Shown: positions 1-64,000 of the stretch, one piece after another | How the letters are laid out: every line of letters begins with the position of its first letter | Position numbering within the stretch: the stretch's first letter is position 1 | Assembly (NCBI GenBank): GCA_000182565.2 | Contig: KQ257453.1 | Source: Spizellomyces punctatus DAOM BR117 | Taxonomy: Eukaryota | DNA length: 64,000 bases | Strand: one strand, 5' to 3' | The notes under the pieces: generated by a model | Told to the model about the DNA's origin: nothing | The model's input: only the letters and a program-made list of their open reading frames with translations | Databases searched by the model: none | Program-made: the position numbers and the translations under genes

Positions 1-2
1 TC

Positions 3-374
3 ATTCCGTCGGCCTATCTTGCTACCTACTCTGGTGCCAAAGCGTTTTTGCGTACGTGGTCCCGCGCTCTCGCTGTAGAATGCAGACCTCACAATGTCCA
101 TGTGGAGCATGTGAAAACCTACTTTGTCACGACTGCCATGAGTAAGATCCGCAGATCCACCATCTTGGCACCCACCCCCCGCGATTACGTTCGCAGCGTG
201 CTACAGAGTGCGGGCAAGGATACCGATGCTGCCCCGTACCCAAGTCACGCTGTCTTGACCTGGGTTTTGGAGAAGCTGCCTGAAGGCCTTGCGATTAAGA
301 AGAGTGCGGATATGCACATCGACATTAGAAGGCGTGCCTTGAAAAAGAGGGAGCGGGAGGCTAAGAAAGCGTAA
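3..374 (+). CDS. 3' end of short-chain dehydrogenase, probable very-long-chain 3-ketoacyl-CoA reductase (5'-partial)
   Basis: Frame from position 3 reads IPSAYLATYSGAKAF (SDR YxxxK motif), then YFVTTAMSKIRR...P.P..YVRSVL and a basic C-terminus typical of Ifa38/HSD17B12-type KARs. Confidence 0.8.
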   Translation: MPSAYLATYSGAKAFLRTWSRALAVECRPHNVHVEHVKTYFVTTAMSKIRRSTILAPTPRDYVRSVLQSAGKDTDAAPYPSHAVLTWVLEKLPEGLAIKKSADMHIDIRRRALKKREREAKKA

Positions 375-480
375 TTTTTTGTGTCATTTACTTGGGATGG
401 GCATTATGATTTGTGCATTATGACATTTATCGGACGTAATATATACGGAATCTATCCTCTAAAAATCCTGTAATTTTTTC

Positions 481-3087
481 TCACGTAAACATGAATACCT
501 CTTTTTGCCCATCAGACATGCGTGCAACCCGTTTACTCCCGACCACACGTTCCAGTTTCAACCGGTCGTACCGCGTAAACAGCACAGTACATGTAATGTC
601 TGCTGATTGTTGATCAAGCATGTTGATCATTTCGGCGTAGTAGCTGCCGTATTCGGGTAACCCATAAAACACAATGTGACGGATTCCTCGGATTTGATAT
701 CTAAAGAAGGTCGCAGGAAATGTTATCAAAAGGAGCATAAATCCTTAACACAAGATCATAACTTGCCTCCGAAAAAAGTGAAACCGCTCTGTGTAAAGCA
801 TGTAACTGGACTTGCCATGGAAAAAGTCCCCACGAGCCCGTGATACATCGGGAGTTGGCGTATACCTGTGCGGTGCATTGGTCACTACCTTGCCCAACCG
901 ACCGCCGGATACAAAAAGAAAGCAAAACAAAGATCACTCACTCGCATAGCTGGACAAAATCATAATGATGCTCATCCAAGTAGTTTCTCAATCGCACGAA
1001 ATCAAAATACGACGGCACAAAAATCATGGAATGCTTTTGTTGTACCACGCTTTGGCGGAGGGTAGGAAGGATTTTTTCAATGAAATATTTGAAACGAGTG
1101 TCGTCAGCCTCGGATGGCGATGTGCAGGGAATTCTGTGGAATATCTTTGCAATCGACGAATATCAGCAACCTGAAACAGCACTTTAAATGGAGGGTAAAT
1201 GTACCTGTGGAACTTGGACCACCACATCACATATCGATCCCGAACACTGTTCTCGGGTTTTTATCTTTCCCCCCGAGTTCTTGCAGGATTTGTTGAACAG
1301 GGCATTCATTTCGGGAACGAGCATGTGGGAAAAGATTAATGTCTGACGCACGTATTTCGCTCTATAGGATCAGTAACAAAATTCTTGTCAGTTGGCTGAA
1401 ATATATCATGACATGCAATAACAAAACCAAAGATGTTTACCGTCCATCCAAGTAATAGGCACGGACACGAGAAAAGTCGCATCCATGCGCTTCTTTTGGT
1501 ATCAGATTCAAATGATCAAATATATGTTGAACATGATCCCAGTTTTGCATTAGAAACACATCCGTTTGATCCAGGATGACCACTTCAATAGCAGAAAGAA
1601 AGTCAAAGTCCCGCTTCTTGTCCCTGTCAATATGATCGGAGACGTTTTCAGTATATAGCACATTGTGTGTGAACCTGGAGTTCCTGCTCACCCTTCAGCA
1701 CCAATCACCATCCTCAATCCCAAAGGCGAGGCTAGGATGACATCTGACGAGTAAAACGGGGCAAACAGCTTCAATTGCTTTCGTGCAAATTTGATACCGA
1801 CACGGAAACAGTCATCAATGTTGCCAGCGAACGTTTGTTTATGATCCTCTATGATATAGTCAATAAAGATGTAAGATACAAAGATTTATGAGACTGCATC
1901 TCGATGCCTACCTGGCTTTCTTGGGTCCATTCGATCATCTTCTGGCGCTATACCAAACTCATCAAAAAAGCGCTTTTTATTGTCCTATGCAAGCGAGTCA
2001 GCACGACCGCCTAATATTCTTTTCCGTACATACTGTAACTCACTTGCTGCGTGGTACCCGAAAGCGCAATCAACATCTTCACAACCTCCATAGCGGTATT
2101 CCGAAAAGGAGTCAAAATCAATACTTTTGGTCTCGTAAATCCTTGATCCCGTATCTCAGTGTCCACAGTCTCTGCCTTGAGTCTGGCATTATTTTTCAGT
2201 ACTCTATCCCGCGTTTTGTAGACATGGTTTATCGTATGGAGCGCGTACAAGTGTCGCAGTTGCTTGGAATTTGGGTGGGATTGTGAGGTGAACATAATGT
2301 CTTTGTATGCATTCATAAAAGTAAAGAGATTTTGCTGGAGCGGGGTGAAGGGAGTTTTAGGATCTTTTGTTGATGTCACCGAACTATTGAGCTGTTTCCA
2401 TGGATCATGGAGGCGCTGCTTGACTTTACAATCCTCGAGACTCGTTTTGGTATGGGACGCTGACGAGGATTCCAAAGTGTCCCCTTTTAATCTGTACTGA
2501 ACAACAGTGTGCAACTCCGGGTCCTCCTCTACCGTGGTCTCCCATTCGTTTGTCTCCACGGCAGCGCCTTTGAAAGCAAGATTGTCTGAAATGTGATCCC
2601 CAAAATGTTTCTCCCATGGGTCGGTAGACTCTAATCCAACTTGTTCAGTCTCATCTTGGTCGTCCTCGTCCCCACTCTCTTGTGTCGACTCTTCCCCCTC
2701 GCTATCCTCTGCCAAGACATCCTCTTCCTCCTCAATTTCAGAGAGATCCTCCACAGATCCATCAATCTTTGATGGAAACTCCTCCTCCTCCTCGACAATA
2801 GGTCGTAATTTGGGTGCTTCACTGTCCAAGGTCTGTTCGATCAGTTTTGCCCTCTTTCTCGCTAAAAGGACATGAGGCCATTTTTAATAAGGTAGAGCGA
2901 AAGGGCTGCAGGCATCTAGTTGAAACATACAATTGTCTTTTACAGCAGTCTTTGATTTCTCTTTGGCCAGTGTCCCTCTGCCGAGCCGCTTTGAAGATTT
3001 CTTTAGTCCCTTCAATAACTTGTTGAATGAAGATGGGCTCTCCCAATCGTTCGATCCGTTTTGGTCGCCGAGCTTTCGCTTGGCCAT
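481..3087 (-). CDS. UTP25: U3 snoRNA-associated protein 25 (multi-exon)
   Basis: Motifs [53 protein letters not shown] and [13 protein letters not shown]; acidic N-terminus; ATG MAKRK at 3087. Confidence 0.92.
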
Positions 3088-4628
3088 CTTGTCGTGTGTG
3101 TGGTATGTGAGGCAACCAATGAGCAAACGGTTGGGCTTGTCGGAGTGCTCAATACAGTTGGCTTGATGGGACAAAAAGAAATACAATTAACCCTTTTTTG
3201 GATGCATGGCGCAGTCATTGAAACACATGAGTGGCACAGTCATCTGTGTTCGTGACCAAGGATTCAAACATCCCGCACAGTGCAAATGTTGGTAAAGCGG
3301 GGCACCATCACCAAAAGTCGCGAGTGCCAAAGCAAAGCAGACTGCATTGCGCAAACGGATAGCGTGACCAACAAAGTACAAGCTTTTATTGCGTGCGCAT
3401 CTAGTCGGAAGCCAAGTGGGTAAACACAAATCTGTGCAAGAGCCCGTGCCACTAGTTTCTTGTCACATTATTCATTTGTACTAGTATACAGCTGTTATTA
3501 ATGAGATATCACGCATCCCATCAATAATGTATCTAAAACACATTGCACATGCAGGCACGGCATATTACCGGAGAGGCGAGAGACGCAAGAGTACAACGCT
3601 ACAACGCGAGTCATGGAAAAAACATTTGTGAATGGTTGAATGAAATACAAAACTGTAGGCGATCAATGGAGATAAATGGAACACACCGGCACCATTGTCA
3701 TGCTAATCACAATACTTGTTATTCTACTGCTCTCGTATTGGGGGGCTATCCAAAACGCAACAAAATGCCTCGTGTGCGAGACTGACCTTTCCGCTCAGTT
3801 CCCCCCAAGCCGCCAACTGTTGACAAGATGTTACATCGGCCCACATTGCTGGGTTGCGGATACAAATCCCCGAGTTTCCGCGGGCGCAGGCGATCGAAAA
3901 CTTTTTTTGTTCACGGCGGTGGACAATACCAATCGGCGGAATTTTTAACACGTTTTTTTTGTTGCATCAGGCTTTGACGCGTTTGCTGGATGCAGTAATG
4001 CATTGTAATGGAATGGAATGATTCAACAAACCACGCGGTAACTCCTTGGAATGATATGACATGTCATACAATGCACTATAATCCCCTACAACCACCCTGA
4101 AATCCTTATCGCTGCTCCAATGGGTTCCGATGGCCCCACTTGGCAAGTTGCTATTTGAATGGGCAATAGCAAGTTACCCGTTGGGCGACACGTCTCCCCC
4201 CGCATTTCGCCCTTTGTCAACGGTGTTCGCATTCCGATATTAAGAACGGTTCCGTTCGTTTTGTAAAAGGTATTGTTTGCCCACAATCCTTTCAACCCAA
4301 GCCTTCATTGTACCCGGGGCGGGCACAAAAAAACGTCAAACTGTCCTTTTGTTGCAACAAACAACGGACCAAAACAACACATCCACACACACAGCGACAT
4401 TGCCCTCCTTTTTAGCAAGCCGTGGTCTCCTCGATTTTTTGTCTCTCGCATCACTTTTTTTTTGTAAGATTGATAACTAGTGAGCAAAAACGGTTGTATA
4501 TTTTATTTTTTGGGGCAAGTTGGGCGACTTTTACGACTTTTCAACTTTTTGCAACCGCCGCGAACAACCCACACCCTTTTTGACACGTCTCCCTCTCTCG
4601 ACATTCCCTGTCGCTGGTCTGACGCATC

Positions 4629-6805
4629 ATGTCTACGCCATTCCTACCAATGTCCGCGAACGCGCAGCCGCTTCCCGGTCCATCACACTCTTACCTGCCG
4701 CCTCCACCCAATGCGCATCCTAGCCTGCTCCCACTGCAAAACTCTTCCCTTCCCTCCAACGACACGCCTTCTGGTGCACCGATAACAATCTCGTCAAAGC
4801 TCAAACAAGAAGAACAACGGATAGACTTGAAAGTTTTGCATCACTTGAATCGCGATGACCACCGCAAAAAGCAAAAGCGATTCAAAAGAACTGTCATGGC
4901 TGTTCACGCGATTGTTTCTCACAAGTTGTACAAAAGCAAAGCGTCCAGCTTGGAAGCTTATTTTAGGGACGCCTGGAAAATATCTCGAGCCCAAGTGTAT
5001 AGATTTTTGGATTGTGCTGTAGTTTTAAAGGTAAAGCGTGTCGTTCTCAACGTGGTCAAAATCATCGTGGTCTGTGGATTTGACGCTTTTTGTTTTTGTT
5101 TGAAATTTTCTTTTAGCAATTGGAAGGCTTTACAGAACAACCTTGCCGTGAGCGGCTTTGTCGTTCTCTCAAACGCCTAGCCAAAAACCGCACAGATATT
5201 CAAAAGCTCTGGGAAACAGTATTAACAAGAGTCAACAACGACCACGAAGCCGTGACCAGCACCATCATCAACACTGTGTGGCGCGAACTCTTGGAGCTAG
5301 GAACCGTCACAGGAAGGCCAGCCATGAGCAATGAGCACATTGAAGTTGAGGCAGACGTTGGTGCTTTGAGTGACATTGAGATGGGAGCCGCTGCGATGGA
5401 TGACGATTGCGACTCTGACGGCCGTAATGATCGAACTGGGAGCCAACCGGGAAGACCTGATAGTGCACAACAACGCGGAACACTCGGCGACCGAACCCCA
5501 GCGACTCCACTCGATGCCAGACCTAATCAATACGCACGACCGTATCCGGGCGAAAATGCCGACATGTCTGGTACAGCAATGGGATCGTCGACCAATGCTC
5601 AGAATTATATTTCTGATTCACAAGGTATGAGAAGGGACCACGATTGGCGCAATCAGGATGTCTCCTGGCGTTCAAACCGCGATGTGCCCGCCGACTTGAA
5701 CTATCAAGAATCGCTCAACTCTGACGTTGCTGCGTGCACCTCTCTTCTGGATTCGGTCGGTCGCAAAGGCTATGCGCTGCAACCTTATCTCAACGGTCGC
5801 TGGGTCAAGGAACCAATCAGTCATTGGCGCTTCGCACCACACTATCCCCCAAGTAGCGGACGGTCGGAAGCATACGTGTTCGATGTCGCCCATCCTGGAG
5901 CACCTTATGGCACTCAGTACAGTCGACCCGCCTGGTATTCCAGTGATGACAAGCTCTGCTATCCAAGTCCGTCAGATGCTGTGCCTAGATCTGCCACTGT
6001 GTATGGGCAGTCTAATACTCCATCATCGCGTCCACTGTACGAACCAACCTCGGCAACATCACCTTATGAAAATCATTCAGGTTGGGACCATCGTCGCCAC
6101 AGCTTACCATTGAATGACGCACAGAGTGGAACCTATGATCGCTTTGCAGGTCCCGTAGCATCCACGAAATATTCCCCTTTGCAATCTTCTGACGCAACCC
6201 ATGAAACCTGGAGCAGCCAGTACACTTCTCATGGCCGACCCGTTGAATCTGTTCCAGACAATATGGGATATCGCCATCAACAGCCTGTGATATACGATCA
6301 AACCCGCAATGCCGGATTTGATCCAACATACAACCGTCCTATGCATAGTGAGGCCGAATCTGTCAGATACCCTTCCGGGCGGAATCCAGTGCCTCCTTCC
6401 TACGCTCCAATCACGGCTCCGCCGCAACCGACTCAGCACGCTCACACCCTCCCGCCACCCACACCGTCCTCGTACCCAACCCTCCCACTTCCCCATAGTC
6501 TGAGTACAACTTCATCCACACCTACTCGTGGGCACCCGCTGGAACCGCGGCCCAATGGTGATTCCCGGAGCTCTGCAAACTATTTCATGTCGAGTGGGTC
6601 ACAGTATGGGTACGGATCGACTGCTTCCTTGCCGCCCATTATGGGAACGGCTGTTGGAGGAACTGGAGCTCAGCCATCCGGTAACCCAATGAACGGGTCC
6701 CGCGACGCATATGACCATTCTGAGGCACAGGCTGCTGCTATTTTAACCGGAGTAGCTTCTGGGGGACGGAGAACCCCTTTGGACGCTGGTCAAGCGGCCA
6801 TGTAA
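4629..6805 (+). CDS. Hypothetical protein: N-terminal helical putative DNA-binding domain plus long Ser/Pro/Tyr-rich low-complexity tail; 2 exons (4629-5030, 5117-6805)
   Basis: GT..AG intron 5031-5116 joins the 183-aa and 561-aa ORFs in frame (..CAVVLK|QLEGFTEQP..); basic KKQKRFKR stretch. Confidence 0.75.
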
Positions 6806-7136
6806 TCCGTAAGATAGGGTAGTTGGATTCCCTTGAGGTTATGAGCTGTTCTATCTGGGTGGGATTTGCTCAAGTTGATCCAGTCTTGCAATTTATTCAT
6901 TCTAGATTGGGTAGGCCGTTGTAACATTTGAAACCCGGGTTTTAATAAACGTATATAAGTTGTTTGAATTCATGCAATGATTCTATTCAGTAAATATAAT
7001 ACAATTTAAAAAAGAAAACCAAATGGACAAGGGAAACACAGCGCCTCTAGAGGCAAAGAAATCCCTTGTACATTCAAAAACTAGAAACTGGATCTCCCCT
7101 CCATTCCTCGCATTCCGCCTACGTCTGACCGACTCT

Positions 7137-7752
7137 CTACACAGTTGTAATCAACTTTTGATTCAGTTCCTTCACCTCGGATGCAATCTCGTCGTAGTAC
7201 TTTCCATACTCCCCCCCGCCTGTAGTCTTTTCTACAACCAAAACACAACTTGTTGCCCGCTTGGTGGCACCAGCGCTACCAAGTTCTTCTTTGGATGGTA
7301 CGTAAATGTACGATACGTTTGCTTCTTCACAGAGGATGGGAACGTGGGTGATGACATCCACGGGGGAGATGTCACCAGCAATGACAACGACGCCTTTTGC
7401 TCCCTTTCGGAGGGCTTTGACGACTTCTTTGACTCCCCTTCGGACCTGCTTTTCTTTGGCGGCTGTTTTTTTTTTTTTTTTTTTTTTTTTGGAATTCTCA
7501 TGAGCTAACAGTTTTATTGGAATTGAGGAATACAAGGTACTGAGGAGTCTTACCTTTCTTGACAGTCTTCAAAACCTTCTTTGTCAATTTTTTGCTTGCC
7601 AGTGGGTGTGCAATGGCATTGCATGCCTTCACCCTTGTCTCGTACGATACAGAACTAGACTCTTCGTCCCCTGCTGACGGCGTAGTTGGCTCAACCTGTT
7701 TCTTTTCCTTGGATGGTGTCGCTGGCGACTTGTCTTTCTTTTCTTTGGCCAT
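7137..7752 (-). CDS. NHP2: H/ACA snoRNP subunit Nhp2 (L7Ae family); intron 7553-7463
   Basis: IAHPLASKKLTKKVLKTVKK|AAKEKQVRRGVKEVVKALRKG...AGDISPVDVITHVPILCEE...YIYVPSKEELG. Confidence 0.93.
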
Positions 7753-7984
7753 AGTTTATAGGTTTTCTTGTTACAAGTTGATGCAGAATCACAAAAAAAA
7801 AAAAACACACACACTGGATCCTAGTTCCGTTGCAAGCTTCTAACAAAACAAAATATGGGAATTCACGTGTGGCGGATGGGGCGCGGTGATTGCGCCGGTG
7901 TGGCGTGGTCGTCGGTTCTTGGGTAGCGTTGGTCTTCTTCACTTTTGCATTTGCAGACTTGCAAAGTAATAGGAATAAACAAGC

Positions 7985-9712
7985 ATGAGTGGCTTATCGA
8001 AAGCACTTGTTGGGTCTGCACAATTGGACAAGGACCTTGACGCTCTATTTGGGAAGGCCGCTGTACCTTCAAACTCTAGCATATTGTCACAACCCGCAAC
8101 CAATGCGACTTTAAGTAAGCGGAAGAAGGATAATGAGGATCTGTCCAAGAAAAAGAAGGCAAAGAAGGTATACAATATGCATTAGCCGAATCAATGCTCC
8201 TCGGGATTGTGTCTCACCATTAGATTTGCAAAAGGAGGCGAAGAATGAACATGTTAACGGAGATCCACAACAAAAAGCGGGCAGGGGAAAGCTTCAGAAG
8301 AAAGAGCAGGATGTGGTAGAGAAGGGGAAAGGGAACAAAACATCAAAGCGGGAGGAAAGCGCTTCCGGTACGAGGAAGCAGAAAAAGTCACAAAAGGTCG
8401 CCGCTGAACCAACTGAAACGGAGATCAAACCAACCGAAAAGACAGAAAGTAAGAAGACTGGAGGCAAGAAATCTGCAAAGCAGGAAGTAAAGGGATCTGT
8501 AGAAGCTCAGGATGGTGCTAAAGTTAGTGCCGACAAAGACACTGAAGATCCTACGGAGTCATTGGATGGAGATGTTGAATCTGAATCTGAGAGTGGTGAG
8601 GATCAAGATGACGTGGAAGATGACAAGGAGACAAATCCGACAGGAAAGACAAGACGTCAAGTAAAGGCAGAGAAACTCGAGAAGGAGGAACGAACGATAT
8701 TTGTCGGTAATCTGCCACTGTCAGTAACTGAGAAGGTTCGGATTTCTTTTTATTGGCCTTTTTCAAGTATTGTACTAATCAGTCTTTCTAGGCGGGAGTC
8801 AAAGAGCTGAAGAAACTGTTTTCCCAATACGGCAACCTTAAGAGCATCCGATTCCGCTCAATAGCACGACTGGAAAACATGCCTCGTAAAGCGGCATTCA
8901 TTACCAAAAACTTTCACCCCGGTCGAGATACTCTGAACGCCTACATTGTGTACGGAGAAAAGGAGTCCGTTGAGAAAGCATTGGTTGAAAATGGAAAGTT
9001 ATTCATGGGAAAGCATATACGGGTGGATAGGTCGGTAAAGGATAACAAGGTGTGTTGCCAGAGAACGTCCCCATTCAAATTTGGTTTCTGATTATTCTGG
9101 GTGCAGCACGATGTAAAACGTTCCGTGTTCGTTGGAGCATTACCGTTTGATATCAACGAGGAGGCGGTTAGGGCGCACTTTAGCCAATGTGGCGACATTG
9201 GTGAGTGTAAATAACGTCTTTATTTTCCCAACACTATATAGCTAACATACTGTTTTCTTCCGTTACAACAGAATATGTTCGCTTGATTCGTGACAAGTAA
9301 GTTGATGCACACGTGGTTGGACTAAAACGAACGGTAAACTCATCTGTAACATGCACAGAACAACAAACGTTGGCAAGGGCATCGGATATGTTCAATTCGC
9401 AGATAGAGCCGCTGTGGGTCTGGCCATGAAGCTTCATCAATCTGAACTGGAGGGACGAAAAATTCGAGTAAACCGGTGCAAGGATGTATCACCAGAGGCG
9501 AAAAAGAAGAGATTAATTGTAGGTGTTGCACTCTGTTGGATCTGTTTGGTGCATGCTGATGTGGTCCTCTCTTGCAGGCGACGGAGGGCACTCGGGCAAA
9601 GAAGGGTGCGGCGACGGGAGCGGGCAAAATTCGGTCAAGACCGAACAAGGCGAAGGCGGCAACAAAGGGGAAACCTTACACAAAGCCGAAGCGCAGTGTA
9701 GCCAAAAAGTAG
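7985..9712 (+). CDS. NOP12: Nucleolar RRM protein Nop12/RBM34 (multi-exon)
   Basis: RTIFVGNLP, SIRFRS, NAYIVY, HIRVD, RSVFVGALPFD, GKGIGYVQF and a C-terminal EGTRAKKG; Lys/Glu-rich N-terminus. Confidence 0.88.
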
Positions 9713-9817
9713 CGGGGTTGCAGCTCTCCGTCAGGAGACGGGATGGTATCGACATGCGTATGGACCATTGCAAATATTTACATGTATTTAACAATAATTA
9801 CAAACATGATATCCATG

Positions 9818-10507
9818 TCACATCTCCTCGTATAGCACCTGGTTTACCAATGTAATCGGAATGTCTTCAATTTCGGGGATAGAGTCCTCGCTGAACAATT
9901 TGCGCAATTTATTTGGGTCAAGGGGAATAGAGAGTGCATTGGCGCAATCATCTAATCACATCCCATTTTGAATTCCACTGCTCAAGCGCTTTATTATCAA
10001 TTTACGTGTGAACTCACCAGTCACAGTATCAAACGACGTCAGAGGTGGTGTTCGCCGGAGATTGATGCCAGTAAACATGAGGATGGTAAAAGGGATAAGT
10101 CCCAAGATGTACACAGGAAAAACTATTGCCCACCATCTTCAATGATATAACATGTGGGTGAGGTTGTCAAGGCGGTATGGCGTATATTGAAACGTACCGG
10201 GTTGGGTAATAGTATATGCCTAAAGCGTGCAGGATTTCATCTGGTAAAAGCGCCCATGCTAGATATGTTCCTTTTTATAATAAGCGAGTCTTTAATTTGT
10301 GACTAGTATCCAATGACACCCCGTCTACGCACATTGGAGCAAACGACAAAAGGGACTGTACCCTTGCAGTAACTTACCAAAGGCGACAAAGGAAGAGAGG
10401 TAGAGGACGAACCCGTAGTATTCTCTTTTTTCGGATGCCCTGTGCTGTGTCGATGGGGCTGTTGGTGATCTTGGTGATGTTGGAGAAGGTAGGTGACCGC
10501 TGGACAT
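9818..10507 (-). CDS. GPI19: GPI-GlcNAc transferase subunit P (PIG-P/Gpi19), multi-exon
   Basis: EYYGFVLYLSS, WALLPDEILHALGIYYYP, WWAIVFP, TPPLTSFDTVT, DIPITLVNQVLY. Confidence 0.85.
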
Positions 10508-10695
10508 GAAGCAAATATGTGAACCGAGGACAAAAAGCGAAACGAAATGTTGAGCTTTGGCAATGCTTGAAAGCAGAGGTGAGGCTTATTTTGGACGCGA
10601 CAGGACGCGATCAAATCCTCCAGCGGATCTTAACAACCAGCTATCAACCAGCTGTCAAAAAGTTGCATTTTCGCACGAGCGATGCCGAAATAACC

Positions 10696-13254
10696 ATGGC
10701 ACTGAAACCCTCCTTTAGCATCTTTCTCCGACTCAGCAAATGTACATATAATGCACGACATTCAAACTCTCTTGCCTCCATCCGCTTATATGCTACTCAT
10801 GCAAAGCACGACAACACCCACGTATCTGTGGACAAGATCCGCAATATTGGCATAGTAGCACACATCGACGCTGGGAAAACAACAACCACAGAGCGTATGC
10901 TCTACTATGTTGGGTACACGAACCGAATAGGAGGTAGGAAACGCTGACAATTCAAACTAGATCTTTGTTGACAGCTGTAATGTCCATAGAGGTCGACGAA
11001 GGCAACACAGTCACCGACTTTCTCAAACCCGAACGTGAACGAGGCATCACGATCACCTCAGCATGTATTCCCTTCTCATGGCGATCTCACCGTATAAATC
11101 TCATTGACACACCTGGGCACGTCGACTTTACAATAGAGGTCGAGCGAAGTATGCGGGTTTTAGATGGAGCGGTTTGTGTCCTGGACGCCGTAGCAGGTGT
11201 TGAAGCCCAAACGGAGACTGTGTGGCGCCAGGCAAATCGGTACGCTGTCCCACGGATTGCGTTTGTGAATAAAATGGATAGGGACGGGGCGGGCTTAGGA
11301 CGAACCGTGGCCGCCATGGCAAAGAGGCTCACGGGATGGGGACAACCGTTGATATGTCAGTGGCCGGTTGTCAAGGATGGGACAGCTCATATTAGCGGTC
11401 CTGGATCAGGTGGACCTGGGTTTGAAGGCGTTGTGGATCTTGTGACAATGGAGATTTTGGATTGGAAGCATGAGCCAAAGACTGGAAGTGTAGTAACGCG
11501 CAAACAACTGAGTGACAGTAGCCACGAGGTAGATGGGAAGCGGTTATACGAGGAGGTGGTGGCCGGTCGAACCTCGCTGGTGGAGAAACTGTCAGAGCTC
11601 GATGATGGGATCGTCGACACATTTTTGGAACACGAAGGTGACCATATGAAAGTTCCTGCAAAGGATATTCATGCCGCTTTGAGGAGGGTCACTCTGAGCG
11701 GCAAAGGCGTTCCAGTGTTCTGTGGGGCATCGTTCAAGAACATTGGCGTACAGCCGGTTCTAGATGCCGTAGTGGATTATTTACCCTCTCCCAAAGAGCG
11801 ATCTCCTCCTGAAGGAGTTACGGGAGATGGGACCAAAGTTCAAGTATCACTTGGGGACAGTGAATTATGTGCTTTGGCCTTCAAAATTACCCAGGACCCA
11901 AGGCGCGGTCCACTAGTATTTGTCCGTGTCTATTCAGGTAGCAACTGTACAAGGATCATGTAGAGGGATCGCTTTCGAACGACTAACAACTTTTTTGTTA
12001 CTAGGTGTTTTGGAGCGTGGAGAGACCCTCTTGAATTCGAGCCAGAACAAAAAGGAGCGCGCGGCAAAAGTTCTTCAAATGTACGCTGATGACTATGAGG
12101 AAATTCCCAATGTCACAGCTGGTAACATTGCTGCCATAGCTGGGTTGAAAGATACACGCACGGGTGACACACTCCTATCCTCTCGCAGCAAGCGCAGACT
12201 TTGTCTCGACACTATCACGATACCCCCTCCTGTTTTCGTTCGTTCCTGCGAACCCGCTACTTCGGCAGATGAACGGGCACTGGAACAGGCATTAAAAGCC
12301 CTTGTGAGAGAGGATCCCTCTGTTCATGTTTCGTTTGATGAGGAGACTGGGCAGACGCTTTTGAGCGGTATGGGCGAGCTACATTTGGAGATTACTGCGG
12401 ATAGATTGAAGGAAGTGCATCGTGTCAATTGCCATATGGGCAAAGTGCAGATTAGCTACAGAGAAACGATCTCGTCTGAAGGACTGTCTCCTGATGGCAC
12501 GATTGAAGAAACATTCCTTCATGATCGGGAATCATTTGGAAAGAGAGCCAAAGCAGAGGTTTCGTTTTCCCTGGAACCAATTGTCGATCCCCAGGCTACT
12601 GACGAGGAGTTGATTGACACCAGAGGCCCGACGGGTGGAAACGAGATCAACTGTAAGCTTAAATCAAAGCAAATTCAAAGTGCTTTGGATGACGCACAAG
12701 GGCCTGTACCTGGTCAAAGGGGATATGCACCTCTTTTAGAGATGGAGGCAGCGTTACGCGCCGGAATCGAAGGTGCATTAGGTCGAGGACCGTTGTTAGG
12801 ATTTCCACTGACGAATCTCCGGATCACCTGCACTGGCATTCGAGTGTTTGGTCCTGAGCTCTCCACACCGTCCGCCATTCGTGCAGCGGCACATCGAGGT
12901 TTACATGCAGCTATTCGGGCAGCGGGAGGATCACGCCTGCTGGAGCCTATTATGGAAGTATCGGTCCGCGTGCCAGAGCGTTACGTAGGCGTGGTCGCAA
13001 AGGATATCTCCGGCATCCGTCGTGGACAGATCTTGTCTCTTGGCGCAGATAATGATGTAGCAGACGATGGGAACAGCGATTATGCGTATCGTAATGTGGA
13101 AGCCTTAGTGCCGCTTGCTCAACTGGTCGGATATGCAAGTAGTTTGAGGGGATTAACAGCCGGCACTGGAGATTTTACAATGGTGTTGCAGGGATATGGC
13201 GTAATGCAGGGCGATAGGGAAAAGGAAGTTTTGAAAGAGATTCGGGGCTATTAA
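10696..13254 (+). CDS. MEF2: Mitochondrial ribosome-releasing factor 2 (EF-G2), multi-exon
   Basis: Basic presequence-like N-terminus; [63 protein letters not shown] and a divergent domain IV point to EF-G2 rather than EF-G1. Confidence 0.85.
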
Positions 13255-13422
13255 TTCACCAAATGCCGGGCGAGTTGAACGTGCACGATCAACTATCATT
13301 TGCAAATCTTATCCGCATTCTACATTTCCTATACATCAACATTCAATATAATTCTTGGCTTGCGCAGCTAATGCCAACGCTTGCCGTTATGTACATAAAT
13401 CTTTTCCCGTACTTTCCTCCTC

Positions 13423-14112
13423 TCACAGACCCAACGCCCTCAGAGTATTGGCCCGTACAACCTCGTCAAATTTCTTGCGATCCTCTCTCCACATTTTTGA
13501 AGCCTCCACATTGGCCCCACTCTCGTCATTCGGCTCAGCAAGCATACTGACAACGCTTAGCAAGATCTTTTCGACACTTTGTACGGGGCTCCATCGTTCA
13601 GATGCGTGCTCGTACATGTTTGGGTCGTCGCCCGGCGGATGAAGGATCGAGATGCAGACTGTGCCATCAGCATATACTGCAAAACAGGGTCAATATTAAC
13701 ATCAAGCACACAAAGCCAGACTTTTATATACCATTTGGATGAAACATGGGACAAGTAAACTTCATAACGGGGGGTGAGAGAGGATAATCTTTAGGAAAGG
13801 TAAGTGTAGCTGAAAAGACACCACCCTCATAGGGTGTATCATCGGGACCTCTAACAACGCAACCCGCCCATCAGAAACGTCGTCCCTAAGGCATGTTATC
13901 AAGAATACATACGGAATAAGTGCTTCCCAAGTGAAGAAATCGTCCTCTGTTATCGGGCCAGCGGTAATACCCTCTGGTGGATTTGTTGTGAGTTCTGTTT
14001 TGATGCGGTACATGTAAGCTGGGAGATGAGTGCCTTTACAAATATTATGCATCTTACCCTTGTATTCTGTCATGAGCCGCTTTAGAGCGGTGGACCCTAT
14101 TCTGCGGTTCAT
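13423..14112 (-). CDS. UBC7: Ubiquitin-conjugating enzyme Ubc7/UBE2G2 (multi-exon)
   Basis: [55 protein letters not shown] (acidic loop of the Ubc7 class). Confidence 0.93.
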
Positions 14113-14715
14113 TGCACGCAATTCTCGCACGTCCAGACAAATGCTTGATTGCAGTCTCAGCTAGCACAACGCCCGATCATGTCATCTTGGGGCTAACGAT
14201 CACGTGCACATATGACTTGATTGGGTTCCAATGTCTTTCAGCCAACTTGTTCGTCGTTGTTGGTTTGAACAGAGCCATGGGACAGCAAAATGTTCTTACC
14301 GTGGCTCGACAGACTGAGCCATGGTAACTTGTGTGGAAATAAAAAGCTTTTTGATGTCCAGGTTTCCGTTTCCGTCTCCCCAAGTGGTGTCTGCGTGGTA
14401 AGTTGCGGCATAAATTGAGCCTTGGGACGGTCCCTGGAGACGTTGTCTTTGGGATTTGAATTTGAATTTTGAAGGAAGGCTTGGTCCAAACAAATGATGG
14501 AGCAGTTGGGTGTGTTTTTGGTCATGCCTTGCAGATTCCTACTGTTTTAAAAGTGACCAACCTCTCCCAAATGGGCGATAATCCCAGGTACATCTGTGGC
14601 ATTTCTACTTGGACTGAGTGCCCCGCCAAGCAACTCTCCAAAGGTTTCATATCTCAATCGTACGTATTCAACGTTAAAATTACAAACAGCTCTATATGAC
14701 AAAAACACCACCATT

Positions 14716-17663
14716 TTAATAGTTACATCTTAATCGCGCATTCTCCTCTCGTAATTGCTGTAATTCTGCCATCAGCGCTTGATTGGGAGAGTACTGGCGT
14801 ACCAGGTCCTCGATCTCACTCTAATTTCCACATGGCATACATCAAATTACAGCACAATCTGATTTAATTAGGGTAGCACCCACCTTTTGAATCCAAAATT
14901 GTCTCAGTATATCCAAATGCATGTTCTGGACATCTGCGCGCAATTGGGAACGAAACTCTTCCAGACAATCATTTACAACATTTTGCAGGACTTGATATTG
15001 GAAGGTCGATGGCTGCCGTCCGTGATGCATACCACCGTCCGCCGCTGAGACCAGATCAGATGCTGAATCCGTTAGAGTGTCCCCCACCATTCCTCCAGGT
15101 CCTGAACTTTTGGTGCCTCCTATACTGCTTCGACCTGCAGAGTCATCCGGTATCGAAGCCCATTTTCTCACTTCACCAACAATCCGATCGCTTAAGCCAG
15201 TCATGTCCACATGTTTGACCACATCAGATGTGGATGAGGTGGTGGTCTTTGTCTGTGCGCTGTTGGCAGGCACTTCCGCAACAGCTTGCGATGCAGGCGA
15301 AGCTCGTCTTGAGGATGTGACAGCCTCTCTGTGCGAAATGGTGGATAAAGCTGGTGCTGACACTCGTTTCGTAACGGCAGAAGGTACACGCTGTCGACCG
15401 TTCAGACTTGCGCTCCCATTTTCTTCAACCCATTTGTTCACCTTGAGGGACGGTTTTGTGCTGTGATCGTCAATGACAGCGCCCATATCGGTCACATGCG
15501 AGTGAGATCGTTCCGCGGTTGTTTCCTTGCCGATGGTCGCTTGTGGTTTGCTACCAGCTGCGGTGATCCGTTCCCAGAAAGACGCTGGCTTCGCCGATGA
15601 GTTCGTAGGCTCTTGGTCCCCATCATTCGTGCCAGGACCATCTTCTGGTGGAGACACTGTTGCGACCGGTGATGCATGACGAACACGTGTGGCGAGAGGT
15701 GAGAACATGCTATTGACTTTATCATGCCCCTATTAGCTCTTCTCGTCGTTTCGGATAAGCCACAGGGTGCAAGTATACCTGGATCATGAAGCGAAGCCAT
15801 CTGCGAGTGCTGGGATACAGCTTGTTCCATCGGTTGGATCGTGGGGGGATTCAGTGTTTGGGACGCTCGTCTCTGTACAGCAGTGGAAACGTTCTCGAAC
15901 GTGGGTTTACTCGTCTTTCGCTCTACTTCGTTCCGTATCCGGGAGAGATGGCTTTCATTTGATACTGCCGAGATGGATGTAGTCTTTGCGGATAATTCTT
16001 CTGTGCTACGGGATGTTGACTAGAAACGTGACATGCATTAGCATTGCGGGTCTCCAAGTGAGGATTCCATTCACGAACCTTGTGTAGCGATGTTTTGGAG
16101 ATGGGTCGGTCAGGTGCATCTGTTTTTGCTAATGAGAAATGTTAGCTCATATGAAGAACACGCGATATCACGCGAGCCACGAGATTCCAACACGAACCTC
16201 CGCCTTTGATCGGACTAAACATGCCCATAAACTCGCTTCCTTGGACTGCATTGACTCGACTCTTCTCAACTCGCATGGGACCTGAAATAGAACGAGATCC
16301 AGTTATCACAGGCTTTGCCTGCACATCCACGGAACTTTTCAAAGTCCCTCCTCGTGCTACAGGAACATCAGACCCTGCTATGTTGGACACCGACTGAAAC
16401 ATTGTGAACTAAAATTCTTGTAATTGAATGCATGCAACGGTAAGTTACCTTGGCTGTTTGAAATGCCACCGCAGTAACAGGACCGTTGTCAGTCGCACTG
16501 TGCAAGGTTGCTACCACGGCCTTAGACCTCATATCGTACAGCAAAGTTGATGCTGAACGACGCGGGATTGTCAATGTACAAGTCAATGCAATGGCCGCAC
16601 AGCCAGTCCGTCTCACACACCTTGTGAGGTTCCCATCGCAATCATATAGTCCCCATTCATACTACACGACATCAAGGGAACTTGTGCATCGAACGTTTGT
16701 ACCACACTGTTTTCACCAGAAAAAGAAGGGTTTGAACAAAATTCGCTTGAACCAAACAAGTTGAATGTTACTGACCTGTTCGTGGCCGCATCGTAACAAT
16801 GAAGTGCTTTATCCAGCCCAACAGTACAGAATAAATGCTTGTCGGTGGGAGCAAAACTGATGCCTTTCACAGGTGCCATGTGCGCGTCTTTGAACAGTCG
16901 CACGGGATCCCGCTTACTACTGTCCACATCCCAAAGGGCGACGCATCCTTCATCGCTTACTCCACAAAGTATTGACTTGCGGAGAGCGGAAAAGGCCACT
17001 TTGTTAACTGCCTGCAAAAAAATCGTCAATATGGGAGCGCGAACAAGTCAAAGGCGGCCGTCCCTTGGTCAACACCTGCCTGTTTGAATGGCGCTACCAA
17101 GGCTGTTACGGCACCATGTTTGAGTGAGTGCACCAAGAGTTTTCCAAGAGCAGAACCAGATGCACAACGGTGGTCATCATCTGAGCATGCCAGAGCCGTG
17201 ATTGCCGCTGTATGTCCCTATTTACATTCTTAAGCTTGCAACGTCATTCTCCCTTTTCTCGGGGCTTTTTGGTGGACGTGGATACTACCTTCAAGAACCC
17301 AACAGCCTTTCTATCTTTCACATCCCATATTTTGACTGTCTTTCCTGCACCACCGTAGAATACATATCGTGCAGACGCAATACCTGCCGCGACTGCCTGA
17401 AGATCTTCATTAGGTCCCCCAGGAACTGCCTCGATCGTACGTCCGTTTTTGTCGAGAAGGTACATGAACGATTTTGTCACCGCGGCAAGATACTTGCCAT
17501 CTGCACTCCAGGTCAAGTCCTGTACTTGAGCGCCGTTTTCTGGTAGCGCCATTGCTACTATGCGGGACGGGTAAGGACCAGAATGCGGGGTGGCAGGGAT
17601 GTCTGTCTGCCATACTCTGACCCCGTGGCAGGCCGATGCGAGTAGACAAGGAGTATCAGACAT
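14716..17663 (-). CDS. NEDD1: NEDD1/GCP-WD-like protein: WD40 N-terminus, low-complexity linker, C-terminal coiled coil
   Basis: WD repeats (VKIWDVK, VALWDV, HMAPVKGISFAP...TVGLDK, LLYDMR); C-terminus VNDCLEEFRSQLRADVQNMHLDILRQF...LREENARLR matches the NEDD1 gamma-tubulin-binding tail pattern. Confidence 0.78.
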
Positions 17664-18260
17664 GGTTGATAGCCTCCACTCGTGAGCGATATGGAACTAG
17701 CAGTTTGCAGCGACAATCCGGATTGCCGAAGGACATTTGCCAAAACCAAGATCAAGCTAGGGTTCGCGTACCTTGCTGCTTTCAAAGGTTACGTACTGGC
17801 ATGTCCGGAGGGACCGGACAGGAACACTAGTATCTACCAAACTTATGAAACAATGAATTCAAAAAAGTAATGTACTGGGAATTGCCTGCGTCTGTTGCAG
17901 ATCATAGGAGAAATTGGCGCCAGCATTTTTGCAGCGACATGGAAATAGGCTTAACCACCTTCTTGCTGTGACTACCTGTGACAAGACATATACTGCCACC
18001 TGACGACGGCCAAAGATTGGACAACCCTCCAAGTTCTGTGATTGTGATGTTGCATGACGAACTTTCTTATTACATGTACTCTTCTTATCCTGGAAACCAT
18101 GAGTGTGTGCTCCCCAAGAAACCAGCAAACGACGACAAAAAGCAAGATACTCGCAACCTTTGGCATCACGTAATCTCCAAGCACAGTCACTAACCATCCA
18201 TCGCGTTAGGTCAGAAAGCTGTCGTTTACGAAAACCCAACCGTTGACAAGGCGGCTCAAG

Positions 18261-21200
18261 ATGGGATGGGCGGGCGCCGAGCCACAGCATGAAGTTATCG
18301 AGATAAATGAGCTGAGGACCAGTCCCTCTTTGGAAGCGACTCATACCGTTGTAGAGGAGCGGTTCCTTGCATATCATCACTTGTCGGCGGACGAGGCTCA
18401 CAGGTGGTGCTACCTGCCATGCTCACAGTAGATAAAGCGACACTAATGGAAGTGCTGTTTATAAATGTTAGGCGGCTTTTGACTGCGGCTGATGAAGTAG
18501 TATCAGAATACCGCGCTAAGGCCTCCAACCAACAATGTAAGACAGGGGCGCCTTGTTGCTCAATGTCCAACTCTTTAACATAGGCTTGTTTGTCGTTTCC
18601 TAGCCATCACTGCCCCCATTTTCAAACAAAGCACAATCGTCAGCGCGCTGTCAGCACTCGGACTGATTGCCTTCTTTGTTTACGCCCGATTAGAAAGCTC
18701 ACCCTACCAATGGCGCGCCACCGCTGCACTTGTGGAAGCAGGGCTCCTTCTTGCTGCTCTGGTGTGGAATGTATGGCTTCAGATGCGGGAGTGGAGGCTT
18801 ACATCTATGGAAATGAGCATGCGGATTCAGTCAATTGTGGACCCATTGCGTAAATACGGTCTTAGTCGGAAGCCGGTACGTATTTTGTAGTGGTGTGGAT
18901 GGTTGGGGGCCCTGCACTAACCGCATGTGATCAGGATCTAAAGTTTCCCACCTCGATTCCAACCGTGTCTATCAGCCGAGTAATACGAGACCAATCTGTT
19001 TATACCCTACCATTCAATTTGATCGTTGAAGATGATATTGTTCAAATGGCGTACGGTGACATTGCTCCTTGTCGGATCAAATACGTCAGCAGCCATTTCG
19101 ATAATGCCCCTGGAACAGAGGACCAAGAATATATTCTGGAAAAGGGACAATTGTTTAAGCCAAGCCTTTTTGCTTCTCCTAATCCAACCCTGATGCGACG
19201 AGCAGCTTTAAACGAAGGACAGTTTCATTTCAGAGCGATGGAAACACCACTGAGGGATACACTCAAGAAAGCGCTCAACTTCCAACGGCCAGAGACAGTC
19301 ATTGCCCGTCAATTCGTCGTAATACGCGATTATTACTTTACTCGGCTTTTTTGGGTCGTGCTGGGTGCAGCACTGTTGATCAATGTTCTCCGATACAGCA
19401 TCAAAGCTGCCGTTCATTCAGAGTTCCGGGACCAAAGCGTGGAAATGCTTGTCGTTCTGCAAATATATACTATCCTTCCAATTTTACCTCTGGTTGTCCC
19501 AACGTTGTTTGTCATTATGAGGAGTTACGGAAATGCCCAGATTTTATCGCTTTTCGATGCGCTTCAGACGTCCAAAACGGAATTTGAAGATCAGGAGGAT
19601 GTGGATGAGTTCGATGCTGCACCGCCACCCACAAAGGATTTGGTGTTGGATTGGGGTACGATCTTGAGCGTTGAACGGTCTTTTGTGGATTGCCAACTAA
19701 TTTACCTGGTGATGCAGGCCTAGTGTGGAAACGCTTTTTGGATCAGTTTACCAATGTCGATGTTACCTTCCTTGCGCGAACCACTGGGTTAGTCGCGTCA
19801 CTCGCTAATACGACCGTGATCTGCGCCATCGATCGTGAGGGCACGATTTCATTGGTAAACGAACCTTGTCGAAAACTTCCAGCCTGCTACTCGTACCAAT
19901 GTTGTGTATCCTGTAGCCCACACCATCGGTAGAGCAACTTTTCTTCTTTGACGAGTCTGGTGACCCTGTCGTGCTTGACGTTGCGGAAGACAGCTCTGAT
20001 CATGTTGTGAGGTTTCACGATAAGAATTGGCAAGAGTATATTTCGTAGGTATCTCGCTTTTGCATCTGTTACATAATGCATCCGACTTGACAAATTGCTG
20101 TAGCTCTTTGAAACCGCTTGGACTCAATCTACTCTTGAACACGGATTGCGGCGCTTCTCTTGGCCGGATTCGATTGGACCATCATCGAAAGTCCAATGGA
20201 ATGCATTTGCATGGCCGGGTCAAATCAGCTCGGCAAGGTAACTGGCTTTCATAGTTTCCCCGTGTGAGTGAAAAGGTTTAATGCTTTTTCTTTATCCCAT
20301 CAGCGTGCCTATGCCAAGTTGGTCGACAAATAGGCTTCTCTTCTGATGCTTTGAAGTCCTTTGTTTCCCAAAAGGCTATTCACGCCTTTGCGCCTTATCA
20401 AGCAAATTTGAGCAACGGACCGGAATACCATTTTGAGATTCCGAGTTTCTTTGCACAAGTCTTCAAAGAAGCAGCTTCTGGTATGTGTCGTTGGCATTCT
20501 TGTGTGGCAAAGGCGGCGGCGGTTTTGATGGAGCTCACTCATGGGTAGTTTTTGGGCGGTAGAGACGTATCAACTTTTTTCCGAGGGGAATGTGGATTTG
20601 ATTATGGAGTCCTGTAGTGATTATTGGAATGGGAGGGGATTGGGGACCATGGACGAAGCGGTAAGTGTAATCCATGTTGGTTACTTAAATGTCAGGAAAA
20701 CTCAACTCGTCTTACCCTCCCAAAAAAACAGGCCGAAAAGAAAATCTTTGAATTCTACCAAAATGCTATCATAAGCGATGCCCAAATCGTTGCGTACTCC
20801 TACCGCCCCATCCAGCACCCTACCACTCTAATCTCGAAAACCACCCACCCACCAATTCGGCCCTACGTCGACTCAATCTATTTAGAACTCGACAATCCCG
20901 TCGAAACCATTTCGAAATCCAGTTCTCTGAACAAGCTTTCAGACACGGAAAAGTCTCCCTCTGGGCGTCCGAGATCCAAAGGAAATCGCAAGCGATATTT
21001 GAGCAACATTGACCGGCTGCAGACACCGGGGGAAGGGAAGAAACAGGTTTATCATGAGATTGTCAAGGGGCAGACGTTCTTGAGTATGGCTTCTTTAGCG
21101 TTTTTGCCCAAGGCGGTGAGTTGAGCGTATTGCCGTTGATGGGTTGAGTGCCAAAACTTATAGAATGCTGTAGAATGTCATTGACTTTATTGAGGATTTG

Positions 21201-23036
21201 GGGTTGGCTGGTATCCGGTTTGTTTATTTTTCCTCTGCACCGGAACGTGAAAGTAAAGGTACGCTCCTTCCACAAACAGTTTTCGTCAGTCGTATCACAC
21301 CAAACTGATTTCATAAAAACAGCCTACGCCGAACGCCTTGGCCTCGAAATCGATTGGAACAGCTGCATTCTCCTATCACCCGACAATGGGTCCACACCAG
21401 GGTACCTTGAGCTTCATGACATGAAAGCCAGACTACCACGTGGTGTCGACAAAATCCGGGACCATATTGAGAATGTTGATGACGTCCCGTTGCATGTCTC
21501 GCTTTTTGCAGAGTGTAATTCATACTCTGTTCGTGAGATGGTTCGGATTTTTCAGGAGCATGGGGAAGTTGTTTGTTGTGTTGGGAGTTCATTGAATGAG
21601 ATGAATGTCGAGTGTTTTGCGTTGGTATGGTTTCTTTTCAATTTCGATGGGGTTTGGAGTTGGTTGTTTGGCTCATGTATTTTTTTTGTTTTTTGTGGTG
21701 CAGGCAGATATTAGTATCGCCATTGACCCTCTTAGTGTCCTCAAAGCTCGTAATCATGCTTCAACGGGTCCGTTATCCCCGTTGAATGTGGGAGCAGGGT
21801 TCACGTCTCTCCCATGTGCGTTCTCGTTACATAACGATACGAGTATATACAGTTTGAGCCAGATTATTAGGGAGGCGAGGACTATTGCTGATCATGGGCG
21901 ACAGGTACGGAGTTTTCCGTTTGCTGTTATTTGATGAATCAGGGTTTTTTGATACTTTTTTTCTAGGCAGTTGTCTTTTACCTCTCATCCCAAACCAGTT
22001 TATGTCTTATCATGATCCTGTCTTATTGTCTCCTCTTTCCCCCCATCTTCACTGGATACCAACTCTTTTGGTTGTTGTGGATCATTCTCCCGCCTTTATC
22101 TTTGTCGTTTTTGTTTTCTCCGCATGACCCGCGGGTGATGACTACGATGCCTGGTATGTGGGTTTTGACAGTAGTGTTGGTATCTCGAATCAATTGGAGG
22201 CTGAATGATGAAAAACAGTCAAGAATACACATCACCTGAAAGACCGGTGGAGATTTGCCGTATATTTTTTGATTCGGTTTTCCGTACCGGTTGTACTTTG
22301 TGTTGCTGTTTTCGCCATGTACGTCTTTTGTGCATTTACCTCAACTGTCGACTTGGTAATCGCTGATTTTACTATCACAGATCCTTGTCGGTATTTAAAC
22401 CTGATCAGCCCTCCGATTCAGTCTTTGGCGATTTTGGAATTTCGTCTTGGATGCATTGGAGTGATGGTGAGCAGTGGGCCTTACTGTATGCCCAAAACTG
22501 CACGCTTTTTGTGTGGGTGTTTTTAATGGGTGCGTTTCGTGTGGTTTGATTTATTACGCTTTTTGGATACGCCATCCTGAGTGAGGGGTTATAGTGTGTA
22601 TATCGGCAACATGTTTGCATCGTATCGCGCATCTCAAATCATTCCCCCCGTATCGGAATCGGGTGTGGGTTGGCAGTGCGGTTACGAGGTTTGTTGGTCC
22701 TTACCAAAGTCGCATGCTAGTAACTCACACTTCATTGTAGTCTTGTACTGCAAACTGCCTTTTTCGCCATTTCCATCGCTCCACGCGGCCCGTACTCTCT
22801 CTCCCTTCTCCCCTGGTGGCTGTTTGTCATTGTGTTTGTGGGAGGACCAGTGCTGGCCGTGGGAGTGCAGGAAGCTGTCAAGATTCATGATCGCAGAGAG
22901 TGGGAGAGGTTCCAAAAGAGGAGTAAACTGGAGTTTAATACAAAGCTGTGAGTAATTTATGGATTTCGGTCTTTGGGTGTGCGGCGTTGATGATTATTTT
23001 CGTTGAATTATTAGGGGGATGCACTCGCCATTATGA
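18261..23036 (+). CDS. TMEM94: TMEM94/KIAA0195-like P-type-ATPase-related membrane protein (many exons)
   Basis: TTVICAIDREGTIS (19831), KARLPRGVDKIRDHIENVDDVPLHVSLFAEC..EMVRIFQEHGEVVCCVGSSLN, QADISIAIDP, and spliced C-terminus QKRSKLEFNTKLGMHSPL*; start codon uncertain. Confidence 0.82.
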
Positions 23037-23284
23037 GCGTCGCTGGCTGCTTACTTCTGGAGCAACGAAACTAAATAAGGAGATACGGAACGGGAATGCA
23101 CTGGTCCTTCCAAGTTATCGAAAAGTTGACCAACGCAAGATCAGGTCCCATTGTAATAGAACAAACCAAATAAAAGGGATGCAAATAATGTTATGAGAAA
23201 ACTTCTACAGAGAATCTAGAGCGCTGATAAAATACGAAATAAAAAAATGCTATCTACCGTGCTACGTTACCCAACCGGGTCTCA

Positions 23285-25198
<1,914 letters not shown>

Positions 25199-26341
25199 TG
25201 CTGTCGTCGTCGACACGATGGTGAGCAACTCGCTCGTTCTTTACGTTTACAATTCCAACTCACCTGCTGCCAAATCTGTTGCTCAAAACCTTTTTTTTGG
25301 GAATTGCCCAAACTTTTGTCAAAGTCATTTTGGCAATTCATCGATTATTCTAGTCACGTGATGGCCTTCCGTGCTTACCCGAATTCCGAATGAGGATCCG
25401 CGCGACTAAGCCGACGACCGGGTGCGGTACGACCCGTCGATTTCCGAAGAGTCCAAACTGCTCACAAAGCATTTGGATAAAACCATTGGTAAACGATGCA
25501 TGCACCCAGTGATGCACCCAGTGAACACCAAGGATTGTATTCAGTAATGTGTGTCAGTTCTCAGTAGAGTCTCGACATATGACAAGCTCATGGCACCACA
25601 GAGTCAAAGGATATATCATGCATCTTTTGGAACATTCTCTGCCAGATAACTTGCAAAAAATCGAATGACTCGAAAAGCGTCACACCTTCTCCGCCCGACA
25701 ACAACAAAAGTACATCCATGTGCCCGCAGGAGGAGAAAATTGCGCAGACAGCAAGGCCAGTAGAAAGCTGAATGGAAAAAGTGAAAACACCTACGAGGAC
25801 CATGCGGGGAGCTTCCAAATTCTACACAAAGAATGTGGAAATCGTATTAATGCAAGGGTAAAAATAAAAGCCATTCCGCACAGCAGCAGCTTCTGGCGCA
25901 ACAAGCAAGAAGCAAACACGTTCTGTTGGGTGATCAGCCAACTCCCCTCGTGCAAATGTCCTTCCAATCAACGAAGGAAACCCATCAAAAGACCCAATGG
26001 AAAGAGAATTGATCACACACAACAACAACACTTCCAATCGGGACGTCATGCGATCACGTGGAGTAGCATTCACGTGACAATGACATGAACCCGATCGTTG
26101 ATGACATCATGCCATTTTGGAAAAGACTCCGACTTTTAAACTCTGAAATTTTCTTTTTAAGTTGGGGACGATGCTGTTTTCCTTCCATTTGCTTTCCTTG
26201 TTTTTTGACTTGCTTTTTGATTCTCGCTGCATCACACGCTGCTACTGGATAGGCACCTTTCTTCTCCCGCCTCTCTTGTCGCTTGTCTATTCCTTGTCTT
26301 CTCCTCCTCCTCCTCCTTTATTGGCAACACACAAACGTTAC

Positions 26342-28278
26342 ATGTCACCTAGGTCTATTCCAGACGTTATCCCACGAGCCGCAGGCCCCGACGACGCTTC
26401 TTCTGAAGAGTACTCAGGGCCCAAAACAACCGACCCGCGCATTCACCCAGAACCGCACGTCACTCCACTTAAAAACCACATTGACGGCACACCCGACATT
26501 GGCAAACCATCCAATGGATGTAAGGGCCAGGAACAACAACGCGTTCAGGACGAGGAACTCAACAGAATTCTCAATTCACCACCCATAGTAACTTTTGAGT
26601 CTCCACGGAGGTCTTCGGACGACCAAAAACAACGCCAGCGCCATGGCCCGATCCTAAACCAAGACATTCTCGTTCAAGGCGCACAGCCCAACGGTGACAT
26701 TGGGTCCCAAATCGACCACCCGGAAGCTCTCACTGTCGAGCCAGGCAAGACCCACACAGAAACTCTCGTCGTCATCCCAACACACTACGTATTCATCTTT
26801 TCCAACCCGCGCTCGGGCAACCAACAAGGCTTGCCCCTCGTTCAAATGAACATTCAACACTACCGCATGCGCGACCAGCCTCATGTCCAGGTCCAATTGT
26901 ACGACTTTCTTGATGCCGAAGATCGTACGGCAGGCTTGAAATATCTCCACCTCATTGTCGCAAAACAAAAGAGTCTCAAACAGATCCATGTTTGGAGCGC
27001 CGGTGGTGATGGAACTCTCATGGGCGTTGTGGAGGGAATGCTCGACATGGGAATCGATGTCAACGACCCTCGCATTCTCTTTAGTGTCATCCCGTTTGGT
27101 ACCGGGAATGATTTGAGTCAGGTTCTCGGTTGGGGGCGCTATGTCCCTGGAACGGATGTCGCGGGTACCCATCTGGAAGGCTTGAACCAGCTAGTCATGG
27201 CGAGGTTACAGGGGCATGTTACACTCTTGGACATTTGGGAAGTGGAACTCGAAACAGAGGAAGGGGGATGGGTGGAGGAAGCGGGAAGTGGGGATAGGCA
27301 CCGCTACATCAAGCGCAAAATGGTACGCTGTTTTTTGGTTCATTTTATCAAAGGTATACCTTTGCTGATCGCTTGGCACAGTCCAACTACTCGTCTCTCG
27401 GACTTCAAGGCCGCGTGGGAGTCGGTTTCGAAAAGCACCGTCGTGGTTCGCGTCTTTTAAACGCATGGGAATACACTAAGCAATCCCTCAGCGTCGTTGC
27501 CCACGGTGCTCCCCATGTCACAGATGCTGTTCGTGCTCTTGAAGCTGAAGGCATGCTGTTTGAGTTGGACGGAGACAAATCGCTGCGCGTATCACATGAG
27601 CCTATCGAATTCATTATCCAAAACATTCCAGGGTAGGTCACGCTTTATTTATTGTCGTCCAATGCGCGTGCTAACTGATACGTTGACAGCATGTGGGGCC
27701 GACACGTTGACCTCTGGGGCGTCACCGAAATGTCTCGCAGCATCATCAAAGACCAACGTGGCCCAACCGACATGACACACTGGACTCCTCATGCAGCTTA
27801 CGATGGCAAACTCGAAGTATTCGGCATCGGCACTCTCCGTTCTTACTTCCACAAGCAATTCCCCTGGGGCCGCAAGCACCTCCAACGCGTCGGCCAATTC
27901 CCGTCCCCATTCACCGTGCACTTTCACCCCCACTCCCACGTCCACGCAATGATTGATGGCGAATTCTACGAAATCCGCGGCGCAAAGAAATTAACCTATA
28001 AACGCATCATGCAGATTCGCATGGTGGGCAGTGCGCCCGAGAAGAGCCGATTGGTCCGTGATCTGGTCGAACACAGGGCAGAATTGCCTGGCCCCACTGG
28101 CGAAGGTGTGGAACCTGGAGTGGATTTCGAGGTGGGCAAGACAGAATACGGTGAAGAATCCAAGGAAGATAAGAGGGAGCGACATTTGAGTGAACATAAA
28201 AGTCGACATGGGACCCCTGATAGAAGGAGTCGGGAGGCAAGTGCAGAGCGACCGGTGATGAGTGAGACAACCCGATAG
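26342..28278 (+). CDS. ATP-dependent diacylglycerol kinase (DAGK catalytic and accessory domains), 3 exons
   Basis: FSNPRSGNQQG, AGGDGT, IPFGTGNDLSQVLGWG, NYSSLG..G.V..GFEKHR, DGKLEVF, IDGEFY. Confidence 0.88.
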
Positions 28279-28535
28279 ACGGAACAAAACTATTTCTTTT
28301 GCTTTAATCTTTTTTCGTTTTTTTTTTTTTTTGGTTTTTGGAATTCATCCCGTCCCCATACGCCCATGATCCCTATCTGAATTGCCCCCTGATACTTTTT
28401 TTTTTTTTGAGTCCCCTTGCTTTTAATTCACCATGCAAATTGATAAATATATAATACATACATTAGAATCCGTCATCGCATCCCTATTTTTCACTGCTAC
28501 GCCATTAATGTGTCAGCCATGTAAAATTGTATCAT

Positions 28536-29220
28536 CTACTTGTTCTCTGATTTTGATAACAAGGCACCCAGTATCAGCCCTACGACCAACCCCACCTTTA
28601 CTACCGGGTATGCATTGACCCAGATTGTCAACATCCCCAAAAAGGGAAAAAATCCCCAAACTCGCCCAACAACTTCATGTCTCTCAACCCATATTTTTCC
28701 AATAGGATAAATCTCTCCTCCTCGATCATCCTCCCTATTATTATCTCCCTTGGTCAATACAAGGTCATGTGTCGCGTTCTGATGAAGTTGAATGACACGG
28801 TGCACGATTGGTATCGGTTTAGAATCAATCTTAAAGACCACTATATCGCCAATGTGTATTGGATGGGGGTTGGTGAGGAGGAGGATGTCTCCGCGATTAA
28901 ATGCCGGATGCATGCTTTCACTGAATAGATTTTGTTTTTGATCAGATCAGAATGACTGGATTTATATGAACAGGATCGTACGTACGTCAAAACAACAACA
29001 ACAGGCGATTCCGTCTGTGTCAACAATACCAATCCCTTCCAAATCATCATGGCGGTGGATAAAATCAAAAGTACAGATAGCACCTGATGTGTCGTCTGTC
29101 AAATTTGTTTAAACACATGGATGGCCACTTTGAGACCCAAAGGTGATGTACCTGACGAATCGGTAGAGCACGTATCTTGCCTCGAACGTCCATCCTCGAT
29201 ATGATATTTCCAGCACTCAT
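28536..29220 (-). CDS. SEC11: Signal peptidase complex catalytic subunit Sec11 (multi-exon)
   Basis: MIWKGL...ESPVVVVLT|ESMHPAFNRGDILLL, IPIVHRV, LTKGDNN..DDR. Confidence 0.9.
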
Positions 29221-29756
29221 GATTAACGGTCAAGTAGGCCGAACCTGTAGGTAAAGTGTAAACGCGCTACGTGGCAGATCAACTTGGAGGGTCGACTGCG
29301 CCACGTGCTGACTCAGCGTATGTTTGTGTTGTTTGCTCGTTGGATCTACGGCGGTCGCGGAGGTAGAGGCCAATATGAGAAGAAGCGTTTGAATGTACGT
29401 GTGTGCCTTACATGTTGCTTTGTGTGGTGGGGATGAGGAATCGTTTGCTGTTGAGCATTACAAGATACGATTAATGTCACATGGAATGTCGGTTCTTTTG
29501 GCATGGCAATGGAACTCTGGGGAAACGAGGTCTTGACTGCCGAGACTTCATCGCAAGACATTTCGGACGCTCTAAAATACCTCCTCGAATGGCCTGCTAT
29601 GGCCTGCACAGCAACCCATAGCTCTACTGCCAAGTAAAACTGCTAGCTGTCCCAACACCACGTGACACACGCCTTGATCTTTCATGTGGCCTCCAATTCA
29701 AACTCCCACCTTGCCCATGCACAGAGACCCAGCATTTCCCACACACTCCAAAAGCA

Positions 29757-30464
29757 ATGAACCTCATACTTGCTACAATCCTAGCCGCCATCATCGCCTA
29801 CTTTTGGTTATCAACTACGAGCACCGCACCAGCTGAATCCTCCTTACCCATCAAGGCATCCACAGCAAAGAAACGCAAAAAGACCAAAAAGCCAAAAGAT
29901 GCCAAATCCAGCGAACAAAAACAAAAGGATCCCGAAAAGACTATAGTTGCCTCACTAGTACCTACCCCACCTGCACCTACACCCACACCGGTAACCACAC
30001 CACACACACCCGATATGCCCCAAGACACTGATGAACCCATACCCACTTCCCGCGTTCTCCTCGTCAAACGATCTGACCCAGATCTGGTGGCTTCAGAAGT
30101 GGAAGAGGGGTGGGAAATGGTGGCTGTTCCATCAAAGAGTACGTATAAACACTTCATACTCTACCAACGCTCACAAAAAGAACTAATGTAATTGCAAAAT
30201 TTAGAAAAAGCAAGTAAAACAGAGAATCACGTACCCATCGCGTCCCAAGATCCAACAAAACTGACCAAAAAGCAGCGGGAAAATCTTCGCAAGGCGGCTC
30301 GGATCAAAGAGTCCAAGCAAGCGCTCCAGGAAGAGCAAGAGTCTCGGTTGAAGGGGTATCGGAGGGAACAGGAGAATGCGTGGCTTAAGCGGGAGATTGC
30401 AAAAGATCAGCAGAAACGGAGTAAACAAGTACGAACAGAGTGGGAGGGGCAGGGGATTTGGTAG
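29757..30464 (+). CDS. Hypothetical protein with N-terminal TM anchor, basic patch and C-terminal coiled coil; 2 exons
   Basis: MNLILATILAAIIAYFWL; KKRKKTKK; second exon LTKKQRENLRKAARIKESKQ; GT..AG intron around 30139-30204. Confidence 0.6.
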
Positions 30465-30742
30465 TAGTCGGATGAGCGTGGATTGTGAAATGGGTGAAAA
30501 GTGTGTTTTGTATATATGGTATCTGTTTCTATTCGCACTATTTTGAATATTCAACTGCGGCGTTGCTCAATTTGGAAAAACAAAACATGATGCGATTGGA
30601 ATCTTTTATAAATGGGCAAGGAAAACAAGTAGACCAACGGGAAATTAACACAAATAAAGCAGTAAAATGATCTGGGTATCTACAATTAAATGCCACACCC
30701 ACGCACGTTTGAAGAAAACGTCAAATGTCACTAAAATAAAAT

Positions 30743-33678
30743 CTATCCAAAATGCATCAACACCGTTTTACCCTTCTTCCCCTTTCGTCCCCTCTCCTCA
30801 TTTTTCTCCCCACTCTGTCCATCCTCGGATTCAGATCCCCACGCCTGACCCCCAATACGTCCATTGATGGGTCGAGAAAGTGCAGGTCGAGGGGCTCGTG
30901 TAGGTAATCCCGGAAACTCGTCCTTGTTCGCAATACGAGCTCCGACTCCCCCGACTGCTCTCGAATGGGGTCGATTGGGTTGAGAGGCAGTCGTGGCAAA
31001 GGATGGACGGGGTGGTGGGGCAATAGAGGGTTTAGATTCGGAATCGGACGAAGAGCCTTGTTGTTGTTGTTGTCCGCCTGAAGCGAGGTGTGCAAAGGTG
31101 ACAGGCGTCTGCTTTTCAGCGTCATCAAGCAAATTCGATCCGGCCGCTTGATCCCGCTCATGGATGTTCCGCGCCACTCGTTCCCAGACCGTTTCCTGTT
31201 TTTCGGTAGGATTGCGGAGAGAGTTCGATCCCCATCCGCCTCGGCTAAAGCGTTGTTTGCTCGCATTGTTTTTGATGACGAGCACACGGGCTGATGAGGG
31301 TGCTGAGGTTCGGGTGTCAGGGAGGACAGAGGATGGTGTGGCCGCGGATGAGGCATATGAAGGTGTGGAGGGTTTGCTCGGAGCGGGAACGTCGTTCGCC
31401 TGTAGAGCAGACGGGATTTGAGTGAATCCAATGTCGGACCACTTGGAAGGGAGAAGATTTCCTTTTACCTTGACTTTCCAATCATTCCATGCCCTCAACA
31501 TTTCGTTCCGCTTCTCGTTCTGTGCAGTGACCCTATCGTCGGACCGGTCCCTTTCGTTTTCCCTTGCTCTTGTTGTACGCCGCTAGTGACCAAGTCGACC
31601 TCATCGGGTACCGTGTCGGGACCGATTCGCTACGCGCATGCTTTGCGGCCTCGTCTCGCATCTAGCACTTTGCAGTTTTCTGCNNNNNNNNNNNNNNNNN
31701 NNNNNNNNNNNNNNNNNNNNNNNNNNNNNNNNNNNNNNNNNNNNNNNNNNNNNNNNNNNNNNNNNNNNNNNNNNNNNNNNNNNAACTTTGCCAGTTTTCC
31801 TGCAGAACAACGTCATGAAGCCTCCAGAAATTCGTCTGCACTGAGATGACCTTGCCTAAAGAGGCCGCAAAGGATCTGAACTCGCCGAGTTTTGACACAT
31901 CCGAGTTGAAGAGGGTTTGAAGTTTGGCGGTCAGCTCGGGGTCGGCGTTGGATGCAGAGTCGATTCCAGAAGAGATGCCGTTGGTCTTGGAGACGCCTGA
32001 CGCAGCTTCCGCGGGAGTCGGATGGGCCTTGACATGGGCAGATCTTGGATGTTGACGGTCTATTGTGGCAGGTGAGATAGGTGGGGATGCAGAGTCCGAT
32101 CGAGACCGGCCTTGCGTTGCTGGCTCTGCGTCTGATAGCTGTGATCCAAAGCCAGGTGGAGGTCGCAATCGCCGTACTCCGTCAGAAGGTGCAGGCGCGG
32201 GTGCAGGTACCGCTTGTGGTAGGAGTATTGGCTGAGGAGGAACCGATGCGTCGGCTGACCCTCTTGATTCTCCCCCGTTTCTGCGATTTGGACCATCAGA
32301 TGGCCGGCCATCCGCACGGCCATCACTCCGCCCACCTCTTTTGTCCCTTCTGCTCGATCGGCGACCATGATCGCTATCCCAACCCCTCGATGCATATGTG
32401 AAATTGACCTCAATTTGTTGCCCTTTTGCTCTTGCTTTCTGGTCACGGTGAACCTCGAGCTATTTTCACCATTGAGACTGATTAGGGAGATCAAGGAGAG
32501 ACACGGCATCCCAGCCATGTGCTCAAACCCACCTCATGTGCTTTCAAATCTATATCGGAATCAAATACCACAAATTTCTTTTCCAAGCATTCCGGGTGGT
32601 AGCATGGAAAATGATCGTTTTGGAAATGCACTTCCTGATGTGACAAAGTTAACACATGCCAAAGTAACAGCTGCAAAGACCTTAAACAAGGCCAAGATTA
32701 TAAGCATTACCATTTCGGCATAGTTCTGATAATACTGATTCCTGATTCCATTCCTCTGACAAAGGAAGCATTGCTCGTGTTTTTCGCGACAATGTTCATA
32801 CAATTCGTCCTGACTATAGAAGTGAATTTTGCAAAAGCCGCATTGTGGATGTCCTTTAAACGAAGGATCGTCTGGATCCCCTAACTTGTTATGTCGATCG
32901 AGGGTCGCGCGTGTGTAGAGTGTATGCTCATGTGTGAATAGCTTTTTATGCCGGGTGCAGAGTTCGCTTATAGGAAAGATGTGCCTGTGAGCATCGGAAG
33001 ACTCTGAATCTACGCTCCATACAACATACCACATCAGCATTCCGTGAGCCTTTCTGACGTGATCCTTAAGCTCTCGCCATCCACCAGCACACGCAACATC
33101 ACATCCAGGGTCGGGGCAATTAAAACGCAACAGAATCATGACGTCCTCGTAAATCTCAGGTTCATCAAAGTAGATTTTCAGCTTCTTATCATGAGCAGGC
33201 ATCGCTCGTAGATCAAAATCTTGAAAAACCGTATCGCCATCTTTGGTATATACTACTTCTGCAAGCTCCGTCTATGCAAGAGTATAAATTAGTCGTCGTT
33301 AGATTAGACCATTCGAAACACATTAAGTTGTCTATCACATACCTTGCAAAGCGCACACGTTCGCTGCTTATAGAGTGCGCGCAACCGCAATGAGCAGAGG
33401 TGACACACTCTGTGATTGCACTCCCCGACTGCGTACCATGTCACAGCGTCCGCACAAATGAAGCACAATTCTTCCTCCTCACGTGCTGCACCTTGAGTGG
33501 TTGCGACTGCATTTCCGTTGACAACGGCAGGAGCGACAGCCGGCATAAGTCCTGGGGGCAGTATCGCTGAGGGAGGTGCGGAATGGCTCACTGCCTGCGT
33601 CGGGTTAAACTCTGAGAGTGGAACAAACTTCTTCTTGTTGCCCTTTCCCTTCCGGTTCCCACTGTTGGCGCTGGTCAT
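30743..33678 (-). CDS. HEL2: Ribosome quality-control E3 ligase Hel2/ZNF598 (multi-exon; spans assembly gap)
   Basis: RING CFICA...CNHRVCHLCSLRLRALYK..CALCK; LLRFNCPD; C2H2-like FKGHPQCGFC..F...DELYEHCREKHEQCFLC; EFPGLP; C-terminal KGKKGK..LMHFG. Confidence 0.9.
31684..31783. other. Assembly gap (100 N)
   Basis: Run of N inside the HEL2 gene. Confidence 1.
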
Positions 33679-33961
33679 GATCTTGTACAAGATTCTACTT
33701 TCTCCAATGATCTCAGAAAAGTCTAAATATCCCCAAAAGACCAACGACGACTATTGCCACAGAGATCTTCAGTCCACGGCCACACCACGTTGAGGGATTG
33801 CAAGCTTGAAAGGTGGGGGAGAAAGCGAGTCGCTTCTGCAGTCATAACGTGACTGGGCCACACCTCGTGCACAGCCACAATTGGTGAGAATTTCTTGATC
33901 AGCAACGCAACAGCAGCTTTTGTTCGGGATTTAACGGCGAGATCGCAACGTTGCGCACATT

Positions 33962-35156
33962 ATGGCAAGTGTTGCACGAGTCTACACGAACGCTTGTACG
34001 GAGAGAGCACAAGACTACTGGGATTATGACAATTTGCTCCTGCAGTGGAAGTAAGTCCTGCTTTGAGCCTGCACATGGACTTTCTGAACTGATCCACAAA
34101 TCTTCAGTGCTCAGGATAACTATGAGATTGTTAGGAAGGTGGGGCGAGGAAAGTACTCGGAGGTCTTTGAAGGAGTGAACGTGGCAAATGACCAAAAATG
34201 CTGCATCAAAGTCTTGAAACCCGTCAAGAAGAGAAAGATAAAGCGAGAGATCAAGATTCTCCAAAACCTCGCTGGCGGGCCAAATATCATTGGTCTCCTC
34301 GACATTGTACGGGATCCTCAATCGAAAACTCCCGCACTCATTTTCGAACACATCAACAACATTGATTTCAAAGTTCTCTACCCCAAATTGACAGACCATG
34401 AAGTCCGATATTACATATTCGAGTTGCTCAAAGCCTTGGATTTCTGTCACTCGCGAGGAATTATGCATCGGGACGTCAAACCTCATAACGTGATGATTGA
34501 TCATGAGAAGAAGCAATTGAGGCTGATTGACTGGGGACTGGCGGAGTTTTATCACCCGGGAGCAGAGTATAATGTCAGAGTCGCGTCGAGGTACTTCAAA
34601 GGACCAGAACTTTTGGTGGATTTTCAAGAGTACGACTACTCTCTGGACATGTGGAGTTTGGGTTGCATGTTTGCGAGCATGGTACGCTGCGTATTTTGCG
34701 TGTCAAAATGAGCGGCTGTTAATGACCTCTTCCTTTGTAGATATACCGAAAGGAGCCCTTCTTCCACGGACATGACAATTATGATCAGCTCGTGAAAATC
34801 GCCAAAGTTTTGGGAACAGAAGAGCTATTTGCCTACTTGGAAAAGTACAATATTCGACTGGATTCTCGATTTGACACTATTCTCGGAAGGTAAGCTCCGA
34901 CAACATAACGGGACATTTTTCAAATTTCGAACTCTGATTAACCTGTTCGAATGTAACTAGATACCCACGCAAGTCATGGAGGCGATTTGTAACTGCCGAA
35001 AATGAACGATATATATCGGATGAGGCGCTTGACTTTTTGGACAAGCTCCTGCGATACGACCACCAAGAACGATTGACACCGCAAGAAGCCATGATGCATC
35101 CTTATTTTGACCCTGTACGGCCAAAGGATTTCAAGCCAGGGGAGCTAAATGCATAG
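33962..35156 (+). CDS. CKA1: Casein kinase II alpha subunit (multi-exon)
   Basis: [67 protein letters not shown]. Confidence 0.97.
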
Positions 35157-36399
35157 GGATACGCGAGATTTGTATAGCCTAATTATCTTTTGTATGCGTA
35201 CGGACGCTGCGGCACAGGATTTTTGGCGATGGTCTAGGATACGTATTTCTTGGTGATAGGAGGAACTGTAATTATATTCGAATAAATGCCGCTATCACAG
35301 AGGAGGAGATTGTTATCGGTTGTTTCTTGTCAATTTTGATGACGGCGAAAGGAGTCTGACTGGTGTTCAAAATTGACTTTGCATGTCAGCTGCAAGCGAC
35401 GGGTAAGAACGTGGAAAGGACAGAGTATTCCAGTGAATTAGGGAGGTTACCTTGACTGGTACCAATTGGACATTGATGCGGAGGTATGAGAAAGGCCGAC
35501 TGCCAGCGGATTTGGATGAAATCGGGTGCACAGACACTGTCCATCCTACGGATCCCGATGGCAGCGACATAAGCGGATGGTGGGCATAAAGTTACAGCGT
35601 CAGAAGTCATTAGATATCGCCATGAGAGGGACGCATTCACTTTCAAACTTTTCCATTTGCCAAAATGCTGTTTTATTCATGTGGAACAGCTACCTCTAGT
35701 GGCCGGCTTCAATTTTTATCTCAGAGGTGTGGGGTGTCGTTTTGGACGCTGTTTTTCCTTTGATGCTAGCATTGGACGCCTGCTAGACAACCACGACCTA
35801 TTGACATTGTTGTATTATGATCTTGAATTACGCATAGACATATCACGGAATGCAGGGTCGTTTCTACAATAGCTGGTGGTATAAATAATTACCAAACAGC
35901 ACCGCATAAGCGCATGGAACCTCAATAACATGGCGGTATCCGATGGAATTGATCCTGGGGTGGACTAAACCTAATCAGTACATCTTATTGATAGGTCGTA
36001 GCTCCTTTGTACTGTAGCAGTCGATAAGCTAGGTCAAGCATATGAGCCTTCCTATTCTGCGACCCTCTTCCAAGCCGTATATATCGCGCATGATCGATGT
36101 GCCGAAAAGACATCAAAAACGATAATTGATGAGAACAGCATGCTCTAGCGAATCAGAGTCTGATGCAGAGGTGTGAGGTGGTGCCTTCTATAGTCTGGTT
36201 GTCGTACTGTGCTGGGAGCTCCTTAGCAGAGGATGAAATCTGCATGACATCGGATGTGGGGAATCCTGAACGCACTGCGGCTGAAGAGCAGAAATTTAAT
36301 GTTTACAACAACATGATTGAGTCGATGTAGGTGGGAAACAACCTCATCGTAAGAAATTGAATATCATAATTTGTGTACAAATAAAAATCAAGTCTGATC

Positions 36400-39266
36400 C
36401 TATGTCTTTCTTCTCTTCTTCTTCCCCTTTTCTGCCAAGCGTTTTTGCGCTCGCACCTCCTTCTTCATACGTGGATCCACCATTTTATAGCGACCCTTGA
36501 CACCCTTTGGTCTACCTTTATTGGCTCTGTTGATTCCTTTTGCCACCACAACGGAAACCTTTTTCTTCTCTTGCTTCGCCTTTGCCTTCTTCATCATTTT
36601 TGAAACTTGGGTCAGCTTTGCCTTCTCGGTCATTTCACCCCCCTCGTCCTCCATGACGTTTGCCGCCTTCTTTTGCATCTTTTCTAATCGGCGCGCAGTT
36701 CGCATTTGTTTACGGAATTTGGCTTCGGCGACCTTTTTGATGGGGCGCGCGTCTAAAGCACGCATGCGTTGGCGGATGATTTGGACAGCTTCTTTTGTGA
36801 CGGGGAGAGTGGGTTTGTTGTGTCGGGATTCTTCTTCCACGAACCTATCCAGGAAAGGGTCAGTACAGGAAGTTCAGTCGGTGAGTGAAGGGATGCTCTT
36901 ACTAACCATGACGGAACACCATCTGGATCGTTGAAAGCGTATCGGTTGAATCCTTCGTCGATTAGGTCCCTTTTATCAGACTTCCGAATCATTCTCTGGG
37001 CAAGGGTATATGCTTCCGCTGTGGTGATGGCAAAATCGTCTGCCACAACAAATATCGGTCAGCTCAGCTTCCAGTCCCAGGCGCATTGAGATACCATGCA
37101 CTCACCATTTGGTCCGTCTTTCTCATCCAGTCCCAAGGGTACCACTTCGAACCCTTTCTTTTCAATGTCGTTTTCGTCATCGTCATCCTTCCTGCCTTTG
37201 GATTTTGTACGTCGTGTTGGGATGTCATCTTCGTCACTGCTGTCGTCACTCCAGGTGCTTGCCAATTCCTGCGCAAACAGCCCGTCCTTCTGTTTACTCT
37301 CCTTCCCCTTCACTGGTTTACCATTGGGCTGCTCCAAAGTTTTGAATAGCGGATTGTCGAAGAACACTTTTGCTCGTTTTGACAGTTTGCCAGTATCTAT
37401 CGCTCCATTGACGTCCTCTTCTTCAACGTTCCCATTGTCCATTTCGCTTCCCGCTTTGCGCTTCTTGCCTCCTGAGACTCCGGTGGCTTCTTCATCCAAT
37501 TCACTATCATCTTCACTGTCGTCACTGCTATCGTCGCTCGCATCACCATCCACATCTCCAACTTGTCGTTTCCGCTTCTTGTCAAACTCAATTCCGTACC
37601 ACTCCTCAAACGCCTGCGCGCCTTCCTTCTGCTTTTTCACTTTGGCGCTCGGATCGCGCTCGAGCCGCCGCTCACGGAATTGTTCGTAAAGGCCATCGAT
37701 TTCGCTTTCGAGATTGTTGATCTTTTGTTCAATCTCGTCATCTGTATCAAATGTTTCATCATCGTCATCATTTGCCTCGTTGTCTTCATCTGCTTCCTCA
37801 TCGTCGCTACTGAGTACCGCTTCCTTTTGCGTGTCCGTAACAATTGGCTTCGCATTTTTCACACCATCCGTAGACAGGCCGTTCAATCGGAACAGACCTT
37901 CATCATGCCCGTCTCCCAATCCCATGCCCCCTGCCTCACTCGCTTCCAGCCCAATCTCATCTGGCGTTCCCATGCCTAGGCGCATCTTAATCAATTGCTT
38001 TGCTTTTCGCTCGCGTGCTTTACGGAGTGCCCGCTTGCGGGTGGCAGCAACTGATTTAGCTTCGGCATCAAGTGATTCCAGTAAGTCCTCTTCACCATTT
38101 TCCTCCTTGTCCCCTGTGTCAGCCTTCCGCTCTTCCTTCTTCTTCTCCAGCCCAAGATCCAAACGAATCGACTCTCTCCATTTCAAAAGGTCCTTGAAAT
38201 CCTTTTTACCCAAAACTTTCAAATCCTCACAGCACATCTTAAGTTCTTTTGTTGTCAGTGGATGTTCCGCCAGGGTTTTGCCAAAATCATCCTGGTCAAA
38301 TCGCAAGGCATTCGATTGGGTGAGCACCCCAAGGAAGTCTGGCCCCCGCACGAAATCGGAAATACTGCTAGCAACGTGAAGTGTGTAGTCACCATCCGCA
38401 TAACCAGATCGATGTCTCCGACGCTTTTCGGGATGAAACAAGTCATTCAACATGGCACCTTGTCGCTCTTTTCTCTTCTTATCATCCATCTCCTCTTCTG
38501 GCACATCATCTACTTCCTTGAAAACGTATTTTGGATCGAGTAATCGTGGGTCGACCTTTTTGGGTGCTTTGAATTCGCGGCAAACAACAAAGATCTCAGC
38601 AGAGACGTTACGTGATGACGCTGGCTTTGTCGCTTCGACCTTGTCGAAAAACTGATTGAATACCCAAATAAGCTTGTTGTAATCCTTCGAGCGAAAGACT
38701 TTGGTAACGAAACATCCTCCCGCCATCAGGAATTCTGTGGCTAGTTTTAGAGACGCCAGAACGAGTTCGGATTGTGTGAAGGCATCTTGGAGCCAAGATG
38801 TACCAACGTTGGGAGCACCATCGTGAAGGAAGCTGCGAAAGAAAAGATGCTCGTTAGCATTGCTTGGAAAGAAATGATGCACTCCGCTTTCCCAAGGCCG
38901 CATCATAGATAATGGACAGGCAACTCACACATCCGCCTTCCACGTCTTGAGTTCCCGTTTCAATGTCATTCTACACTTTTGCGTGGTGATGTCCTCAACG
39001 TGGGTAATGACACCAGGTATAGGTTTAATCGCTGCTAAATCCAGACCGATAATAATATTCGGCTTCGGCATGTACTTTGCTGCCACCTGCAACCAACCAC
39101 CGGGAGCCGCGCAGAGATCCACCAAGCATTTCGACCGTTCCAAAAAATTGTACTTTTTGTTCAGTTGAATGAGCTTAAAGGCTGAACGGGCACGATAACC
39201 CTGCTCCTTGGCCATATGATAGTACTTGTCGAGACGCCCCTTGGCATACTTCTTCTTGACACCCAT
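36400..39266 (-). CDS. SPB1: 27S pre-rRNA 2'-O-methyltransferase Spb1/FTSJ3 (multi-exon)
   Basis: [85 protein letters not shown]. Confidence 0.96.
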
Positions 39267-39542
39267 GGCGGTGGTTTATGTGCGGGGTATTGGAAGAGAA
39301 ATGTGTTTGTGCCTAGACCTTCGGGCGACGACAATAATGTGACGACTGGCAAGTCACGGTCGTTTGCGATATCCACCCACAATACCGCACTCCAGAGGAC
39401 GAGAAAACTTGACGGGGTGAAAGCAATATCTAAATTCGTTGGACATGCACTAAGGAAGTTGTCCAAAAAAAATCAAAACTGGTACGTAAGCGGTGACTGC
39501 AACATACGTACTTGTTTCATTCTCATATTTAAAAAATTGGCT

Positions 39543-39614
39543 GGTTCCATGGTGTAGCGGTTAGCACTCAGGACTCTGAATCCTGCGACCCGAGTTCGAT
39601 TCTCGGTGGGACCT
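39543..39614 (+). tRNA. tRNA-Gln(CTG), intronless
   Basis: 72-nt cloverleaf: acceptor GGTTCCA/TGGGACC, D-arm/A box TGGTGTAGCGG, anticodon arm CAGGA-CT-CTG-AA-TCCTG, T-loop GTTCGATTC; T-run about 20 nt downstream. Confidence 0.97.
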
Positions 39615-39917
39615 TTACGATTCCGGAATCTCTTTTTGATAACGTTGGGAACTTTTGTTGACGGATGGGCAGTTGATCTACATTATTACAGACGTTGCTC
39701 TTTCGTCCTTGTGAAAATGGAAAGGACGTTGCAAATCAAACAATGCAGCTAGTAAATGTGTCGTAGATCTGCCACCCATTGCAACAATTGTATTACTTCA
39801 TCAAATGGCACAGCTCTGTTACGTTTCCGTTGAAGCATGAACTGGCTCCAGTTCCTGTCACATTTTGAACAACATCATTCAAATGTGACAGTCCGGCAAG
39901 GAGAAAAGCAGCACTAA

Positions 39918-42900
39918 ATGTCTTCCTCGAACCTTACGAGCGACATGTTACGACCACGAAAGAAGCCCAAGCTTGATAGCCCCCCAGAAGAGCCCGATGT
40001 TGCACGACTTTTACAAAAGCTTGCTCTCTATCGAGAAGTGCAAGAACGCCTCAATGTATTGTCTTGTCACTCACCCACAACCCTCCGCCGTCTCTCTGCG
40101 TACCTTCGATATGATCTCGAGCGACTGGACTTAAACTTGAGCCGCTCCAAGAAGATGCATGACACTCTGGACTTGCTATTTACAGTGACGAGGGCACTGG
40201 CTTGTACGAGAGTTTACGAAGAGGATGTCGCGGAAGTTGGGAAGCAGAAGGCAGAAGTGAGGGCCACAAGTGGGATGATGCTACACATGTTGGAAGTGAA
40301 ACACGATATCGGCGTGCAAACGGGTGCCTTGCGAATATTAGCCAACTTAATCAACCCGTCCAAAAGCCTCAAAATCCGAAACCCTGCATACGGGACACCG
40401 GAGATGGCTGCGTTGATGGGGAAATGGATCTCCCGCGATAAAAATGGTCGTCTGGTAAAGATGCTGGTCGCGACAGTTGGGCTGGATGCGAGAGAATGTC
40501 GGTTTTACGCTTTAAAATGTCTAGTAGGACTTGCAAAGTTCTTTGACCAGGAACTAATTGTCGCGCTGGAAGATGTCAATCTTCGACCTTTCTTAACGGT
40601 ATTAGAAGAGGTCGGATGCCAAACTGCAACAGAGAAAACATCCGATAGTTTGTTGGGCAGGATCGACGATGTTTACGTCCTCTGTATGACTCTGGTGAGC
40701 GAGCTGCTACAGAAGGGATGGTCGCAATTCTTTGCTTCCCTCGATCCAGCTTTCATCCCCGGGCTCCTCAAGGCCGTGCGCTCCGTGGCCCCTTCCTCTG
40801 TTCCCGATCTCAACCCTGATGATGAAAGCAGTGTGCCGGGCATTGTTGAGACGCCAGACTCAACTATCAAGTTTTTACAGCACGCTATAAAAACCCTCCA
40901 TCTGATTTGTAAAAGACAGCCGGAGATGTCTCTAGACCTGCTTGACCTCGACGATGTTCACTCTCTCATACTCATAAATAAATCGCTTGCATATATACAA
41001 CGCTCTCTTCCATCGAATGCGAAGGCGTCGCTCGGAACCCTTGAAACATTACGAAGCCTTGTTCAGGTTAACCTCCTTATTTCTCGACGTCGAACAAAAC
41101 CCTGCTTAAACATAATGGCCGAGTTTCGGTCCGAAATGATCAAAGTGGCAATAGGTTTTGGTATGATTCTGGCGAGAACGAATCATGTTTCGATCCTCCG
41201 CACATCCCTCCTCCAACCGATTCTCGAGTTATTTCTTTGTAACCTTCCTCAATGTCCAAGGACGCTTCAAACAGCCATTGACGCACAATTGCCATTGATG
41301 CTTGTCAAATGGTGGAATGCGATGTCGAAGCCGCAGTATTTGGAGAGCCCACACGGAGCGAAAGTTACCTCGAAACTCAAGGGCAGCATCCTGAAAGTTT
41401 TGACGTATGTCTTGAACGATGCGAATGGGTTGCAGACTTACTCCAAAATGGACAAAGAGGTTGTGATTGAATTTCACCGGAATCTCAGTCTGAACGTGCG
41501 ACGACTCCTCTCGGGAACGGAACAACAACAGGAAGATACCACTGAAGCAGAGTCGGACCCAGATACAATAGACATATATCCATCAATAGGTGTTCGCTCT
41601 CTCCGGTTATTCTCGGTCCTATTCATCAATAAGTTGTGCCGGCTGTTATTGACAGATCAAGGAGTTCTGGCAGATTTCATTGATGGTGCATATATACCCA
41701 ATATTCTGGGCCTGCGGAAGAGTGGTTGGAGCGATCGAAGTGAGGTCACCCGGTTGTTGTTTACCGTTCTGGAACGTGCTGCAACGGATTCGAATGTGCG
41801 ATTCAAAATGCGGGATGGAGAGTTCTGGAGTAGGGACGAGGGTGGCGGACCAGCGACGGAACGACGATCATCTTTCACTCTAATACACTTCCTGCTAATA
41901 CTAGTTGTCGCTGCTGGTGGGTTGCTTTACCGCGCCGACCACTCCGATTCTAATCGAACCCCTAAACCACTTGATACGAACATCCCTCACATCTTGCAGC
42001 GCGCTATGGTTTTCCTTTCGGATAACTACGGTCTTGATACCTCTGTGAGCATGATACTCTGCAACTGTCCTTTGGTAACTTTTGACAAACTGGTGGATCT
42101 TATTCCCGCTGAGTGGGTGCAAAGACGACAAAGTGGTGATTTCATCAGCGTTTTGCCAGTCGTGTTGTGGGTAATCGAGAGGAGCGGTGCAGCGTCTCAA
42201 CCGGCACCACCCGAGCTTGAGCTAGAACTCGATCCGCATAATGGCAGCTCGAGCGAACACGTCTTGGTGACATCGCTCTATGAATCTGCGGCGCATTTTC
42301 TTGAAACCCTTTTAAATACTCCTAACTGCCGCTCCCAGCTTCTCACGCCTCCCACACTTCACGTTCTTTCCTCATCCCTTGCCAATCACCCCATCCCATC
42401 ACTACTTCGGATACTCTCGCGCCTTTTAATATCAGAGGAGTCGCTGGAGCCGCTGGTCACGACGTTCGGCACGTCATCAGCGCTTGAACCCCTCCTGGAG
42501 AGGGACGACATTCTGATTGCGATTCAAGCGTCTATGAGATCGCAAAAGGGTGTAGTGCGCCGCTTGCTAAAGTTCTGGGCATATTTTGCTGACGATTTCG
42601 ACATGCGCCTGACGGTGGCAGTGGCGATAGGATGGTGGATGGGTGAGCGGTTGATATTCTGCGTGGTGGAGGAAGACACGGAGGTTGGGCGGCAGGTTGC
42701 GAGGGAAATTTTGGAACGCTTCTTTGAGACGATGTTGGATTGCCATGCGAAGGAAGATGATGCAGTGACGAGTCGAAGTCGCGTGGGTAAGGTTTTAAAG
42801 TACCTGGGATGGGCGTTGCGCCAAAGGGGCCGGAATCCGCTTCGCAGCTGGATTAAAGGCGTTGAGGTGTCCTGGCCTCGCATAAGTACCATGCAGCAGA

Positions 42901-43463
42901 TGCTTCAATATGGCGATTCTGTCTCTGTTTTTCATGGTGACGACGACGATGTGGTAACATGGAACCTGCCCGATGATCCCACCGCATGCGGACCTCTGAC
43001 ATTTTCGCGAAAGACGCTTTCAACGCTCTCTGCACCTCTTCAAGTTCTCCTCTACGGATCCTACAAGGAGACCATTGAAAAAGTAGTTACGATCCGCGAT
43101 GTGAAGTATCCAGTATGGAAGCTATTTTTGGCATACTGTGAAGTGATTTCCAATAGGGTTCCGGAGAGATACACCCCAGTGGATATTGGATTGTGTGATA
43201 CAGAAATGCTTGAAACCCTACTGTCCTTGTATCAATTGGCAGACAAGTTCTTAGTCGACGACCTGCGACAAGTGTGCCAAGAGGTGTGCGTTTTCTGGTG
43301 CCGTGCTGCTGTTGAAAAGGGGGATGCGGAGATTGTCGGACGTCTTTGGCAATGGATAAGGATGATTGACTTTGGGGAAGAGGAATGGCGAACCAGGATG
43401 GAAAAAATCAGTTTCTGGGGCTTGTGTTGCTGTGCTGGAGAAGTTGGACGAGGACAAGGATGA
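39918..43463 (+). CDS. 1181-aa single-exon protein: NLS, probable ARM/HEAT-like helical region, C-terminal BTB/POZ domain
   Basis: RPRKKPKL; Leu-rich amphipathic helices (ALRILANL); BTB-like LSTLSAPLQVLLYGSYKE....VTIRDV....WKLFLAY...LYQLADKFLVDDLRQVC. Confidence 0.75.
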   Translation: MSSSNLTSDMLRPRKKPKLDSPPEEPDVARLLQKLALYREVQERLNVLSCHSPTTLRRLSAYLRYDLERLDLNLSRSKKMHDTLDLLFTVTRALACTRVYEEDVAEVGKQKAEVRATSGMMLHMLEVKHDIGVQTGALRILANLINPSKSLKIRNPAYGTPEMAALMGKWISRDKNGRLVKMLVATVGLDARECRFYALKCLVGLAKFFDQELIVALEDVNLRPFLTVLEEVGCQTATEKTSDSLLGRIDDVYVLCMTLVSELLQKGWSQFFASLDPAFIPGLLKAVRSVAPSSVPDLNPDDESSVPGIVETPDSTIKFLQHAIKTLHLICKRQPEMSLDLLDLDDVHSLILINKSLAYIQRSLPSNAKASLGTLETLRSLVQVNLLISRRRTKPCLNIMAEFRSEMIKVAIGFGMILARTNHVSILRTSLLQPILELFLCNLPQCPRTLQTAIDAQLPLMLVKWWNAMSKPQYLESPHGAKVTSKLKGSILKVLTYVLNDANGLQTYSKMDKEVVIEFHRNLSLNVRRLLSGTEQQQEDTTEAESDPDTIDIYPSIGVRSLRLFSVLFINKLCRLLLTDQGVLADFIDGAYIPNILGLRKSGWSDRSEVTRLLFTVLERAATDSNVRFKMRDGEFWSRDEGGGPATERRSSFTLIHFLLILVVAAGGLLYRADHSDSNRTPKPLDTNIPHILQRAMVFLSDNYGLDTSVSMILCNCPLVTFDKLVDLIPAEWVQRRQSGDFISVLPVVLWVIERSGAASQPAPPELELELDPHNGSSSEHVLVTSLYESAAHFLETLLNTPNCRSQLLTPPTLHVLSSSLANHPIPSLLRILSRLLISEESLEPLVTTFGTSSALEPLLERDDILIAIQASMRSQKGVVRRLLKFWAYFADDFDMRLTVAVAIGWWMGERLIFCVVEEDTEVGRQVAREILERFFETMLDCHAKEDDAVTSRSRVGKVLKYLGWALRQRGRNPLRSWIKGVEVSWPRISTMQQMLQYGDSVSVFHGDDDDVVTWNLPDDPTACGPLTFSRKTLSTLSAPLQVLLYGSYKETIEKVVTIRDVKYPVWKLFLAYCEVISNRVPERYTPVDIGLCDTEMLETLLSLYQLADKFLVDDLRQVCQEVCVFWCRAAVEKGDAEIVGRLWQWIRMIDFGEEEWRTRMEKISFWGLCCCAGEVGRGQG

Positions 43464-43612
43464 ACATTGTAAATAGAACACGTAGCTAAGCTTTTAGCCA
43501 CACTACACGACATTCCAATCCAGCACCAGGACTTCAGATCCGATTCAATCCAGGCCCTGCAAGTTGATCGATTGCTTGGACGAGACCCTCACCTGCTACT
43601 TCAACTCCCGAA

Positions 43613-45322
43613 ATGCTCGACCCACACCAGCAGGCACCACCACCGACAATACCATCGTGGGGAGATCAGCATGGGGGAATCTTTGAAACCCCTTATTATT
43701 ACACTCTCTCAGATCTTGCAGCGCATGCCAAGCGCACAGGTTTTTCAGAGGAAGAAGAAGTGGAAGCCATGCAAAGGGCGACCAGAGTGCTCCGGAGAGT
43801 ATATCGACGTTTGAAAATGTACGTAGTCGAATGGAAGTGCAACTGTACTTGTTATTTTTAGCCAACAGTTTCTTCAAGTCCAGCCAAGACGTTCGCCACT
43901 TCGTCGTACCTTCTGCACCGCTTCTACGCCGTCTGGCCCCGCAAAAGCCCTTACTACACTGACGAGGAAGTTTGTTTGGCCTGCATAGATATGGCATGTA
44001 AATTGGAGGAAACACCCATTGGCATGTCACAGTTGGCGCAGTACGTTTTATGTGAGAGTCGAGGTGTGAGAATGACTGAGAGTGTGAGTAATCGATTGGT
44101 TGGCAGTCTTATAGTGATTTGGTTGGACAACTATATTCATGGTGTATTACACTTCAATCTGGCTAGGAGGCTAAAACAGCGATGGAAGGCAAACTTGCTC
44201 CACATCAGCAGAAGCTTCTCGAAGCGGTTCAGTTCGATACGAACATCGTTCATCCGTTTTCAAGTTGTGCGAAATTTGTCAAGCAGCTTTTTGGTATAGT
44301 ACGCTTTCTTTGTCCAAGTCCTCTTATATACCTTACTTTCCTTTGACACTCTTCAAGTCACAGCTGTAGATACCCGGAAGAAAACTGCGCCAGTAAACCT
44401 ATATCAGCGTGCTTCTTCCATCATCCTCGACAGTTATTCGATACCACTCTGCATCCAATTTCCCCCGCACGTTATTGCCATGGCATCATTGTACCTAGCC
44501 TCAAAGTTCTGGTCGGAATTTCCAGCCGTTCAAAGCGAATTTGTTGAGAGCTTGTGCTGTAGGATGGAGGAAATTGAAGGCAAGTCTTTGAGGTTCGCCA
44601 GTTTCGCGGATCGATATTATTCCGCACAAGTTAGCATACCAACGCATCATATTTGTTTAGACGCTGCAATTCAATTGCTTGAAATGTATCTTAGAGCTCC
44701 AAATCCTGAAAGCTCTCCGACCCTATATAAACGCTTGCTGGATGAGCTTCAAGAACGTGTGAAGAGTAGGCCACCTTCATTGTATACGAGTCCCGCGACT
44801 CCCGGAGCCGGTAAGTAACAAATCTACGATGACTAGTATACCGCGCTTGTTTGACGACCTTGATTTCTTTCTTGTTCTCCAGATGCGTATTCTACCAACA
44901 GCTACCCGACTTATTCTCCCCACTCTCCACATTCGTACTCCTCCTACTACGGTCCAGCCTCCAGCGCGAGTACGCCGACTGAGGAACGGTACGCAGGGCA
45001 CAAACGACGGCGAACCGAAGAGGATGATTCCGGAAGACGACAAAGGGACAAAGACAGGGAGCGCGATCGGGAGAGAGAGAGAGATAGGGATAGAGACAGA
45101 GAAAGAGAGCGGGACAGGGACTGGGATCGAGAACGAGACCGAGAAAGAGACCGGGATAGGGATAGGGAGAGAGACAGAGAAAGAGAGCGGGACAGGGACT
45201 GGGATCGAGAACGAGACCGAGAAAGACACCGGGATAGGGATAGGATGAGGGATAGAGACCGAGACCGAGATCGGGGTTATAGGGAGTATGAGGGAAGTCG
45301 ACGACGCGGATGGAAGGGCTGA
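43613..45322 (+). CDS. Transcriptional cyclin (cyclin K/T/L-like) with RD/RE-rich C-terminus (multi-exon)
   Basis: TFATSSYLLHRFY, VCLACIDMACKLEETP, LLEAVQFD....HPF, DSYS.PLCIQFPPHVIAMASLYLA; tail RDRERERDRD... Confidence 0.8.
45093..45244 (+). repeat. Tandem 78-bp (26-codon) duplication inside the RD/RE tail of the cyclin
   Basis: 45093-45166 and 45171-45244 are identical over 74 nt except one mismatch (gagacc/gacacc). Confidence 0.9.
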
Positions 45323-45675
45323 GTTGCCATTATATATAGCTGGCGTCGTTCCGAACAACACAGCACCTTCGTCGTGCACTACTTCACATGAGTACCTGGA
45401 AAATCTCAGATGCTACAGTTACCCCCGCTGCTTAGCTTACACTGGTTTGATGAGATCCAAACGAACTCACACTCTCAATGATTATGTCAAAGGTGATGAG
45501 TCACTATGTATGAGTTTCTCGAACTGCTTGCAAGGATATTGTGGGACGATGTACCAGATTGTCGGTACTAGGGCTTAGTAATCCTGCGAAGGATTCCATG
45601 GGCATGGGAGATGTGATGCAGGAAAATCAGTCGTGCTTTCCCCCGCATTCCCATATTTACTGGCAACAAGTAACA

Positions 45676-47164
45676 ATGCACTCTGAAGTACTCGTCCTAG
45701 ATACAGTGAACTTGGGTGACAAACGGCAACGGACGACAGCTCCACAGCATGTAGCCGACGAACCCACGATTGATCATATTGTGCTCGAAACACCAACAGA
45801 CGAACAGAGCGATCCCTTTTCTCTTGCAAGCCGGGTTGTTTCTCCAGAGCGCATCACGGATCTCCGCAGACGAAATCAATCTATCGGTAACAAACGGGTT
45901 GCAGCGTTCTACCAAGAGCAGAACGATGAAATCCGACGTCTTCTCTCTCCAATTGATGGCTCGCCATCTTCCGACGACGATGAGCACAAGTCCTCTTCAA
46001 AACAGTCCAAGAATTTTCGCCTGCAATTAGCCATTCAAGGGTCATTTGCTGCAAATGTACTTCTTTCTGGGTTGCAGCTTTATGCCGCGATATCCAGCGG
46101 ATCTATGTCGCTGTTTGCGACAATGGCCGATTCCCTCTTCGATCCGCTTTCGAATTTGATTTTAAATTTGGCACACCAAACGAGTGTCAAGTGGGATGTG
46201 GACAAATACCCCTCTGGGAAGGCCAGAATGGAAACGATTGGAAACGTGGTGTATAGCTTTTTGATGGGGACGGTATCAATTGTGCTCATTGTCGAATCTG
46301 TACGAACAATTGCTCAGCATAGTGGAGAAGAGCTGTTTGAATTTAATGTCCCTGCCGTCGTTTCCGTAGGGGTCGCTTTCGGTAAAGCGTCCCATGACGC
46401 TCCTCTTTTCTTTTGCTGTGACGCTTACCGTAGCATTTCCATTCCACCAGGTGTAAAATTCCTCCTCTTCCTATACTGTTTTTCTTTGCGCTCCGACTCT
46501 CAGGTTCGCATGCTCTGGGAAGACCATCGGAATGACTTGTTTGTCAATGCTTTTGGGATAATGACGAGTGTGGCTGGAGGGAAATTGAAGTGGTGGATTG
46601 ACCCGGTCGGCGCTATTGTGATTTCGGCGGTAATTTTAGCATTGTGGACCAGAACCGCGTATGGTAGGTTGTTCGATGACATATATGTTGTTTTTAGTGT
46701 TTGTGGAGAACGGTCCTTAGTTCTTACGATGGCTCATTGTGTTTCCAGAACAACTTCAACAACTTGCGGGAGTTTCTGCAAGTCCAGAGTTCATTCGCTT
46801 TGTTACATACAAAGCAATGACATTTGACCCTCTTATACAAAAAATTGATACCTGTCGGGCATACTACTCTGGCCCAGTATGTTGTAATTCGATTCTCATG
46901 CTCTAGGTGGTGCTAACACAGACCGCGCAGAAAATCATCGTGGAGGTGGACATCGTCATGGACCCTTCCACCCCTCTTTGGAAAACTCATGATGTTGGCG
47001 AGGCTCTTCAAATGGCTTTGGAGAAGTTGGACAATGTGGAGAGAGCATATGTTCACGTGGATCACGAAACGGACCATAAGCCGGTAAGTGGTGGGGAGTG
47101 TATCGCTCTATGCGGTCTTTTTCTGACCTTGCTTCGGTGCGCTTAGGAGCACAAAAGTGCTTGA
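45676..47164 (+). CDS. Cation diffusion facilitator, MTP8/Mn-CDF-like (multi-exon)
   Basis: FYQEQN, SGSMSLFATMADSLFD, KYPSGKARME, WEDHRND, WWIDPVGA, VEVDIVM..HDVGEALQ..LE.L..VERAYVHVDHE. Confidence 0.9.
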
Positions 47165-48028
47165 GAAATGCTCTTTAATTATCATTCAAAATGCGGTTGG
47201 ATTATCAGAGATACACTACTGATGAGCGGACTGTATTATATTATGCCGACAGTGCAGACACTGCTGTACATGATACCGCTTCCGGGAGAAGTGACTAGCA
47301 GATGGGGCTATGATTACATAGGACCGTTTCAAATAGCCTTGTGGCGATGGGATAGATGGTTACGTTCGGATGATCGAAGACTGTTTACATTGAAGTAACT
47401 CTCTGTTCGGCGACGTCATTGGACTCCAGTTGGGGATCCAGTGCTCTGCAGCCTCCTATCTCTTTCAAGACTCAGCCTCCAACTACAACCCTTTAAGTCG
47501 TAAGGTGAGGTTCCTCCCGTCCGGCTCCTGTCCCAATTTCTATTTCGATGGGGCCTCAAGTCCTAGATCAGCATTAGCCGCCTCCCACCGCTTCCGTGAT
47601 TCCTTTGAGCTTTTCAGACTCCGTCTTTTACGCCTCACATACTATATCAAAAGATAATCCGAGTAGACCGGCCTCCCATATCAGAAAGTTGTTGAGGTTA
47701 TTCATGGTCACAAAGGACTAACCTCTCGCCGTAGACATGCTTCAAATTCGTCTTTGAGTGTGTCACATCGCCCTCGAAGGCGGCCCCAAAGGTTCTCGTT
47801 ATCCACGCAGGCGCGAAACCTGCTGGAAACGTCCTCACAGGCTTCCGGAAGAGTCATGAAGATGTTGGTACATGCCAGCAGAGAGATCGGATGGGGAGGC
47901 TATTTCATGGCGAAACCATGGCAACTCATTGGGGCACAGCACTGCCATGTGGATGGAACCGTGGTCGAACGCACGAACCAGCACACAGCGGAGAAAACGA
48001 CAGTCAAATCTTGCAAGATGTGTAGATC

Positions 48029-49998
48029 ATGACGTTCTTCCAACTTGTAGCCGTGCTGACAATCTTCTGGGGACTTTTGCACTATTCAACACGTCATTGG
48101 CTGCTGCAGTCTTCTACCTCCCGTCCACATCGGCATCCCAGCTTCCTCCCAACCACGGCCTTCAACAACCAACGGAGTACGAGCTATACCCGAACGTTTG
48201 GCCACTTGCGTGTCACAACTACTTCCCTTAATTACTTCTTTGCATCTCTCTATTCGCGGGTTTCACCACAGTGGTGGAAACAATGGTTTGCCCTTGGGAC
48301 GGTGGTGGGAATGGTGTGCATGGTGGCCGGACTTGGAGTAGTTGCCCATGGAGTGCTGAACTTTTTACTCAAGTTTTGGGCTGAGAAAGTAAAACACGAT
48401 GAAGACTTCTTAGCGGATTTCAGAGGGAATAGCTCAATGGTGTACTCAACGGGGGCAATGTTGACAACTGTTACTGGGGGCGACGCCTTGGTATCTTTGG
48501 TAAGTAGCTCGACGAATACTGATCACATACAAATGCTGTGTGTCCAAACAGAGGGTAACTGGCAACGTTTGTCATCAGATACCCGGAGTCAATTTGCCAA
48601 TATCTTCTCTTGGATATTACCTTTTTGCCCTGCTTTTCGCCGGTATTGTGCATGAGCTGGGCCACGCTCTTGCAGCAGTGCTGTAAGTAAGTTTGCTCGT
48701 CTGCTGACGATTCAAGGATCATGGGCCCTAAACATCCTTTTGCATCTGATCATCATACGTGCAGCTACCGAGTCCCAATTCAATCTTCAGGCTTGTTTCT
48801 GACCGTTCTCTATCCTGGCGCCTTTGTCGAGCTGCACGATCCCACTCTGAGCCTTCTAGGGCCACCGGAAAGGCTGAGCATCATCTGCGCCGGCGTATGG
48901 CACAACACCGTTCTGGCAATTTTCACCCTTTTCGCTATATATACTCTCCCATTGTGGATGGGGTGGGGTTACACGCAATTTGATCATGGCGTCGTGGTAC
49001 TGAACATCATGAACCACTCGCCACTGGTCGGACATCTGTGGGTGGGAAGCCAAATTGTCAGTGTAAACGGGGCGGATATCAACGATGGCATTCGAGGATG
49101 GGAACAACTTCTTTGGAATCAAGTAGTAGTTGAAAGAGATACAGGAGGATGGTGTATTCCACATTCATCGATTGATGGTGAGTCGCACAGAGGAAGTCAT
49201 CTGGTGTGCTCACAGGACTTGGAATAACCTCCTGCTTTTTGTGCTCCTTCAAGCCGAAGCCCTTACGTGCTGCGATATTACTCCATCAAACCCTCTCGGC
49301 CCACCCAATGTCTCTTCTCAATGTTTCACCTCGCAGAATGGCACGAAATCCTGTCTTTACCTCAACAATGTCATGCGCGCTTACCAGTCTTGTAATGTAA
49401 CGCAAGATTGCCAAAAGAGTGTGACGGGCGATTCGATTCCAGCTCAAAGAGCAATGTGTATGCGTCCGTATATTCTGAACCGCTTCATTCGAATCTTGCG
49501 GATCGGTGTCAGAGAAGGCGGAGAGGTGCGAGATGTAATCTACTTGGGAGATCCTAGAGAGGTCTGGGAAGAAGGTAACGACATGCTGTCCAGTTGCAGG
49601 CTTACTATATGTGATTTAATTGAGTTGACTTTTCGCTGTTAGTCAGAGTTGGATCGCTCCAACCGCGGGCATGGTTCCTTCCTGTCGTCCTTCCATACAT
49701 GATGGAACGTCTTTTGCAGTAGGTGCACATCTCTATTTGATGCACCCCATTCTCACTTCCTAATCGAGAGTCTAGTTTCATATTTTCAATATCGGTTGCT
49801 CTAGCCGTTTTCAACATGGTGCCTGTCTTTAAGCTGGATGGACATCACGCGCTCATTGCATTACTCGACTGGATATGGGCGAAGAGCAAAAATAGAGAGC
49901 GGGGAAAGATTGTTGTACGTAGGTGGATTGAGGTAGCGAGTACGGTGGGATTAGGTATACTGATGGTGGACGGGCTTCGGGCGGCAATAACCGGCTGA
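48029..49998 (+). CDS. Site-2 protease (peptidase M50, MBTPS2-like), multi-exon
   Basis: [17 protein letters not shown] (HEXXH at 48651-48665), [17 protein letters not shown]-like insert, Cys-rich loop, [10 protein letters not shown]. Confidence 0.9.
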
Positions 49999-50127
49999 TT
50001 AATCTAAAGACAGGGAGCTGCTACGCATTCACCCTTTCGACGAAGAAGATAGACCCAACTACGGGATTACACAATTATCATAATTACTACCACACAAAAT
50101 CTGACATTTGCCAGCAACCGCACATGT

Positions 50128-50888
50128 TTATTCCTTTCCGGCTCCGCTCTCTTTCTGCTTCCTCCTCAATTTCACGTCAAAGTTATACACTCTTGCTGTG
50201 TTCACCTCCATCGTCGTAATCTGATCCCTCAAAAATTCTAGATCCTCATCCACCTGTTCTAAACTCGTTTTCGCGCTGTCGAGTTTACTTTGCAACAAGT
50301 CCTTTGCTTCCGCTGTCGAGTATTCCAACATGACATTTGCCCCGAGCCAGAGATTAACGGTTTTGGTTTTTGATGGGTTTATTTTGGCTTTGGCCCATAA
50401 GGTGTCGTTCAGCTCATAGTGCGTTTCGAGTGGTGTTGATGAATCCTTCCCAATAGGACGCAACAAAGACACGTATCAGCACATGCAGATATCTACTGGG
50501 TAAATCACAAACCCACCTGGTTGGAAATCAGAAATTGCACCATCTCTAGAGTTTTCTTTATCTCGGGAATTTTGGTCTCAAGGCTCTTTTTCCGTTGCAA
50601 AAGGTGGATTTCCATGTACTTGTACTTGCTTTTGCAAATGTAAGATCAATATACATCGTTGCAAGGCTGTTATGTTGCTACGAAGTTGACTCACGAAATC
50701 ATTTCCTGGAACTTGCGCAAGGTGGTCTCAACCTCTCCTACGGTCGTGTACTCTTCCACCTTATCCTATATTTGAGGCAATCGGGAAGCTGAGAATAAAT
50801 CCCTGGTATCATTGCGATTTCGAAATATAATACCCACCACAAAGGGAGCTTTCGGGATGCCCCGCGCATTGGATTCGACTTGTGCCAT
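50128..50888 (-). CDS. Prefoldin subunit 3 (Gim2/Pac10/VBP1), multi-exon
   Basis: NARGIPKAPFV, KIPEIKKTLEMV, YELNDTLWAKA, VNLWLGANVMLEY, LRDQITTMEVNTARVYN. Confidence 0.93.
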
Positions 50889-51104
50889 ATTCTTTTTATA
50901 ATGTGTGCTGGAGTGAAGGTGATCTGCACGATGTTTGGGACTTCCAGTCGCCGCGTTGCTCACTTGTGTGCTTCCAACCAGGAGACGGTTCTTTACATTC
51001 CAGGGACATTTCATAACACATTGTGGCTTAGCCCCGCAGCTTACTCACGCGGGACGATCACGATGACAGTAAACGACTTGTGGGTGCCTTCCCATCTTGT
51101 CACA

Positions 51105-52624
51105 ATGTACCTCCGTTGCTTGCTTCTTGCGTTCCTTCCACTAGCTTTGGGAGCCTCTCCTCAGGAGTATTTTGGCGAACCTTCGCGTACTTCTCCGTTA
51201 GCAGCATGTCCACCACTTCCACCACGCGCCAGTCCACCAGACAGTGTGTACGACTTGCGAGTATGAACGTCCTTCATTCCACATTCTGGTGACTACGTTC
51301 CTAGTGACGAGTACTGATATTTAATGTGTAGGTTGACGATATTAAAGTAATCGCTGCCTTGGGTGATAGGTATGGCTCCAGAGCCGTCTTTCCTGTCAGA
51401 GTGGCCTCTGTATTTTTGACATGGTACAAGCATAACGGCAGGATTAGGGGCTAAAGGGATCGTTCGAGGTGACCCACCGTCTTTTGAGAATACTATGGAA
51501 GATCGAGGAGTACGTTATCCTATCACGCAGGGCCGTCAAATTTGACAATACGTAAACAATACACTAATGGTGCTGCTAGGTTTCCTTTTCCATGGGCGGC
51601 GACCCAGCTGCATTGACCCTCCCTAACCTAATTCAGCATTATCGCCGGGATCTTGTTGGGGCCAGTACGGGAAGTCATTTGGCGGAAATATGGTATGACA
51701 GGGCAAATGACGCACTTTAGCAATTGGCGCAAATCTCATGCTGATCATCAGCTACGGACCGTGGTGCCCACCATTTCAATACCGTCCATCTGACAATATG
51801 AATGCCGCGCAGTCTGGGGCAATGACTTCCAATCTAGAGTATGAGTTGACATACCTCATAACCCGTCTTCGTACGGACCAGGCAGTTGACTTTGAAAATG
51901 ATTTCAAGGTGAGATGGAGTCTGACGTCAATGCCATTGAAGCGTTACCCTGTCCTGACTTTGTAATCCAAGCTCATAACAATATTCATCGGGAATAACGA
52001 CGCCTGTTTCGGTTGTGAGCCCTTCTCAGGTCACACATATTTGTCACCTGAACTTTTCGAAATGGCAATTCGTGCATTATTGGAAAAGATACGTTTCAAT
52101 GTGCCACGAGCGGTGGTGAATCTCATGATGGGCTTCAATGTCTCTCAAGTATGGGATCTGACCCACGACGATCCTTATTGCAGCAAACTGAGGAACTCGG
52201 GGCTTGTCTTCGAATGGTAAGATGAATTCCTGCGTGTCTTTGGTAGACAAACGAAATATTGACGAAGTCCCTCAGCACATGTGCATTTCTTTCTCCCATC
52301 CTACGGACGTTGATGGACACATTAATCCAGTCCTATAACGATCGTCTTGCTAGCATTATGAAATCCTATCAAAACAGACAGGATCCAGGATTCGCAGTGA
52401 TAGTCGATCCGCTATTGAAGAATATCCGCATACAGGATTGGACTTTGGAACATCTAAGTAATGTGGATTGTTTCCATCCAGCGGTGCAAGCGCATGAGGT
52501 GTTAGCCAAAGGAGTATGGTATAATTTGTTTCGCAGCAGCGAAGATAAACTCAACGTGGTCGCCCCAGACGACGAATTACCTATTTGGTGTCCGACAAAT
52601 GAGTCGAGAATTATGATGACATGA
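51105..52624 (+). CDS. Secreted SGNH/GDSL phospholipase B1-like protein (multi-exon)
   Basis: Signal peptide MYLRCLLLAFLPLALG; SVYDLR|VDDIKVIAALGD|SITAG, EDRG.SFSMGGD, NAAQSGA, IFIGNND.C, DCFHP. Confidence 0.85.
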
Positions 52625-52675
52625 CGCAAAATATATGAAATAATTGTCGATATTTACAAATTAAATGATGATCCC

Positions 52676-53542
52676 CTAAACCCTTCGGATTCCTCGCGCA
52701 GAACCGAAACCAAACCAGCCCCGTCGCTCCGGATCTGACATCGTGAAGATGGGTCTATTGTCTGTTACAATAACTCTTTTCGAGCCGCCATGCTGTGCAA
52801 TATCCACAAGGAGGAGTTGGTAATCCCATCGAGAGGTTTCCTTATTCTGGACCATTTCCACATGTACTGTCCCAGATGACTTTGCTCCTTTAATGTAGAA
52901 TTTCATAAGCAGGGTTTTCCCTGAAGTCGGATCTTCCACTATGTGATGGCTGAACGTTATACCAGTCAGCATGGCATTCTTGGGTACCTCAGGTCGAGAA
53001 AGTCACAAACCTTAGCGATTTTCCTCTCCGTCCACCCTCATCAGCCAATCCAGTCATGGGTATCCCCACAAGTTTCTGTACTTCTTCGCTGTTCATAACT
53101 CGTTCCAAGGCATCATCGTACACCTTCCAAGCATCGGTTTGATCGACGAGTTCAAGGCCTATGGAGTAGATTGCTGTGCCAATCACACCTAGCCCAACGA
53201 TAATGACACCGGTATAACCTAGGGTTTGCAGGGCATGGGCAACTGCAGAGTTGGCGGTATAGTTTGGTGAGCGGATGGTAGTCAGAATTATGTATGACAT
53301 CCACTGGTACCTCGCTCACTAAGTCGCATCTCAGCCCATGGCACCTGTTCCCTTCTAGGTCTCTTTGTACGTGACTCGGTTCTTGGACGCTCGCTTGTCG
53401 ATTCTTGCTTTGCACTGGTGGAGGCATAAATGCGGCGGGGGCGACAAGAAGTGTCTTGTTTATTCGGCAAATGGAGGATCGCTGATAGATATCTGACAGC
53501 TGGCGGGTTTGTGCGGTGGGTTAAATGGCGGATTATTGGCAT
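52676..53542 (-). CDS. TIM21: Mitochondrial inner-membrane translocase subunit Tim21 (multi-exon)
   Basis: Basic presequence; YTGVIIVGLGVIGTAIYSI TM; MKFYIKG...GTVHVEM...WDYQLLLVDI. Confidence 0.82.
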
Positions 53543-54686
53543 GATTTCCACTGATCTATGAAATGCTGAAGGGAAACAAGCAAACTCAAGTGGGTGACCA
53601 CTGTTGCCATGGTATCACATCATCTCTGAAATGCTTCACGAGATATCCAACAATGATGGATGAGATTTCCAGCTAGCGGACACACAATCGCTATTTAATG
53701 ACACTACCGACTGGTGTAAAACTTCATGGGATCTGGTTCCCATTTTGGCTTGACATTATTTCGCTTCACAGCACCTCTTATTAGCAGAGTTTATCATTAA
53801 TCGGACAAGTGTGAGTGCAGCGCATTTCTGACGCTGCCGACGTCAATCCTAAGAGTATGCTGGAACATGTAACCCAATCCCTTGTGATATTAATGAAATC
53901 AGGCCACCTTGGCGCACACCTCAGCCTTCTCGCTCAACAATGTGCACTCGATTATTCCCTTGCATTTAACTAGTTATGTTGTTAGCAAGTCACTCGTACT
54001 CTTTTGGTACTGCTGGTCAACAGCCCTTGAGATCCGAGCATTTACTGATCGGCAAAGGCTAACCGCGGATGGTGCACGGTCACGTTAATATCACAAAAGT
54101 TGTCATAGCCCGCAGATGTGCTCAAATTTCAGGAGAGAAGATGGTATGAAAATGAGGCGGCAGGTTTCTCTCAGCACTAGTTTAGCGGCGGAAACTCCAC
54201 TTAATTGAGTCAAGATGATCCATTCACAAGCCCTTCCGCTCCATTGTTGAAGGCAGTCAAATTACAAACGCCTAAAGTTCGTAAGAGTCGGTCGCTTCGG
54301 TAGTCGGCTGCCGTAACCACGATGATGTTTGCCATTGGCATCCGCTGGTGTAGAGGTGACCTCCGCTGTAATTGTAATATATCGAGCACCTGCAACGCGT
54401 AGCTAAGCAAGGAAGTAAGCCATTCGCTCGGCACTGTAGCATGATTCTCGTGATAACACTAGGAGAGCGGACTCCTGTGCCCGCTGATATCATCGATATG
54501 TTTACCAAAAATGTCCCGAGAGTGCCAAGTGCCACCAGTCTCATTCTCACGACCACGCTTTTCGCTGGTAGACCGCCGAATATTGGATAACAGCTCTATT
54601 GCTTTTGATTGAGTCCAAAAAGTTTACTGCACGCATCAACGACTACAGTGCGCCAAGGTCTATTGAAAGTTTTCATGGCTGAACAT

Positions 54687-55496
54687 CTAAAAGCCCTTGG
54701 GCAAGATTTCGATCCAATAGCCGTCAGGATCCGTGACAAACGCAATGTTTTTCATTCGTCCTTGAGAGGCCAATCATACCGTCAAAAACAATTCAGTAGA
54801 TGCCAGTAATGAACCATACTCTTACCGTCATTAGGCTTCTTGAGGAAGTCTACACCCTGCTCTTCCAACCGCGCGCATGCCGCGTCCACATCATCCACAA
54901 TTACACCAATGTGGCCATAGCCCTTGGGTTCAGAGTTACCAGTATGATAGCCCTCGAACGAATCGTCCGTTTCGGTCCCCCAATTGCTTTGAAGAGAATG
55001 GTTAAACACTAGAGGTTTGGCAAAATGACCGTGAATACATACTGGGTCAATTCCAATACACCTGGTCGAGAGAATGCGTATTTTCTACGTTCCTCAAACG
55101 AAGCCTCTTGGATGCTCTTGGGAACACCGTAGGCGAGGAAATAGAGTGAGAACTTTGCCTCCTCAAAATCAATCTTCACGATGAGGCTGGCAGATAGATG
55201 TTCGTGAGCTACGATAGTAACTTGCAAATGAGGTCACAGCTAACCTTTACCTCATTCCAAGCTTTTGTGTATAGAAATCCACAGATGCTTTGGGATCCTT
55301 CACTCTATACATCGTATGGTTGAACTAAATACAGGAATACACTCTTTGAGATCTAGCTGAACTTTTGCGGTGAACGGCAGTACGGTATTCATTTTGACAA
55401 GCACGTTCAAGATGGAGACGTACGTCTCTGCGTCGACGCAGTCCTCCCTAAATTAAATGCGTCACATACCTCGTATGTTGAGGGATCGGTCGCCAT
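54687..55496 (-). CDS. GLO1: Lactoylglutathione lyase (glyoxalase I), single-module, multi-exon
   Basis: [71 protein letters not shown]. Confidence 0.93.
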
Positions 55497-55730
55497 GTTG
55501 GTATTGCCTCAAGGATGGATGTGATGGGTGCGATGCTTTTGATCTTTGGACCTGGGAGAATTTGGGGAAACGTCATCAATGTATGACGCATACTGACTCA
55601 CTTGAAACTTTTGAGTTGGATTTCGTAAGCAGAGGAGCCTTGTCTTTGTGAGCAGGAAAGCAACCTTGACAAGAAAGGCCCCAGGAGCTAACGACAGCCA
55701 GTGTACCTTGTGTGTCCCCGATCCCTTCTC

Positions 55731-57536
55731 ATGGCGGTGGAGGTGCCGAGGCATGATGCTTTGTATCTCCAAAGAGATAGACCTGAGTGGAAACACCCGA
55801 TTCCAGAGAATATGGAGGTGGAAGGCGAACCAGTTGATGACGCTTTGCCACAGGAAGGCCGACGAACGCAGTTTTCCGAACGAATTATGAGTCCCGATAA
55901 TCCCAAGCTGACCGAAACGACCATCTCCGATAGTGACGTTAGCGTCGAAAACGAATCACTATCAAATTCCAAACGCAAGCAACCCTGGTGTCCAGACGGC
56001 TCTAGCAAGCGTTTATGTACTGACAGAAGCAGTATCTCCTCCTCACCCATCAAGCACTTGTGTCCTTTCGAAGGCTGCAATAGAGTTTTCACGAAATCGT
56101 CCAAACTGACTCGGCACCAAGTGTCTCATACAAATGAGGTACCCTTTTTGCATATGGGCGAAGACGTGGCATCGTATTCTTAATACCTACCTATTTTAGC
56201 GCACATTTGTATGCCCACATCCAGGTTGTGACAAAACATATTTGCGAGCTGACCATCTCGCTCGCCACGCTCTTACCCATGCACCTACACCCGAATTCCA
56301 AAAGCCCTTCAAATGTGATCACCCTGATTGCGGTCGAGCATTTGCAAGTCGCTATCATTTGAACAGACATATCAAGCTTCACGAGACACCACGGCCATAT
56401 AAGGTGGGGATGGGGTGATTGCGACCTGGGGCTGAGAGGGTAGCTTTTCGACTGACAGCAGTGGCACAGTGCAGCTTTGGAAATTGCACGGACTCCTTCG
56501 CAAAGCATTCTCAGCTACGACGGCATATGTGCACGCACACTGGACAGAAGGCATTCCCATGTCCAGCATGTGACAAAAGCTTCTCAACGTCCCAAAAGCT
56601 GAAACAGCACCTTCGCCTACATTCGAGTAAGTGAACTGCATGCTGGTCAGTTGGCACACTAACTTATCCTTAGATTATAAGCAAATCCGAGATATCAATG
56701 CACGATCTGTAACACAACCTGCCCTAAATGGTCTCTCCTTCAGGCTCATATGAAAGAAGCGCATAAACCTGTCTGTGACATTTGCCATAAAACCTTTTCG
56801 AGACGAGACGTTTTGAAAAATCATATGAAAATACATGCGGTGGACAGGGAATTGTGGGCTTGCGAGTGGGACGGTTGCGGGAAAGTCTTCACTAGCGTGA
56901 GTGAATTGAGGTTGCTAACTACCGTACCTTGGAGGGCTCACAGGTGAACGTCAATCCGTCCATCAGGCCAAAATTCGCGCGATACACGTTCGATCTACAC
57001 ACGAAAAAGTCAAAGCCTTTCTGTGCAACCACGATGGATGCGGAGCCGAGTTCGCACATAAACACCTTTTAGTTCGACATCGCCGCTTACATGAGACTTC
57101 CCCAACTGTGAGGAAGAAACGCTCAGACGCCATTCCTCCTCCTACTCTTCTTGAGCACCTAACAGGTCACAATTACGCTGGTGTTGAAACTGGACGGTCA
57201 AAACCATGTCCTATAGTGGGATGTCGCTTTGCGTTCAGGCGGCAGTACGATCTAGACCGACATATAAGGAGCGTGCATAGACGTATTGACGAAGCTGATG
57301 TAATTGACAAGGTAGTGATGATGGATGGAGATTCAGCGGCGAAATGCACGGATGATAAACTTCTGTGGTCTATGGGGAGTGAGAAAGGAGAAAGGGAACC
57401 GACGCGAAGGAAAAGTATGCGAACAGCAGAGAAGATGGAAGGGTTCTACGATGAAGCAGAGCTATGGTCGGATTCTGACGAAGAGTTTAGACCAGAGATT
57501 AGCGACAGCGAGGTGGGAGATGAGGATGACGATTAG
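55731..57536 (+). CDS. Multi-C2H2 zinc-finger protein, probable TFIIIA (start at 55731 or 55812)
   Basis: About 10 C2H2 fingers: CPFEGCNRVF..SSKLTRHQVSH, CDKTYLRADHLARH, KWSLLQAHMKEAHKPVCDIC, and a terminal LTGHNY..R..C....C.FAFRRQYDLDRH typical of fungal TFIIIA. Confidence 0.75.
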
Positions 57537-57979
57537 GATTAGAAGCTTAGGCAGAATGCATCGTGTACCCCACACGTGAGAGTAGTCGAGAATAAGAGCT
57601 ACGCTAGAATCGCTACAGCAGTGTGTATTATGAAGCGCTGCCAATGCAACTGTAGCCACAAGATCTTGAAGATCTACGATCGTCGCTTTTTGTGGAAGAT
57701 TGCAGAGGCAGTAGGGGAGGACTATGTGAACCCCGTCATCTGTCAACTGGTGAACGCCCGATGTGCTACAGAACTTTCTTCCTTTCTCCACGCTTAGGTG
57801 ATCTATTAGTTCAGCTTGACAAGAAGCTAATTGAATAGATTCAAACAGGTCACGGGTAGGGACATGTACCATGCACTCTGTCATGCGGTGTCCCACTTGC
57901 AATAATACGTTTTACTTAATTGTCCTACAGGCAACAGCAACTAGCCTATCCGGCAAGACCAAAGATGGTTTTTTTTGCA

Positions 57980-59303
57980 TCAAAGGGTTTTTAAATGCTC
58001 AATGAAAAAATTTGTAACTCTCCGCCACGCAAGATTAACGAGATCCTTGTCAAATCCACCTTCGTAGCCAAGCTCCTTGCGTTGCTGAAGCGACCACGGA
58101 AGATCATTCATGAAAGCGTGCTAGGGAACAGATATGGAAATTAAATTGAATGTTTCCGACACCTCATTGGAAAGGCAACAGAGTATACTAGAGACTCACC
58201 CCTTGGCCCGGGTAGAAAAAGACGCTTGCCTCCAATTTGTGGAATCCTTCCGCATGTCTTCCACCATGCTGCCTGATCACCTCCTCCCATTTCCTTTGCA
58301 CGGCACGAGCGGTCTCGGGATCGCTAAATCCTTTTTTGTTATCCTTTTCCCCAATATGTAGTTGGACGGGCGTGTAGAGTGGAATGGGAGTAATGTCGAT
58401 GAGAGACAAAGGAGGAATCCCGTAAAATGAAACGCATGCTGAAATTGTTGGTGGGTGTATGCTTTTATGCAGCTGTGGCTTGAAATTTCGGGTTTATTTA
58501 CCATTAAGTGGTCCGGGATTCTTGGTGGGCCCAATGCTGGCGGCTAGAGCGAGAGACAGAGCCCCACCCATGCTAGACGAGGAGGACTATTAGCATTGAA
58601 TGCGGCTGTTGAGTCAAGTATGTTACGCACCAAAATCCTATTGAACCAATTTTTCTGCTCAAGAAAAGTCATTCGTACAAAGTCTTGCATTTTTTGCAGT
58701 GTACAGCCGTGGGAACTGTACCTTTTACCATCCTTTCTCAAATCCTTGACCAATTTCGATAGCTCATCTATGGCTCCGGGCCAATCCAATTCGTCTCTTA
58801 GATGTGCCGCTTCCTGACAATCATTTTCGAGTATTCACCACATAGCATTGACGATGGATCACAAAACGACGTAGTATCTCTTACAGCGGCGTCGAGTGCT
58901 TGCTTCCCCCGATACAGATCAGGAACAATTGCGATTGCTCCAGTATCATTTGCAAGGTGTTGCGCGTGTGCTTTTATTTGCTCGTTGATGCCCCACCATT
59001 CCTTGCAGGACCAATGTATGTTAACAAAAGCAGTAAAGATATCGTCCCCTCCGCTGCATATAAAGAAGCACAATCGCAAGTCCTTACCTGCAAGACAATA
59101 ATAACTGGTTCAGGAACAAAAGAGCCTTCTGTATTGAGGTCGTGCTCGACTTCTCCTTGTGGTTGAAACTCGAGAACGGGAAGTGACGACTTGTGCAAAC
59201 GGGAACCGGCCGAAAACCAGCGTCCCTTTAGTGCTGGGTTTAGCAGAGGAGCGCGAGCGTGGAGGCCACGAAGGACTCTGAAGGGAGTTTGTAGGAAAGG
59301 CAT
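57980..59303 (-). CDS. Dienelactone hydrolase-family protein with mitochondrial-like presequence (multi-exon)
   Basis: IIVLQ|EWWGINEQIK, AIVPDLYRGK, GF|CMGGALSL, FYGIP, HAFMN. Confidence 0.88.
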
Positions 59304-59462
59304 GTCAGGCTACAAGCTTCTGTTGGGGGAGTATTCAGATGAAAAGGTCTAAAGTTGAAGGACCAAGGCGAGCATGACTCATATCACGTCACGCGTTGTC
59401 GACACCAGCCAGTGCGAACAAGTAGCCAAGAAAACTGTTGTTGGATTCCAGAGGGAGCAACA

Positions 59463-59492
59463 TAGTGCGGAGCCGATGGGTATTGGCACTAG
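59463..59492 (+). repeat. Left terminal inverted repeat
   Basis: tagtgcggagccgatgggtattggcactag is the exact reverse complement of 61557-61586. Confidence 0.97.
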
Positions 59493-59568
59493 TACAAAGA
59501 TTCCAACCAATTTAATCATAATTTTACTCGATTTAGACTCATGAACTATGGTTTGATCCAAAAGATCC

Positions 59569-59575
59569 TATATAA
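59569..59575 (+). promoter_or_regulatory. Candidate TATA box for the Fanzor transcript
   Basis: TATATAA about 50 nt upstream of ATG 59627, inside the element's left end. Confidence 0.4.
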
Positions 59576-59626
59576 GTTGTCGTGCCCATTTTCCCAGGCT
59601 TTCATCTTTTTCCACAGATATCATCA

Positions 59627-61492
59627 ATGCCACCAAAAAAGAAGCAAAAACTCGAAAAACTCGACAAACCTACTTGCTTACATACCTATAACAAGACTTC
59701 CTTTGCAAAAGCTTTCCTGCCAAACTACCACCAACGGCTTCTAGATTACATCGCCATCATCCATGAACTCGCTTCCCACGCTCTCAAATTCTACATCCTA
59801 TCTGCACCATCCTTTCCCACGGTAGATCAAGATACAATCGAAGCGATTCTCTATCTTCTCAACAAAGGAGAGGCTTGGCATCCAAGAAAGGAAGCAAAGA
59901 AGGCATGGCGGGATTGTTTGCTGCCATATGTTTAACGGTACTGCCAAATCGTCGGCTTCGTTCACCCAAATCTACGAGGCGAGCAGCAATCAGTCAATTA
60001 CCTGACAGCAAGTATGATGACAAACCTGAAGGTCAACGTTCAAGAGCATTTCATGCAGATGCTCCTTCGGTATATCAATCTGCGGCTCGACGTGAAGGGA
60101 CAGAAGCAGCGACTGCCACTGAAAAGCGATGCGCGGAAAGCTTTCTTTACTCGACTACGCTACTTAAAGTCAGTTTTTCTTTTTGATACTGTACCTGAGT
60201 TGCTGGATTTAACACCATTGGAGAGCGAGGTTCTTGAAGAGATTTGGTCGCTCGATCTGCCTTTTCTTGTTGACAATCCACTCGCCTTCGCAGTTGTCGT
60301 GGATCCAATGTCCTTTTTCCCTGCTTACTGTCGGTTGTCAAGCCTATATGAAAAGCATGGATTTCGACGGTTCAGTGCAATCCCACTTCGCCGCTCCCTC
60401 ATCCAAAGCCACATTCGTATCGACACGGTTATTCTGCACCAGCATATCCTCTGCATCACCCGCCAAGAAGCAGAAGCCGTAGCGAAGGTCGATTTATGGT
60501 TGCGCGTCTGTAATCTGCAGAACAAGGCTTTTAGATCTCGTCATGGAATGTGTTTTGAAGGCTCGATCACGACGGACGGAACCTCGATGTCTGTATACCT
60601 AAAGCACCCAGACGCAGACAAGTATGGAAAGCGCGGAGCGAGAAAGTCAGCAAAGACTCTAGAAGCTGAGGTGAAGGCAGTATATGTGGAGAACAACTTG
60701 CCTGCTTGTCGAGCAGCAGAAAATGTCATCGTTATCGACCCAAACAAGCGCGACATTCTCTACTGCCAAGACAGCAATGGTACGACGTTCCGCTACACCG
60801 CCAATCAACGCTGCAAGGAGACAGGTAGCCGCCGAATTGCAAAGAGACGAGAAGCAATGAAAGCCGGCGGCATTGACCTCATAGAATCACGTATCCCAAG
60901 CCACAAGACGATGAACCTCATGGACTTTACTCGCTACCTTCTCGTTCGTCGCGCAGATTCGGATCGTCGCAAGGAATTCTACTCCCACCCTGCCCACACA
61001 CGGTGGAAGTGGCATGCATTTATAAACCGTCAGAAGAGTGAATCGAACCTCATATCCAACTTGCGCAACAAGTTTGGGAACTTTACCATTGTGATGGGAG
61101 ATTGGAGCGATGCCGGTCGAACTGCGAGATTTCAGACCTCATCCAAGACAAAAGGCTGGCGCACCCTCTTTAAGCGCAACCGCATTGATTGTTTCCTTCT
61201 CGACGAGTACAAGACCTCATCTGTCTGCCCTCACTGTTCCTCTGACGTTGAAAAAGGTTTCAAAACACGACCTCATTCAAGACCTTATCGACGACGAGAA
61301 GGCAAGATTGAAAAAGTCCACGGATTGCTGGGTTGTACCAACCCTAACTGTTTGCAGCAAGCCTGGACGATGCGCTACTGGAATCGAGATACGCTGTCAA
61401 CCTGCAATATGGTAACGATCGTGCAATCAATGTTGGATGGACACGGTAGACCAGAGGTGTTCAGCAGGAGGAGTGTTCCAGCTGTAGCGTAG
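59627..61492 (+). pseudogene. Fanzor1 RNA-guided endonuclease (TnpB/Cas12 family, SpuFz1-like), 621 codons with one in-frame TAA at 59933-59935
   Basis: MPPKKKQKL NLS; frame continues past TAA (YV*RYCQIVGF...SMMTNLK) into the 492-aa ORF; RuvC I VIDPN (D 60737), RuvC II LDEYKTS (E 61205), Zn finger CPHC...CTNPNC, RuvC III NRD (D 61388); closely resembles SpuFz1 as I recall it. Confidence 0.93.
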
Positions 61493-61511
61493 CGTAGATT
61501 GGTTAGATTAG

Positions 61512-61601
61512 GTTTTCCGAGCCGGTTGTCGCGCGGTTCAATCCCTGGTGCGGGTGCTAGTGCCAATACCCATCGGCTCCGCACTACATATGAAGAGGGC
61601 A
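61512..61601 (+). ncRNA. Fanzor omegaRNA: 75-nt scaffold (61512-61586) plus about 15-nt guide read from flanking DNA (61587-61601)
   Basis: Starts 19 nt after the Fanzor stop and ends at the right TIR; gagccgg (61519-25) pairs with tcggctc (61573-79); inner hairpin gggtg..taccc (61552-71); matches the SpuFz1 omegaRNA layout from memory; exact ends inferred. Confidence 0.85.
61557..61586 (-). repeat. Right terminal inverted repeat (overlaps the 3' end of the omegaRNA scaffold)
   Basis: ctagtgccaatacccatcggctccgcacta. Confidence 0.97.
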
Positions 61602-61695
61602 GGCAAAATAACTACTGTTCGGTAACACTCCTACTTCTACATTACGTGTTCACTAAAATTAAAACAGCCTTCCGGACCAGCCGGTGGACTGCTAC

Positions 61696-63936
61696 TTACG
61701 CACCCAAGACCCATTTTCCAATGAACGCATCGAATCCCATATCATTGACAACAATATCACCATACAACTCTCGTAACTCTAGACTTGTAAAGCTCTCCAA
61801 GGCTGCTCTGTGTCTTGATGTAGATACAGAAGGTCTCGGCGTTGACAGCTTTGAGTACGCGCAATCATCACTATCTTCCACATCCGAGCTTGGCTCCGCA
61901 AGCCGTAGGACAGAACCCTTGAGCTCGCTGAATCGATGAACGGATCGAGCATACTCCACTGCGGCCTGAAATGTTGCAAAGAGGTTTAGATCAAAAGCTG
62001 TTCATCAACCATTTGGAGGAAAACCATACCTCGGGGGTCAAGTCTCTGACAGAAACATTTCCCACTGATGCCTGACCAAAGCTGTCCACACTGATATTGT
62101 TTGTCACCCACCAGCGGGGTAAGTGGCTATTTTTACGACGAATCCAAAGGGTTTTCCACCCGCCATCGGTGTCCTCTCCACCGGTTTCAGTCTTTCCTCG
62201 ACGAATGGAGAAGATCCTTTCAATGGGACTGACGCCAGAGTTTCCTCGTCCATTTGCTCGTAATCTCGTCAATGGCCTCACTGGAGCCACCGACTCCCGT
62301 TTTTGACGTGGTCCATCATCATCCGCTACTCGGGCAACATTGCGAACGCTGTTTTGCTTGAGCCAGCGGACCGGAGCGGAAAAGACTCGTTTAATCTTTC
62401 CCCAATTGATCAACGTTTTGCGATTTGCCTTTTGCTGTTGCTCCTCCCCATACTTAAAATCTCGGGGGATCGTAGAATGTCTATGGGATTGGCTGAGCGT
62501 CGTGCCGCCAGCGGCAGGGGCGGAAGCACCTTCAGCGACCGCTACCCAATTACGAGCAGTCCATAGAGCTTCCTCCAGTAGAACTTCTACTGGTGTCACT
62601 GTTGAGGGACAGGACTCCCTTGTTGGGGTTAACGGCTGAGGACTATCCCGGTTGGGTGCGTAATTCTCTAGCCATGCATCAGAGTCAAGAAACGGAATCT
62701 CCAGTGGTATGCGAGGCAAGGACGGAAGGACATATTTGTTGTAACCGGTGACTTCATATAGTTCAGGTTTTGTGTCATTCTGTAGAGGTGTCCGATTCGG
62801 AAGTTCAGGCGGCGATTCATTAGGTATGTTCAACTCCATGGTCGTGAATCTGGAGTCCACAGAAAGATGAGCCATGTACGTTCGTGCAGTCAGCAAGGAC
62901 GATTCCGTTTGTGCTGTCTGAATGCCTTTATCCACTTTATCTATATGGTCTGCATTCTCGACAGTACTGGCTGCAGCAAGCTTTTTTGCTGCTGGGTCGG
63001 TAGTACTGAAGTTTGTGGCGTCTTCTTTGGCGCTGTCGTTTTCGATATCAGTATTTGATGGTGGTCTCGACGCTTCGACATGCTCAGAGTCTTTCCTTAG
63101 TAGGTGAACTGGTAGCAGAGGCGTCTGATCTTTCGCAAAAATTGCCGCATGAATCACACTATCGTCGGGCAGTAGTAACTCTTCCTGCTCCATGTCTAAT
63201 TCAGATGCTATAGCCGTCGTTTCTTCCGGTGCAGGATCGACCAGGGGCGCATGTCTGTTACGCTTATGATCAGAATGCCTACGAGTAAGAGTCACCGGCA
63301 TGCTGTCGACGTTAACTGCATCTAAGAGATATGAGATAGAGTCATCAGTTAAGCAGTACATGAAGCACTTACCAGGAAGCGACGCGTCTTGTTCCGCACT
63401 TGCTATCATTATCCCATGGGTTTTTATGGAAGATTGAAGCTCTTCAACGACTGGTGCCCCATATTCATCTAGCACATCACACGCAGTCAAGAACGAATCT
63501 GCGGGACTCGTGCCATAAGGGAGCACGTCCAAGTCCTTAGCACACTGCTGGAGGTGCAGCGCTTTATCAGAAATAATATCCTGCTCAGTGCCTGGGTATT
63601 GGATATTTTCATTGACATGAGTCCTCTCGGTGGAGGTTGTGGAAAGTATGGTCACATCAGCCGCGGAATTGGTACCGTAGGAGGATTGGCCTTGAGCAAC
63701 TCGAGTAAGCACACGGGAGGACTACACAGTCTTGAATGACGTTCACGAAACTTACTTGATCGCAACCAGGTGACGTCCGTGTCAATATGCAGTCCTTTTT
63801 TATTAACCACATTGACAGGACTGTCGCCAATATAAACAATGCCTTCTTGAAATTCATGATCCTCTTCTACGTCGACGGGATCATTTGAGAGCTCCAACTT
63901 GGAGTCTTTTCTGGTGGCCAGCATCGTAGTTGCCAT
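61696..63936 (-). CDS. Hypothetical low-complexity protein (about 3 exons)
   Basis: 573-aa ORF plus flanking ORFs linked by plausible GT..AG introns (donors near 63756 and 62029); no recognised domain. Confidence 0.55.
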
Positions 63937-64000
63937 TCTGAGCTGCCCAGTGAGGAAACAGGTGGTGTGATTAAAGCCGTGTGATTTCCCAAGCAGCTGC

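Follow-up and report, generated by a model that had tools for sequence, protein, structure and literature searches.

Junction geometry of an SPu-1 copy in Spizellomyces punctatus is consistent with Fanzor cutting of empty sites

An interrupted SPu-1 copy between two genes

The window analyzed here is a stretch of 64,000 nucleotides of Spizellomyces punctatus DNA, shown as one strand, and by its sequence features the segment at 59463-61586 is one copy of SPu-1, 2,124 bp in length. SPu-1 is a non-autonomous inverted-repeat transposon of this fungus that carries the Fanzor1 nuclease SpuFz1 and, at its right end, a guide-RNA gene. The prototype Fanzor element, it was described as about 2,100 bp long, with terminal inverted repeats (TIRs) of 33 bp and putative target-site duplications (TSDs) of TA, and as present in 17 full-length copies, 9 of which have intact open reading frames (ORFs) (Bao and Jurka 2013, PMC3627910). 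In a later analysis, the repeats were given as 30 nt long, and a CA upstream of the left one was reported as conserved at 42 Fanzor loci and 134 ghost loci, the latter with working guides (Saito et al. 2023, PMC10432273). The size, the 33-nt repeats, and the flanking TA of the window element agree with the first description, and CA stands at 59461-59462, immediately upstream of the left repeat, as in the second. Because 9 of the 17 full-length copies are intact, interrupted copies such as this one are normal members of the family.

The left TIR (59463-59495, plus strand) opens with a TA at 59463-59464, the putative TSD, and continues into a perfect core at 59465-59492, while the right TIR (61554-61586, minus strand) holds its perfect core at 61557-61584 and a TA at 61585-61586. 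This 28-nt core, GTGCGG...CACTAG, has two exact occurrences in the window, one on each strand, with 0 expected from 100 shuffles. Taken together with the TA, the arms are 33 nt long and 97% complementary. TA is thus present at both ends of the element and, as it is its own reverse complement, a duplication and the termini of the repeats look alike. A second copy or a ghost repeat elsewhere in the window was not found: apart from the element's own ends, no 30-mer resembled the repeat at up to 10 mismatches, and BLAST within the window gave no match with E < 0.01 except the element against itself. A metagenome scan with a 492-aa ORF as query produced 38 pattern matches, 0 of which were confirmed by tblastn. 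A second metagenome scan, with a 20-nt repeat core, gave one locus (L001, 3090-3110), which has 21 nt in common with the repeat core, is otherwise unrelated, and, given the very large size of the collection, is taken to be a coincidence.

The sole long reading frame of the element is its Fanzor1 gene, of SpuFz1 type (59627-61492, plus strand), which spans 621 codons and contains an in-frame TAA at 59933-59935. The 621-residue product obtained by reading through this one internal stop, written as X, matches SpuFz1 (chain P of PDB 8GKH) from end to end, with 1224 bits and an E-value of 0 (query residues 2-621 on chain residues 396-1032). Residues were numbered as chain position minus 394, with roles taken from the structure paper (PMC10432273). 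By this numbering, the RuvC catalytic residues D383, N385, E541, and D606 and the TAM-contacting residues R96, Q129, Q130, N133, R291, and Y345 are all kept in the frame of the window copy. A Pfam search with the read-through protein returned 0 families at E up to 0.01, so that the assignment to a family depends on the alignment with the solved structure 8GKH.

The TAA falls at the codon aligned to Q112 of the reference and breaks what would be a single ORF, and several small in-frame indels also set the window copy apart from the solved SpuFz1 protein. Upstream of the stop, the N-terminus of the Fanzor protein (59627-59662, MPPKKKQKLEKL) is a short basic stretch, which we take to resemble a nuclear localization signal. 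Judged by its sequence, the nuclease gene of this copy is most likely dead, because a product restarted downstream would lose the N-terminal WED and REC contacts. Like the published ghost loci, the window copy probably supplies guide RNA alone, for use by nuclease from other copies.

Contigs from four public runs were compared with window positions 58500-62600. In X3 and X10, which resemble spliced cDNA, nothing covers the DNA next to the junctions, and X11 contributes only two short pieces inside the ORF. The X3 and X10 contigs skip stretches of 58, 67, 71, 86, and 64 nt (58572-59087 and 61964-62029) whose CT..AC ends correspond to GT..AG on the minus strand; these stretches are spliced introns of two neighboring minus-strand genes. 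The same contigs end at 59214 and 61598, which puts the element between two genes, in a gap of about 260 nt, at a distance of 11 nt from the assembled 3' end of the right-hand gene. Farther away, the large ORFs of 2011-46827 are ordinary eukaryotic housekeeping genes, for UTP25, an EF-G-like GTPase (two ORFs), a diacylglycerol kinase, an Spb1/FtsJ methyltransferase, and a cation efflux protein. The 100 consecutive N at 31684-31783 presumably mark an assembly gap.

The guide RNA and the question of a transposase

In the SpuFz1 omegaRNA, a scaffold of 75 nt, in which the right repeat is contained, precedes a variable guide of 14-15 nt (PMC10432273). In the window copy, the scaffold was placed in the register of the published positions at 61512-61586 (plus strand), where it ends in the right TIR and the right-hand TA. 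With position 1 at 61512, the published U5, C6, C7, and G20 land on U, C, C, and G. This register makes the A at 61586, in the right-hand TA, position 75 and puts the first guide nucleotide at 61587. The guide and the flank that it matches, CATATGAAGAGGGCA, occupy 61587-61601 (plus strand), the guide length of 14-15 nt being taken from the same paper, and this guide differs from the one in the published structure. Among all 15-mers of the window, only two sites lie within 3 mismatches of the guide, its own at 61587 and one at 34737 on the minus strand, which has 3 mismatches and is preceded by TCTA.

In the predicted minimum-energy fold, stem 2 comprises positions 35-75 with an 8-nt loop, which agrees with the canonical omegaRNA of PMC10432273, and both U74 and A75 are paired. 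The fold energy of scaffold plus guide is no better than that of shuffled sequences (z = -0.69; 46 of 200 shuffles fold as well), and the predicted fold is used here only as agreement with the published description. Rfam held no matching family for 59300-61800, giving two sub-threshold chance hits only. At scaffold positions 1 and 10 (61512 and 61521), the window copy has G and G, where the other copies visible in loose contig ends of X1 and X3 have C and A. The predicted fold keeps stem 1 either way, with an A10-U26 pair in the other copies and G10-U26 here.

No DD(E/D) transposase was found in the element or among the ten scanned of the eleven large ORFs that the window holds besides Fanzor, and the published genome analysis likewise reports none within the SPu-1 repeats, as far as its available portions go (PMC10432273). 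A literature search for a Spizellomyces transposase partner yielded two reviews only. The element contains no TnpA and carries inverted repeats with TA in place of subterminal hairpins, which sets it apart from homing systems of the IS200/IS605 type, where a Y1 or serine TnpA excises the element scarlessly and regenerates TAM plus target. Excision of the DDE cut-and-paste kind, according to a 2026 review, itself leaves a break.

Junctions, the TAM, and the reconstructed empty site

At the left junction, 59459-59470 (AACATAGTGCGG), the flank runs into the element as CA-TA/GTGCGG, and at the right end, 61579-61601, the sequence is CCGCAC-TA-CATATGAAGAGGGCA, with the junction CCGCAC/TA-CATATG. 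Both junctions had been read in this way in the original prediction, and the window sequence confirms them to the base. Contigs of run X1, which may be the source strain, reproduce both occupied junctions without differences (58500-59489 and 61557-62369). One further X1 contig joins 59519 and 61591 on opposite strands; the join is most likely an assembly path across the inverted repeat rather than a true inversion.

The four bases CATA at the left junction (59461-59464, plus strand) are made up of the flanking CA and the left TA, and they equal the published TAM of SpuFz1. That TAM, 5'-CATA-3', was obtained from an 8N library screen, and mutation of any of its bases abolished cleavage; in the same paper, the legend of Extended Data Fig. 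3a includes "TAM regions" in its list of the depicted locus elements (PMC10432273). A related view appears in the 2026 review, which counts the 5' TSD toward the TAM and places the 3' TSD inside the scaffold. In the window copy, then, the motif in the left flank is the published TAM of the nuclease and the guide is the right flank. The earlier claim that the left CATA equals the predicted TAM gains its substance from the published motif, as the prediction itself had been read from this very junction and was circular.

Taken by itself, CA before TA at one locus is weak evidence, and 388 of the 5,436 TA dinucleotides of the window, counted on both strands, are preceded by CA (7.1%). The CA matters because its conservation across Fanzor and ghost loci has been published (PMC10432273). 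It is also one-sided here, the right flank reading TG-TA and not CA-TA on the opposite strand. Other copies show that the motif is not invariant: in the left flank of one copy, seen in X3 as a loose end before 59462, T replaces C at -4, a C-to-T transition that yields TATA, so not every SPu-1 copy keeps a perfect TAM. The expectation that CATA would recur at the left end of other copies is in line with the reported conservation of CA (PMC10432273), with this X3 copy as an exception.

It had further been proposed that removal of the element with one TA left behind would bring the TAM directly before the guide match, and this fits the published TAM, guide start, and conserved CA. The reconstructed empty site would read ...GCAA-CATA-CATATGAAGAGGGCA, in which the TAM leads straight into the 15-nt match to the guide on the non-target strand. 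Under the TA reading, the allele as a whole would be ...CATACATATG..., that is, ...CA-TA-CATATGAAG..., and we infer that an empty allele of this sequence exists or once existed. No contig in any of the four runs joins 59464 to 61587, a result to be read with the fact that contigs cannot show absence and that X3 and X10, uncovered at the junctions, do not bear on an empty allele. The same empty site is obtained whether TA was duplicated or GTGCGG...CACTA was inserted 3' of CATA without any duplication; the reconstruction would fail only if CA or CATA had been duplicated, which would leave ...GCAA-CATA-TGAAG.

Such a longer duplication deserves attention, since CATA, and with it CA, is found on both sides at this locus, as CATA/GTGCGG on the left and CACTA/CATA on the right. 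With CA or CATA duplicated, the element would be TAGTG...CACTA or GTGCGG...CACTA, respectively, and the empty site ...AACATATGAAG... would have no TAM before the guide match and would not be a target. However, the right flank of another copy, represented in X10, begins with TACT, so that CATA at the guide start is not a 4-bp duplication, and CA after a given position is expected by chance about 1 time in 16. At the published loci, the sequence past the scaffold varies and CA is conserved at the left end alone (PMC10432273), and TA duplications were inferred by Bao and Jurka (PMC3627910). A duplication of CA or CATA is, on this evidence, highly improbable. The preference for TA over CA or CATA expressed in the original prediction is therefore favored, and the TG-TA at the right end speaks against the longer duplication as well; TA would be the target-site duplication, a status that is putative in PMC3627910 too.

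At the occupied locus, the guide-matching DNA is preceded by ACTA (61583-61586, plus strand), as had been noted beforehand. ACTA is not a TAM and departs from CATA at -4 and -3. Because it differs at two positions, and point mutants of the TAM were not cut (PMC10432273), the occupied site should be spared from self-cutting.

A possible role in homing and comparison with known systems

We favor, with a probability of roughly 0.6, a reading in which this SPu-1 copy takes part in RNA-guided cutting of the empty allele, leading to homing or restoration, with the occupied site spared and the window copy contributing only a guide. In each copy, transcription through the right end would generate a guide from the 15 nt of host DNA just past the right-hand TA. 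The nuclease would require CATA immediately 5' of its target, and the empty site would provide it from the flanking CA and the single TA. SpuFz1 cuts after bases 16-17 of the non-target strand and 20-21 of the target strand (PMC10432273), and the breaks in the empty allele would fall some 16-21 bp rightward of the insertion point. Repair of the break from the occupied allele would then copy the element in, which is homing, or restore it. ACTA before the guide match would keep the occupied element from cutting itself, and the window copy, with its stop at Q112, would offer a guide only, for nuclease made by other copies. Fanzor would, moreover, act on pristine empty alleles and not on excision scars.

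Excision of Tc1/mariner elements usually leaves a footprint, a few element bases between two TAs. After such excision, TGTA or ACTA, not CATA, would therefore precede the target, and the adjacency of TAM and target would be lost. Given this footprint chemistry, "empty allele" fits better than "excised allele." The cutting geometry originally proposed for excised or empty alleles alike is accordingly retained for pristine empty alleles and given up for excised ones, in which the footprint would destroy the adjacency.

A homing or retention role in the fungus is suggested by analogy with TnpB, for which the cutting of vacant sites is a precedent. In the available portions of the 2026 review, restorative homing counts as demonstrated for the TnpB of IS605 and IS607 and for IscB, but not for any Fanzor, and a published demonstration of Fanzor homing or gene drive was not found in the parts of the literature at hand.

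Why the left flank carries a TAM could also be explained without homing. The geometry may be a by-product of insertion preference for CATA-like sites, with a TAM that coevolved with this preference or happens to match it, in which case Fanzor would have its role elsewhere, for instance in trans through ghost guides, and there would be no homing at SPu-1 sites. The structure paper proposes action in trans and calls the role of Fanzor unknown, and it describes the 134 ghost loci with working guides and no SPu-1 transposase (PMC10432273); the nonsense mutation in the window copy and the TATA at the left of one other copy also accord with an insertion preference. A transposase dimer acting on symmetric repeats, however, should prefer a symmetric CA-TA-TG, and the right flank here is TG-TA on the opposite strand, while conserved CA is reported at the left end only (PMC10432273). 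In addition, IS605 and IS607 TnpB home by means of just such an empty site, in which the guide start abuts the TAM exactly. We regard an insertion preference as unlikely, though it deserves to be taken seriously. Pure coincidence at a dead copy, with CA standing before TA by chance and nothing acting on the site, would be in keeping with the 7.1% of window TAs that follow CA, with the broken ORF, and with the lack of an empty allele in the contigs of four runs, which cannot show absence. The conservation of CA across Fanzor and ghost loci (PMC10432273) argues against it, and chance seems to us hardly credible.

If RNA-guided cutting of empty alleles is accepted, the one-sidedness of the left CA invites a further, tentative step. 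The CA might be the mark of selection by the nuclease and not of transposase taste, SPu-1 and its ghosts persisting only where insertion recreates CATA before a guide match. The Fanzor-guide complex could then cut and convert pristine empty alleles, as opposed to footprinted excision sites, after cell fusion or mating. We consider this possible but doubtful as it stands. If true, a eukaryote would harbor, in SPu-1, a natural RNA-guided gene drive on which even nuclease-dead copies such as this one ride along through the guides that they supply.

The observation at the junction is confirmed as real, its interpretation is supported in terms of geometry, and it is already known for the SPu-1 family. 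The element and its TA are in print (PMC3627910), as are the TAM, the conserved CA, and the guide boundary (PMC10432273) and the idea of a TSD within the TAM (2026 review). The self-protection argument has been published for IS607 (bioRxiv 10.1101/2023.08.09.552727); for SpuFz1, neither this argument nor the one from footprints was found spelled out in the available parts of the literature. The locus adds no new principle and is instead a clean worked example with a nuclease-dead copy. The locus displays the geometry that homing requires, a TAM and guide match when empty and a non-TAM when occupied. It could serve as a concrete substrate for a homing test.

Set against the published SPu-1 and SpuFz1 (PMC3627910, PMC10432273, 8GKH), the window copy is alike in its length of about 2.1 kb, its 30-33-nt repeats, TA at both ends, the left CA, and a single Fanzor ORF. 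Also shared are the 75-nt scaffold with the right repeat at its end, a guide taken from the flank, and a protein that aligns end to end. It differs in the stop at Q112, the small in-frame indels, a different guide, and scaffold positions 1 and 10, which depart from those of the copies in the reads.

Among prokaryotic relatives, IS200/IS605 TnpB elements (ISDra2, GstIS605-type), as far as they are described in the sources available, share with SPu-1 a TAM in the left flank, a guide in the right flank, an empty site composed of TAM plus target, and an occupied right end without a TAM. Unlike SPu-1, they are moved scarlessly as single strands by a Y1 HUH TnpA, have subterminal hairpins, and make no duplication, whereas SPu-1 is bounded by inverted repeats with TA at either side, encodes no transposase itself, and has a guide RNA that lacks the pseudoknot. 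In IS607 TnpB (ISXfa1; Yoon et al. 2023, bioRxiv 10.1101/2023.08.09.552727), the RNA scaffold takes in a fixed nucleotide from the flank, as it does the TA here, and the occupied right junction is again a non-TAM, CGG versus GGG there and ACTA versus CATA here. Common to both is the notion of selection by the nuclease for insertion sites that bear a TAM. IS607 departs from SPu-1 in its serine recombinase, its G-rich TAM, and its experimentally supported homing.

The Fanzor1 proteins carried by Tc1/mariner elements of insects, oomycetes, and giant viruses offer a eukaryotic comparison, according to the available descriptions. Their TA duplications resemble the putative one of SPu-1, and their conserved terminal guide-RNA stem incorporates the TIR and TSD; the predicted stem 2 of the window copy pairs U74 and A75 in the manner of that TIR/TSD stem. 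Unlike SPu-1, several of them encode a mariner transposase or share their repeats with one.

Follow-up and report, generated by a model that had tools for sequence, protein, structure and literature searches.

An SPu-1 element copy of Spizellomyces punctatus with an interrupted Fanzor1 frame and an omegaRNA scaffold matching that of SpuFz1

Fanzor was discovered in the SPu-1 (or Spu-1) family, from which SpuFz1 was characterised (Bao and Jurka 2013; Saito et al. 2023). Already in print in these two papers are the family, the protein structure, the omegaRNA, the TAM and a census of genome copies. The published traits are loci measuring about 2.1 kb with one ORF, inverted repeats (IRs) of 30 nt/33 bp, a 75-nt scaffold followed by a 14–15-nt guide and many copies with broken ORFs (PMC10432273; PMC3627910). 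The 5' IR is preceded by CA, and the TAM of SpuFz1 is 5'-CATA (PMC10432273); a putative TA target-site duplication (TSD) is described for SPu-1 elements (PMC3627910). No transposase was detected inside the Spu-1 IRs (Saito et al.). In the S. punctatus genome, 42 Fz loci were counted, 19 of them full-length (PMC10432273), with a family identity of roughly 82%, along with 134 protein-less loci, termed "ghosts" (Saito et al. 2023). The ghosts are about 550 nt long, their IRs differ at seven positions and stem 2 of their omegaRNA carries a 3-nt bulge (PMC10432273).

The locus described here, in S. punctatus DAOM BR117, is classified, by its protein, repeats and scaffold, as a copy of this element, the prototype Fanzor1 family. 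It belongs to the same genome and element family as SpuFz1 (SPPG_07727, PDB 8GKH; PMC10432273) and its Spu-1 locus, and the two proteins are colinear from end to end. Unlike the ghosts, it has its full length, IRs of the Fz type and an 8-nt loop.

Ends of the element and its relatives

The window, that is the whole stretch of 64,000 nucleotides analysed, contains at 59463–61586 an element of 2124 bp, with one long frame between its repeats. Its terminal and upstream features are the following.

59463–59492, + strand: left inverted repeat, a perfect stretch of 30 nt, extended to 33 nt (end at 59495) if one mismatch is allowed
61557–61586, − strand: right inverted repeat, 30 nt perfect, equal to the 3' strand of omegaRNA stem 2
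59461–59464, + strand: CATA at the left junction, made of a CA flank and the TA opening the repeat (or a TA target-site duplication)
59569–59576, + strand: TATATAAG, lying 51 nt before the ATG and possibly a TATA box

The complete arms (59463–59495 and 61554–61586, 33 nt) show 97% complementarity. Their outer 30 nt are perfect: two matches are found in the window at 0 mismatches, while none of 100 shuffles gave two or more. The initial annotation, which had described perfect 30-bp repeats around a single ORF (the frame at 59627–61492), is thus borne out on this point; its end coordinate, 61601, includes scaffold plus a 15-nt guide, and the element itself ends at 61586. CA occupies 59461–59462 and TA both element ends (59463–59464 and 61585–61586), so that CATA, the published SpuFz1 TAM, is read directly at the left junction. 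All the published Spu-1 traits of size, single ORF, IRs, CA, TA and scaffold are matched by this copy. The TATATAAG motif is also kept in the loose-end consensus from a paralogue contig.

A second copy or a ghost element was sought in the window by blastn, which returned the element itself, its own IR pair and one 37-nt match. The latter (22259–22294, 81% identity, E = 0.033), by eye devoid of IR or stem 2, was judged to be due to chance. SpuFz1, used as a tblastn query across the window, matched this locus alone.

Among other related systems, the prokaryotic IS200/IS605 TnpB elements (e.g. ISDra2) share the RuvC and zinc finger, a right-end RNA with a guide taken from the flank, and the TAM at the left junction. 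They differ in several respects: the element described here has no TnpA, it features terminal inverted repeats and a putative TA TSD, rather than subterminal hairpins, its omegaRNA has no pseudoknot (PMC10432273) and its REC domain is enlarged. A prokaryotic element of this type was rejected, given the single long ORF, the missing TnpA partner and the lack of an OrfB_Zn_ribbon match in Pfam at E <= 1 (SpuFz1 likewise has none). By analogy, the Fanzor of this locus would work like TnpB, as a eukaryotic derivative. Tc1/mariner was also discarded: terminal inverted repeats and TA are present, but the sole long ORF is the Fanzor, with no DDE transposase.

The nuclease frame and its stop codon

The features of the coding region are listed below; correspondence to SpuFz1 residues was established by alignment.

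59627–61492, + strand: Fanzor1 frame (SpuFz1 paralogue), 621 codons plus the terminal TAG, interrupted once
59933–59935, + strand: in-frame TAA, codon 103, at the SpuFz1 Q112 position
60014–61492, + strand: residual 492-aa ORF, from an internal Met start; the same sequence as P0006 of the protein collection
59630–59653, + strand: PPKKKQKL, NLS-like basic motif, residues 2–9, common to paralogues; putative function
60737–60745, + strand: D371-P-N373, corresponding to SpuFz1 D383 and N385, RuvC metal ligands
61205–61207, + strand: E527, corresponding to SpuFz1 E541, RuvC
61388–61390, + strand: D588, corresponding to SpuFz1 D606, RuvC
61226–61237, + strand: CPHC, residues 534–537, corresponding to SpuFz1 C548/C551, first half of the zinc finger
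61334–61351, + strand: CTNPNC, residues 570–575, corresponding to SpuFz1 C586/C591, second half of the zinc finger

The classical nuclear localisation pattern is K-K/R-X-K/R, and PPKKKQKL fits it.

Residues 2–621 of the whole frame align with residues 396–1032 of 8gkh_P, with a score of 1224 bits. The 492-aa ORF by itself matches 8gkh_P (SpuFz1; E = 1.1e-294), the Parasitella Fanzor1 (5.4e-50) and the Guillardia Fanzor1 (3.2e-07). The protein of PDB 8GKH is P0003 (SPPG_07727, 638 aa), which fits all 53 published residue names. Identity to it is 86% by BLASTP (551/640), or 550/618 over ungapped columns; the nearest paralogue, SPPG_00355 (P0002, 627 aa), is 91% identical (561/614). In the tree, SPPG_00355 is the sister of the copy (support 99/96); the copy lies within the S. 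punctatus clade and has the shortest terminal branch (0.037). Of the 56 relatives found at E <= 1e-10, 16 are named as S. punctatus DAOM BR117, and all 56 carry the precomputed label PF26935.1. Local Pfam gave no match at E <= 1 for the copy, one chance match excepted, and none for either SpuFz1 or a neighbouring 472-aa ORF. The absence of a RuvC/TnpB profile match, which the initial annotation had named as a test of its own reading, is uninformative here, since the local profiles miss SpuFz1 itself and not just this copy.

The alignment, together with repeats and scaffold, upholds the earlier proposal of a Fanzor1 gene and omegaRNA module inside an inverted-repeat element of the SpuFz1/SPu-1 family. 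The copy had also been called shorter and diverged, correctly (621 vs 638 codons). The suggestion that it might be an uncharacterised paralogue is instead not sustained: its divergence lies within the roughly 82% family identity reported by Saito et al. The difference in length results from 21 gapped columns, 20 of them residues absent from the copy and one an extra residue. The gaps are short and in frame, and several are common to other paralogues; a 3-aa loss after residue 50 is found in this copy only, among the alignment rows shown.

The functional sites, whose roles are known from SpuFz1 (metal-site residues, PMC10432273; CCCC finger, Extended Data Fig. 10 legend of the same paper), are largely preserved. 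Of 48 published catalytic and nucleic-acid-contact residues, 44 are retained, including (SpuFz1 numbering) D383, N385, E541, D606 and all six TAM-reading residues, R96, Q129, Q130, N133, R291 and Y345. In a family alignment of 17 rows, C586 never varies, and hardly any variation is seen at C548, C551 and C591. The RuvC D/E/D triad, the CxxC...CxxxxC finger and the putative N-terminal NLS noticed at the outset are all present. The four contact changes are W570Y, the loss of S598, R550H and M607T: all but R550H occur in paralogues too, while His at R550 is found in this copy only, Cys being there in one paralogue.

The frame is broken by the TAA at codon 103, which divides it, in the ORF listing (genetic code table 1), into 102 aa and 492 aa; the sole product recorded for the locus in the public protein collection is the 492-aa P0006. 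Where this copy has the stop, Gln is found in SpuFz1 (Q112) and in five further paralogues among the rows shown, Cys in P0007 and Glu in P0010; SPPG_00355 has Gln. The possibility that the TAA is part of an intron was rejected: residues on either side are colinear with SpuFz1, with no gap. The initial view of a complete system is contradicted by this codon. The uninterrupted ORF required of an active family member is absent, and the copy is accordingly classed, on its sequence, as a pseudogene member of the SpuFz1/SPu-1 family, not an active one. Of 319 columns that are otherwise invariant, 4 (1.3%) carry private changes, vs 1.2–2.6% in nine of the ten other copies. As no decay is seen besides the TAA, the copy is best described as a young pseudogene, which would have acquired one recent nonsense mutation.

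The omegaRNA scaffold, the guide and the RNA reads

The right end of the element contains the RNA module.

61512–61586, + strand: 75-nt omegaRNA scaffold, whose final nucleotide is also that of the right repeat
61587–61601, + strand: predicted 15-nt guide CATATGAAGAGGGCA, read from the right flank

The scaffold consists of stem-loop 1 (nt 8–28), a 6-nt linker (A29–C34) and stem 2 (nt 35–75) with an 8-nt loop. The fold coincides with the two stems, A29–C34 linker and 8-nt loop of the SpuFz1 omegaRNA, whose architecture is published in PMC10432273 (including the text of Fig. 3e). The minimum-energy fold has −27.4 kcal/mol (z = −1.82), a stability reached by 6 of 200 shuffles; when the 15-nt flank is added, z becomes −0.69 and 46 of 200 shuffles are as stable. 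Thermodynamics alone is thus weak support for the scaffold. Strong support comes from the comparison with the published omegaRNA: 18 of its 18 named nucleotides match, while twelve shifted registers give 2–7 matches out of 18. The structured 75-nt segment that had been noticed at the element boundary is confirmed in this way. Rfam matched no omegaRNA family within the element; a snoR101 match, on the opposite strand in the ORF, is at chance level (19.5 bits vs a gathering score of 40, E = 0.96).

The predicted length of the guide agrees with the published 14–15 nt (PMC10432273). The guide CATATGAAGAGGGCA matches nowhere else in the window, even with two mismatches allowed, and differs from that of the SpuFz1 locus because the flank differs. 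In the occupied site it is preceded by ACTA, not by CATA.

RNA reads at the locus come largely from elsewhere in the family: of the 1320 reads that map here in X8, the one RNA run with raw reads, 1260 fit only partly, and their loose ends point to other copies. The ORF body (59956–61185) has a depth of at most 1.5 at 97% likeness, so that the copy may be barely transcribed; the flank bin 61596–61677 has a depth of 1.3/4.8. Neither clustered molecule starts or ends at the locus, nor locus-specific omegaRNA reads, were seen in run X8, an ordinary cDNA library, not a small-RNA one, in which most reads are from other copies. Runs X9 and X10 yielded nothing that maps here and run X1 contained only a small share; none of the three weighs for or against any reading of the locus.

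Interpretation of the locus

The best explanation, with a probability of about 0.92, is that of a full-length SPu-1 copy, where a SpuFz1 paralogue broken by one recent nonsense mutation is accompanied by an intact, canonical 75-nt omegaRNA scaffold, with a guide read from the flank. The identity of protein, repeats and scaffold, the stop codon and the lack of other decay are direct results of the comparisons reported above, and no observation speaks against the identity. Judging from the mechanism already published, the scaffold and 14–15 nt of flank would form an RNA some 90 nt long, and this would guide an intact SpuFz1 paralogue to sites where CATA precedes a match to the guide. Such a combination would be present at the empty site alone, composed of CA, one TA and the right flank; the occupied site, with ACTA before the guide match, would be spared. 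Since its own protein is truncated, the locus would supply at most an omegaRNA in trans, as published ghost loci do, likewise without a working nuclease. As no transposase is encoded, mobility of the element would depend on something elsewhere.

Somewhat short of an even chance is given to an inert relic, in which neither the protein nor the omegaRNA of this copy acts, its perfect ends reflecting youth alone. The very low depth over the ORF body and the failure to see locus-specific reads at the right junction (run X8, cDNA) are in line with it, as is the finding of broken ORFs in 8 of 17 full-length copies (Bao and Jurka; PMC3627910), by which decay is the norm. Against it stands the scaffold, identical to the published one at all the 18 positions checked. 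The omegaRNAs of protein-less ghost loci work with SpuFz1 (PMC10432273); RNA from this locus, with its scaffold intact, should therefore be usable, if transcribed.

It is also conceivable, though doubtful, that the broken copy is not dead, being an intermediate between protein-coding Spu-1 and ghost loci, whose omegaRNA, with guide CAUAUGAAGAGGGCA, is loaded in trans. The RNA would be made by read-through of the element transcript and loaded on intact SpuFz1 paralogues, and the insertion would stay protected, or homed, despite the loss of its own nuclease. If so, the locus would illustrate how ghost loci originate: the guide repertoire, rather than the protein copy, would persist.

A fully active, autonomous Fanzor1 that makes the 621-aa nuclease is improbable; the TAA would then be an allele not fixed in the strain, or an error from assembling or collapsing the members of a multi-copy family. 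The rest of the frame is intact, and C is read at 59933 in paralogue reads and contigs: in all run X2 contigs (depth 28.4/28.4) and in 3 of the 5 X8 RNA reads. The C-bearing contigs, however, probably stem from paralogues, because their depth is at family level (11–37, vs 2.8–5.4 in the unique flanks); contigs also drop rare variants. The T of the window, found in the other 2 of the 5 X8 reads, and the 492-aa product on record also speak against an active copy; the TAA itself is based on the assembly and on those two reads.

Least credible of all is a functional role for the 492-aa ORF (60014–61492), as a shortened nuclease or as a regulator, such as an omegaRNA-binding competitor: the RuvC and zinc-finger (NUC) residues are retained, most omegaRNA contacts fall in the WED, RuvC and NUC parts and it is the product on record, but 7 of the 10 named N-terminal WED and TAM-reading residues checked are missing, namely, in SpuFz1 numbering, H21, T22 and K25 of the WED (first heteroduplex pair) and the TAM readers R96, Q129, Q130 and N133, and the frame upstream of the TAA is colinear with paralogues, which points to a recent accident, not to a new start. 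SpuFz1 no longer cuts once any base of the TAM is altered (PMC10432273); guided cleavage by a product lacking these TAM readers is therefore very unlikely.

As an ordinary copy of a published family, the nonsense-interrupted element has little importance beyond annotation: the public 492-aa product is better described as the tail of an interrupted SpuFz1 paralogue. The copy is young: it has one lesion, its private changes are not in excess, and its omegaRNA is canonical. It thus lends itself, as a natural example, to the question of whether intact paralogues still receive guides from broken copies. Its natural variants, which could inform engineering, are W570Y, R550H, M607T, D300V, C310Q, D487N and the absence of E498: they cover contact residues and four of the five positions engineered by Saito et al.

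Structure of the element

The organization described in the initial annotation, at 59463-61601, is borne out: perfect 30-nt repeats enclose one 621-codon frame, followed by a 75-nt segment ending at the element boundary. The end coordinate 61601 corresponds to 61586 plus 15 nt of flank. The features are the following:

59463-59495, left inverted repeat arm (repeat search)
59627-61492, single long frame inside the arms, 621 codons, ending with TAG
59933-59935, in-frame TAA at codon 103, the only interruption of the Fanzor1 frame
61512-61586, omegaRNA segment, 75 nt
61554-61586, right inverted repeat arm (repeat search)
61991-63409, minus strand, 472-aa ORF

The two arms are the sole strong inverted pair found by a repeat search of 58500-62500: each is 33 nt long, with 97% complementarity and a distance of 2058 nt, and their outer 30 nt match perfectly. 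Across the 64-kb window the 30-nt pattern has exactly two occurrences; none of 100 shuffles contained two matches. Because the TAA interrupts the frame, a standard ORF listing reports a 102-aa and a 492-aa piece, sharing one frame. The omegaRNA segment begins 19 nt past the terminal stop codon, and its last base is also that of the right repeat (61586). Composition does not set the element apart from the window, G+C being 47.8% in both. An assembly gap of 100 N is also present in the window. The 472-aa ORF points toward the element and stops about 400 bp short of the right repeat; a Pfam search assigned it to no family.

All features of the element fall within the descriptions by Bao and Jurka 2013 and Saito et al. 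2023. In the former (PMC3627910), SPu-1 is about 2,100 bp long, with 33-bp TIRs and 17 full-length copies, 9 of them with an intact ORF. The latter (PMC10432273) gives the Spu-1 locus a length of about 2.1 kb and 30-nt IRs that enclose no transposase; its census for S. punctatus comprises 42 Fz loci, of which 19 are full-length, plus 134 ghost loci. Both the kind of system and the family are already known, from the genome where the family was defined, and the exact locus is probably among those listed by Saito et al.

The Fanzor1 frame and its stop codon

The assignment to the SpuFz1/SPu-1 family was right. The 492-aa piece, which has its own entry in the large protein collection, hits the SpuFz1 chain in PDB 8GKH with E = 1.1e-294 and, more weakly, Fanzor1 chains from Parasitella (5.4e-50) and Guillardia (3.2e-07). 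When the full frame is used, with X for the stop, residues 2-621 align to chain residues 396-1032, the entire SpuFz1 downstream of the MBP tag. Further SpuFz1 structures are available (9CEU-9CEZ), accompanied by a paper (Cell 2024, PMC11423790). In the collection 56 relatives were found at E <= 1e-10, 16 of them named Spizellomyces punctatus DAOM BR117. The protein in 8GKH is SPPG_07727 (638 aa), which fits all 53 residue names taken from PMC10432273. By BLASTP it shares 551 of 640 positions with the window copy, 21 columns being gapped (550 of 618 in ungapped columns); identity among family proteins is about 82% (PMC10432273). The nearest paralogue, SPPG_00355, is identical at 561 of 614 positions, and in a maximum-likelihood tree of 18 rows the two are sisters (support 99/96) within the S. 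punctatus clade.

Residue roles were taken from section 10 of Saito et al. 2023 (PMC10432273). SpuFz1 D383, N385, E541 and D606 are kept as D371, N373, E527 and D588, as are all six TAM readers (R96, Q129, Q130, N133, R291, Y345). Overall, 44 of 48 residues with a named role in catalysis or nucleic-acid contact are conserved, and the zinc finger has its cysteines (CPHC and CTNPNC). Of the four changed contact residues, W570Y, the loss of S598 and M607T are found in paralogues too; the fourth, R550H, has His in the window copy only, with Cys in one paralogue. Five SpuFz1 positions were mutated to raise activity (PMC10432273): T513 is unchanged here, D300, C310 and D487 are replaced by other residues, and E498 is missing.

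The system had been called complete, and this does not hold: the TAA, already noticed in the initial annotation, breaks the nuclease frame at the position aligned to SpuFz1 Q112. This column features Gln in SpuFz1 and in five further paralogues among those shown, Cys in P0007 and Glu in P0010 (both collection entries). The lesion is one C-to-T change, because paralogue reads and contigs carry C at 59933. An intron across the TAA is excluded, since the flanking residues align colinearly with SpuFz1 on either side. The 492-aa remainder begins beyond the equivalents of H21, T22, K25, R96, Q129, Q130 and N133 and, judging from the alignment, could not read a TAM.

Private changes were counted in the 11 longest S. 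punctatus rows of the 22 aligned, leaving out shorter models. The window copy has 4 in 319 columns invariant in the other rows (1.3%); the value is 1.2-2.6% in nine of the ten other copies (SpuFz1, 1.9%) and 8.0% in one gene model. The terminal branch of the window copy (0.037) is the shortest of all 18 rows. This low count, the short branch and the perfect repeats mark the copy as a young pseudogene with a single lesion.

Four Fanzor1 proteins, 55-76% identical to the window copy, lie on contigs of about 2.1-2.6 kb (P0010, P0018, P0022) or 201,895 nt (P0011), which look like whole SPu-1-like elements of S. punctatus relatives.

The omegaRNA segment and transcripts of the family

The published omegaRNA consists of a 75-nt scaffold and a 14-15-nt guide (PMC10432273), where 18 scaffold nucleotides are named by identity and number: U5, C6, C7, U16, G17, U18, C19, G20, G22, A29, C32, C34, U35, G37, C40, G70, A72 and A75. 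Numbered from 61512, the window scaffold matches all 18; 12 control registers, shifted by 1-6 nt, give 2-7 matches. The minimum-energy fold contains a stem-loop 1 (nt 8-28), an unpaired A29-C34 and a stem 2 (nt 35-75) with an 8-nt loop. This is the shape published for SpuFz1, two stems with a 6-nt linker; the loop is that of the canonical, not the ghost, scaffold (PMC10432273). Folding energy by itself is only modestly unusual at most: z = -1.82 for the scaffold (6 of 200 shuffles equally good), z = -0.69 with the guide included (46 of 200). An Rfam search found no family matching the segment.

A 37-nt stretch at 22259-22294, with 81% identity to the beginning of the omegaRNA region (GGTTTTCCG..CCGGTTGT; E = 0.033), was judged a chance match rather than a second omegaRNA, with no IR or stem 2 adjoining.

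About 6% of X8, a run of raw RNA reads, was examined: 1320 reads aligned to the window, 1260 of them only in part. Most stem from paralogues or ghost loci, as shown by their loose ends: for example, the one after 59725 encodes the two extra residues of other copies. Depth is high across the left end (59464-59873) and in the omegaRNA bin 61514-61595 (57.6 and 17.4), at most 1.5 within the ORF body and 1.3/4.8 for the first bin of the flank. No site with conspicuous clustering of molecule starts or ends was found among X8 reads. The SPu-1 family is transcribed, with reads mostly from copies other than that of the window. At 59933, two of five X8 reads carry T, the window base, and three carry C; the T allele is therefore present in a second data set. 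Contigs from a second run, X2, span the two unique flanks with no differences (depth 2.8 and 5.4) and carry only C at 59933, with depth at family level. Runs X9 and X10 yielded no alignments to the window.

Reads from other copies also show scaffold differences: G>A at 61521, T>C / C>T at 61573/61574, and a 1-nt deletion at 61533 in 24 of 80 reads. This is natural omegaRNA variation within the family, affecting stem-loop 1 and the distal, dispensable portion of stem 2.

Ghost omegaRNAs are functional with SpuFz1 (PMC10432273); intact paralogues may still receive a guide from the broken copy, which would then represent a transitional stage toward a ghost locus.

Junctions and predicted targeting

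The left junction (59461-64) reads CA|TA. CA upstream of the left IR is conserved, and the TAM is 5'-CATA (PMC10432273); putative TA target-site duplications are described for SPu-1 in PMC3627910. At the right junction, ACTA is followed by CATATGAAGAGGGCA, unique within the window. An empty site with one TA is predicted to read CATA plus the guide match and to be open to cleavage; with the element in place the site would be spared, because any base change in the TAM abolishes SpuFz1 cleavage (PMC10432273). Such a scheme would carry the published OMEGA logic over to the window locus. The predicted guide itself opens with CATA (61587-61590), giving a site of the form CA-TA-[element]-TA-CATA, which may reflect an insertion preference for CATA/TATG-like sequence or be due to chance.
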